Source of the DNA: a virus
Virus record (IMG/VR): IMGVR_UViG_3300045988_067321
Location: 1-39,446 of that record
Reading direction: 5' to 3' (one strand)
DNA length: 39,446 bases
The translations under genes and the position numbers were made by a program. Within the stretch, counting starts at the first letter, position 1, and every line of letters starts with the position of its first letter. The notes beneath the pieces are model-generated. The model was not told the origin of the DNA. It saw only the letters and a list, made by a program, of their open reading frames with translations, and made no database searches. Positions 1 through 39,446 of the stretch are shown piece after piece.

Positions 1-119
1 GAACAGTATAATCTAGCTTGTGGACACTGTGTAAGACATTGAAATACCGCATGGTATCATCTCCAATGCAGTAGTGGTTGAAGCAAGAATCCCCCTGCTT
101 TAGCTGTGGGGAGTGTCAA
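1..119 (+). repeat. Terminal direct repeat identical to 39328-39446. It is the last 119 nt of the IS200/IS605 right end, so the window closes on itself (circular or circularly permuted molecule).
   Basis: Base-by-base identity of 1-119 and 39328-39446 read directly from the sequence. Confidence 0.9.
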
Positions 120-136
120 CAAACATTATGAAAAGA
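1..136 (+). ncRNA. 3' part of the predicted TnpB omegaRNA scaffold (1-119) plus the predicted guide segment (120 to about 135, CAAACATTATGAAAAG).
   Basis: Lies directly downstream of tnpB after circular closure. Contains the RE hairpin (91-111) and a small hairpin ATACC-GCAT-GGTAT (45-58). Guide position inferred from the known IS200/IS605 TnpB architecture. Confidence 0.4.
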
Positions 137-565
137 GCATGGGGAATGGTTAAGAAATTAGGATTCGGAATCTCCGAAGCTTTGAAAAAGGCATGGAAGG
201 AAGCGAAAGCAATGAAAGAAGAAATCATCAAAATGACTGTTGTGAGAAATGAAATCTTTACAGTAAACACAACAACTGGAGAAATCAGCGGAAAAACTTA
301 CAATGCAAAAGAATGGCTTAAGAAGAGTTTTGATGCAAAATGGAACAAAGAAACAAGAACTTGGGTTGCGAAACCGGAAGAAATCAAAGAAGAATTGGCA
401 AAATATCCGGGATACTATGAATCATACATCGTTAAAGAAAGCAAAGAAGTTGCAGCGATTGAAAACGATGAAATCATCAAAAAAGAACTTGTAAACAGAA
501 ATGATGGTTTTTACTCAAAAAACACTCACAAATCAGGAAAAATCACATACTCATTTGTAGGATAA
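128..565 (+). CDS. Hypothetical Lys/Glu-rich protein, first gene of the accessory cassette. Its native 5' end (7 codons, RBS, promoter) was split off by the IS insertion.
   Basis: Open frame 113-565. No usable RBS before ATG 128. Fusing 37626-37644 to base 120 continues this frame exactly. Confidence 0.6.
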   Translation: MKRAWGMVKKLGFGISEALKKAWKEAKAMKEEIIKMTVVRNEIFTVNTTTGEISGKTYNAKEWLKKSFDAKWNKETRTWVAKPEEIKEELAKYPGYYESYIVKESKEVAAIENDEIIKKELVNRNDGFYSKNTHKSGKITYSFVG

Positions 566-622
566 TAACAGATCAAAATAAAATGCTGTCCTATCGGCAT
601 GACGGGGAGAAGGAGAAAGACT

Positions 623-1066
623 ATGGCAGAACTTAAAGAACTCAGAAAATTTATGAACCTCACACAGAAAGAGCTTGCTGAGAAAACCGGAATGAACATC
701 CGACAAATACAAAAGCTCGAAAAAGGAGAAATTGACGTTAATAACATTACTGCAAAGAATGCGCAGTCTTTATCTAGTGCTCTTGGGTGCAGCGTCGAGG
801 AAATGTTGACATTAGACCTAAATATCTTTACCGAGGATGCAAAACAATCCTTGAAAGATGGAGAATTAGATTTGCGCGATCTATTAAGAATGGACAAGTA
901 CCAGAAAATAAAAAAACTCAGTAAGATTGGAAACTTTGAAAACACCTTTTACGAAAATTACAAATGGATCCCGGAATCTTTGTTTGATAAGTTGACACCG
1001 GATGAACTTGCAAATCTCGTAGATAGTTTTTATGATTGTTATAGCGCAGGGAAAAATGCAAGATAA
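623..1066 (+). CDS. XRE-family helix-turn-helix protein with a C-terminal domain of about 85 aa of unknown function.
   Basis: N-terminus LRKFMNLTQKELAEKTGMNIRQIQKLEKGE is a typical HTH_3 pattern. AAGGAGA RBS lies 6 nt before ATG 623. Confidence 0.75.
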   Translation: MAELKELRKFMNLTQKELAEKTGMNIRQIQKLEKGEIDVNNITAKNAQSLSSALGCSVEEMLTLDLNIFTEDAKQSLKDGELDLRDLLRMDKYQKIKKLSKIGNFENTFYENYKWIPESLFDKLTPDELANLVDSFYDCYSAGKNAR

Positions 1067-1089
1067 AGCAAAAACACGGAGGTAATAAA

Positions 1090-1344
1090 ATGCAAAGAAG
1101 TATTGTTGATTTATTTGAGGACGCGCTGTCTTCCGAAGACTACCGATTTAAAATTTCTTTTTTAGTTGGCGGTTTAGTATCTTACGAATCGAATGATACG
1201 GCTGAAAAGCAAGCTCAATCTACTAAATATCTCGAAGAGATTCTCGCTTACATCACGTCTCTCAATGAGAATGATTCTGAAAAAAGTGAATTTATCCATC
1301 ATATCAAAGGGACAATTGAGCGCTATTTGAACTGGGAAGAATAA
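1090..1344 (+). CDS. Hypothetical acidic 84-aa protein, third gene of the cassette.
   Basis: ORF with a GGAGGT RBS 7 nt upstream. No recognisable motif. Confidence 0.55.
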   Translation: MQRSIVDLFEDALSSEDYRFKISFLVGGLVSYESNDTAEKQAQSTKYLEEILAYITSLNENDSEKSEFIHHIKGTIERYLNWEE

Positions 1345-1381
1345 CAGTTGCAAAATCTAAAATTTAAAAAATACAAGATAA

Positions 1382-1406
1382 AAGGATAAGCATTAAGCTT
1401 ATCCTT
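1382..1406. terminator. Putative bidirectional terminator hairpin between the plus-strand cassette and the minus-strand endolysin gene.
   Basis: AAGGATAAGC-ATTAA-GCTTATCCTT, a 10-bp perfect stem. Flanking T/A tracts are weak. Confidence 0.4.
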
Positions 1407-1551
1407 ATCTAATAGCAATTAAAGTTACTGTTAATATTTCAATCCGCGAAACTGTGATTTGCTCAGTTTCCGCAATACAGAGCATCATCTGCATTGGACA
1501 CCTTTACCATAGCATATATTTGCTAATATGTAAATGCGCCTTTCCAATTTA

Positions 1552-2589
1552 TTACACAATCTCAGTAATAAGCTTATCTGCTGCTACTCCAATAACCCCT
1601 GCATATCCATCCTGGCCACCGCCGCGCTGATTGTCTACCTGCGTTGGATAGAATGATGTATTGTTAATGTCTGATACACAGTATTTGACATACTTATATT
1701 TATATCCTGCTGGAGTGAGGTATTCCATCTCTATTGCCTGGATCGGTGATCCATCTCCTACAACACCGTTGTCAAGATCATTTATGTTGTAAGACTGGCC
1801 AAATATAATATATGGCAGCCATCCGCTCGCCTCCGTGTACACTCTTACTTTTATAGATCCTTTAGTTACTCTAAATCCAAGATACCGGAGTGGTAGTCCA
1901 TCTCCTGCCCCAACCCAGTCTGTGGCATTTTTAACTTCCGGCCACCACCGATCAGTAAAACCTGCAGAGTATATATCTACTTTTCCAAGTTCTTTTAATC
2001 CGCCAGTTCCTGGCACAACAGAGTCTTCCGGTCTCGGCTTAGATACGTCCGTTGCTCCGGATACTGCTTTTTTATCAATTCCTTCTGCGATCAGCTGCGC
2101 AATTCCTCTTGCTGTTAAATTTCCGTATCTTCCGGCATCGCCTGCGTTGTCACAAAACATCGTCTCTACAATCATTGCTGGCATTGCAGATTCTCTGAGA
2201 TCGTGGTATCCAGTGTTAAATTTCTTTCCGCGATTGTAATATCCTTTTGATTTAAAGTTTTTGCAAATCTGATCAGCAATCTGATTCATATCTACGTTGG
2301 ATGCATCATACATCCAACATTCCACGCCGTTTCCACTTCCATCCGCAGATGCATTCATGTGCAGTGTAACGTAGACATCGCAGGCATTTGCATTTGCCTT
2401 ATTTGTCCCCTCAGCAAGCTCTGCACCGACATTATTTGCGTTGGAGTTACAATCAATTACTACATGCCCTTTTGCCTCCAACATAGGCTTTAATTCCGTG
2501 TAGATCTTCTGTACCTCTGCCTGCTCATCTAAAATCCCCATTGCTCCCTTGCAATATGGAGAGTGTCCACCTCTTAAACCGATTTTCAT
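1552..2589 (-). CDS. Endolysin: N-acetylmuramoyl-L-alanine amidase (Amidase_3-type N-terminal domain) with a C-terminal wall-binding region.
   Basis: MKIGLRGGHS...VTLHMNA...AMIVETMFCDN pattern. Positioned directly after the holin. Confidence 0.85.
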   Translation of the reverse strand: MKIGLRGGHSPYCKGAMGILDEQAEVQKIYTELKPMLEAKGHVVIDCNSNANNVGAELAEGTNKANANACDVYVTLHMNASADGSGNGVECWMYDASNVDMNQIADQICKNFKSKGYYNRGKKFNTGYHDLRESAMPAMIVETMFCDNAGDAGRYGNLTARGIAQLIAEGIDKKAVSGATDVSKPRPEDSVVPGTGGLKELGKVDIYSAGFTDRWWPEVKNATDWVGAGDGLPLRYLGFRVTKGSIKVRVYTEASGWLPYIIFGQSYNINDLDNGVVGDGSPIQAIEMEYLTPAGYKYKYVKYCVSDINNTSFYPTQVDNQRGGGQDGYAGVIGVAADKLITEIV

Positions 2590-2629
2590 ATTTTGTCTCC
2601 TTCCTGCTTTTTAAAACAAAAGAGGGTGA

Positions 2630-3034
2630 TTACTCGCCCTCCGAATCATTTTCCCTTAATTGCAATAATACATTTTTTAATTTTTCTGGTATCGGAGCCA
2701 TAACAGCTGCATTTTCCAACAAACTAATACCCTCATTCGCGATATAAAACATTATCACTACTTCTCGCAAAGGAACGGTATCATTTAATAATTTTTGTAT
2801 TGCAAATGCTACTGCAATCACGATAAACATTGTTATTTTCTTGATCAGCCCCTTAAATCCAATCTCGGAAGAGAGCTGATTTTGGTGTATAGCTTTTAAA
2901 ATGCCTGTTATGTAGTCGATTACAGCTAAAAATAGAATCGTTTTTAGCAAAATATCCCACCCGCCGAGCCAGTATACGATAACTCCTCCTACCGCACCGA
3001 TTACCATACTTAAGTTGTTAAATAATTTTTCCAT
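2630..3034 (-). CDS. Holin (Phage_holin_4_1 / TcdE-like family).
   Basis: Three hydrophobic segments, IDYITGILKA and FYIANEGISLLEN motifs. Adjacent to the endolysin. Confidence 0.85.
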   Translation of the reverse strand: MEKLFNNLSMVIGAVGGVIVYWLGGWDILLKTILFLAVIDYITGILKAIHQNQLSSEIGFKGLIKKITMFIVIAVAFAIQKLLNDTVPLREVVIMFYIANEGISLLENAAVMAPIPEKLKNVLLQLRENDSEGE

Positions 3035-3054
3035 GTTCTTAATCCCTCACTCTC

Positions 3055-3171
3055 CTAGATTTCGACCTCTAACTTTTTCAAAACCTGTTTCACCTGCTCC
3101 AAAATTATTTCTGGTACATCATCGATGGTTTTTACTCCTTTAATGATTAATGTTGCGTAAACTACTGCCAT
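3055..3171 (-). CDS. XkdX-like small phage protein (38 aa). Not in the ORF track.
   Basis: MAVVYATLIIKGVKTIDDVPEIILEQVKQVLKKLEVEI translated by hand. GGAGGTG RBS. Paralogous to 15854-15949. Confidence 0.7.
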   Translation of the reverse strand: MAVVYATLIIKGVKTIDDVPEIILEQVKQVLKKLEVEI

Positions 3172-3208
3172 ATCTCCCACCTCCTTCCGCATTAAAAATA
3201 GTAAAATT

Positions 3209-3622
3209 TTAAGCATTGCCATCCACCTCTCCAGGCTTAAGCAATGCCTGCATCTGTCCTATCATCTCGTATACTTCACACAGCGCTAACTGTGTTGCAG
3301 TAAGTTCCTTTTCTGCCTGTTCTGCTCGCTTTTCTGCTTCTGTAAGACGAGTTTTGGTATCTTTTCCCTGCTGCTCCATCTCTACTTCGAAAATCTTCCC
3401 TGAATTTTCTTTAATATATGAAAAGACAGTGTAATTTTCGAATGTTTCTTCTACTCCCCCTTGATCATTTTCAACTTCGATTCTTGCTGTTGTGATCGCA
3501 TCTGTAAAAAGATGCTTAAGCTGCTCATAGCAGTTATTGAGGACACTTACATGCAGCTTTCCATCTGCTACTGAGATTGCTTGTACTTGCAATGTCTGCC
3601 CATCTGCAAATAATAGTTTCAT
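3209..3622 (-). CDS. XkdW-like / tail-fibre accessory protein with a coiled-coil C-terminus.
   Basis: Lies between the fibre-like gene and the XkdX-like gene, the same order as PBSX xkdV-W-X. Confidence 0.4.
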   Translation of the reverse strand: MKLLFADGQTLQVQAISVADGKLHVSVLNNCYEQLKHLFTDAITTARIEVENDQGGVEETFENYTVFSYIKENSGKIFEVEMEQQGKDTKTRLTEAEKRAEQAEKELTATQLALCEVYEMIGQMQALLKPGEVDGNA

Positions 3623-3637
3623 GTTATCTCCTCCAAA

Positions 3638-4483
3638 TTACATTACCTCATATACCGTCATGCGTGTCCATTGGGTATCTCTAAAAGTAAGAGCTAATTT
3701 ACCGTTACTTATATCTTTTTTTGTAACTTCGTTTTCGCTTCCGATCACTGCGAAGTTCCACCCAGTACTGCGCATAAATAGCAAATAACCATAAGGAGGA
3801 TGTATTTCATTACTCCCATTAAGTCGGCGCACAAATATAAGATACATATGATCTGCACGCATCGAACGGCTCATAGAAAGTGAATTCGCACCACTTTCAC
3901 CAGTTGATACATTATCCCAATAAGCGAAGGATCCTAGTGCAGACGACATTTTTTTTACTTTTGTATCCAGATCAGATGTCTTCTTTGACAAATCATCATT
4001 TGTCATAGGGATGCTATACAGTGGCTCTATCTTCTCAATAGCAAGTCCATTAATCTTCACTCGATACATCGGCACTTCCGACTCAAATGCTCCCGATCGG
4101 ATGTCCTGTTTATTCGGTACCGGGTCTTTTGCAACACTTCCGGTTTCCCCTTTAAGTACTGCAAATGTAGCATTTTCTTTTCCGGATTCTTCGTCTTTCT
4201 TGTATTTCACAACGATCATATCGTTTCGGAGTAATCCCGGTGTACCATTTTCGATTGTTACATCTTCGTACTCTCCGTCTCCTAAAATACATTGTCTTCC
4301 GTATGCCATAAAGATGCCGTCAAAAATCCGAACCTGATTCGCAGATACCGCCTCTGCGCGCATCTTTTTGCCGATATTTAGGACGTAGTTCCCAGAGCCG
4401 ATGATTCCGGCATTCAAGTCCGCATCCTGCTCTGCTGTAACGTGCTCCATGCCCCAGTATCCTGTTACTAATTCTAAAGCCAT
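3638..4483 (-). CDS. Putative tail fibre / receptor-binding protein (281 aa).
   Basis: Position after the Gp37-like tail protein and before the XkdW/X-like pair. No explicit motif recognised. Confidence 0.4.
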   Translation of the reverse strand: MALELVTGYWGMEHVTAEQDADLNAGIIGSGNYVLNIGKKMRAEAVSANQVRIFDGIFMAYGRQCILGDGEYEDVTIENGTPGLLRNDMIVVKYKKDEESGKENATFAVLKGETGSVAKDPVPNKQDIRSGAFESEVPMYRVKINGLAIEKIEPLYSIPMTNDDLSKKTSDLDTKVKKMSSALGSFAYWDNVSTGESGANSLSMSRSMRADHMYLIFVRRLNGSNEIHPPYGYLLFMRSTGWNFAVIGSENEVTKKDISNGKLALTFRDTQWTRMTVYEVM

Positions 4484-4487
4484 GTTA

Positions 4488-5474
4488 TTATTCTCCTTTC
4501 AATTTACATTCCAATGTTTCTATACCATTTTGATAAGTGTAGATCTTATTTACTACCGGACGACTAAGCGATACGCCAGTATCACGATCTCTCGCAGATA
4601 CAATATCCCCAATCGCTAAGTCTGTTTTAGATGTATTTGCGGTAGCTGACTTATAATTCATCAACTCTTTCAATCGCTTCTTTCCCTCAGTTTCAAGCAC
4701 TTCTGCATTTTCTGCCGAGGAATAATCGTAGACCGCCGTCCGCTCATCAGTGCCTGTATAATACCGTTTCTTTCCGATGCTGCCATCTAACTGTACATAC
4801 AAATGCACCACTGTTCGTTCTGCAAGTTCTCCCTTTCCGAGGCAGATTAGGTGATTGATGCCAGCCCTGAAATCCCTAACAGACACCCCAATTTGATTAT
4901 CGCCGTTATACTCCACATCTTCGCTGTAATTCTTAATCTTTACAGCCCTAACAAGCAACTTAAAAGGCTCTCCGGCATCTCCCTGCACCGCTTGTATATC
5001 GAGCCTTGCTTTGGATTTTTCCAACATCGCTGGAAGCCCTTCAAGGGCAGGAGTGTACCGAAATTGATATTTAGGGATGTTTATTCCAGATGCAGAGTCC
5101 GGAACCTCGAAAAGAAGTCCTGTACCTTTGTTTAGTACTTTTTCCAATACTCGGTTTGCGTCCCCGGACACTGTCAAATATCCTTGCCCGCTAGGTGGCT
5201 CTATGATCATGTGATTAAGTAGTCCTCGCCAAGCATATCCTGTAAAAGTTATCTCTGCATCCTCAGTATTACTCTGCACATCTTCTATAATTCCGCCAAA
5301 CTCAGTACCCGGGGCAAATATGCAGCAACCTTTTTTAATATCGTATCGGCTTACATCTTCTCTTGATAGGCTAATTTCAAAGTCATTCGTGTTACCTACA
5401 TCTATATCGATATAAGATGCAATATCGAGATAGGACAGTTCTAACCTATCCACATCTGTCAAAATCATCTCCAT
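4488..5474 (-). CDS. Siphovirus Gp37-like tail-tip protein.
   Basis: MEMILTDVDRLELSYLDIASYIDIDVGNTNDFEISL resembles Sipho_Gp37 N-termini. AAGGAG RBS before ATG 5474. Follows Dit. Confidence 0.55.
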   Translation of the reverse strand: MEMILTDVDRLELSYLDIASYIDIDVGNTNDFEISLSREDVSRYDIKKGCCIFAPGTEFGGIIEDVQSNTEDAEITFTGYAWRGLLNHMIIEPPSGQGYLTVSGDANRVLEKVLNKGTGLLFEVPDSASGINIPKYQFRYTPALEGLPAMLEKSKARLDIQAVQGDAGEPFKLLVRAVKIKNYSEDVEYNGDNQIGVSVRDFRAGINHLICLGKGELAERTVVHLYVQLDGSIGKKRYYTGTDERTAVYDYSSAENAEVLETEGKKRLKELMNYKSATANTSKTDLAIGDIVSARDRDTGVSLSRPVVNKIYTYQNGIETLECKLKGE

Positions 5475-6406
5475 GGTGGCTCGCTCCTTTCTTGGTAAAG
5501 TGTGAGATCGAAGGAGTATGTTGCATTCCATTTCACTGCACTCTTACCTGACGGAATCTTTTGGAAAACGTAATTTTTATTATCTCTTTTCCCGAAACAG
5601 TTTTCTTGCACGCCGTTTCTTGCATAACGCACAATCGTTCTCTCTCTGCTATCAATCACGAGATATTCTGAGTCGTATAATGTTACAGCTACATGGTAAA
5701 GGTGATTACCGATCCAAATTTGGGGCTCGGTACACGGACCATAAATAGTCATTTTAAAACCGGATTCTACAAAATGATCATTGTCCAATCGAGCCAGTTG
5801 ATGATTGTGATAGTAATCATATTTATAATCTTGCAAATACCGTTTTTTTGCCGGTCGGTATCTCGTCTGGTATTTCCGTGGATAATCATGCTTGTAATCT
5901 TGCTCTAGCGTTGAGCTATCAATAATATTATCGTTCTCCTCTTTGACGCTCTCGTCAATCACAGACTGGGACGACATATAGAAATGATATTCCTTTTCTC
6001 GACACCAATGAGGATAGTCAGCAATCACTTCGATTTCGTTGTCAAGTGTTTCAATTCCCCACTCCCAGTCTGTTTTTTTAGATGATTTAATGTAGCAGCT
6101 TATATAAAATTCTCCAACATAAAGCCTTCCAGGTATTAGATTTAGTAAGTCGTATTCTGTTACTTCATAAAAGTGATCTATTGCATCTCGGTATAGTTTT
6201 TCGCTGCGTCCATTCACGCCGAGTAATAATGTAAAAGTCGTAATTTCTCTTGCGAACGCTGTTATCTGCCCTCTTCTGCGCCTTGCAATACTTGAATAAT
6301 CCCAGCTGTAATCAAATAAATTGGCTGTCTGAAGTTGATAAGGTGGGGTGAGAAGATTTAACTTCTCGCCCCTGCTGTTTAGATAATAAATATCCGTTAT
6401 TTTCAT
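5465..6406 (-). CDS. Distal tail protein (Dit, phage tail family).
   Basis: Immediately downstream of, and overlapping, the tape measure gene. Size and N-terminal pattern are typical. Confidence 0.6.
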   Translation of the reverse strand: MKITDIYYLNSRGEKLNLLTPPYQLQTANLFDYSWDYSSIARRRRGQITAFAREITTFTLLLGVNGRSEKLYRDAIDHFYEVTEYDLLNLIPGRLYVGEFYISCYIKSSKKTDWEWGIETLDNEIEVIADYPHWCREKEYHFYMSSQSVIDESVKEENDNIIDSSTLEQDYKHDYPRKYQTRYRPAKKRYLQDYKYDYYHNHQLARLDNDHFVESGFKMTIYGPCTEPQIWIGNHLYHVAVTLYDSEYLVIDSRERTIVRYARNGVQENCFGKRDNKNYVFQKIPSGKSAVKWNATYSFDLTLYQERSEPPWR

Positions 6407-9400
6407 TACATCACACTCCTTACTGCTCTTCCTAGCTCTCTTTCTTTGAAAATAAATCTGAATTCTTCCATTCGAGCATTCACTACACTTGCAACACCTT
6501 TTCCAATCGCTTCTATCTCACGATCTGTAAGACGGTTTTTGTCGTGTTCGATAACGTGTTGTGCCTGTATATTTCTTCCAGCAATCCCTTGCGAGATGCG
6601 ACTAGAATTAAATGCCATAACTTCTCTTGCGCGGCGTGTTACAGATGTTAGATCTAACGAATTTAGAGCTATTTCTCCGAGTTTATTAGATGTTTTCGCA
6701 ACTTCTTTCTCTTTGTTTCCGACTCCTAGTGCAAAACCTTGTCCGAAAAACTCACCAAGAGCCATTGCTGCCCTCGAAGGCGAATGAATACCTAATGATT
6801 TCTTAATTGCACCTAACGCCTGTTCACCGATGCTCTTGGCAGCATTCCAAACATCTACTAACCCAAATCCATTAACAAATCCTTGCACGAAGTTACTTCC
6901 GGTTCCACTTGCATCTACTGATCCCATACCGCTTTTCGCTGTTTCAGAAACGGATGCTCCATCGCTATACGCGCTTACACTTCCTACACCTCTGCTGAAA
7001 CGCAAACCTTGATTAGATCCCGTCCCTGCTGTATTTGCAGCCCCGAGGCCTCTGTTAGCCGTGTCAGATAAAGCAATTGCTGTGGAATTGATATTTCCGT
7101 TCATGGATCCCAGACCACTGTTATATTTTCCACCCTGAGAAGAACCTGTGCTTCTTGTATCTGCACTACCTAGGATACTATTTGCGGAATTTGCTATGTT
7201 TCTCGCTGTGCTATCGACATTGCCCTTCTGACTTCCCACGCCGAAATTGTATTCAGATAGCTTTTTAGAACCAGTCTTTTCCGTGTCTTTGGAGCCGAGT
7301 TTTTTGTTGGATGATTCTGCGATCAAATCAGATGTTTTGTCGATATTTCCTTTCTGACTTCCTATGCCTAGGTTGTATTCAAGCAGTTTTGCCTTTCCGG
7401 TTGCTTTTGTGTCAGCAGATCCTAAGTTCTTATTCAGGGAATCGGAAATGTTTGTTCCACTTTCGTTGATTTCTTGCTGCGTGGAATCTACACCTTGCTT
7501 AACGCTCCATCCTGCTTTCTTACCGCTTTTTAGAAACTCCTCTGAATTTTGGAAGCCCATAGTCCAAGCTAGAGCTGAGTTTTTAGCCGAATTTGTAAAA
7601 TCCGGCATCTTCTCGTTCAATCCTTGAACCGCTCCGTCTCCGGCTTTCTTTGTAGACTCTTTCGCTTTTGCCTCAAACTTGTCCATTTCTGCTTTGGCTG
7701 CATCTACCATCTGTTTAGCGCCATCTACCGCTTCTTGCGTTATTCCCGGAGTGCCGTCTTTGATTGCTTTTTGAATGTCTTTGTAGGCTTTCTCGGCGTT
7801 TTTAACCTGCTTTTCAAGAGACTTTTTCGTTCCTGTTTCAGCTGTTATAAAGCTGTTTTTCATGTTAAACAGAGCATTGTTAATCTTATCAGCATCGCCG
7901 GAAATGATTGCACTTGAAAGTCCTTCATAATTTTGAATCGTAGCATTATATCCTACATATCTTTCTTCTGCTTCACTTAACGCCTTCTTCTGTTCTTTAA
8001 AGGTCTTTTTCGCTTCCTCTGCGGCAACAAGCACTCCGTTCTGAGCTTCGATATATGCTTGTGCTGCTTCGGGAGATGCTTTAAACATTTCTTGATATTC
8101 TTCCATGACAGAAGTTGCTGCTGCCTGCGCTTCATTGTAAGCTTCTTCGGCTTCTTTGCATTCTGCTAACTTGCTTACATAGGTTTGTAACGCACTATTC
8201 TTATTTTTAATTGCCTCAGCGTAAGCCTCTTCATTTGCGTTTAGATAAGCCTCTGCTTTCTTCTTCTCTATGACCTGGTCAATGGACTCACTTAAATTTC
8301 CGTTGGCATTAATAATCTCCCAGATCTGCTCTTTTTCAAGTCCTAACGCACTTGAAAGTTCACTTACAATAAAATTTGCTCTATCCTCGTAACCGGACTT
8401 TACTTTTCCATTTGTATCGATCAATGTATTGAGCTCATCTTTAAGTTCTGTTAAATGAGCATATTCAGCATCTATGCCGCTCATTGCCTCTTTTCTCGCA
8501 GAATCCAGTTCCTTATACGATTCGTACTGCTTGTGTATCTCTTTATTTGCTTTCTTCTGCTCTTCGGTCAATGCGTACTGCGAATCTTTTGAATCGTTTG
8601 TTGCAATTTTGTAAGCTACGAGGCCAGCCGTTAAAGCTCCAATTGCCGTAGCTACAATTCCTATCGGATTAGCATTCATGGCCGCATTCCATGCCGTCTG
8701 CGCCGCTGTTGCTAATGTAATCTTTCCTGTCAGCACTCCGACCACCATTTCTTTGGTTGTCAGCGCTCCGGAAGCCGCCAATACTTGCAGTGCGTTAGCT
8801 TTTTCTGCCGCCGATAACATTTTTACAGTCGCAGATAATCCGCTCGCTGCTTTGGATGTAGTTGCAAAAATCCTATATCCTTTAAATGCTGTAAAAGTAG
8901 CTGTTGCCGATGCTGCAAGCAAATCAAAATGATCTCCTGCAAAGTCGATTGCTTTTGTAAGTGGTGGCAATGCTGCATCTGCTAATTTACCAACGATTTC
9001 GATTACATTTTTAAATGTTGTCTCTACCGTCTTTCCGGCTTTTTTTAGACCGCCGGAATTAAGAGATGAGGTAATGGATTTCACTGCGCTCTCAACTGGC
9101 CTTTCCAATTCATCCGGAAGTATTCTTGTTAGTCCGGTTCCGAGTGTCTCCGCCATATCAACAGCACTGTTATAGAGCTTCTTCTTATTTTTGATAATCC
9201 CACTACCAAAGGATTCAATGAAATCTACTGCGGTGTCAACCATCTCCGGTGCGTGTTCCGCTGCTGCTGTAGCTAGATTCGCAAATTCATCCCCAGCCGC
9301 TTGGATCGCAGCATTCATTCCACCGCTTTTAAATGCGTCCGTGATGTTGTTTATGCTGTCTGTTGCCGACTGTGCTGTCTTCTTAAGGTTTTCTGCTACA

Positions 9401-10434
9401 CTTTCATAAAAAACAATTCCGAGAGATTCTGCCGATCCTCCCAGTTGCTCAAGAGCGCTGGAAAGATTGTCCTGCATTGTTTCTGCTGCTTTCTGTGCTT
9501 CGCCGTCACAATTCTTGTATGCTTCTGTTAAATCTCCAAGAGAGCCCTCTCCCTCATTAATAAGCGCCATCATACCAGATAACGCTTCTTGTCCATACAA
9601 TGTAACAAGCAGATTGTTTTTCTGCTCGTCAGTCATGCCTTCCGTGGCTTTGCGAAGCATTCCTACCTGCTCAGTCAAAGATTTCATTTTACCGTTGGAA
9701 TCATAAAAAGAAATCCCCAATTTATCCATGGCTTCCTGCATGTCATCTGTTGGTTTAGAGAGTCTTGAAATTGCTCCACGAAGTGTTGTTCCCGCTTGAC
9801 TTCCTTGTATTCCGGCATCTGCCATGATACCGATTGCTGCAGCTGTTTCCTCCAGTCTAAGCCCTGCCGCCCTTGCAAGCGGTGCAACATATTTCATCGC
9901 CTCTCCGGTTTGCGCTACCGAAGAGTTTGTCCTATTCGCATTTGCAGCCAACACATCCGCCACATGCGCCATATCCTTTGCTTCTAGCCCAAACCCTCGA
10001 AGTGTGGAAGCTGCAATGTCTGAACTTGTTGCAAGATCTTCTCCTGCGGCAGCTGCAAGACTTAATAATCCGGGCATTGCATCAACGATCTCATTCGTAG
10101 CAAACCCGGCTGCTGCAAGGTTCTCCATACCCTCCGCTGCCTGTTTAGAAGAAAATGCAGTGTCTGCACCAAGCTGAATTGCTTGTTCTTTTAATTTATT
10201 AAATTCTTCCCCTGTCGCTCCCGAAATCGCCTTGACCCGGGACATCTGTGATTCGAAATCGGATCCAACTTTGATTGCTGCTGTGGCAATACCACCCAGC
10301 GCTACTGATGTGCCAGTGATCGCTGTTGCAGTAGCTTTGAGCCCTTTTGCTGTAATACTTCCTAATTTCTTTAATCCGGATTCTATCCCAGAAGAGTCCA
10401 GATCTGTTTCAATTACAACTTTTCCATCTGCCAT
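6406..10434 (-). CDS. Tape measure protein (1342 aa).
   Basis: Largest ORF. Ala/Gly-rich helical N-terminal region, coiled-coil centre. Located after the tail chaperone genes. Confidence 0.9.
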   Translation of the reverse strand: MADGKVVIETDLDSSGIESGLKKLGSITAKGLKATATAITGTSVALGGIATAAIKVGSDFESQMSRVKAISGATGEEFNKLKEQAIQLGADTAFSSKQAAEGMENLAAAGFATNEIVDAMPGLLSLAAAAGEDLATSSDIAASTLRGFGLEAKDMAHVADVLAANANRTNSSVAQTGEAMKYVAPLARAAGLRLEETAAAIGIMADAGIQGSQAGTTLRGAISRLSKPTDDMQEAMDKLGISFYDSNGKMKSLTEQVGMLRKATEGMTDEQKNNLLVTLYGQEALSGMMALINEGEGSLGDLTEAYKNCDGEAQKAAETMQDNLSSALEQLGGSAESLGIVFYESVAENLKKTAQSATDSINNITDAFKSGGMNAAIQAAGDEFANLATAAAEHAPEMVDTAVDFIESFGSGIIKNKKKLYNSAVDMAETLGTGLTRILPDELERPVESAVKSITSSLNSGGLKKAGKTVETTFKNVIEIVGKLADAALPPLTKAIDFAGDHFDLLAASATATFTAFKGYRIFATTSKAASGLSATVKMLSAAEKANALQVLAASGALTTKEMVVGVLTGKITLATAAQTAWNAAMNANPIGIVATAIGALTAGLVAYKIATNDSKDSQYALTEEQKKANKEIHKQYESYKELDSARKEAMSGIDAEYAHLTELKDELNTLIDTNGKVKSGYEDRANFIVSELSSALGLEKEQIWEIINANGNLSESIDQVIEKKKAEAYLNANEEAYAEAIKNKNSALQTYVSKLAECKEAEEAYNEAQAAATSVMEEYQEMFKASPEAAQAYIEAQNGVLVAAEEAKKTFKEQKKALSEAEERYVGYNATIQNYEGLSSAIISGDADKINNALFNMKNSFITAETGTKKSLEKQVKNAEKAYKDIQKAIKDGTPGITQEAVDGAKQMVDAAKAEMDKFEAKAKESTKKAGDGAVQGLNEKMPDFTNSAKNSALAWTMGFQNSEEFLKSGKKAGWSVKQGVDSTQQEINESGTNISDSLNKNLGSADTKATGKAKLLEYNLGIGSQKGNIDKTSDLIAESSNKKLGSKDTEKTGSKKLSEYNFGVGSQKGNVDSTARNIANSANSILGSADTRSTGSSQGGKYNSGLGSMNGNINSTAIALSDTANRGLGAANTAGTGSNQGLRFSRGVGSVSAYSDGASVSETAKSGMGSVDASGTGSNFVQGFVNGFGLVDVWNAAKSIGEQALGAIKKSLGIHSPSRAAMALGEFFGQGFALGVGNKEKEVAKTSNKLGEIALNSLDLTSVTRRAREVMAFNSSRISQGIAGRNIQAQHVIEHDKNRLTDREIEAIGKGVASVVNARMEEFRFIFKERELGRAVRSVM
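6940..7440 (-). repeat. About four tandem degenerate repeats of about 43 aa (129 bp) inside the tape measure C-terminal third.
   Basis: Repeated LGS(A/K)DT..TG...L.EYN.G.GSQKGN.D.T units. DNA repeats are visible at about 7213 and 7340. Confidence 0.7.
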
Positions 10435-10474
10435 TTTCCCACCTACCTGTCATTATGCAAAGTAGGCTTGGGCG

Positions 10475-10630
10475 CTACTCATCGGTGCGTCTCTGAACTC
10501 TTCCCTTTGCTGGATATTCAATCTTATTTATTTTTTTACAGCGCGGACATTTCATTTCTCCTTTTATATAATTCGCAAATAGCAATGTGTGTCCGCACCG
10601 CGTGCATCTTATCTTCTCAATCTTAATCAC
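10475..10630 (-). CDS. Mu Com-like zinc-ribbon protein (51 aa, GTG start). Not in the ORF track.
   Basis: Hand translation VIKIEKIRCTRCGHTLLFANYIKGEMKCPRCKKINKIEY with two CxxC pairs. GTG lies 4 nt after the upstream stop. Confidence 0.5.
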   Translation of the reverse strand: MIKIEKIRCTRCGHTLLFANYIKGEMKCPRCKKINKIEYPAKGRVQRRTDE

Positions 10631-10634
10631 CTAC

Positions 10635-11237
10635 TCACAATAATCCGCTTACATCTCCGCCGTTCATAAGCGCCTCTTCGAGCTGCTTTGTATACTCGTC
10701 CACAACTACCGCTTTATCCAGTCCATAATATCCCTGCATTGCTTGGAAGAAAGCCCGTTCTTCTTTTCCGAGCTTATTATTTGCAGTATCTGTTGTACGA
10801 TATTCCATGACTTTAGATAGCCTTGTATCTGCTCCGAAATTGTCTAGTAAGATCATAAATCTCCACCAGTGCATCCTTTCTCTTTGTAGATCGATTCCAT
10901 ACTGTTGCTGGAAGCCTGCGTAGATCAGTTCTGCATCCTCTACAAAATCAAAAGACTGCTTATCGTTCAACCCTGCAATCTTCCGCGGAAATTTCTTTTT
11001 CTTCTTTTCCCTCCCACAAGAAAAGAACCAGAACATTTTCTCAATGTGCTCCCCTGTAAAAAATGCGCAGTCCTTATAAAACAGCTGCAATATCTCTACC
11101 AAAGACTGCTGAGAAAGCTCCGGCTCCCTTTCGATGATTTCGTTGCATCTTAAAACGGTGCAAAAATCTGAATTGATCAGACATTCTACACCGTCTACGA
11201 TCAGCGATTCTGGAAAAATCTCTGTTAAAACGCTCAT
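10635..11237 (-). CDS. Tail assembly chaperone (bacteriophage Gp15 family).
   Basis: Position between the tail tube and tape measure genes. N-terminal pattern resembles Gp15-family proteins. Confidence 0.6.
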   Translation of the reverse strand: MSVLTEIFPESLIVDGVECLINSDFCTVLRCNEIIEREPELSQQSLVEILQLFYKDCAFFTGEHIEKMFWFFSCGREKKKKKFPRKIAGLNDKQSFDFVEDAELIYAGFQQQYGIDLQRERMHWWRFMILLDNFGADTRLSKVMEYRTTDTANNKLGKEERAFFQAMQGYYGLDKAVVVDEYTKQLEEALMNGGDVSGLL

Positions 11238-11587
11238 CTCGCATTCCTTCTGCCTTTATTGCCTTTTCCTTTCAAGGTCTGCATGATTTTTTTATACTCC
11301 TGGTCCTGTCTCATCTGCTCGGAAACAAGCTCTTCGTAAGCTTTCATGCACGTCAGGAGATTATCTTTCGATCCACAGACTTTAATACCTGTCCCTCTTC
11401 CGAAGACTTCATCAAAAATTGATTTGATTCTCTTGCACAGATAATGATTCTGTTCCGCTTCATCGCCCTTGGGCAGATCTTCCGCTACTGTCTTCATCTT
11501 TTCCAATTCCTGGTAATACTTTTTCCTCAACTCCACGTTATCTGCATCGTATAAGTCAAAATCAAGTTCTACGTTGTTGATTTTCAT
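11234..11587 (-). CDS. Tail assembly chaperone, first of the pair (117 aa).
   Basis: AGGAGG RBS before ATG 11587. The longer ORF-track start (11644) would run through the conserved stem-loop. Confidence 0.55.
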   Translation of the reverse strand: MKINNVELDFDLYDADNVELRKKYYQELEKMKTVAEDLPKGDEAEQNHYLCKRIKSIFDEVFGRGTGIKVCGSKDNLLTCMKAYEELVSEQMRQDQEYKKIMQTLKGKGNKGRRNAR

Positions 11588-11610
11588 TTGCAAGCTCCTC
11601 CTATTTCTTT

Positions 11611-11668
11611 CCAATCTTTGCCTTGCCAATTTTCCCCTGTCCAATTAAGGCATTATCAGCAGGGGATA
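11611..11668 (-). promoter_or_regulatory. Conserved stem-loop element, copy B, immediately 3' of the major tail gene.
   Basis: Minus strand CCCCTG-CTGATAATGCCTTAATTGGA-CAGGGG-AAAATTGGCAAGGCAAAG. About 80 percent identical to copy A (14121-14175), with a covarying stem. Confidence 0.6.
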
Positions 11669-12199
11669 CTATTCCCCCGCTGGCGTAAATGTCTTCGTTT
11701 TAGTGTTAAACTCTCCCTTAACCCAGTCGGTTTTACCAAGGAGATTTCCTGATCCTTGAATTTCTCCGTCGTTGTCAGAAAACTCAGCAACTTCTACTGC
11801 GACTCTCCTTTGTCTAGCCTCGAAAGTATTTTCTTTTAAGTTCACAGGCTTATTAAGATAAACTTTAACGTAAAGCGTTTCAGCTTCTACGCCTGTTTTT
11901 TCGTTCTCTCCAATATCTGCAATAAACTGGATTGCCTTCTCTGAGCGAATCAAATCAAACTCGAGCGGCGCTGTCCATTCATACGATCCAATTGACTGTG
12001 TAGCTGACTTCTGATTCACGTATCGTTTTGAAGTTGTCTGGGCTGAAGGAGAGTTATCTAGCTGTGTTACTCCAACTCCAAGAAGTTCGAACTGCGGCAT
12101 TTCGCCACCGCCTGTCACATCAATATAATCCGGCTGCTGGTATCTCTGTTCAACTCCAGTTTCTTTTGATTCCGCATAAAATTGTAAGTTCATTTTCAT
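11669..12199 (-). CDS. Major tail (tube) protein.
   Basis: 176 aa, GGAGGT RBS. Located directly upstream of the chaperone pair and tape measure. Confidence 0.6.
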   Translation of the reverse strand: MKMNLQFYAESKETGVEQRYQQPDYIDVTGGGEMPQFELLGVGVTQLDNSPSAQTTSKRYVNQKSATQSIGSYEWTAPLEFDLIRSEKAIQFIADIGENEKTGVEAETLYVKVYLNKPVNLKENTFEARQRRVAVEVAEFSDNDGEIQGSGNLLGKTDWVKGEFNTKTKTFTPAGE

Positions 12200-12204
12200 T
12201 CTTT

Positions 12205-12633
12205 CTACCTCCGTTTAAAGTAAATAAATTGACACTGTATTCTGTACTGGCATTTTGTTTCTTGTGCATCATACAGGTATCCATCCGTTGTCGCTCGGAT
12301 AGACCTGCTCTGCAAGTTTCCTCTTAAATCCGGTAAATCTCCTGTGCTTGTACACTCTTCCAGCCAATCAGAAAACTTTTCGTAAAATTCAGATGTATCC
12401 TTGTTCTCTTCTTCCCCGTAAAGCTCTCTTGAACATAAAGAAAAAACATACTGCCTTATGGTGTCCCCATTCGTGTACCTCTTCAAGATCGGTTCTACTG
12501 GAGTGCTTTCAATACAGTATGCTGTCGTGTCTTCTTCTAATTTGTCCAAATGAACGACTGGAAAGAGTTCTGCAAATTCTTCGAGAAAAGGACACGTCTG
12601 AATAAATTCCACAACTTTACTTGCCACACTCAT
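12205..12633 (-). CDS. Head-tail joining / tail completion protein.
   Basis: ATGA-coupled start at 12633 with a GGAGGA RBS. Call is by position only. Confidence 0.4.
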   Translation of the reverse strand: MSVASKVVEFIQTCPFLEEFAELFPVVHLDKLEEDTTAYCIESTPVEPILKRYTNGDTIRQYVFSLCSRELYGEEENKDTSEFYEKFSDWLEECTSTGDLPDLRGNLQSRSIRATTDGYLYDAQETKCQYRIQCQFIYFKRR

Positions 12634-12959
12634 TTTGCTTTTCCTCCACAATATTTCGCCGTGGCTTTTATGATTTCTTCGCCACGGTCGTTCCACATGC
12701 GCTTATCCCATTGCGGACCTCTTAAGCCGTCACCTTTATGCTCGTAATACTGTCGGCGAGAATAAGGCTGTGGATATGTTATTTTGTTTATCTGCTCTAT
12801 GGCAGTATTTTTCATAACCCCGGTGCGCCTAGGGACATACGGATCTGACAACCTCCTTACTTCGTGAGTAAAAAATCTCTGTCCGTCTCCGTTCTTATTC
12901 AGCTTTCTTCTCAGCATAATCTTATCCACCGGATCTATGTTAAGCTTAACCTTGGCCAT
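12630..12959 (-). CDS. Head-tail joining protein (minor capsid family).
   Basis: Gene order. Translationally coupled to its neighbours. Confidence 0.4.
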   Translation of the reverse strand: MAKVKLNIDPVDKIMLRRKLNKNGDGQRFFTHEVRRLSDPYVPRRTGVMKNTAIEQINKITYPQPYSRRQYYEHKGDGLRGPQWDKRMWNDRGEEIIKATAKYCGGKAK

Positions 12960-13369
12960 TAAGAGCCGCCTCCTATCCGAATATGCTTGGAAGAACCAAA
13001 AAAGTTCTCGGAATGACTTAGGATCTCACCTACCACTCCTGAGAACTCTTTTTCAATCTCGTTTATTCCACTTACACGATCTGCACCGTTCCATATTCCA
13101 ACAATAAACAAATCACCATTTTGTACAGTCCAATTTTGGGATGGGGTTTCTGATTTTAAAAACTCATCACTCGGCAACCAGTTCTCGCATTCTGAATACG
13201 GTATCCTGATCTGATATTCATCTGCACTTTTCAGACCGTTTTCCCCTGCACTGCTTTTCTGTTTTGTGTGAAACCATACTCTCTGGATTGCATGCGGAAC
13301 ATAAACAAACTTTTTGCTGACCTTATCCGGGATACGGTTGAAAATTGTAATCGTTGCATTTGTGACCAC
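12959..13369 (-). CDS. Head-tail joining protein (minor capsid family).
   Basis: Gene order. Translationally coupled to its neighbours. Confidence 0.4.
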   Translation of the reverse strand: MVTNATITIFNRIPDKVSKKFVYVPHAIQRVWFHTKQKSSAGENGLKSADEYQIRIPYSECENWLPSDEFLKSETPSQNWTVQNGDLFIVGIWNGADRVSGINEIEKEFSGVVGEILSHSENFFGSSKHIRIGGGS

Positions 13370-13749
13370 TATTCCACCCCCAAATATAGAAGCCCGGTAT
13401 GAGCTAGATATCTTTGAATGACCTCGTATATCTTAATCTGCAAAGAATTCACCGCGATCTTTCCTGCCTCCGCCTCGGTTGCATAGCTTACAGAATACCC
13501 ATCTGTATTTTCCGATTGAATCTCCCTTCCGCCATGCTCTCGCTTGTTTACATCGTCTTGATAAATCATTTCCGCAACTTCACACAAACACATCTGCGCA
13601 AGCTCCATCTCTTCTTCGCTCGGTTCCACATGCATGGATTGATTTAAGTAAGTATTTGCCTTTGCGACTGGCTGCATTAGATGCTCCTCGTCTTCGATAA
13701 TGGTTCCGAAATACTTATCCTTGTAAAATTTGTAATCTACTATGATCAT
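13369..13749 (-). CDS. Head-tail connector protein.
   Basis: AAAGGTG RBS before ATG 13749. First gene after the capsid/decoration genes. Confidence 0.4.
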   Translation of the reverse strand: MIIVDYKFYKDKYFGTIIEDEEHLMQPVAKANTYLNQSMHVEPSEEEMELAQMCLCEVAEMIYQDDVNKREHGGREIQSENTDGYSVSYATEAEAGKIAVNSLQIKIYEVIQRYLAHTGLLYLGVE

Positions 13750-13762
13750 GGCGGTGCACCTT

Positions 13763-14092
13763 TTACGCACTTGCCATCTGCCCAGCTGCTTTAAGAGAAT
13801 CTAAGAGAGCTTTAAACTCTGCTTTTGTTACGTTTGCCGCTGCCGCCTCTGGAACAAGTTCCGCCTGCTTTACTCCTCCAAGAGTTGTTTTATTCGCTGC
13901 TGGAAGAGAATAGCTTGGTCCCGCAGGTCCCTGCGCCCCCGGATCCCCCTTCTCTCCTTTTGCGCCTGCCGGGCCTTGTGGTCCCTGCGGCCCAATCTGC
14001 TCATTCTGCACAGCCTTCTCAAGTTTATTCATTTTCTCGGCTGTGATCACATCTCCATCGTTCCATGTTGTTGGTGTGTATGCCATATTCAT
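13763..14092 (-). CDS. Small collagen-like repeat protein (109 aa), possibly a capsid fibre or decoration protein.
   Basis: GPQGPQGPAGAKGEKGDPGAQGPAGP forms nine uninterrupted G-X-Y triplets. Located directly after the major capsid gene. Confidence 0.6.
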   Translation of the reverse strand: MNMAYTPTTWNDGDVITAEKMNKLEKAVQNEQIGPQGPQGPAGAKGEKGDPGAQGPAGPSYSLPAANKTTLGGVKQAELVPEAAAANVTKAEFKALLDSLKAAGQMASA

Positions 14093-14120
14093 TACCTCCG
14101 TATATTATTTTGATTTCCCT

Positions 14121-14175
14121 ACTTTTGCCTTTCCTATTTTCCCACTGCCAATCAAGGCTGTATCGTCAGTGGGTG
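14121..14175 (-). promoter_or_regulatory. Conserved stem-loop element, copy A, starting 3 nt after the major capsid stop codon.
   Basis: Minus strand CCCACTG-ACGATACAGCCTTGATTGG-CAGTGGG-AAAATAGGAAAGGCAAAAG. Partner copy at 11611-11668. Confidence 0.6.
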
Positions 14176-15030
14176 TTACCCCACCGTATGCACATAGATG
14201 CCATCTTTCTTATTATCGTAGCATTCTGCGATACCAACAGTACGGTATCCAAATTTCCAAGCGTCCGCATCCTGGTTCTGGTCTGGTGTAATAATCTTGG
14301 ATACAGTGTGTTTCTGGTACTGGATTGCTGCCTGTTTGTCCACGATCATGAAGTTTACTGCTTTACCACTAGCATTCTTCGCATATCCACCTGCGCCAGA
14401 AGCTGTCAGATCGATTTTTGAATAGAATCTTCCCTCTGGTACCTTTACAATTCCTGCAAATCCCTCAATAGCTTTCTTTGATGCCGTTGTGTCCAAGTCC
14501 TCGATCATGCCGTAGATTGTCGGATTGATAAACAGATAGCAAGTTGCAAGGTTTGCTTCTGCGTTCTCAATTTTGCTTCTAGCTGTTCTGAGCGCTGCAA
14601 GAGCCGCTTTACCATCGTTTAAAGCCGCTGCTACTGTTGTGACACCAGAAATAGATGCATAGCCTGCAAGACGGTATGCATCAAGTTCTGGAACCACTTT
14701 GGTACGCAGAAATTCTCCAGACAATCTGCCAAATGCTACGCCTGCGGACTCAATATTGTCCATAGCATCAATTGTAAACATTCGTCCACGGTCATATCCG
14801 CATTTCTTTGTTTCGTATTCCAGTGTCACATCACCTGCAACATATCCTGTCTGTTTGTTGTAGTTTGCAAGTCCCTGCATGGACATTTTCGGGATCAGAA
14901 TCTCATTCGCGTTTGCCCCCTCTCTCACAAGCTCATTCGGACCATCCAAAACCGCTGTCAAAGACGCCAGTTTGTAAACTTCGTCTAACATCGTAGAGTA
15001 TGCTTTTCTTAATGCAATTGTGTTCGCCAT
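14176..15030 (-). CDS. Major capsid protein.
   Basis: 284 aa, directly downstream of the GP20 scaffold gene. No other candidate exists in the head module. Confidence 0.7.
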   Translation of the reverse strand: MANTIALRKAYSTMLDEVYKLASLTAVLDGPNELVREGANANEILIPKMSMQGLANYNKQTGYVAGDVTLEYETKKCGYDRGRMFTIDAMDNIESAGVAFGRLSGEFLRTKVVPELDAYRLAGYASISGVTTVAAALNDGKAALAALRTARSKIENAEANLATCYLFINPTIYGMIEDLDTTASKKAIEGFAGIVKVPEGRFYSKIDLTASGAGGYAKNASGKAVNFMIVDKQAAIQYQKHTVSKIITPDQNQDADAWKFGYRTVGIAECYDNKKDGIYVHTVG

Positions 15031-15055
15031 ATCTTATTACCTCATTCTTTCAAAA

Positions 15056-15604
15056 TTATTTTTCTGCCGGAAGCCCCATAGCCGCTCTGATTGCCGAGAA
15101 ATTATCTCCACCTGTGCCAGAGCCGCCAGTTGCTCCCACTGGGTTCTTAAAAGGCTCATCAGAGCCAAATAAATAAGCATCAGACTCCTTTACGGTTTCC
15201 AATGCTTTCTTAATGTCCTCAGACTGGTTTTTTGATTCTTTTAAAGCGTTCATATCAAGCATAGCCATAACTGCTTTTTCATTGCGTCCCCCGGCTGTCT
15301 TGATAGCTTCTTTGATTGTGTCGGAAAAGATGCGATCTGCTTCTTTGGCAGCATACTCATCATCTTTGTCCTTTAACTGCTGTTTCAGATTGTCGATTTC
15401 GCCCTGCATAGTTGTCGGGTCAACATCTTTAAACTTTTCTAAAGATTCCGTTGCAGTCTCAAGCTGACTTTTGTAATTGTCACGTTCTCCCTCGACCTTT
15501 GTGGTCTTTGCCTTTTCAGCTGCAATATCTTTTCCATTCTCTGCCATGATTTTATCAATAGCATCCTGTTCCAATCCAAGTCCTTTTAAAAAATCTGTTT
15601 TCAT
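15056..15604 (-). CDS. Scaffolding protein (phage GP20 family).
   Basis: Charged coiled-coil protein. MKTDFLKGLGLEQDAIDKIMAENGKDI is a typical GP20 N-terminus. Confidence 0.8.
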   Translation of the reverse strand: MKTDFLKGLGLEQDAIDKIMAENGKDIAAEKAKTTKVEGERDNYKSQLETATESLEKFKDVDPTTMQGEIDNLKQQLKDKDDEYAAKEADRIFSDTIKEAIKTAGGRNEKAVMAMLDMNALKESKNQSEDIKKALETVKESDAYLFGSDEPFKNPVGATGGSGTGGDNFSAIRAAMGLPAEK

Positions 15605-15694
15605 GCTTCATTCTCCTTTCGTCTTAGGTAGTTTTAGGCGTGTTACCATCCGCCACGAATTGACTGTTTAAGGTCTAATCAACTGACCAAAAGG

Positions 15695-15722
15695 CATAAA
15701 AATAACACATATCTCTATGTGT
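15695..15722 (-). terminator. Rho-independent terminator closing the fibre-like cassette, upstream of the scaffold gene.
   Basis: Minus strand ACACATA-GAGA-TATGTGT followed by TATTTTTAT. Confidence 0.65.
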
Positions 15723-15733
15723 CAATGTCTTAC

Positions 15734-15844
15734 TTATTCAATCTTCCCGCACTTCACGCACCGCCGCACATATCTCTTTGTAGCCTTGTCATAATGCTTA
15801 CGGTACTTGTGCTTGCAAAATCTCTGTTTCAGCCATTTAAGCAT
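15734..15844 (-). CDS. Small basic Cys/His protein (36 aa). Not in the ORF track.
   Basis: MLKWLKQRFCKHKYRKHYDKATKRYVRRCVKCGKIE. AGGAGGAG RBS. Confidence 0.5.
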   Translation of the reverse strand: MLKWLKQRFCKHKYRKHYDKATKRYVRRCVKCGKIE

Positions 15845-15853
15845 AATCTCCTC

Positions 15854-15949
15854 CTAAAGTAACGCCTGCACCTGCTCTTTTAAACTCTCCGGTACCTCGC
15901 CGATTGTTAAGTGTCCACCTTTAATCCTATTAGCTAAAAACTGTGCCAT
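15854..15949 (-). CDS. XkdX-like small protein (31 aa), second copy. Not in the ORF track.
   Basis: MAQFLANRIKGGHLTIGEVPESLKEQVQALL aligns with 3055-3171 (I.KG..TI..VPE.L.EQV). Confidence 0.65.
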   Translation of the reverse strand: MAQFLANRIKGGHLTIGEVPESLKEQVQALL

Positions 15950-15952
15950 AAT

Positions 15953-16240
15953 TTACACCCCCATTTTCATCGTTGCCAAAATTAATTCCTGCACCGCTTG
16001 GTCTGTGACTTCCTGTGCCGTCTGTGTTGCTTTTAAGTCCTTTTGCAGTTTGCCATAAGCGCTCATTCCGTCATCGACTGCCTCGTATTCTTTAATTACA
16101 TTCTCTTCTGTTTCTGTATAGCCGACAAAGACAAGGTTACTGAATCCTTCCGGCTTTTCTTCTTTGAGCGGCTTATAGCCCTCTTTCTTGATGGAGCTGA
16201 TTCTTACAGTTCCGTTTTCCATAATTTTTGCGTAGTTCAT
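15953..16240 (-). CDS. XkdW-like fibre accessory protein (95 aa).
   Basis: AAAGGAGA RBS before ATG 16240. Sits between the fibre-like and XkdX-like genes. Confidence 0.4.
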   Translation of the reverse strand: MNYAKIMENGTVRISSIKKEGYKPLKEEKPEGFSNLVFVGYTETEENVIKEYEAVDDGMSAYGKLQKDLKATQTAQEVTDQAVQELILATMKMGV

Positions 16241-16242
16241 AG

Positions 16243-17229
16243 TTATTTCTCCTTTCGATAGGTTAATTTGATTCCACATGGCACTTCTCCGCTGTCTACC
16301 GTGATATGTGTCGTTCCATTGTAGCTGTGCAGATTCCTAAGTTGTGTCTGTTCTTCTTGTGAGAGTGGTGTAAACTCTGGCTCCTTGAGTCTGTATAAAA
16401 CAGTGGCGCCAATACTTAATTGTCCTGTACTAGACATGTATTCCGTGTCGATTGGTTCGGAATTATAAGAGTCTATGATTTTCCCGCCATATAGCCATCC
16501 ATACTGTCCCCCCTGCTCAACTAGCTTGTCCCATTTGGTAATTGGGCGGTCAGAAGTGAAAGTGAGGGTTTGCTCTTTGCTCCAATTCTGCTCGGCGTTG
16601 GTAATTTTCACATCAATTTCATACTTTTGCATTCCCTCATTCCACTTCCCCACATTTTTGATTTCCTGTGGATATTCTGTACTTGGCGATGGCTTGCCTC
16701 CTGTGTATGGTTCATATGGAGTGACTTTTACTCCATGTTCTACTTGGATTTTTTCGTATCGACCTTCTGTAATATGCAACCCTCTGTAATTAATAGATAC
16801 AATAGGATTCTCCGGAGATGCATCAAACAAAGAACCTTTTTGCATATCCGAATCTACAACATATTTAAGCGTATTGTCTTTATATACTACTTTAATTCTC
16901 CATACATTACTCTGTATTGACTTCGGTAATATTTCTGCATGGATAAGTATGCGTTTTTCAAAGTTGCATTGAATCGGTGTTTCTCTAACACTGCCGTCGA
17001 TAAAAGGGATATTTAACAGATTCTTTCCTGTCGTAGTAAGTTGCGTACTATTACCAATCAATTCCAACCTCTCCAACGGCGCCTTTAAGCTGTTTGGAAG
17101 CATTAAACTCCCTACGCCCTCCATCTCTACCTTGTCGAAGTTTGGTGGCTGTGGAGGGGATACAGTACCGCCTAGAGGGCATACCATATCAACACCGATG
17201 ATTCCGGTGCCATCTACCATTTTAAGCAT
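16243..17229 (-). CDS. Tail-fibre-like / receptor-binding-like protein (328 aa), encoded in the head module.
   Basis: LERLELIGNSTQLTTTGKNLLN-type fibre motif. Followed by an XkdW/XkdX-like pair. Confidence 0.45.
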   Translation of the reverse strand: MLKMVDGTGIIGVDMVCPLGGTVSPPQPPNFDKVEMEGVGSLMLPNSLKAPLERLELIGNSTQLTTTGKNLLNIPFIDGSVRETPIQCNFEKRILIHAEILPKSIQSNVWRIKVVYKDNTLKYVVDSDMQKGSLFDASPENPIVSINYRGLHITEGRYEKIQVEHGVKVTPYEPYTGGKPSPSTEYPQEIKNVGKWNEGMQKYEIDVKITNAEQNWSKEQTLTFTSDRPITKWDKLVEQGGQYGWLYGGKIIDSYNSEPIDTEYMSSTGQLSIGATVLYRLKEPEFTPLSQEEQTQLRNLHSYNGTTHITVDSGEVPCGIKLTYRKEK

Positions 17230-17495
17230 TGCACTTCAACTCCTTTTTCCGATGTCGCGGTGGGGATGATTTGGACAATGTCACTCTTTCCACCTCCGTA
17301 AGAACCATACTGCAATCGTTGTGCGGTCTTTGCCGAAATCAGTACGCTCTGCTCTTTCGTTGCATCTCTTTCGAGCGATGCATACACATCACCGTCCGTA
17401 AAATTCTTAATCAAAAACTCGGACGCTGCAACCTCAAATTCAAAAATCAATGTTGCCGATGCTGTCGGCTGTCTCATTACTTTTACTTTACTCAT
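17214..17495 (-). CDS. Hypothetical 93-aa protein, first gene of the ectopic cassette.
   Basis: ORF coupled to its neighbours. No motif recognised. Confidence 0.5.
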   Translation of the reverse strand: MSKVKVMRQPTASATLIFEFEVAASEFLIKNFTDGDVYASLERDATKEQSVLISAKTAQRLQYGSYGGGKSDIVQIIPTATSEKGVEVQCLKW

Positions 17496-17499
17496 ATTG

Positions 17500-18684
17500 T
17501 CACCTCCTAAATCGTTTTGGTACGGGTGCTACTCTTCCTCGCATATCGCAATAGATGCGTTCTCGTTCTTGTTGTAGCCCCATTCGCTTGCAGAATCTAG
17601 TGTACTCTCCGAGTTGCCCTTGATACTTTGCTTTTGCAAGCATTACATCTTCCGGGTCAGCTCCACCCTGTTTTAATAGCACAGCCTTTTCCCTCTGCGC
17701 CCTCATTGCAGTTTCCATTTTTCGCTGTTGTTGCTTAGCTTCGTATAAGGTGTATTCCTTGCCTTTAAAGGTCTTCGGTATGCTTTCTTTGCGGTTCTGC
17801 TCTGCAAGCCACTCATCTGTCCAGTTCCGCTCTGAAATGCCTTCCACAAAGGGGTAATACATATGATAACAATTCGCCCCAAGCAATCCAGTGACGCTTC
17901 CTAGTCCGCATACTGTTGTGAGCTCCTCTTTGCTGTATACTCTGCCCTGCCATGCTGCGTGAGTTGGTCTAGCTCCGGCATGCCATTCCACCTCAAAATA
18001 ATCTGTTCCAAGCTTTTTGGCGTTCATTTCAGAGATTTTCCCCGACAGCTGAGAAACTCCCGTCATCACAGCCCTGCGAGCTGCTACGTCAATTCTGTTT
18101 GCTCTTCCAGATGCATAATCAATCTGTCGCAGTCCGCTATTTGTTAGCTGTGTGACTACTCTACGCAAGACACTATTGTAATCAAATGCGCCTGTTGCAA
18201 TGTCTAAGCAGGCGGCATCTAAATACTTCTGATAGACTTCGGCTAATGGTGTCAGCACAGGTTTCCCCGTACCATAATCTAAATAAAATCCAAGTGATTT
18301 GGTAATGTTCTGTAAGTCATTTCCACTCTGCTGCATCAAGGCTTCCGCAATTTGCTGAAGCTCCTCATTCTCTTCATAAGGGATAAACTCGGCATTAATC
18401 TGTTCGTATATATCCTTGTTTCTTACATACTCCCAGTCAATCACCTTATCGTATAGTTCGAACATCTCCGGATAAGACTTATTTAACGCTTCTTTCAACA
18501 TATTTTCGATGTCTTCGGAAGAATGCCCTAAAATACTAAGCCTATTAATCTGCCAGTCTGCTGTGCTTGTGATTTTCCCGGTTTTTCTTATCCTGCGGAC
18601 GATGTCTTCCATGATCCGCATTTCCAAATCGGAAAAATGTTTTTCAATCTGTCCAGATAGATGCTTCTTGTAATCTTCTTTCAA
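17500..18684 (-). CDS. Head morphogenesis protein (SPP1 gp7 / Mu F-like minor head protein).
   Basis: VAARRAVMTGVSQ...EVEWHAGARPTHAAWQGRVY pattern. Follows the portal gene. Confidence 0.85.
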   Translation of the reverse strand: MKEDYKKHLSGQIEKHFSDLEMRIMEDIVRRIRKTGKITSTADWQINRLSILGHSSEDIENMLKEALNKSYPEMFELYDKVIDWEYVRNKDIYEQINAEFIPYEENEELQQIAEALMQQSGNDLQNITKSLGFYLDYGTGKPVLTPLAEVYQKYLDAACLDIATGAFDYNSVLRRVVTQLTNSGLRQIDYASGRANRIDVAARRAVMTGVSQLSGKISEMNAKKLGTDYFEVEWHAGARPTHAAWQGRVYSKEELTTVCGLGSVTGLLGANCYHMYYPFVEGISERNWTDEWLAEQNRKESIPKTFKGKEYTLYEAKQQQRKMETAMRAQREKAVLLKQGGADPEDVMLAKAKYQGQLGEYTRFCKRMGLQQERERIYCDMRGRVAPVPKRFRR

Positions 18685-18693
18685 TCAGATCAC

Positions 18694-20061
18694 CTACTCC
18701 ATCACTTGATTCTGCTCCGGCAGCATCTTCTTCGCCGTGGCTTCATCCTCGTTGTACCACTTCATGCGATACTCTAAGTGCGACATGATTCCCATGCTCA
18801 CATCCTGTCTGTCCTGCTGACGTTCTGTCTCCTCATCAGTCAAAATAGAATCGTTAAACTTGCAAGAGAACTCGTATCCAGAGTTGAGCATGCTATTGTA
18901 AAATGCAAGTCCGGCAACGAAATCTTCTAAGCAATCGTATAAGTTGTTCTGGATTGCCGTTACTCGGTTGTATTTCCGACTCTTCGATGTTTTAATCTCT
19001 GTGGCTGTCTTTGCCACTTCCTGCGCGTCTGACAGGTCTCCATAAGCTAAACCGACAGAGAATTCGATTTCTCGCTTGTACTCCTCTAATCCTCGTTTAA
19101 ACGATTCATCTCGCATTTCCGGGGAATATTCTTTTAAAAGTTCTTGATCTTTTCCAGCTTCCAGATTAAGTCCTCGGTATAGACGTTTGCTGAGCTTTGC
19201 CATTCCAAATCTTCCGGTTGTTTTATCTTGTTTTAATGCTCTGTTATCCACATGGATAGCACGCTCACCGGATTCAAACTCCCAGTCGAGCCTTGCGCCC
19301 TGAATATCTGTTTTCTTAATCAGTTCCACTGCCGAATCATATAGGGATACACCGCAGGCAGAGCCATCCACTTTGTTTTTAATAGGATTTCGGTAGTACC
19401 CGAAGTCCATCCGATTCATTCCCGGATAGGTAATCGGACCAGGCTCAATATTCTCCCACTCTTCTACTGCTTCTAAGCTGCATGGCAGACCAATATCTTT
19501 TTCTGTTTGCGAATGAAAGCATTTGTTTTCTATGGTCAGATTACCATTCACAAAATAATGCCGTTCAAATCGAGTAAAATAATCCACATCCCCAACCTTT
19601 TTCCCAGTCAGAAATGCAATATCATTCGGTTTCCCATCATCCCCGAAGCTAATCGGAATAATCTTATCTGCTGTCACAAACTCAGCTGCACCCCCACCAA
19701 GAGGTTTCAGCACAAAAGAGCCAAGTGCAAGCCCGTCTTGCAGGTTTTCATTTAAACCTGCAATATTCTTTTGGTATATCTTATCCAGTCGCTCATTACT
19801 TACATTAGTTTCCATTTCCACCAGTGCGCAGTCGGCAAACTCTCGACAGATTCCTGCTTCGATTCCAAGCGAGACGACACTACCTGTAATCCAGTCCGCT
19901 TCGCCATTGAGCATCTTGTTCCAATCGTCAATTGCATATATCATCTTGTTGGAAAAGGCGATGTCCTTGCCGACGATCTGTTTCAATGTTGTATATCCAA
20001 ACATTCTCCTTATTCCTTTCCACAGTCTCTTAAATCCATCAAACATCTTCCACCTCTTCAA
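18694..20061 (-). CDS. Portal protein (SPP1 Gp6-like).
   Basis: 455 aa, between TerL and the MuF-like gene, with typical length and order. The start could instead be 20046. Confidence 0.85.
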   Translation of the reverse strand: MKRWKMFDGFKRLWKGIRRMFGYTTLKQIVGKDIAFSNKMIYAIDDWNKMLNGEADWITGSVVSLGIEAGICREFADCALVEMETNVSNERLDKIYQKNIAGLNENLQDGLALGSFVLKPLGGGAAEFVTADKIIPISFGDDGKPNDIAFLTGKKVGDVDYFTRFERHYFVNGNLTIENKCFHSQTEKDIGLPCSLEAVEEWENIEPGPITYPGMNRMDFGYYRNPIKNKVDGSACGVSLYDSAVELIKKTDIQGARLDWEFESGERAIHVDNRALKQDKTTGRFGMAKLSKRLYRGLNLEAGKDQELLKEYSPEMRDESFKRGLEEYKREIEFSVGLAYGDLSDAQEVAKTATEIKTSKSRKYNRVTAIQNNLYDCLEDFVAGLAFYNSMLNSGYEFSCKFNDSILTDEETERQQDRQDVSMGIMSHLEYRMKWYNEDEATAKKMLPEQNQVME

Positions 20062-21367
20062 TTAGATATTTCATATCCCGCTCAATCGTGTATTCAAATG
20101 CATCTAGGCTGTCAATATCTGTGCTGCCATCATCCAGACGTTCATCTTTCCCGACAACTTCCTTGTCCCACACCGCATCCGTAAGGGCTGTCTTTAATGA
20201 TTCGCAGTCTTTTGTAATAAAAAACCGCCTAGCCCCCATGAGCTTGACGGTACATCTAATTCTGTCGTTTATCGGTCTTTTCTTTGCAGGTCGGACAGAA
20301 ATCCACGGAAACTCTTTTTCTACCGCGTTCCGGATAGAATTACCGAGGACCGTTTCTGCATTGTCCCAAAATACGGATTCTACGTTGCAATATTGTACAT
20401 AGTCTCCACTTCTAACGCACACCGAGTATTCATCTATTACTTCCCGGATAAATTCGCAGAACAGCTCATTCAGTCGATTGCTGTCGATGTCTTCCTTTTC
20501 ATCTTTTGCCATGATTCTGCGGGATTTTAAAGCGATTACGTCGGCGTAATTGTCTGTATATCCTCTCGCTACAAAAGAGTGGCCAGACTGATTTCCTCCA
20601 AAGTCCAAGCCAATCTCGATAGATGTGATGTCTTCCTTCCGAAACTGCTTATATTCTGATTCCTGCGAGAACTCATCTACGATTTCACACCGGAATGCTT
20701 CCGGATTATCTGCAAACCGCTTGTAAATAGAGCCGTCAGCTCTTTTCCAAAGTCCAAGGATAAGGCGGTCGTAATAGATTGTGCCTTCGTACTCTTTGCA
20801 AAGCTTCTCAACAAATTCCGGATCAAGAAATGGATTATCGAATATGGTGTATCTTTGGAGGTAGATATCCAACTCCACATTATCTATAAACTCCTTGAGC
20901 CAGTGCGTCGGATGTTCCGGGTTGCAAGCCCCATCAAAGCAACTGTACGGCTTATCTAAACGCGATTTAAGCATCTGGAAGACTTCTTTGTTCCATTTTG
21001 CAATTTCATCCCCATAACAATACTTGATGGATGCTCCCTGTATCTTTGCAACCTGGCTGACCTTTTCTGCTCCGAGACAATAGACGTCCTCGCCACATAC
21101 TCTAGCCACATTCCTGTTGTTGATATTGCCGATCAGCTCACTTGTATAGATTTCTCGCATCGGCTGTAGGACGTTTCGCTCAATAGACTCTTTCGACACT
21201 CCCATGATGACATTCAAGCCGGGTTTTCCCGCTCTCTCCCGGATTCTGAACGGCACCACATATGCTGTATCTACAAAAGATTTCCCCGAACGAACAGCGC
21301 CAGACTTGATATTCCATCTATGCGTGGCGTTTATGATGTACTCATTCTGTTTACTGCTTAGTCGCAT
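20039..21367 (-). CDS. terL: Terminase large subunit.
   Basis: Walker A GAVRSGKS near the N-terminus. 442 aa, downstream of TerS. Confidence 0.9.
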   Translation of the reverse strand: MRLSSKQNEYIINATHRWNIKSGAVRSGKSFVDTAYVVPFRIRERAGKPGLNVIMGVSKESIERNVLQPMREIYTSELIGNINNRNVARVCGEDVYCLGAEKVSQVAKIQGASIKYCYGDEIAKWNKEVFQMLKSRLDKPYSCFDGACNPEHPTHWLKEFIDNVELDIYLQRYTIFDNPFLDPEFVEKLCKEYEGTIYYDRLILGLWKRADGSIYKRFADNPEAFRCEIVDEFSQESEYKQFRKEDITSIEIGLDFGGNQSGHSFVARGYTDNYADVIALKSRRIMAKDEKEDIDSNRLNELFCEFIREVIDEYSVCVRSGDYVQYCNVESVFWDNAETVLGNSIRNAVEKEFPWISVRPAKKRPINDRIRCTVKLMGARRFFITKDCESLKTALTDAVWDKEVVGKDERLDDGSTDIDSLDAFEYTIERDMKYLIEEVEDV

Positions 21368-21725
21368 TGTCTCTCAACTCCTTTAAGATACCGTCAAGCT
21401 TATCAATCGCCGTCCTATCTTCGTATTCCTGCTTATCTCTCCACTTGTCCGGTTTCCGATTCTTAAGCCAGAATATTTGCGCTGTGATATTTCCGCTTAT
21501 GGCATTTTCAAACAACGCATTTTCCACTTGTCTATCAGCAACATCCTTGCTTCTTTTTAAGGACTCGGCAATCTTGGGGTATTTCTTCTTCCACTCGTAT
21601 AGAGTAGCAGGGTTAATTCCCATATTCCGGGCAATCTGCTCATCCGTAAGACCATCTCTCGCCCATCCCTCTATCTTTAGCAAGCCTTCCGGCTCTAGCC
21701 ATTCTTGATATTTACCTTTCGCCAT
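21351..21725 (-). CDS. terS: Terminase small subunit.
   Basis: HTH-like GLTDEQIARNMGINPATLYEWKKK and a FWLKNRKPDKWRDK tail. AAAGGTGGTGA RBS before ATG 21725. Confidence 0.7.
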   Translation of the reverse strand: MAKGKYQEWLEPEGLLKIEGWARDGLTDEQIARNMGINPATLYEWKKKYPKIAESLKRSKDVADRQVENALFENAISGNITAQIFWLKNRKPDKWRDKQEYEDRTAIDKLDGILKELRDNATKQ

Positions 21726-21742
21726 CCGGCTCACCACCTTTC

Positions 21743-22105
21743 TTACTTCCTATTTTTCTTACTCATGTTCTGGTTAGCCCAACTATTTGCGAGAAAGTTA
21801 ATCCTGCTTGAGCTTATTGCATCTCTTATATCTATCACCTGCGAGGCGCTTGTGAGTGTGTTAAGCTTTCCCTTGATTTCTTTCCCTATCTTCTTGTAGT
21901 TCTCTGCCATTTCTTTGGAGTGTGCATTCTGTCCTCGAATTCCGGTAGTATTCAGCTTTATATTATTATTAATGGTTCTAAAAGCACTGTCCACGATTTC
22001 CTTCGCCCATGCTTTCTGTTTTTCACTTCCACTCAGTTTACTCGCATCAAAGGACAATCCATTGCCTGCTCCGCCACCTCCGCTTGAACTTCCTCTACCA
22101 CCCAT
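21743..22105 (-). CDS. Hypothetical protein with a Gly/Ser-rich N-terminus (MGGRGSSSGGGGAGNG).
   Basis: ORF overlapping the DUF4417 gene end by 11 nt. Confidence 0.5.
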   Translation of the reverse strand: MGGRGSSSGGGGAGNGLSFDASKLSGSEKQKAWAKEIVDSAFRTINNNIKLNTTGIRGQNAHSKEMAENYKKIGKEIKGKLNTLTSASQVIDIRDAISSSRINFLANSWANQNMSKKNRK

Positions 22106-22733
22106 TACACTTAGCCTCCTTAAATTTATCCGTAAATGCTTTTACATGGACAATGTTACCCATACACTCATCTGGGATTTTCCCGTAAAAAATAATAGTC
22201 TTAGGCTGCAACCTTCTAACCATTTCTTTATATCCGTCTATAAATAAATTTTTACTTTCTTTATCTTTCATGCATCCAACACTTGAAACTGCCACTGTGC
22301 CGCCCTCTGGTTCTCCGTCAAAGCACCAGTCAAACGATTCTTTATCACTCCACGCAATTGTAGGTATTACCTTAATCCCTAGCATCTGCATATATGCGCC
22401 AATCCAGTGTTTGCGATAATGATTATATATCTGCACCGCTTTCGGATAATCCAAATATAGACTAAAGTCAGGTGTTAGCACATAATCAAATTCTTGTAGC
22501 ATGGGAATATATGCATCGATATTCGTCCACAATCTCTGGAATTGATAATCATCAATAAAAAAGTGGCAAACTTTACCATTTCTATTTTTCGCCGTTCTTG
22601 CGTAATTAAACGATATAAACTCATGCTCCCCTTCATAGCTTTCCAGATCAAGGCGCGGTATATCGTATTTTCCGCATCCATTAAATACATACTTTTCTAA
22701 GTTTTCGCAGTTTCTCGAATTCGCATATCTCAT
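22095..22733 (-). CDS. DUF4417-family protein.
   Basis: Pattern CHFFIDDYQFQRLW...PDFSLY...IPTIAW recalled as DUF4417-like. Located upstream of the terminase. Confidence 0.6.
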   Translation of the reverse strand: MRYANSRNCENLEKYVFNGCGKYDIPRLDLESYEGEHEFISFNYARTAKNRNGKVCHFFIDDYQFQRLWTNIDAYIPMLQEFDYVLTPDFSLYLDYPKAVQIYNHYRKHWIGAYMQMLGIKVIPTIAWSDKESFDWCFDGEPEGGTVAVSSVGCMKDKESKNLFIDGYKEMVRRLQPKTIIFYGKIPDECMGNIVHVKAFTDKFKEAKCNGW

Positions 22734-22748
22734 ATTTACTCTCCAAAC

Positions 22749-22772
22749 AAAAAAATCCAGCCGACAGCAGGA
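22749..22772 (-). terminator. Weak terminator or attenuator downstream of tRNA-Trp, abutting the DUF4417 RBS.
   Basis: Minus strand TCCTGCTGTCGGCTGGA (5 bp plus one mismatch) followed by T7. Confidence 0.4.
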
Positions 22773-22859
22773 TATGTTAAGCTTTTAGGACTACTGCATA
22801 ACATAATAAGCAAAACCAAGCAACGTAACCAAATGAAAGGAGGTTGCAGTAGTCCACAA

Positions 22860-22932
22860 CAGGCGCAATCGGAATCGAACCGATGACATATGGCTTTGGA
22901 GACCATCGCTCTACCAACTGAGCTATACGCCC
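22860..22932 (-). tRNA. tRNA-Trp (anticodon CCA).
   Basis: Hand-folded cloverleaf: GGGCGTA-TA-GCTC-AGTTGGTA-GAGC-G-ATGGT-CTCCAAA-GCCAT-ATGTC-ATCGG-TTCGATT-CCGAT-TGCGCCT-G. Confidence 0.85.
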
Positions 22933-23112
22933 GTAGGATGCCTTTTATTGACATCCTCTCCCCTATCCGCACTCGGGGACTAAAACACTAAATATAGATC
23001 ATGTCTACTTGTTTACTTGGCAGATCTGCGGATATCTGCCTTTCGTGATATCACACCGTAGCACTTCCACGGCATTCCGGATTTTTAATATTTACCGTGA
23101 TATGCTACTAAT

Positions 23113-23149
23113 CCATGTGCAGGAATCGAACCTACCTATCCATTCATGG
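23113..23149 (-). other. tRNA-like acceptor/T-arm minihelix, a possible tRNA remnant.
   Basis: Minus strand CCATG-AATGGATAG-GTAGG-TTCGATT-CCTGC-A-CATGG. No D arm or anticodon arm found. Confidence 0.35.
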
Positions 23150-23153
23150 CATG

Positions 23154-23178
23154 AAAAACGCCCTGCAAAAGCGGGGCG
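23154..23178 (-). terminator. Rho-independent terminator after the late-regulator gene.
   Basis: Minus strand CGCCCCGC-TTTT-GCAGGGCG followed by TTTTT. Confidence 0.7.
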
Positions 23179-23268
23179 CCTTAGTGAGAAACAGTGTTAT
23201 AATCATTTCCCCTTTTCGGGTATGATACCATAATAACACAGAAAGTTGTCCCTTGATTACGGCTCTTT

Positions 23269-23685
23269 TCAAATTTTATTTGATAGCAACCAATAGAATT
23301 TTCTTCGCCGATTATAATACATATCCTTCCCACAAGGAATTCCTGCAATTTCTTTCAGGTACTTATATGTTCCATACTCTGTTGTAACTCCCTTGATTAT
23401 GTACTGGTAGATATCCGGATCAGCTTCAATCGCAGTCTGTTCTATCAATTCACACTTCCGTTGCAGTTCTGCTCTCCTCACAGCCAAGTTAGCTGTTGCA
23501 TCGCCATTTCCATGACTTGTAGGCATATCTGTCACTTCAATGCTTCTTACCGTGTCTTTTTTATATTTCAACTCATCCTTCCATTCACTGTATTGCATGC
23601 AAAAGTGATATAGTTCTAAAAATCTGTGTTTGCTAATGTCGTACTTTTTCTCATTTATCGGTCTTACATTCGACACCGGCATCAA
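23269..23685 (-). CDS. Putative late-gene transcriptional regulator (RinA/ArpU-like, or an antiterminator).
   Basis: 138 aa. It is the last gene before the late leader and terminase genes. The FLELYHFCMQYSEWK pattern resembles this class. Confidence 0.45.
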   Translation of the reverse strand: MMPVSNVRPINEKKYDISKHRFLELYHFCMQYSEWKDELKYKKDTVRSIEVTDMPTSHGNGDATANLAVRRAELQRKCELIEQTAIEADPDIYQYIIKGVTTEYGTYKYLKEIAGIPCGKDMYYNRRRKFYWLLSNKI

Positions 23686-23734
23686 TCCCCTTTCTCCTCA
23701 AATACTCCATAACATCCATGTGTCTGTATTTATT

Positions 23735-23920
23735 TCATTTGCGGTACTTAAACTTCTTTCTAGTGGTCTTATCCTCCAGTTCGATATTCGCAATTCTAAA
23801 TCCTGCAAGACTGGCAATCTTTTTAAGGACCTCGATTACATCTCTTACATGCTTCGGTATATGATCCGCATGTGCGATCGCTCTGTCTGCTGTTGGATCT
23901 TTATATCCTTCTTTATTCAT
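23735..23920 (-). CDS. Hypothetical 61-aa protein.
   Basis: ORF with RBS. No motif recognised. Confidence 0.5.
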   Translation of the reverse strand: MNKEGYKDPTADRAIAHADHIPKHVRDVIEVLKKIASLAGFRIANIELEDKTTRKKFKYRK

Positions 23921-23998
23921 CGTTTCCCTCCTTTACTGCTGCCTCCTTGGATGTTATAATTGGTTTATCAATTCTTTTTTATCTAAGGAGGCATTTCT

Positions 23999-24178
23999 AT
24001 GAATTATCAAAAATATGAATCTTATGAAACTTTTCTTTTATACCAGGAATTTCTTTCCATCCCAGACAATCCATTTTCTTTTCAAATCCCCGAAGGAATG
24101 GTGATGACCACTGATATGATACATACATTCCTTCAGGCTGCTTACAATGCAAAAGGTGTGTCTATTTTGGATTCTTGA
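23999..24178 (+). CDS. Hypothetical 59-aa protein on the opposite strand. Not in the ORF track.
   Basis: AAGGAGG RBS 7 nt before ATG. Upstream extended -10 TGTTATAAT (23951-23959). Overlaps the 3' end of 24162-24695 by 17 nt. Confidence 0.4.
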   Translation: MNYQKYESYETFLLYQEFLSIPDNPFSFQIPEGMVMTTDMIHTFLQAAYNAKGVSILDS

Positions 24179-24695
24179 TATATGGTTCTGGAAGTGGCTG
24201 CCATGCTACAACATTAGTGAGATACACATCATCAGATACGCATTCATACCATTTCATTTCTTCTGAATAATATACATGGCCAATCATCATTTCATCGTAT
24301 GCGTTTTGTGCAATCACCTCTTTTTCCGGTACCCGCTTCTCTTCTACCGGAATCCAGTCGTTATCTTTCTTTCCGTCCTCAATTCCTTTTTGATACCACT
24401 TTCTCCTGCTGCATTTTCCACAATTTGGAACTTCATCCATGTGTGAGCGGATGATTTCTGCCGCATGTTTCCGATCCACATAATCTTTGTAGTATGGATC
24501 TTCTAATCTTTCTACATTTTCCAAAATCTTCTCTAGTACGTTCATTCCTCGCGCCTCCAAATCCCCTTTTATTAGCCTGTTATATGTCCAATCAAGCAAC
24601 ATAAGCAAATCAGCTTTAGTTGTTCCGTTATGTGTTTCAAGTGCCAATTCCTCCTTTACGATTCGCAACTTTTTTTTATCTTCCAAGCTGTTCAC
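24162..24695 (-). CDS. DUF551-like phage protein.
   Basis: C-terminal WIPVEE...VVAWQPLPEPY pattern is typical of DUF551. Confidence 0.5.
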   Translation of the reverse strand: MNSLEDKKKLRIVKEELALETHNGTTKADLLMLLDWTYNRLIKGDLEARGMNVLEKILENVERLEDPYYKDYVDRKHAAEIIRSHMDEVPNCGKCSRRKWYQKGIEDGKKDNDWIPVEEKRVPEKEVIAQNAYDEMMIGHVYYSEEMKWYECVSDDVYLTNVVAWQPLPEPYIKNPK

Positions 24696-24721
24696 TCCAA
24701 TCTAATCCTCCTCATTATTCC

Positions 24722-26087
24722 TTACGCAAACCGTAACTGATCCTGGCTATCATCAATCCGTATGTTCGGTATCCGTTCTCCAACCCTTAAATATGGACAA
24801 TTTGCTTCTACTAATTTTTGCGCCATTATCGGAACCACACTATTCCCTATTCTCGCAACCTGCTCCTTGATTGGATATGACTTCCACCTTATATCTCGGT
24901 TAATAATGTAATCCTTGGGAAAACCCTGCATAAGCTTTAGTTCCTCTGGTTTCAACATGCGAAGAAAAATATCAGCAATTGCATATTTTTTCTCCCTGTA
25001 CGTTAATTTCCACATTAACAAGTCCGAAACGATCTTTTGTAGTAATTGTATCTAGAGCCCTATCTATTGTTTGACAGCTTCCTCCAGAGCCATAATATTT
25101 AATCAAGAACGCAGATACTAGTCCAAAGTGCCCTGGTGATGTAGTGATGGTATGTAACGGCTCATCACATCCCTGTCCAATTCCAGTTTTGTAGTATTTA
25201 GTAATAAACGCTGTCACTAAACCATATCTATTGCTTGTGTCTATAGTTTTAATTGGCTCCGAAAGCAACTGTCCTCTGGATTCCCCAGCCTTTTGCTCGC
25301 CGTGGTACTGGATTAAAAATGCAACTGCATCATCATTTTCAACAATGTATGGCTTTGGATTTTCAATAACATATTTTCTGATTCCGTTTGCAATTCTTTT
25401 CTGTGTAGCTTCTGCGAGAGGTTTTTTTCTATCAAAAATGGATTTCCCCAGGTCTGACCAATCAATAAAATCTCCACACTGTTTCCACTTGGGTTCCGAA
25501 TCTTTGAAATGCGTCTGCTCTGGCTAGATAATGTCCTTTCCATCTCTGCGGAAAATTGCATACCAGCGTTTTCGTGTTGTCGGTGCACCGTAATTTGCTG
25601 CTACCAGCTCCCGGCTATCAAACGCATAACCAAGGCTCTTCATTGCCGTAATAAATTTCTTATAATCCTCACCTTGACGTTCCTTAATTGGATGCCCTTT
25701 TTCATCCAATGGACCCCATTGCTGTATTTCCTCTACATTTTCCATGATTATTACTTCCGGCAGAATCTGTTTTGCATGTTTATATACCGCCCAAGGAAGA
25801 ATACGAAGCCCCTTCTTTCGTGGCTGCCCTCCTTTGGCTTTGGAATGACTCGTACAATCTGGGCTTGCCCACATCAGTGCAACTTTTCTTCGCTTAACAT
25901 ATTTTTGTAAATCAACCTTAAAAATATCTTCTGTGAGATGAATTGTATCCGGGTGATTTACTTCGTGCATCCGTATAGCCTCTGGATCATGATTAATTGC
26001 AATATCTACATGTCTTCCTAGTGCCATCTCTATACCTACGCTTGCTCCGCCTCCGCCAGCGAAACAGTCGATTATCAAATCATCCAT
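24722..26087 (-). pseudogene. DNA (cytosine-5) methyltransferase disrupted by an in-frame TAG (25524-25526) and a frameshift in an A6 run (24986-24991).
   Basis: Motifs FAGGGGAS, SPDCTSHS, ENV and TTRKR precede the TAG. The same frame stays open to 24972. RMLKPEELKLMQGFP and GNSVVP lie in the +1 frame. Confidence 0.8.
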
Positions 26088-26092
26088 CTTTA

Positions 26093-26647
26093 TTACCTCT
26101 TCTCCTCTACGAATTGCCCACATCTTGCTTTCCCGCCTTTGCAAGTGCCACCATTTAAGTTATGCCACATACAATCATAGCAACTTAGTTCCTTTTTCAT
26201 AAAAACGAGCCAGTGTGTCTTTGCTCTTTTATTTCCTAATATTGGCTTTTCATTAAACAGTTTTAATATTTCAGACAGCTTAATCTGCTCTTCATTCCAT
26301 TTAAAAATCAATGTTCCTTCCGGCTTCAGCACTCTCATGCATTCCGAAAAGCCTTGCTTTAAATCCTCCCTCCAGTTCTCGTTTAATTTTCCATATTTCT
26401 TGGCCAACCATGATTTTTCTCCGACTTTCAACAAATGCGGCGGATCAAAAACAACCATGCTAAATGATTTATCGCTAAATGGTATTTTTCTAAAATCAGC
26501 AATTATGTCCGGCTTGACTTCTAATTTCCTGCCATCACAAAGAGTTTCTTCTATTTGCCTACAATCCATAAACAACACATCCGGATTATCTTTGTTAAAG
26601 TAAAACATCTTGCTCCCACAACAGACATCTAAAATCGGCTTATACAT
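26093..26647 (-). CDS. SAM-dependent DNA methyltransferase (DPPH motif, N6-adenine/N4-cytosine class).
   Basis: ILDVCCGSKMFYF (motif I-like) and VVFDPPHL. AAAGGTGA RBS before ATG 26647. Confidence 0.65.
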   Translation of the reverse strand: MYKPILDVCCGSKMFYFNKDNPDVLFMDCRQIEETLCDGRKLEVKPDIIADFRKIPFSDKSFSMVVFDPPHLLKVGEKSWLAKKYGKLNENWREDLKQGFSECMRVLKPEGTLIFKWNEEQIKLSEILKLFNEKPILGNKRAKTHWLVFMKKELSCYDCMWHNLNGGTCKGGKARCGQFVEEKR

Positions 26648-26750
26648 TCTTCTATCACCTTTCTTCCTCGTCCTATCCATTCTCTTATCTACCTCGTCCC
26701 GAAAGGAGCTGCACGGCTCTTCTGGCCATGTATGATCCTCTGGCAAGTTT

Positions 26751-26915
26751 CTATTTCTTCTCCCTAACAAAATACACCCTCCCGCACCTCACACACTTAT
26801 ACCTTCTACCTGCATTAGTGACTCTCTTAAATCTCTCGCAGCCACATCTACACCGTTGGCGACTGCCGTCCTCATCTCTAAGGACAACAGTGCGGTTTGT
26901 TGTCATAAATATCAT
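26751..26915 (-). CDS. Small zinc-ribbon protein (54 aa). Not in the ORF track.
   Basis: Hand translation contains CRCGC...CVRCG. AAGGTGAGAGG RBS. Confidence 0.5.
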   Translation of the reverse strand: MIFMTTNRTVVLRDEDGSRQRCRCGCERFKRVTNAGRRYKCVRCGRVYFVREKK

Positions 26916-26992
26916 TTGCCTCTCACCTTCTTCTTTCTTTTCTTCTTCGTCCCTTTATAGATAAATGCTGCCATGCTTCCATTTTTCCTCAA

Positions 26993-27829
26993 TTACGCTA
27001 ACCCTAACCTTTCTTTTACATCTGCGAAGTTATTTTTCAAATTCTGCCGTCTTCTGCTTTCTCCTTTAACCTCAATCGGGAAACATCTTTCTAGGATTCT
27101 GTCATATATTCGGCTATAACCGATGTCTCCATTCTTTTTGATTTCTTCTGCTGATAGGTTTGTCGTGATGATAAACGGCAACCCGGAACGATATCTACTG
27201 TCGATTATGCTAAATACTGTTTCCTGCATATACTCTGACTTCCTTTCTGCTCCAAGATCATCTATTATCAGCAGGCTGTATCTGTTAAGACTGTCGATAT
27301 ACTCATTCTTATCATCAAATCGACCTTGTATCTCATTTGTCAGCCTTGCAAAGTTTGTCATAAGCACGCTATATCCTATATCGATTAATGCATTTGCTAT
27401 GCAAGCCGCATAATATGTCTTTCCAGTGCCTACTGAGCCATATAGCAATAAACCTCTACCCTCCTCCTTAAAGTCTCTAAAATCAGCGGAATATCGCTTC
27501 ATAGCGTTAGATATTTTAGGGTTCTTCCCGTCATCATTCGCAAATGTCCATTCAGCCATATTTGTTTCAGCAAAACATCTCCTGCGCATTCTTTCATTTT
27601 CTGCTTGTATTTCCGCCTGCTTGTACGCTTCCATCTCTTTCTGTTTACAATCGCAGATACAACGCACCGTTCTTTTTTCTCCTTCAAACTCTACAATCGT
27701 CTGAGTTTTTTTATGACAGACTGCGCAATGCAACAGCCCATCATCTCCTATGTATTCGTTTTCAGCTTTCGGAACATTTTGACTTATGCTGTCAATCATG
27801 TTATTCAATGCCGTTATCATGTTTATCAC
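26993..27829 (-). CDS. DnaC/IstB-like AAA+ helicase loader with an N-terminal Cys cluster.
   Basis: Walker A LLLYGSVGTGKT and Walker B LLIIDDLG. Follows the replisome organizer. Confidence 0.8.
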   Translation of the reverse strand: MINMITALNNMIDSISQNVPKAENEYIGDDGLLHCAVCHKKTQTIVEFEGEKRTVRCICDCKQKEMEAYKQAEIQAENERMRRRCFAETNMAEWTFANDDGKNPKISNAMKRYSADFRDFKEEGRGLLLYGSVGTGKTYYAACIANALIDIGYSVLMTNFARLTNEIQGRFDDKNEYIDSLNRYSLLIIDDLGAERKSEYMQETVFSIIDSRYRSGLPFIITTNLSAEEIKKNGDIGYSRIYDRILERCFPIEVKGESRRRQNLKNNFADVKERLGLA

Positions 27830-27844
27830 CTCATGCTTTTTCTC

Positions 27845-28627
27845 CTAAAACAAATCGTCAAGATCGTTCATATCATTTCTAAGCGTATTATTTGTCTTTA
27901 CCACTCTGCCATTAGCAGCGCTTCCATCTCTTCTTGCCCAGTTTAAAATAGTCGCGTAATGGCTCTTATACTTTGCGCCCTTCGACTCGATATAGATAGA
28001 TAATCGCTCAATACGATCTTCCCAATCTGGGAACTTATCTTTAAGCTTATCTAGTTCGGTATCAGTCAAAAGAACATTATTGTATTCCCCGTATTTATGT
28101 TTTGCAGTTTTTTTCTGCTTCTGCGGTTTGTCCGTAGGGCATATATCTATATCTTTATCTAAATCTATATCTTTATCTATATCTATATCTGTGTAAACAG
28201 ACTGTATACGATTTGTTTCCATTTTGTTTCCATTCTGATTCCGCTTTGTTTCCGTTTTGGAAACTGGAATATATTTCTTCTCTTCATCCAGTGTATAAGA
28301 CTTATTTTGCTTAATAAAAAGCATGTTCTTTTCGTCCATATATACTGTGGGTGTGTACCGATCAGTTTGGATGCAGTTATGCATTTTCCAGTGCTTTATG
28401 ACGATTACGCCATTTTCGAAAGTAAGGACAAACCGCTTTGCAATCAGCAGTTTCAGATCATCTTCACTGCATCCTACCATGCGCATAATCTTCTTTGGAT
28501 TTCCGATAAATCCATCATCATCCGCTCTCATGTTAAGATGGAAATATAAGCACTGCGTAGATAAAGGCATATCTAAAAAAGCGTCAGAATCAACGATTTT
28601 AATATTAAACATCCTCTTATTTGCCAT
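27845..28627 (-). CDS. Phage replisome organizer / DnaD-like replication initiator.
   Basis: N-terminus MFNIKIVDSDAFLDMPLSTQCLYFHLNMRADDDGF, and a C-terminal YATILNWARRD. Confidence 0.8.
   Translation of the reverse strand: MANKRMFNIKIVDSDAFLDMPLSTQCLYFHLNMRADDDGFIGNPKKIMRMVGCSEDDLKLLIAKRFVLTFENGVIVIKHWKMHNCIQTDRYTPTVYMDEKNMLFIKQNKSYTLDEEKKYIPVSKTETKRNQNGNKMETNRIQSVYTDIDIDKDIDLDKDIDICPTDKPQKQKKTAKHKYGEYNNVLLTDTELDKLKDKFPDWEDRIERLSIYIESKGAKYKSHYATILNWARRDGSAANGRVVKTNNTLRNDMNDLDDLF
28141..28254. repeat. Iteron cluster, the probable replication origin, inside the replisome organizer gene.
   Basis: ATCTATATCTTTATCT at 28145 and 28163 (18-bp period) plus a partial third copy. TTTGTTTCC at 28212, 28223 and 28245. 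Confidence 0.6.
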
Positions 28628-28988
28628 CTTCTACACGCTCCTTTAGTTCCATACCTGCTTGAAACTCTCTGTATATTTGCATCCAGTCATCGAGTTCCAT
28701 TGTGACCAGTATGCTGTGATTATTCTTTTTACTAAATACTGCTGGCAGTAACCCTGCTCCTCCAGCTTTTGCATCTCGCTTTGCCTGGTCCATCCAGTCG
28801 TAAAGCTGCATCCGTTCCTGGTGCTTTGCTTCGACATGGATTCCGGGAAGTCCCACGACATCCGATGCATCGCCGGTATTCCCACAGTATTGCGCTGTTC
28901 TACGCGCTTCTGTATAGCCATAGTCTCTAAATAAACCGGCAAGCTGCCTTTCAAAGCGGGCGCCCTTTTGCTTACTGTTTACAGCCAT
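28617..28988 (-). CDS. PD-(D/E)XK nuclease, a putative Holliday junction resolvase.
   Basis: KGARFERQ...GDASDVVG...VEAK arrangement. GGGGAAGGA RBS before ATG 28988. Confidence 0.55.
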   Translation of the reverse strand: MAVNSKQKGARFERQLAGLFRDYGYTEARRTAQYCGNTGDASDVVGLPGIHVEAKHQERMQLYDWMDQAKRDAKAGGAGLLPAVFSKKNNHSILVTMELDDWMQIYREFQAGMELKERVEDGK

Positions 28989-29090
28989 TCCTTCCCCTTT
29001 CTCTCCTGCCGGACAGACGTAATCGGCAGGAGACTGAAACAAATTTACAAGTTACATGTGATATATTCCTTACTCCTAAGAGACATAAGG

Positions 29091-29405
29091 CTATAAATAA
29101 TTCTTGTGAAATTCCTGCCGGAACTCCTCTCTTGTGCCGCAATGCTCCTCATAGTAGCGCTGGCACTGCTGTTTTAAATAAATATCAAGTTTTCCGTTTG
29201 GATTCTGATGCACACTGAACCTTCCGTTTTGATGCAGATCCCGGCGAAGCGGTGCAATAAAGCGATATTCCTCGCTCAGCATCCTCTCATTATGTGTATG
29301 GTGGAAGATGTGGTGTCGTTCCACGTCACAACTTCCGGTAAACATGCAATGATCCATGTCGTCAGTAAAAATACTTTCCAGTCTTTTGGTCAATATTGAC
29401 ACCAT
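29091..29405 (-). CDS. Hypothetical His/Cys-rich protein. The start is uncertain.
   Basis: ORF overlaps the upstream gene by 44 nt. CMFTGSCDVERHHIFHH motif. Confidence 0.4.
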   Translation of the reverse strand: MVSILTKRLESIFTDDMDHCMFTGSCDVERHHIFHHTHNERMLSEEYRFIAPLRRDLHQNGRFSVHQNPNGKLDIYLKQQCQRYYEEHCGTREEFRQEFHKNYL

Positions 29406-29961
29406 ACCTCTCTTTTAAAATTCGCTTTTCATCCGGTGATACAATCTCACAATCCGGCATGCCTGCTTCTTTGCAGCGGTCAATCAGTCCATCAATCAGC
29501 CGCGCCATCTCCTCGGTGTTATATGTACTGGACCCGCGCATTAAAAGGTAGGTCCGATACATAACGCCATCTTTTCCTTCCCTTACTTCTGTGGTGGGTT
29601 TTAGATGGTATTCCATTGCATCCCGCACCTTGCGATCGGTCTCATCTGTATCTGGAAGTGGTGTCCTGACTGCTTGTCCATCTATGATGACTGGATAGCC
29701 GTATTCGCACAACAGTTCGTTGTGCAGTTCTGGATTCGACTTCTTTGTGATTCTTCCCAACTTTGCGACCAAAGTCCAATAATACCCGTTTGCGTCAAGG
29801 CTCCTCTTCTTGCGATATGGCCTGATTTCAAGGCTTAATTTGTCATAGCCTTTCAACTCTTCATAGGCTTGCGAAAAGTCCTCATTTGAGGCAAATACAA
29901 GCATTGGACGAAGTGTATCGTAATCAATAATCGGCTTTTTCAATATTCCGGTGAGTTTCAT
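29362..29961 (-). CDS. NinB/Orf-like recombination mediator.
   Basis: YRKKRSLDANGYYWTLVAKLG resembles lambda NinB ERNRSLDQNRKLWACLGDVS. Confidence 0.45.
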   Translation of the reverse strand: MKLTGILKKPIIDYDTLRPMLVFASNEDFSQAYEELKGYDKLSLEIRPYRKKRSLDANGYYWTLVAKLGRITKKSNPELHNELLCEYGYPVIIDGQAVRTPLPDTDETDRKVRDAMEYHLKPTTEVREGKDGVMYRTYLLMRGSSTYNTEEMARLIDGLIDRCKEAGMPDCEIVSPDEKRILKERYGVNIDQKTGKYFY

Positions 29962-30500
29962 TACTCCTCACCCATCTTACGCATAAGCGCCATGAATTGT
30001 CTTACGGTCAAGTCTTGCAGAGCAGTGACTTTATAATAACGGCACACGTTTTCCACGGTCTGGCCGTGTTTTGGAATACAGGATTCTAATGTCTTTACTT
30101 GCGCTGCTGTGATCTGGGTTGATTCGCTTTGTTGCTTTATGGCGTTTAATACTTCCTCTGCGCTCGCAACACTTGTATCAATTCCAATTCCGCACATTCC
30201 AAGCGCTCTTCCAACCGCCGAAGTCTCGCAGTTTTCTATGTAAGATGTCTTGTTTATAAAGCTTGAATCCTCTTTTTCATAGGCATGTCCAACGCCTAGA
30301 ATAGAGCCGAATTCGTCCCTTACTTCTGCCGACATCACACACATGCCATCTTGCAAAGACTCTATCTTAGTAGTAATAGATCCGTTCGGAAACAACATGC
30401 GGAAAACCTTGATTCTTTGGTTCACTTCTGCATACTGCTTGCCTTTTACGTCAATCGTGCTAATTTCTTTATTTGCGATCTGCAATGCTTCAAATGTCAT
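29961..30500 (-). CDS. Putative single-strand annealing protein (Rad52/Sak-like).
   Basis: Position in the recombination module. NCETSAVGRALGMCGIG motif. GGAGAGGTGA RBS before ATG 30500. Confidence 0.4.
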   Translation of the reverse strand: MTFEALQIANKEISTIDVKGKQYAEVNQRIKVFRMLFPNGSITTKIESLQDGMCVMSAEVRDEFGSILGVGHAYEKEDSSFINKTSYIENCETSAVGRALGMCGIGIDTSVASAEEVLNAIKQQSESTQITAAQVKTLESCIPKHGQTVENVCRYYKVTALQDLTVRQFMALMRKMGEE

Positions 30501-30513
30501 AACTTCACCTCTC

Positions 30514-30690
30514 CTATGCAAATTCTCTGTAATTTTCCTTCAAACACGTTTCGCAGACACATCCGTCTACCGTGTAAATAGCATCGCCCTCCCAAAAGGG
30601 CTGACCACAGATGGTGCAATACCCTTTTGCTTCCGGATCGTCGGGCGGTGTAGTCTTTCTGTCGTCGTAATTAGGGATAGGCTCAATCAT
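30514..30690 (-). CDS. Small zinc-ribbon protein (58 aa).
   Basis: CTICG...CVCETC. The ATG overlaps the upstream stop (ATGATTGA). Confidence 0.5.
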   Translation of the reverse strand: MIEPIPNYDDRKTTPPDDPEAKGYCTICGQPFWEGDAIYTVDGCVCETCLKENYREFA

Positions 30691-30850
30691 GCAGCTCACC
30701 AACCCTTTCGATTCCTAATATTGCCAAAACTGTTCTATCAGTCGACGATATATACTCATCATTAATAGTTTCATAAAATCTCGCCACCGCTCGAATCAGT
30801 GCCACCGCCTCCTCTGCCGGTATATCATCATTAAATTCCCATTTTTTCAT
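30683..30850 (-). CDS. Hypothetical 55-aa protein. Not in the ORF track.
   Basis: AGGAGGAAAA RBS. Translationally coupled to 30514-30690. Confidence 0.45.
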   Translation of the reverse strand: MKKWEFNDDIPAEEAVALIRAVARFYETINDEYISSTDRTVLAILGIERVGELHD

Positions 30851-30906
30851 CTTGATTTTCCTCCTATTATCGCTTACTATTTAATTGGATTATTTAATAA
30901 GGGCGC

Positions 30907-31089
30907 TTATCGGTTTACATACCGTGCGCTCTTTTTTACTGGGTGAGAGATGTTGATCAGCTTCAAATCCTCCAACCCTTTCTTCTTTTCCTGCTGATGT
31001 GGAAATGGAATAATATCTCCCATCGGCTCACTCTTCTTTTCGTATTGCTCGATTTTTCCGTGCTTATTAAAAAATCCTAGAATGCTCAT
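30907..31089 (-). CDS. Hypothetical 60-aa protein.
   Basis: ORF coupled to the upstream gene (ATGA overlap). Confidence 0.45.
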   Translation of the reverse strand: MSILGFFNKHGKIEQYEKKSEPMGDIIPFPHQQEKKKGLEDLKLINISHPVKKSARYVNR

Positions 31090-31295
31090 GCTTGTCCACC
31101 TCCTTTCTCAATTCCTAAAAGCTTATCAAGCTTATGTTGCCAGATAAAATACTCCCAGGTACTTCTTACTCCTTTTTTTGGCGGATATGCCTCGCCTAAA
31201 TCCCAGATTCCCCGCTGCATCTTAATCCTTACGCAGTGCGCGGAACATCCGATCTGTTTCCCTGCTTCTTCCGGGCTTAACCTTTTTGCCATGTG
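31086..31295 (-). CDS. Small DNA-binding (HTH, excisionase-like) protein.
   Basis: MAKRLSPEEAGKQIGCSAHCVRIKMQRG is an HTH_17-like pattern. Confidence 0.4.
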   Translation of the reverse strand, partial: HMAKRLSPEEAGKQIGCSAHCVRIKMQRGIWDLGEAYPPKKGVRSTWEYFIWQHKLDKLLGIEKGGGQA

Positions 31296-31372
31296 GCACC
31301 TCCTTTCTTGCAAATACGGTACACGGATACATCCTGCTGCTCTCAAGGCAGTTATTGTATTTCCTGCAATCT

Positions 31373-31873
31373 TTACAAGTCACTTGTAATCACCGGGACC
31401 TTTCTTATATTCCCTGATACATCCTTTAATTCGACAGTTTTATGCAGCATTACCATGTATTTGTTGTACACAGCTATCATTTCATCTAGCATTTCGGCAG
31501 ATATTCTTGCTTCTGTTCCTGTCAGATCACTGATTTTTCTCACCTTTCTTCTGCTGGCACTGCATATATCTGTGTAAAATGGGTTTCTGTAATTAAAACC
31601 ACGCGCCACGAATTGTCCGGGTTGATTATGAATCATTTTCCCTAATTCCAAGAAATGCAACCATGCTTCTCTGTCGTAATACCTTTTATCAAGGCACGCA
31701 TTTTCTCTCGAGTCATGATTGACAAACAAAGGCAAACCAAGTGGTTTTACCGTGCATGCAGTGACAAGCTGCGTTGGAGCCTTTAACTCCGCAATCCTTG
31801 CTTGTGCCTCCTTCACTATTTTCTCTAATTCCTCAAGCTCGCTCATATTAACTATTCTTTCTTGCGTTTCCAT
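31373..31873 (-). CDS. Hypothetical 166-aa protein.
   Basis: ORF only. Confidence 0.5.
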   Translation of the reverse strand: METQERIVNMSELEELEKIVKEAQARIAELKAPTQLVTACTVKPLGLPLFVNHDSRENACLDKRYYDREAWLHFLELGKMIHNQPGQFVARGFNYRNPFYTDICSASRRKVRKISDLTGTEARISAEMLDEMIAVYNKYMVMLHKTVELKDVSGNIRKVPVITSDL

Positions 31874-31891
31874 TTATTTTCCCCTTCCTCT

Positions 31892-32611
31892 TTACGCTGC
31901 CTTACTTAGAAACTTATTAATAAAGTACTGCTGCCCTTTTCCAGTCACTTTCGGAGTGCGTGAAATCTTATTACAGCCATTCCCATCAATATGTACTGAC
32001 TCTTTGATCTCAAACAATCCCATGTCCATACTCTTCTGCGTTGGTAAGTTCCAATCACTACCCTTTCTTTTAATCAGGTAGCCATTTTCTCGCATCCATC
32101 CAAACAGCCTCTGCGCTCCGATGTCTACCCCATTCTGACGTAAGATTTTGGCTAAATCTCCGACAAGGATAGATGTATTCGCTGTTGTGATAGCTTGCCC
32201 TAAGATTGCGTGCGGTTTCATCTCCTCGATCTGCGCTGTTTGCTCTTCGATGGTCTTCTGGGCTTCTAATACTGCCAGAGCAAGGAGTTCTTTGCCTTGC
32301 GGAACATGTTCTTTTATGATGTTTTCTATCTCGTGAAATCGTTTGATGTACTTCGCTGTGAACTCCGTTCCTTTGATTCCAGTAAGCTTATGTGCGATAA
32401 ACTCGCACCCATCTTTTGTGATTAAGTAGCACGGTTTTCTTCTGTTTGATTTGTCTGTATACTCTGATTCTGCAAAGAAATCGGTCGGCTCAATTTTGAG
32501 CTCACCTAATTCACTTACATATCCTCTAATGTCTCGGATAATATTCTTATGCTCTTTGCCTACCATCTCAGCCACTTCTCTACTGTCTAATTTTTGTTCT
32601 AATTCGTTCAT
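31892..32611 (-). CDS. Rha-family regulator fused to a KilAC/ANT antirepressor domain.
   Basis: LDSREVAEMVGKEHKNIIRDIR...CYLITKDGCEFIAHKLTG (Rha), with a C-terminal ANT-like LFGWMRENGYL. Confidence 0.75.
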   Translation of the reverse strand: MNELEQKLDSREVAEMVGKEHKNIIRDIRGYVSELGELKIEPTDFFAESEYTDKSNRRKPCYLITKDGCEFIAHKLTGIKGTEFTAKYIKRFHEIENIIKEHVPQGKELLALAVLEAQKTIEEQTAQIEEMKPHAILGQAITTANTSILVGDLAKILRQNGVDIGAQRLFGWMRENGYLIKRKGSDWNLPTQKSMDMGLFEIKESVHIDGNGCNKISRTPKVTGKGQQYFINKFLSKAA

Positions 32612-32624
32612 GCTTGCCTCCTGT

Positions 32625-32798
32625 TTATCCTGCTTTTCTTGTTTCTTTTAAAAATGCAGATGCAGCCATCGAAATGATCCCATCGATTTTCCCCTGCACT
32701 CGCTCTGGGAACTTATCCCAATTTTCTGCGATTATTTTAAAATCTTCGAGCCTTTTCTCTTCCTGCTCTTTTGTAATTTTTTCTACTGCTTCACTCAT
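32625..32798 (-). CDS. Hypothetical 57-aa protein. Not in the ORF track.
   Basis: AAGAGGTGTGAGG RBS. Hand translation MSEAVEKITKEQEEKRLEDF... Confidence 0.45.
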   Translation of the reverse strand: MSEAVEKITKEQEEKRLEDFKIIAENWDKFPERVQGKIDGIISMAASAFLKETRKAG

Positions 32799-33024
32799 CC
32801 TCACACCTCTTTTCTTTCATTGGAATTTTTGAGTCTTGATTGTCTGCAACAAGTATTTGAAAAGATTCTGTAAGAAAATTTCTTATGGAATCTCTTTCTT
32901 TTCTTCGGATGCATTTTCTTAATCTCAACGTCTCGTCAAACATAGCCTGACATAAGAAAGATACTGCATTCTCTTTTGTATAGTTCAGAACCACTGAATC
33001 ATCAGAAATTTTGTAGACACTCAT
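32791..33024 (-). CDS. Hypothetical 77-aa protein.
   Basis: GAGAGGTGA RBS before ATG 33024. Confidence 0.5.
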   Translation of the reverse strand: MSVYKISDDSVVLNYTKENAVSFLCQAMFDETLRLRKCIRRKERDSIRNFLTESFQILVADNQDSKIPMKEKRCEDE

Positions 33025-33130
33025 TCTTTTCACCTCTCTTTCTTTTGATTTATTGCCGTTTGTTTGCATATCTCCTATACTATAGATACAGGACACTGCC
33101 ATGTCTGAGTATCACGAAAGGAGTAATCTT

Positions 33131-33358
33131 ATGAGACGTTGTAATTCACCTTTTAACGGAAAGCAATTTGTTTTAAACAAAAACACTGGAGAAATTCACG
33201 ATCTAGACCGCGAAACACCGCAATGTCAAATCGATGAAATAAAACCAGAACATGTTTTTAACTGCGACACTTATACAGAAGCTGTGATTTTTGCTTCCAT
33301 GCTTGCTGCAAACAGAAACGGTTGTGCTTACTGCATGCCTGAAAACAATAGAGGATAA
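33131..33358 (+). CDS. Cys-rich 75-aa protein on the opposite strand to the early operon.
   Basis: AAGGAG RBS 7 nt before ATG 33131. Five Cys including CAYC. Converges on and overlaps 33328-33684 by 31 nt. Confidence 0.55.
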   Translation: MRRCNSPFNGKQFVLNKNTGEIHDLDRETPQCQIDEIKPEHVFNCDTYTEAVIFASMLAANRNGCAYCMPENNRG

Positions 33359-33684
33359 TCACTTTCTTGAGCTGCTTCTAATGTATGTCGCAGCTCTTCC
33401 TCTGAAATTTCCTTTTTTAAAGCGTCTTCCAGCTTTTCAGGCGTTTTAAATTCTTCTGCCAACGCAATGATCATCTCACTGAATTCTCGTTCAGCACTAA
33501 TCGCTTTTAAAAGTTCGAAATTATTTACAACCCTTTTTCTCTTTCGATTTAAAAATCTTTCTACGAATTGCCATCCTTGTGATTCTTTCAATTCTTCCCA
33601 CTCTTTTTCGGGAAGCTCAAAAGATATTGCTGCGATGGATTCTCCTCCTAAAAATGTTTTGTGTGTGCAAAAAATTTCATGCAT
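33328..33684 (-). CDS. Hypothetical 118-aa acidic protein.
   Basis: ORF with an AAAGGAAAGGAG RBS. Confidence 0.55.
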   Translation of the reverse strand: MHEIFCTHKTFLGGESIAAISFELPEKEWEELKESQGWQFVERFLNRKRKRVVNNFELLKAISAEREFSEMIIALAEEFKTPEKLEDALKKEISEEELRHTLEAAQESDYPLLFSGMQ

Positions 33685-33784
33685 CTCTTCACTACTCCTT
33701 TCCTTTTATCACTGTCCTCTGCATCTTCCGGGCTTGGAACCGGCTTCGGCTGCATTACAGTGCCGAGATAACCCGGCTATTGAG

Positions 33785-34009
33785 TTAAATATGTAATAAT
33801 GCGACTTGTTTCAAATTATTTTCTTTTATATAAGCAAGAACATCTTCTTCCGTCCCCGCTACCACTGTCGCTGTACATCCTTTTGTAACTTTGTCTAAAT
33901 GGTAGAAATCTTCGTTATTTCTTAAAAAGAAGTTCGATTTTCCTTTCATGTAATGCGTTGCGTATTCGCCTTTTTTCATTGTCCTGATTACCATATCTAA
34001 AACTGTCAT
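33785..34009 (-). CDS. Hypothetical 74-aa protein, first early gene.
   Basis: First ORF downstream of the minus-strand consensus promoter. Confidence 0.55.
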   Translation of the reverse strand: MTVLDMVIRTMKKGEYATHYMKGKSNFFLRNNEDFYHLDKVTKGCTATVVAGTEEDVLAYIKENNLKQVALLHI

Positions 34010-34046
34010 TTCTATTTCCTCGCTTTCGTTTGTTCCTTATATTGAC

Positions 34047-34075
34047 ATTATAGTCACTTAAATTTACTTTGTCAA
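34047..34075 (-). promoter_or_regulatory. Early (lytic) promoter.
   Basis: Minus strand TTGACA-17 nt-TATAAT, a perfect consensus. Confidence 0.75.
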
Positions 34076-34106
34076 TACATTTTTGTCACTTTACGGAACT
34101 TTTTTC

Positions 34107-34135
34107 TTGACTTTATGATTCTTACAATATATAAT
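34107..34135 (+). promoter_or_regulatory. Promoter of the CI-like repressor gene.
   Basis: TTGACT-17 nt-TATAAT, 25 nt upstream of ATG 34161. GTCACTT repeats at 34053 and 34085 are candidate operators. Confidence 0.7.
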
Positions 34136-34160
34136 GGAAACATAGAAAGGCGGTGAGAAC

Positions 34161-34541
34161 ATGACAGCCGGAGAAAGAGTGAAACAAATTCGAAAAGAAA
34201 AAGAATTGACATTAGAAAAATTCGGCGAAAAAGTTGGTGTCACAAAGCAAACAATAAGTAGAATTGAAAACGGTATTAATTCATTAACAGAACAGATGAT
34301 TCTTTCTATATGTAGAGAATTTTCCGTCAACGAAGAATGGCTAAGGAATGGCGTAGGCGAACCGTACATACATATAACGCCTCACGAGAAAGCTTATAAC
34401 CGTTTCGGTTACATAATGGAGAACTCTTCTCCATCAAAAAAAGCAGCTCTTTCTATATTATTAGAACTGCTTTACAGTGTCCCTGACGATCAGTGGGACA
34501 TGATTATGGAACAATATAATGAAATTAAAAAAGAAGGCTAA
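34161..34541 (+). CDS. CI-like XRE-family repressor (126 aa, no peptidase domain).
   Basis: ERVKQIRKEKELTLEKFGEKVGVTKQTISRIENG. Divergent from the early promoter. Confidence 0.75.
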   Translation: MTAGERVKQIRKEKELTLEKFGEKVGVTKQTISRIENGINSLTEQMILSICREFSVNEEWLRNGVGEPYIHITPHEKAYNRFGYIMENSSPSKKAALSILLELLYSVPDDQWDMIMEQYNEIKKEG

Positions 34542-34651
34542 ATAGCCTTCCCGAGCACTCCACGAATTAAGTGGTAGATTTTAAGAATCTGAGTGTCTTC
34601 TAATTTGTCAATTAATTCGTGTAAGTGTTTTCTGATTTCTGTTGTATCCAT
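34538..34651 (-). CDS. Hypothetical 37-aa helical protein. Not in the ORF track.
   Basis: GGAGGGA RBS. Has its own TTGAAA-17-TAATAT promoter (34703-34731, minus). Overlaps the cI-like stop codon. Confidence 0.45.
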   Translation of the reverse strand: MDTTEIRKHLHELIDKLEDTQILKIYHLIRGVLGKAI

Positions 34652-34851
34652 TATGTATCCCTCCGCGCTTTTCCGAACAAGCATTCGAAATTCCTTATTG
34701 AAATATTACTACACTTCAAAAAATATTTCAATAGATTTTCCGAACATTTGTTCTGTTTTTTTAAAGGAAAATTTTTCCTTTCTATATAAGTAAACAAAGC
34801 AACGTGGGGAAACTTATGCGAAACATGGAAATCGTCCCAGATCTGGGACAC
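34652..34851. promoter_or_regulatory. Repeat- and palindrome-dense regulatory spacer, probably non-coding.
   Basis: Direct repeats TTTTCCGAACA (34669, 34736) flank a minus-strand promoter. A 19-bp palindrome lies at 34763-34781 and a 16-bp palindrome GTCCCAGATCTGGGAC at 34834-34849. Confidence 0.55.
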
Positions 34852-35049
34852 TTATTTGTATGGAGAATCGATAAGGTCGAAAATTCGCACCTTTAAGCCT
34901 TTGGCAAGAATTTCCAGTGTATCCGCCGATGGTGATACTGTACCGTTTGCAATGCGGCTGATCGTAGACTTGGATATGCCAGTCATAATTGAAACTTGCC
35001 GGGTAGATAGGTTTTTGTTTAGCATGATCTTATCGAGTAATATCTTCAT
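34852..35049 (-). CDS. Small XRE-family HTH regulator (65 aa).
   Basis: LSTRQVSIMTGISKSTISRIANG. Confidence 0.75.
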   Translation of the reverse strand: MKILLDKIMLNKNLSTRQVSIMTGISKSTISRIANGTVSPSADTLEILAKGLKVRIFDLIDSPYK

Positions 35050-35175
35050 ATTGCAATTATAAAATACAAAACATTACAGGTATACTGGTAAAAAATGGAA
35101 AAGATATAGATGCTTCGGCGTTTATATAGATGTGGCGTACAAAAAAGAAAAATTGCAGGGGAAAGAGAGGAAAAA

Positions 35176-35946
35176 ATGGAAGAAAACAATTTAAACGCGC
35201 AAGAAAACATGGGGGAACTTAATGCAAATATGACACAGCCACCCAAACGTGACCACAAAAAAGCATGGAAAATTACGAGAATCGTACTGGAAATTATAGT
35301 TTCTGTATTATTTTTGTTATTTTTCTTTACGGCAGGAAGCGTGCAGTCAAACTATGAATATCTAGAGAAAAACTATAACAAGCTAGCAAAAGAATATGAT
35401 GCAGTTGTGGCTAATTACACCGCCCTTGAAAAAGAATATAGCTCATACAAGAAAGAAATGGAACCGTTTGAAGAAATGACGGCTGCTCAGGCTGAAGCTG
35501 ATAAATTGAAAGCTGAGCAAGAAAAGAAAGCTATTGAGGAAGCGGAAGCACAGAAAAAAGCTACCGAAGAAGCTGAGGCTCAAAAGAAAGCCGCTGAAGC
35601 TGAGGCTGCTCGAAAAGCTGAAGAAGCCAAAGGTTACGAAACTGGAATCACTTACGATCAGTTAGCGCGTACTCCAGACGATTTTATGGGTAAAAAAGTA
35701 AAATTTTATGGGAAAGTCGTGCAAGTTATAGAGAACGGAACGAGCGTCCAGATACGACTTGCAGTGGATGATAATTATGATACCATACTTCTAGGTGAGT
35801 ACGACAGCTCCATTGTTTCGTCAAGAGTTTTAGATGATGACCTTATAACAATTTACGGAACTTCCGTAGGAACAATAAGTTATCAATCTACCATGGGTGG
35901 CACAATTACGATACCAGGTGTTATGATAGATAAAATAGATCAATAA
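35176..35946 (+). CDS. Membrane-anchored protein with an Ala/Glu/Lys coiled coil and a C-terminal beta-rich domain. Candidate lysogenic-conversion or exclusion factor.
   Basis: One TM segment (ITRIVLEIIVSVLFLLFFF), AEAQKKA repeats. GAGAGGAAAAA RBS before ATG 35176. Adjacent to int. Confidence 0.6.
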   Translation: MEENNLNAQENMGELNANMTQPPKRDHKKAWKITRIVLEIIVSVLFLLFFFTAGSVQSNYEYLEKNYNKLAKEYDAVVANYTALEKEYSSYKKEMEPFEEMTAAQAEADKLKAEQEKKAIEEAEAQKKATEEAEAQKKAAEAEAARKAEEAKGYETGITYDQLARTPDDFMGKKVKFYGKVVQVIENGTSVQIRLAVDDNYDTILLGEYDSSIVSSRVLDDDLITIYGTSVGTISYQSTMGGTITIPGVMIDKIDQ

Positions 35947-36110
35947 TAAAATGAAAAACCGCCCCTGCGCCAACAGGAACGGCTTAATATACACCCGAAG
36001 ATGTACAGTTATCTAGCAAATATATTGTATCATCTTCGAAACAGTTTAACAATCAGAACATGCATTCTTTTTGTTGGCTGTTATTTTTATACCATAAAGG
36101 AGATGAATCT

Positions 36111-37265
36111 ATGCCAAAGAGAAAGAAACACCCCAAATTGCCAAACGGATATGGCTCAATTAAGTACCTCGGAAAGAATCGTCGGAATCCTTATGCCGTA
36201 CATCCACCAGTTACCGATTACACAGATGAGGGGGTCCCGATTACTCCAAAAGCCTTGTGCTATGTAGACGACTGGATGAAAGGCTTTATCGTGTTGACAT
36301 CTTATAGAGCTGGAACATATACAAAAGGAGATGAAAGGGACTTATCTTTGCCAGACGACCATAAAAGCCTTGAGATCATCGCGCAGCGCTTACTGTCTGA
36401 CTATAACAAAGCACAAGGAATTGTGGAAGAGGAAAAGGAGCCGGAAAAGACTTTTGCAGAAGTGTATAAGGATTTCTGGAAGTACAAATTTGAAAATGAA
36501 AAAGGAAAGAAATTATCCGAATCAAGTAAACGATCAATTCAGGCAGCCTTTAAAAATGTCTCAGATCTCCACGATCGCCCTTTTAGAGATCTGAGACATG
36601 ATGATCTGCAATCTGTCGTAGATAACTGCCCTCTAAAACACTCCTCTTTGGAGCTGATCGTACATCTGTTTAGGCAAATGTATGCTTACGCAGACATCTA
36701 TGAGTTATGCGATAAGGACTACTCTGCACATGTAAAAATTAACAAAGAGGACGACGATGAAAGTGGTGTTCCGTTTACCGATAGCGATCTTAAGATATTA
36801 TGGAATCACAAAGATGATGAGATTGTAGAGTTTATTTTGATTATGTGTTATTCTGGCTTTCGTATTAAAGCATATAAGACACTGGAAATAAATATGAGAG
36901 AGAAATATTTTAAGGGTGGCGTGAAAACAAAGGCCGGGAAAGACCGCATTGTTCCAATCCACTCTGCCATCTTAAAATTAGTAGAAAACAGGCTCTCCAG
37001 TCATGGTGTTTTACTTTCTGGAACCCTTCAAATTTTTAGGAATAACATGTATAAAAAGCTTTCTGAATTAGGAATTGAGAAACATACACCACATGATTGT
37101 CGACATACCTTTTCCATGCTATGCGAAAAATACGGTGTAAACGAAAATGACCGTAAGCGATTGATTGGCCACAGCTTTGGCAGTGACATCACCAATTCGC
37201 TTTATGGGCACCGTACCGTCGAGGACTTGAGAAGCGAGATTGAGAAAATAAAAGTTTGTTACTAA
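36111..37265 (+). CDS. int: Tyrosine integrase.
   Basis: HDCRHTF and LIGHS...SLYGHRT catalytic-region motifs. AAAGGAGA RBS before ATG 36111. Confidence 0.9.
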   Translation: MPKRKKHPKLPNGYGSIKYLGKNRRNPYAVHPPVTDYTDEGVPITPKALCYVDDWMKGFIVLTSYRAGTYTKGDERDLSLPDDHKSLEIIAQRLLSDYNKAQGIVEEEKEPEKTFAEVYKDFWKYKFENEKGKKLSESSKRSIQAAFKNVSDLHDRPFRDLRHDDLQSVVDNCPLKHSSLELIVHLFRQMYAYADIYELCDKDYSAHVKINKEDDDESGVPFTDSDLKILWNHKDDEIVEFILIMCYSGFRIKAYKTLEINMREKYFKGGVKTKAGKDRIVPIHSAILKLVENRLSSHGVLLSGTLQIFRNNMYKKLSELGIEKHTPHDCRHTFSMLCEKYGVNENDRKRLIGHSFGSDITNSLYGHRTVEDLRSEIEKIKVCY

Positions 37266-37476
37266 TTTGTTACTAACGGAACCGTATTATCTCTATTTTT
37301 ATTTGCTCTATTCCGACTAACTAAACAGTCGAAAAACGGCTTAAAATCAACGTTTTTCATCACTTTCATTGATTTTAAGCCATTCCTTTTAAATACTTCT
37401 ATTTTAATATTTTATTAAAAGTATATAACGATTTTAGTGGGTTTTCAAGCATTTTTGTTACTAACGTGTTACTAAC
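37255..37476. promoter_or_regulatory. attP region with arm-type integrase binding repeats.
   Basis: TTTGTTACTAA in tandem at 37255 and 37266, (T/G)TGTTACTAAC in tandem at 37454 and 37466. A 12-bp inverted repeat GGCTTAAAATCA/TGATTTTAAGCC lies at 37338 and 37370. Confidence 0.6.
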
Positions 37477-37511
37477 GCGTTTAAATTAAGATGATACAAT
37501 ATATTCTTTTT

Positions 37512-37541
37512 CGCCCTCTCTTTCTGGGAGGGTGATTTTTT
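37512..37541 (+). terminator. Rho-independent terminator downstream of int/attP.
   Basis: CGCCCTC-TCTTTCTG-GAGGGTG followed by ATTTTTT. Confidence 0.6.
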
Positions 37542-37562
37542 AAATTATTTTTCATTTTCCTA

Positions 37563-37591
37563 TTGACTTTACGCCAATATTGGCGTATAAT
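37563..37591 (+). promoter_or_regulatory. Consensus promoter of the accessory cassette, with an operator palindrome in the spacer.
   Basis: TTGACT-17 nt-TATAAT. The spacer contains the perfect 16-bp palindrome ACGCCAATATTGGCGT (37571-37586). Confidence 0.75.
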
Positions 37592-37625
37592 AAGTTCATA
37601 AGATAAAGCAAAGGAGATACGAAAG

Positions 37626-37644
37626 ATGAAAAAATACAACTTAT
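37626..37644 (+). other. Orphaned 5' end (RBS, ATG and 6.3 codons, MKKYNL) of the gene continued at base 120.
   Basis: AAGGAGA lies 8 nt before ATG 37626. Joining 37644 to 120 gives ...TTA TCA AAC ATT ATG..., in frame with 113-565. Confidence 0.65.
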
Positions 37645-37660
37645 CCAATGTGTCGTAAAA

Positions 37661-37681
37661 CCCCTTGCTTTAGCTATGGGG
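37661..37681 (+). promoter_or_regulatory. IS left-end subterminal hairpin (TnpA recognition).
   Basis: CCCCTTGCTTTAGCTATGGGG. Differs from the RE copy by a compensatory pair (T:A versus C:G) and shares a bulged T. Confidence 0.7.
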
Positions 37682-37738
37682 ATATAAGACACTTCCATCG
37701 AATTTACGCAAGTAATTGAAGATGGAACAAAAATACTC

Positions 37739-37767
37739 TTGTATTAGATTTTGAAATGGTATATAAT
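37739..37767 (+). promoter_or_regulatory. Putative tnpA promoter. It would give a leaderless or near-leaderless mRNA.
   Basis: TTGTAT-17 nt-TATAAT, with the -10 ending 6 nt before ATG 37774. Confidence 0.4.
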
Positions 37768-37773
37768 ACACAT

Positions 37774-38196
37774 ATGAATATTGCATATAAATCTAATAAT
37801 AATATAGTCTATTCTTGCAAATACCATGTTGTGTGGTGTCCTAAGTATAGACGCAAAATTTTAACAAATGGAATAGATACCCGATTAAAGGAACTTCTTC
37901 TTGAGTATGCTGCAAATATTTCTGTAGACATCATGGAAATGGAAATCATGCCAGACCATGTACACATACTCATGGAGGTAGACCCTCAGTTCGGTATTCA
38001 CAAAGCGGTTAAATCATTAAAAGGATATACTTCAAAAGTTTTGAGAAATGAATATCCATCATTGAAAACAAGAATGCCGTCACTGTGGACCAACAGCTAT
38101 TTTGTATCAACGGTTGGTGGTGCTCCGCTTGATGTAATCAAGCAGTATATCGAAAATCAGAAAACATCGCAAAGACAAAAGGATAAACTGGGATAA
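37774..38196 (+). CDS. tnpA: IS200/IS605 Y1 (HUH) transposase TnpA.
   Basis: YSCKYHVVWCPKYRRKIL, HUH motif PDHVHIL, catalytic Tyr in WTNSYFVSTVGG. ATG 37756 lies inside the putative promoter, so 37774 is preferred. Confidence 0.85.
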   Translation: MNIAYKSNNNIVYSCKYHVVWCPKYRRKILTNGIDTRLKELLLEYAANISVDIMEMEIMPDHVHILMEVDPQFGIHKAVKSLKGYTSKVLRNEYPSLKTRMPSLWTNSYFVSTVGGAPLDVIKQYIENQKTSQRQKDKLG

Positions 38197-39293
38197 TGCA
38201 AAAAGGTATCAAATTTAGAATCTACCCGAATAGGGAACAGCAAAATTTAATCAATCAGACACTTGGCTGTTGCAGACTCATCTACAACAAAGGACTTGCT
38301 ATGCGTAATGAAGCCTATGAGAATGGCAATAAAATTGGCTATGCTCAGACTTCGGCTATGCTGACCGAGCTTAAAAAGTGTGAAGATTTTGCATTTCTTA
38401 AAGTGGTAGATTCTATTGCGTTACAGCAGTCTTTACGTGATTTGGACAGAGGTTTTGTGAACTTTTTTCAGAAACGTGCTGCACACCCAATATTTAAGAG
38501 TAAACATAACCGCCACCAGTCCTACAGAACGATCAATCAAGGTGACAATATCCGCATTGCAGGAAAATATTTAAAACTTCCAAAACTGGGATATGTGAAA
38601 GTTCGTCAGTCGATGGAAATTGGAAAAATCCATAATGTAACCATTGAACATACTCCAACAGGCAAGTATTTTGCAGTGCTGAATGTGGAATTTGAACCAC
38701 AACCAATGCCTAATAAGGGCGGTATGATAGGTATTGATGTAGGTATAAAAGAATTCTATTCCGACAGCAACGGAAATGTTGTGGCAAATCCCAAATATCT
38801 TGAGAAGTCCATGCGTAAGCTTGTGCGTGAACAGCGTAAACTGTCACGCAAACAAAAAGGCTCAAACAATCGTAATAAACAACGTGTAAAAGTTGCTTTA
38901 GTCCACGAAAAGATTACTAATCAGAGAAACGATTTTTTACAAAAGCAATCAACTATACTGATTCGTGAAAACCAAACAATCTGCATAGAAGATTTGAAAG
39001 TAAAAAATATGATGCGTAATCATAAACTGGCACAACACATAGGTTCTGCGTCGTGGAGTAAGTTTTTTGATATGCTTGCATATAAGGCTGTCTGGTATGG
39101 GAATGATGTTGTAAAAGTACCGACTATGTATCCAAGCAGTCAGACATGTTCTTGTTGTGGATATAAGAATCCACTGGTAAAAAATCTGACAGTTCGTATA
39201 TGGGAATGTCCAGACTGTCATACAGTGCATAACAGAGATAGCAATGCAAGCATAAACATCTTGAATAAAGGACTGCAAATGCAGTCAGCATAA
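38196..39293 (+). CDS. tnpB: TnpB RNA-guided nuclease (OrfB_IS605 plus Zn ribbon).
   Basis: RuvC triad candidates IGIDVG, ICIEDL, HNRDSNASINI. Zn ribbon CSCCG...CPDC. The start overlaps the tnpA stop (TAATG). Confidence 0.9.
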   Translation: MQKGIKFRIYPNREQQNLINQTLGCCRLIYNKGLAMRNEAYENGNKIGYAQTSAMLTELKKCEDFAFLKVVDSIALQQSLRDLDRGFVNFFQKRAAHPIFKSKHNRHQSYRTINQGDNIRIAGKYLKLPKLGYVKVRQSMEIGKIHNVTIEHTPTGKYFAVLNVEFEPQPMPNKGGMIGIDVGIKEFYSDSNGNVVANPKYLEKSMRKLVREQRKLSRKQKGSNNRNKQRVKVALVHEKITNQRNDFLQKQSTILIRENQTICIEDLKVKNMMRNHKLAQHIGSASWSKFFDMLAYKAVWYGNDVVKVPTMYPSSQTCSCCGYKNPLVKNLTVRIWECPDCHTVHNRDSNASINILNKGLQMQSA

Positions 39294-39327
39294 ATATATA
39301 TATAAGACTGCACCGTAGGGCATACGG

Positions 39328-39446
39328 GAACAGTATAATCTAGCTTGTGGACACTGTGTAAGACATTGAAATACCGCATGGTATCATCTCCAATGCAGTA
39401 GTGGTTGAAGCAAGAATCCCCCTGCTTTAGCTGTGGGGAGTGTCAA
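39328..39446 (+). repeat. Terminal direct repeat, the partner of 1-119.
   Basis: Identical to 1-119. Confidence 0.9.
39418..39438 (+). promoter_or_regulatory. IS right-end subterminal hairpin (the same sequence as 91-111).
   Basis: CCCCCTGCTTTAGCTGTGGGG followed by AGTG TCAA. Confidence 0.7.

Follow-up and report, generated by a model that had tools for sequence, protein, structure and literature searches.

The element studied here belongs to the IS200/IS605 family of insertion sequences. For IS608, a member of this family, cleavage sites and guide tetranucleotides have been described: the cleavage site is recognized by pairing with the four nucleotides that precede the hairpin foot (PMC3201880). 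For ISGst2, the target-adjacent motif (TAM) of TnpB is the TnpA target itself, TTTAT, and in the donor-joint model TnpB cuts the scarless excision product, the TAM being the TnpA target (PMC10055086). The idea that such an element might act on coinfected phages or plasmids lacking it, termed "transposon non-restorative homing", is already a published concept. TnpB-dependent spread of an IS605 insertion has been reported for a plasmid population, and only there; homing between phages has so far been discussed as a possibility (PMC13565253).

We analyzed a 39,446-nucleotide stretch of viral DNA (the window; positions 1-39,446 of IMG/VR record IMGVR_UViG_3300045988_067321, with all coordinates in window numbering). 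A first-pass annotation had described in it an intact TnpA-TnpB element of the IS200/IS605 family, inserted within codon 7 of a phage gene. Our main reading, which we hold at roughly 85%, is that a temperate phage of Faecalimonas umbilicata has very recently acquired an intact, autonomous IS200/IS605 element from the chromosome of that host, and that the TnpA and TnpB of the element would work by the mechanism already published. The element itself is a textbook IS200/IS605/TnpB element. Its features, and those of the surrounding locus, are collected in Table 1.

Table 1. Coordinates of the element and of flanking features, in window numbering
Feature	Coordinates	Strand	Basis or remark
Assembly overlap; repeats the final 119 nt of the IS (= 39328-39446)	1..119	+	
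Predicted 16-nt omegaRNA guide, CAAACATTATGAAAAG	120..135	+	Donor-joint model
Interrupted gene, 3' part (CA AAC ATT ATG ... stop 563-565)	120..565	+	
Prophage/host junction (att boundary 37403/37404), start of phage DNA, terminator-like hairpin 37511-37535	37404..37562	+	L349 compared with L351
Promoter-like site of interrupted gene, TTGACT-17-TATAAT	37563..37591	+	11/12 matches; now reads into the IS
Interrupted gene, 5' fragment (ATG AAA AAA TAC AAC TTA T)	37626..37644	+	Ribosome-binding site AAGGAGA, 37611-37617
TTAT; TnpA target and left cleavage site, predicted TnpB TAM	37641..37644	+	Junctions of relatives and chromosomal copies
Complete IS200/IS605 element, 1,802 bp	37645..39446	+	Relatives, chromosomal copies, IS-free contigs
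Left guide tetranucleotide AAAA (37657-37660) and left subterminal imperfect hairpin (37661-37681)	37657..37681	+	
tnpA, Y1 HUH transposase	37774..38196	+	Pfam, IS608 TnpA match, motifs, NCBI gene calls
tnpB, RNA-guided nuclease, 365 aa	38196..39293	+	Pfam, ISDra2 alignment, motifs
Predicted omegaRNA scaffold / right end	39282..39446	+	Alignments A1 and A2; RNAalifold and pair counts; model R1; 95 right junctions

The element, its proteins and its ends

The TnpA product matches the Pfam domain Y1_Tnp (1.8e-44), and its top match among solved structures is the TnpA of IS608 (2VHG/2A6M; E 1e-56, approximately 60% identical across 136 aligned residues). The HUH motif is H68-V-H70, and the catalytic tyrosine lies in KQY131IENQ (numbering of the 146-aa form). 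Translation probably starts at the ATG at 37774, with 37756 as an alternative; NCBI calls a 140-aa protein in contigs L341, L342 and L346. The start codon of tnpB overlaps the stop codon of tnpA, with one base in common (TAATG). TnpB carries the Pfam domains OrfB_IS605, Cas12f1-like_TNB and HTH_OrfB and aligns over its full length with ISDra2 TnpB (E 4e-87). Its RuvC triad D181/E265/D348 aligns with D191/E278/D361 of ISDra2, and both CxxC pairs of the zinc ribbon are present (C318/C321 and C338/C341), so that the three RuvC acidic motifs and zinc ribbon recognized by the first-pass annotation are borne out. An identical TnpB protein occurs on 571 contigs, under the NCBI name "IS200/IS605 family element RNA-guided endonuclease TnpB". 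Judged by these alignments and motifs, the element is intact, with an IS608-like TnpA, an ISDra2-like TnpB and complete sets of catalytic residues. Intact motifs are nevertheless no guarantee of activity: the TnpB of IS608 was inactive in a plasmid-interference assay in E. coli (PMC10055086).

The ends of the element were delimited by comparison with related sequences. Nine full-length relatives align with it from base 1 through base 1802. In relatives, the 48 left junctions nearly all read TTAT/CCA(A/G)TG, and 95 right junctions read GTCAA/variable in all except one (slash, junction). Ten bacterial chromosomal copies, situated at six other sites, are 99.4-100% identical over all 1,802 nt. Two of these match the phage IS at 1802 of 1802 positions, and (A/T)TTAT precedes the left end in all ten. 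The presence of near-identical copies at six chromosomal sites and at the phage site indicates recent mobility of the element. The junction in the phage is ambiguous by one base (C); the family comparison favors 37645-39446.

Subterminal hairpins are found at both ends: CCCCTTGCTTTAGCTATGGGG at 37661-37681 on the left, and CCCCCTGCTTTAGCTGTGGGG at 39418-39438 (repeated at 91-111) on the right. Both have the same orientation on the top strand, and the element has no terminal inverted repeats. The two hairpins differ only at positions 5 and 16, which pair with each other in a fold that bulges T17 and leaves T6/T15 mismatched. TTAT lies 16 nt 5' of the left hairpin, and the right end extends 8 nt beyond the right hairpin to a terminal TCAA (39443-39446). 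The hairpin positions, the compensatory pair, the bulged T, both spacings and the terminal TCAA had been read at first pass and are confirmed here. The first-pass annotation had also proposed that hairpin structure is under selection. Relatives show compensatory changes at pairs 5/16, 6/15 and 7/14; the folding energies of the hairpins are no better than those of shuffled sequences.

The left guide tetranucleotide AAAA fits TTAT under the rule that relates AAAG to TTAC in IS608. Relatives with AAAG that use TTAC were found (L218, L276, L251), as were exceptions to the rule, in which AAAG occurs with TTAT (the L140 group) or AAAA with TTAC (L273). The hairpin pattern occurs in more than 119 IMG/VR contigs, which makes the family a common one among contigs of gut phages. 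Among GenBank phages there was no close copy of the IS; the best match, to Enterocloster phage CB473P3, showed 73% identity over 68% of the query.

The interrupted gene, the empty site and the host

The phage genome is a circle of 39,327 bp. Bases 1-119 of the window repeat bases 39328-39446 exactly, so that base 120 directly follows base 39446. When base 37644 is joined to base 120, the sequence ATG AAA AAA TAC AAC TTA T/CA AAC ATT ATG opens a 154-aa ORF, with its start codon at 37626-37628 and the IS in codon 7. The reading frame of the rejoined gene is thus as proposed at first pass, and the gene is intact in an otherwise identical phage and in many relatives: it is called in L349, L351, L352 and L354, and an intact 154-aa homologue (P0001) is 97% identical. 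The ribosome-binding site and consensus promoter that had been assigned to the gene are also present, and the same promoter precedes the intact gene in L004, L010, L022 and L045. The terminator-like hairpin lies upstream of the interrupted gene. No Pfam match was obtained for this gene; there was one marginal PHROG match, of unassigned function, and all homologues are annotated "hypothetical". An exact protein look-up returned no record for the truncated ORF (113-565 and 128-565) or for ORF 599-1066.

The IS-free allele is represented by an ENA contig, L351, that shows no mismatch to the window in 6,445 nt of flanking sequence, 2,498 nt to the left of the element and 3,947 nt to its right. Its flanks abut at the predicted insertion point, as they do in L004 and L022. 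Relative to this isogenic empty site, no base has been gained or lost at the filled site, and there is no target-site duplication. Together with the 48 left and 95 right junctions and the ten chromosomal copies, L351 fixes the insertion point exactly where it had been placed before, with an agreement far in excess of chance. The junction sequences that define this locus are CAACTTATCCAATGTG and GAGTGTCAACAAACATT, and the empty site is CAACTTATCAAACATTATG.

The IS-plus allele was recovered in three independent assemblies: the window (k=119), L353 (contig of 39468, k=141) and L350 (contig of 39382, k=55). If the excess lengths of these contigs are k-mer overlaps, all three represent the same 39,327-bp circle. 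L350 and L353 were found by exact-protein look-up of the neighboring HTH gene (start ATG 623) and are 100% identical to the window; the filled site is known from these two contigs and the window. The sources are ENA ERZ28645204 / SAMN00691414, ERZ27276044 and the TPA source of the window for the IS-plus contigs, and ERZ28648284 / SAMN00699766 for the IS-minus contig. Public data thus contain isogenic phages with and without the IS. It may be that a single host lineage, or a few related samples, gave rise to all of the IS-plus contigs.

The IS is a repeat that is 100% identical at many chromosomal sites, and the assembly overlap of the window stops precisely where the IS stops, as would be expected of a branch point in the assembly graph. 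These two features would fit an assembly artefact in which a multi-copy host IS had been mis-threaded into a phage contig. We consider this very improbable. Both junctions fall at one single TTAT of the phage with no base lost or gained, a structure that a chimera would not give, and separate ENA and TPA assemblies, with three distinct k-mer overlaps, all recovered the same arrangement and all imply a circle of 39,327 bp.

Comparison of an integrated copy of the phage (L349) with the phage-form copy (L351) shows identity rightward of window position 37404 and divergence leftward. The flank of L349 encodes a DUF1700 protein of Faecalimonas umbilicata, and the exact TnpB sequence is annotated in the same species. 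On the evidence of these genes, the host of the phage is F. umbilicata (Lachnospiraceae), a gut bacterium.

The right end, the predicted guide and IS-free phages

The right end includes the guide tetranucleotide GAAT (39414-39417), followed by the right hairpin and the terminal TCAA. In alignments of this region, a structure of 29 pairs has 99.7% of its cells paired, compared with 27-58% in slid controls, and 9 pairs are changed on both sides. This covariation comes largely from one diverged clade and thus reflects few independent compensatory events. The folding energy of the right end is no better than that of shuffles (z = -0.37). The energies of neither the hairpins nor the right end are significant; support for the structure comes from covariation. 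A covariance model built from the right end (R1) scored 179 bits on the element itself. Comparison of a 3'-end model with known omegaRNAs had been suggested at first pass. R1 matched Deinococcus elements of the ISDra2-like type (E 9e-11 and 1.5e-9), and the matches coincide exactly with the 3' end of tnpB. Rfam, scanned with the entire window at gathering thresholds and with 39000-39446 by E-value, gave no omegaRNA family and only sub-threshold chance matches. Conservation with covariation supports the view that the right end is a putative structured RNA of the omegaRNA type.

What follows is inferred from the published systems, from the chemistry of transposition through expression and processing of the RNA, the TAM and cleavage to any effect on phage competition. 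By analogy with IS608, TnpA would have placed a single-stranded circular element 3' of TTAT without target duplication, TTAT having been recognized through base pairing to the AAAA that precedes the left hairpin. Codon 7 of a non-essential 154-aa gene, just inside the att-proximal end of the prophage, is split by the IS. Since the IS is co-oriented with this gene, the strong promoter of the gene should read into tnpA, tnpB and the right end. TnpB would then bind the structured 3' RNA, extended 16 nt into the flank (CAAACATTATGAAAAG), and the complex would cut DNA bearing TTAT plus that sequence. This is the scarless empty site, so cleavage would lead to restoration of the IS after excision. 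As a by-product, IS-free copies of the same phage and of related phages would also be targeted, a consequence that follows automatically from the published TnpA peel-and-paste and TnpB/omegaRNA mechanism. The earlier proposal that the target is the IS-free allele of the same phage agrees with the donor-joint model (PMC10055086), and that allele exists in L351.

Within the window, nothing besides the right junction comes close to matching the guide. This bears on whether the TnpB might have been domesticated as a TldR-like, RNA-guided repressor that regulates a host or phage gene on behalf of the prophage. There is a precedent in TnpB derivatives of prophages that act as repressors of host fliC (PMC10705468). 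Here, however, TnpB keeps its RuvC triad, the element retains tnpA as well as its two transposon ends and does not differ from mobile chromosomal copies, and the guide points to no second site in the window; we regard such a role as extremely improbable.

The search for the empty site in related phages had been set beforehand. The 19-mer was found exactly in 55 IMG/VR contigs, nearly all of which carry the uninterrupted gene. TTAT plus the 16-nt guide is perfect in 33 of the 55, and 20 more have a single mismatch, at position 16. The target-bearing contigs span several phage lineages, which differ in their promoters and in the C-termini of the gene product.

Filled sites were far more restricted in distribution. 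The right-junction 20-mer had 0 matches in IMG/VR and one unrelated match in JGI metagenomes. The left-junction 16-mer had 41 matches in IMG/VR; none continues into the IS, so these are chance matches. The scan of IMG/VR and JGI metagenomes did not find the same insertion in diverged backgrounds, the filled sites being those of L350 and L353, which equal the window at 100%. There is thus no sign of selection for targeting of IS-free phages, the filled site occurring in only one phage strain.

These distributions also bear on a reading in which the IS is a weapon or gene drive, guided by RNA, from which the phage profits. During mixed infection or in an IS-plus lysogen, TnpB/omegaRNA would cut phages with the intact gene, whether incoming or resident; they would be excluded, or converted to IS-plus through recombination, and the resulting advantage would keep the insertion in place. 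This form of non-restorative homing is explicitly considered in PMC13565253. It is consistent with a target that is perfect in 33 IMG/VR contigs, and one distal base off in 20, across several lineages; with a strong phage promoter co-oriented with the IS; and with the circularity of the IS-plus phage in three assemblies, which makes it probably viable. However, 55 IMG/VR contigs have the exact empty 19-mer, whereas the filled site is confined to contigs identical to the window; an IS at this position was seen in no further IMG/VR contig, nor in the JGI metagenome scan. Identity is 100% both between the IS and chromosomal copies and between the flanks and those of the IS-free sibling, which argues that the event is too recent for selection to show. 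In addition, IS-free siblings have the same immunity region, and little would be gained by excluding them. We judge maintenance of the insertion by such an advantage to be decidedly unlikely. It is doubtful, too, that the IS-plus prophage acts as a one-spacer, promoter-driven module of RNA-guided immunity or gene drive that cuts the 20-bp site TTAT-CAAACATTATGAAAAG and thereby excludes or converts heteroimmune competitors.

Under the preferred reading, that of a recent hop by an ordinary element, the locus still constitutes a natural experiment: the same phage occurs with and without the IS, with mismatch-free flanks, in a cultivable host species. Because the isogenic pair is public, the host can be cultivated, and the ends, TAM and guide can be read from the sequence, homing or RNA-guided exclusion between phages is directly testable. 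The concept of homing is already in the literature (PMC13565253), and the finding is to that extent less novel than the first-pass annotation implied. If targeting does occur, ordinary IS200/IS605 hops into prophages would be a general, unrecognized source of interference between phages, and the TTAT-CAAACATTATGAAAAG site carried by dozens of gut phages of several lineages would be open to cutting.

Comparison with known systems

The element most closely resembles IS608 (ISHp608 of Helicobacter pylori) in its transposase and ends. Both have a TnpA with HUH motif and catalytic tyrosine, the gene order tnpA-tnpB, and subterminal imperfect hairpins with an extra-helical T; both lack inverted repeats and generate no target duplication. 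In both, insertion is 3' of a tetranucleotide, the right end is TCAA, and the foot of each hairpin is preceded by a 4-nt guide, a putative one in the present element (PMC3201880). The two differ in target (TTAT here, TTAC in IS608), in left guide (AAAA here, AAAG in IS608) and in left spacing (16 nt here, 19 in IS608). The right hairpin lies 8 nt from the end here; for IS608, the distance given between hairpin foot and TCAA is 10 nt. Unlike its TnpA, the TnpB of the present element has its nearest solved structure in ISDra2.

Similarity to the TnpB of ISDra2 (Deinococcus radiodurans; PDB 8BF8, 8EXA, 8H1J) extends over the full length of the protein, with triad and zinc-ribbon cysteines aligned. 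Model R1 likewise matches ISDra2-like elements of Deinococcus plasmids from end to end, in a position adjoining the 3' terminus of tnpB and with UCAA as the last bases. The protein is nevertheless shorter, 365 aa compared with 408 aa, and lacks the C-terminal tail. The predicted omegaRNA lies almost wholly 3' of the tnpB stop codon, whereas that of the Deinococcus loci overlaps the ORF. The flanking motif here is TTAT; the TAM of ISDra2 is TTGAT.

ISGst2 and related elements of Geobacillus stearothermophilus provide the mechanism proposed here, scarless excision by TnpA and donor-joint cleavage by TnpB/omegaRNA (Meers et al. 2023, PMC10055086). Those elements were put to experimental test on chromosomes and plasmids; the present element resides in a phage genome and is known from its sequence. 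TldR systems share with this locus a TnpB-family protein and a guide RNA in a temperate phage, but TldRs lack the RuvC triad, transposase and transposon ends and act as repressors (PMC10705468), whereas all of these components are intact here. In the free-standing and intron-encoded homing endonucleases of T-even phages, recognition is by protein and the effect has been demonstrated, whereas for the present element an RNA would do the recognizing and the effect is predicted. What the two would have in common is a phage-borne nuclease able to cut the nuclease-free allele of a co-infecting relative, leading to its exclusion or conversion (PMC13565253).

The element and its insertion point

The intact TnpA-TnpB pair proposed in the first-pass annotation is upheld by comparison with known domains and structures. 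TnpA finds its best match among solved structures in IS608 TnpA (2VHG/2A6M, E 1e-56), with its HVHIL aligned with the IS608 HIHIL and the tyrosine in KQYIENQ conserved. NCBI calls identical copies of tnpA from the second ATG (140 aa), and the start at 37774 is therefore preferred. TnpB aligns over its full length with ISDra2 TnpB (8BF8/8EXA/8H1J, E 4e-87); D181, E265 and D348 correspond to ISDra2 D191, E278 and D361, as counted along the alignment, and both CxxC pairs are present. Its top match among solved structures is slightly higher, to an "AI-designed/AI-generated RNA-guided nuclease" (9YYG/9YYH, E 2.8e-95), which is not a natural protein.

Features of the IS200/IS605 insertion and of the surrounding phage genome
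Feature	Position	Strand	Remarks
IS element	37645-39446	+	1,802 bp
Left hairpin	37661-37681		21 nt
Right hairpin	39418-39438		21 nt; also at 91-111
TTAT	37641-37644		16 nt 5' of left hairpin
Terminal TCAA	39443-39446		right end, 8 nt beyond right hairpin
tnpA (Y1 transposase)	37756/37774-38196	+	Pfam Y1_Tnp, 1.8e-44
tnpB	38196-39293	+	365 aa; HTH_OrfB_IS605, OrfB_IS605, Cas12f1-like_TNB
Promoter (TTGACT-17-TATAAT)	37563-37591		
Interrupted gene	37626-37644 joined to 120-565	+	154 aa
Predicted guide	120-135		CAAACATTATGAAAAG
HTH_3/XRE-type protein	623-1066	+	147 aa
Amidase	1552-2589	-	
Holin	2630-3034	-	
GP20-b cis-regulatory motif (Rfam)	15625-15688	-	46.3 bits; gathering score 36.2
tRNA gene	22860-22932	-	68.8 bits

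The positions first proposed for the hairpins, the TTAT and the TCAA right end all agree with the sequence. The two hairpins differ at positions 5 and 16 only; in the predicted fold these positions are paired (T:A versus C:G), with T6/T15 mismatched and T17 bulged. We searched public collections by hairpin pattern and aligned the 1,802-bp element to every locus retrieved. Nine full-length relatives (77-87% identical) align across query bases 1-1802. Nearly all of 48 left junctions read TTAT followed by CCA(A/G)TG, and all but one of 95 right junctions read ...GGGGAG(T/AA)GTCAA, followed by unrelated sequence. An exact look-up of the TnpB protein identified 10 bacterial chromosomal loci, in which the IS is 99.4-100% identical across all 1,802 nt (1802/1802 in two). 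These ten copies are spread over six sites; (A/T)TTAT precedes the IS at every one of them, and the right flank differs from site to site. The junctions of the relatives and chromosomal copies settle a one-base (C) ambiguity at the phage junction, and on this sequence evidence the element is CCAATG...GTCAA. The insertion point is exact to the nucleotide, as had been claimed, with the 48 left junctions, 95 right junctions and ten chromosomal copies in agreement.

IS200/IS605 elements are common in phage genomes: 40 GenBank phage records match the IS at lower identity, and the hairpin pattern occurs in more than 119 IMG/VR contigs. Single-hairpin mini-elements, each about 45 nt long, were also observed at many different sites (L192, L199, L146, L245, L092, L113/L070/L056, L262, L204, L062, L160/L074 and L232). 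In each, the hairpin is flanked by the left end's first 16 nt and the right end's last 8 nt (TTAT followed by CCAATGTGTCGTAAAA-hairpin-AGTGTCAA). They look like minimal non-autonomous elements or products of a deletion from one hairpin to the other. A decayed relative with internal deletions (contig L061, 12542-13520) retains query bases 157-438, 598-833 and 1387-1802; the family thus leaves dead copies in viral contigs too.

Empty and filled alleles and the bacterial host

The IS splits codon 7 (T/CA) of a phage gene and parts it from its promoter and AAGGAGA site. The proposed insertion in this codon is corroborated by the rejoined ORF, which is intact in relatives, with homologues of up to 97% identity (P0001), and in an identical sibling. 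No Pfam domain was found in the gene, its homologues are all "hypothetical", and a PHROGs search gave a marginal match only, to a family of unknown function. The phage can probably do without this gene, since it assembles as a circle even with the IS in place. Its N-terminal ~35 aa (MKKYNLSNIMKRAW...ISEALKKAWKEAK; 37626-37644 + 120-230) are common to many small phage proteins of ~90-145 aa (P0060-P0120) whose C-terminal parts are unrelated; identity over the common region is 55-97%, at 23-42% coverage of the query. These proteins appear to form a modular family of unknown function.

The empty site predicted for related genomes is indeed present: the junction CAACTTATCAAACATTATG has an exact match in 55 IMG/VR contigs, nearly all with an uninterrupted gene starting M(K/R)KYNLSNIMK(R/N/K)AW. 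The closest (L004, L010, L022 and L045) have the same promoter and ribosome-binding site as the window, and in L004 and L022 both window flanks meet at the predicted base. The apparent DNA-level conservation of the 19-mer partly reflects the way the loci were retrieved. The filled allele had zero matches in IMG/VR and one unrelated match in JGI metagenomes. An exact look-up of the neighboring HTH_3 protein recovered both alleles of the same phage. Two IS-plus contigs, L350 (ENA ERZ28645204) and L353 (ERZ27276044), are each 100% identical to the window; the IS-minus contig L351 (ERZ28648284) shows no mismatch in 2,498 nt of left flank or 3,947 nt of right flank, and IS-minus L352 is 99.9% identical. 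The filled allele is not a singleton in the wider ENA/Logan collection, and all filled sites found belong to one strain.

The window is a circularly assembled genome in which bases 1-119 are identical to the last 119 (39328-39446), so that base 120 follows 39446 and the unique sequence amounts to 39,327 bp. A chimeric assembly as the source of the IS in the phage is very unlikely, because three assemblies imply this same circle (39446-119 = 39468-141 = 39382-55), the two others being broken at other points. The 119-nt overlap stops precisely at the final IS base. In a k=119 de Bruijn graph, an IS end with other flanks in the sample would give the node there a second outgoing edge, which fits many identical chromosomal IS copies.

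An integrated copy (L349, position 2256) departs from the phage form between 37403 and 37404, which makes the interrupted gene the first inside the att-proximal prophage end. The att core lies ~140 nt downstream of the integrase gene, and the interrupted gene follows ~220 nt further on. These two genes and the HTH_3 gene directly downstream form a plus-strand block, probably a lysogeny module, opposite minus-strand lysis and structural genes. The bacterial flank of L349 carries a DUF1700/HAAS gene of Faecalimonas umbilicata, and the exact TnpB is annotated in F. umbilicata and "Lachnospiraceae" as "IS200/IS605 family element RNA-guided endonuclease TnpB"; we therefore assign the host to F. umbilicata. 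The phage IS is identical to chromosomal copies, and the flanks do not differ in the IS-free sibling. This temperate phage carries an intact copy, very recently acquired, of an IS200/IS605 element that is prolific in F. umbilicata.

The predicted right-end RNA

No Rfam family matches the right end, and its folding energy alone is not significant. Among 28 relatives the non-coding right end is conserved above the adjacent coding sequence, and RNAalifold predicts five helices. In the right-end alignment, 99.7% of 725 cells are standard pairs, and both sides have changed in 9 of 29 pairs; sliding the partners by 1-3 columns lowers pairing to 27-58%. Independent covariation events are few, since many changes come from one diverged clade. 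The TnpA hairpin accounts for the last helix only; the remaining four are what an omegaRNA scaffold would need. A covariance model of this region (R1), the kind of check called for in the first-pass annotation, matches two ISDra2-like elements on Deinococcus plasmids full-length, exactly at the tnpB 3' end (38.2 and 34.5 bits; E 9e-11 and 1.5e-9). Their TnpB proteins are 81-82% identical to ISDra2 TnpB, and in L348 the match ends in UCAA.

Predicted targeting and comparison with known systems

In the IS608 paradigm, the left end is cut 3' of a tetranucleotide and the right end at TCAA, and each site is recognized through a four-base guide located 5' of the foot of the hairpin (PMC3201880). The anatomy here matches this, with AAAA as putative left guide, fitting TTAT as AAAG fits TTAC in IS608, and GAAT as putative right guide. 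In relatives (L218, L276, L251, the L140 group and L273), left guide and target mostly co-vary (AAAA/TTAT, AAAG/TTAC), with AAAG/TTAT and AAAA/TTAC as exceptions.

Under the donor-joint model for TnpB (PMC10055086), the omegaRNA would run from the right end into the flank, which yields the predicted guide, and the TAM would be the TnpA target, TTAT. Together these specify the scarless empty site as the predicted target, as the first-pass annotation had proposed. The only near-match within the window is the right junction itself, with TCAA replacing TTAT. Of the 55 IMG/VR contigs, 33 carry the 20-bp target without a mismatch and 20 more differ at guide position 16 only; these contigs include lineages with different promoters and C-terminal domains. 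If expressed, TnpB and its omegaRNA should cut such phages, and such expression is plausible, given that the IS and the strong promoter of the gene point the same way. IS608 TnpB was found inactive in E. coli (PMC10055086), so activity of the present TnpB is not to be assumed. No sign of selection for RNA-guided targeting was found in IMG/VR, JGI metagenomes, the chromosomal copies or the ENA siblings, and junction searches of IMG/VR and the retrieved contigs revealed no IS at this site in diverged phages.

The initial observation is confirmed and its interpretation supported. The mechanism itself is already established, and the idea of TnpB targeting IS-free phages is already published and not new: a 2026 review (PMC13565253) includes "transposon non-restorative homing", directed at coinfected phages or plasmids, as a theoretical mode, and refers to an IS605 insertion that spread through a plasmid population in a TnpB-dependent manner. 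Nuclease-dead, prophage-borne TnpB derivatives with a different function are also known (PMC10705468). Isogenic IS-plus and IS-minus phages with a nameable host and readable ends, TAM and guide make phage RNA-guided homing or exclusion directly testable.
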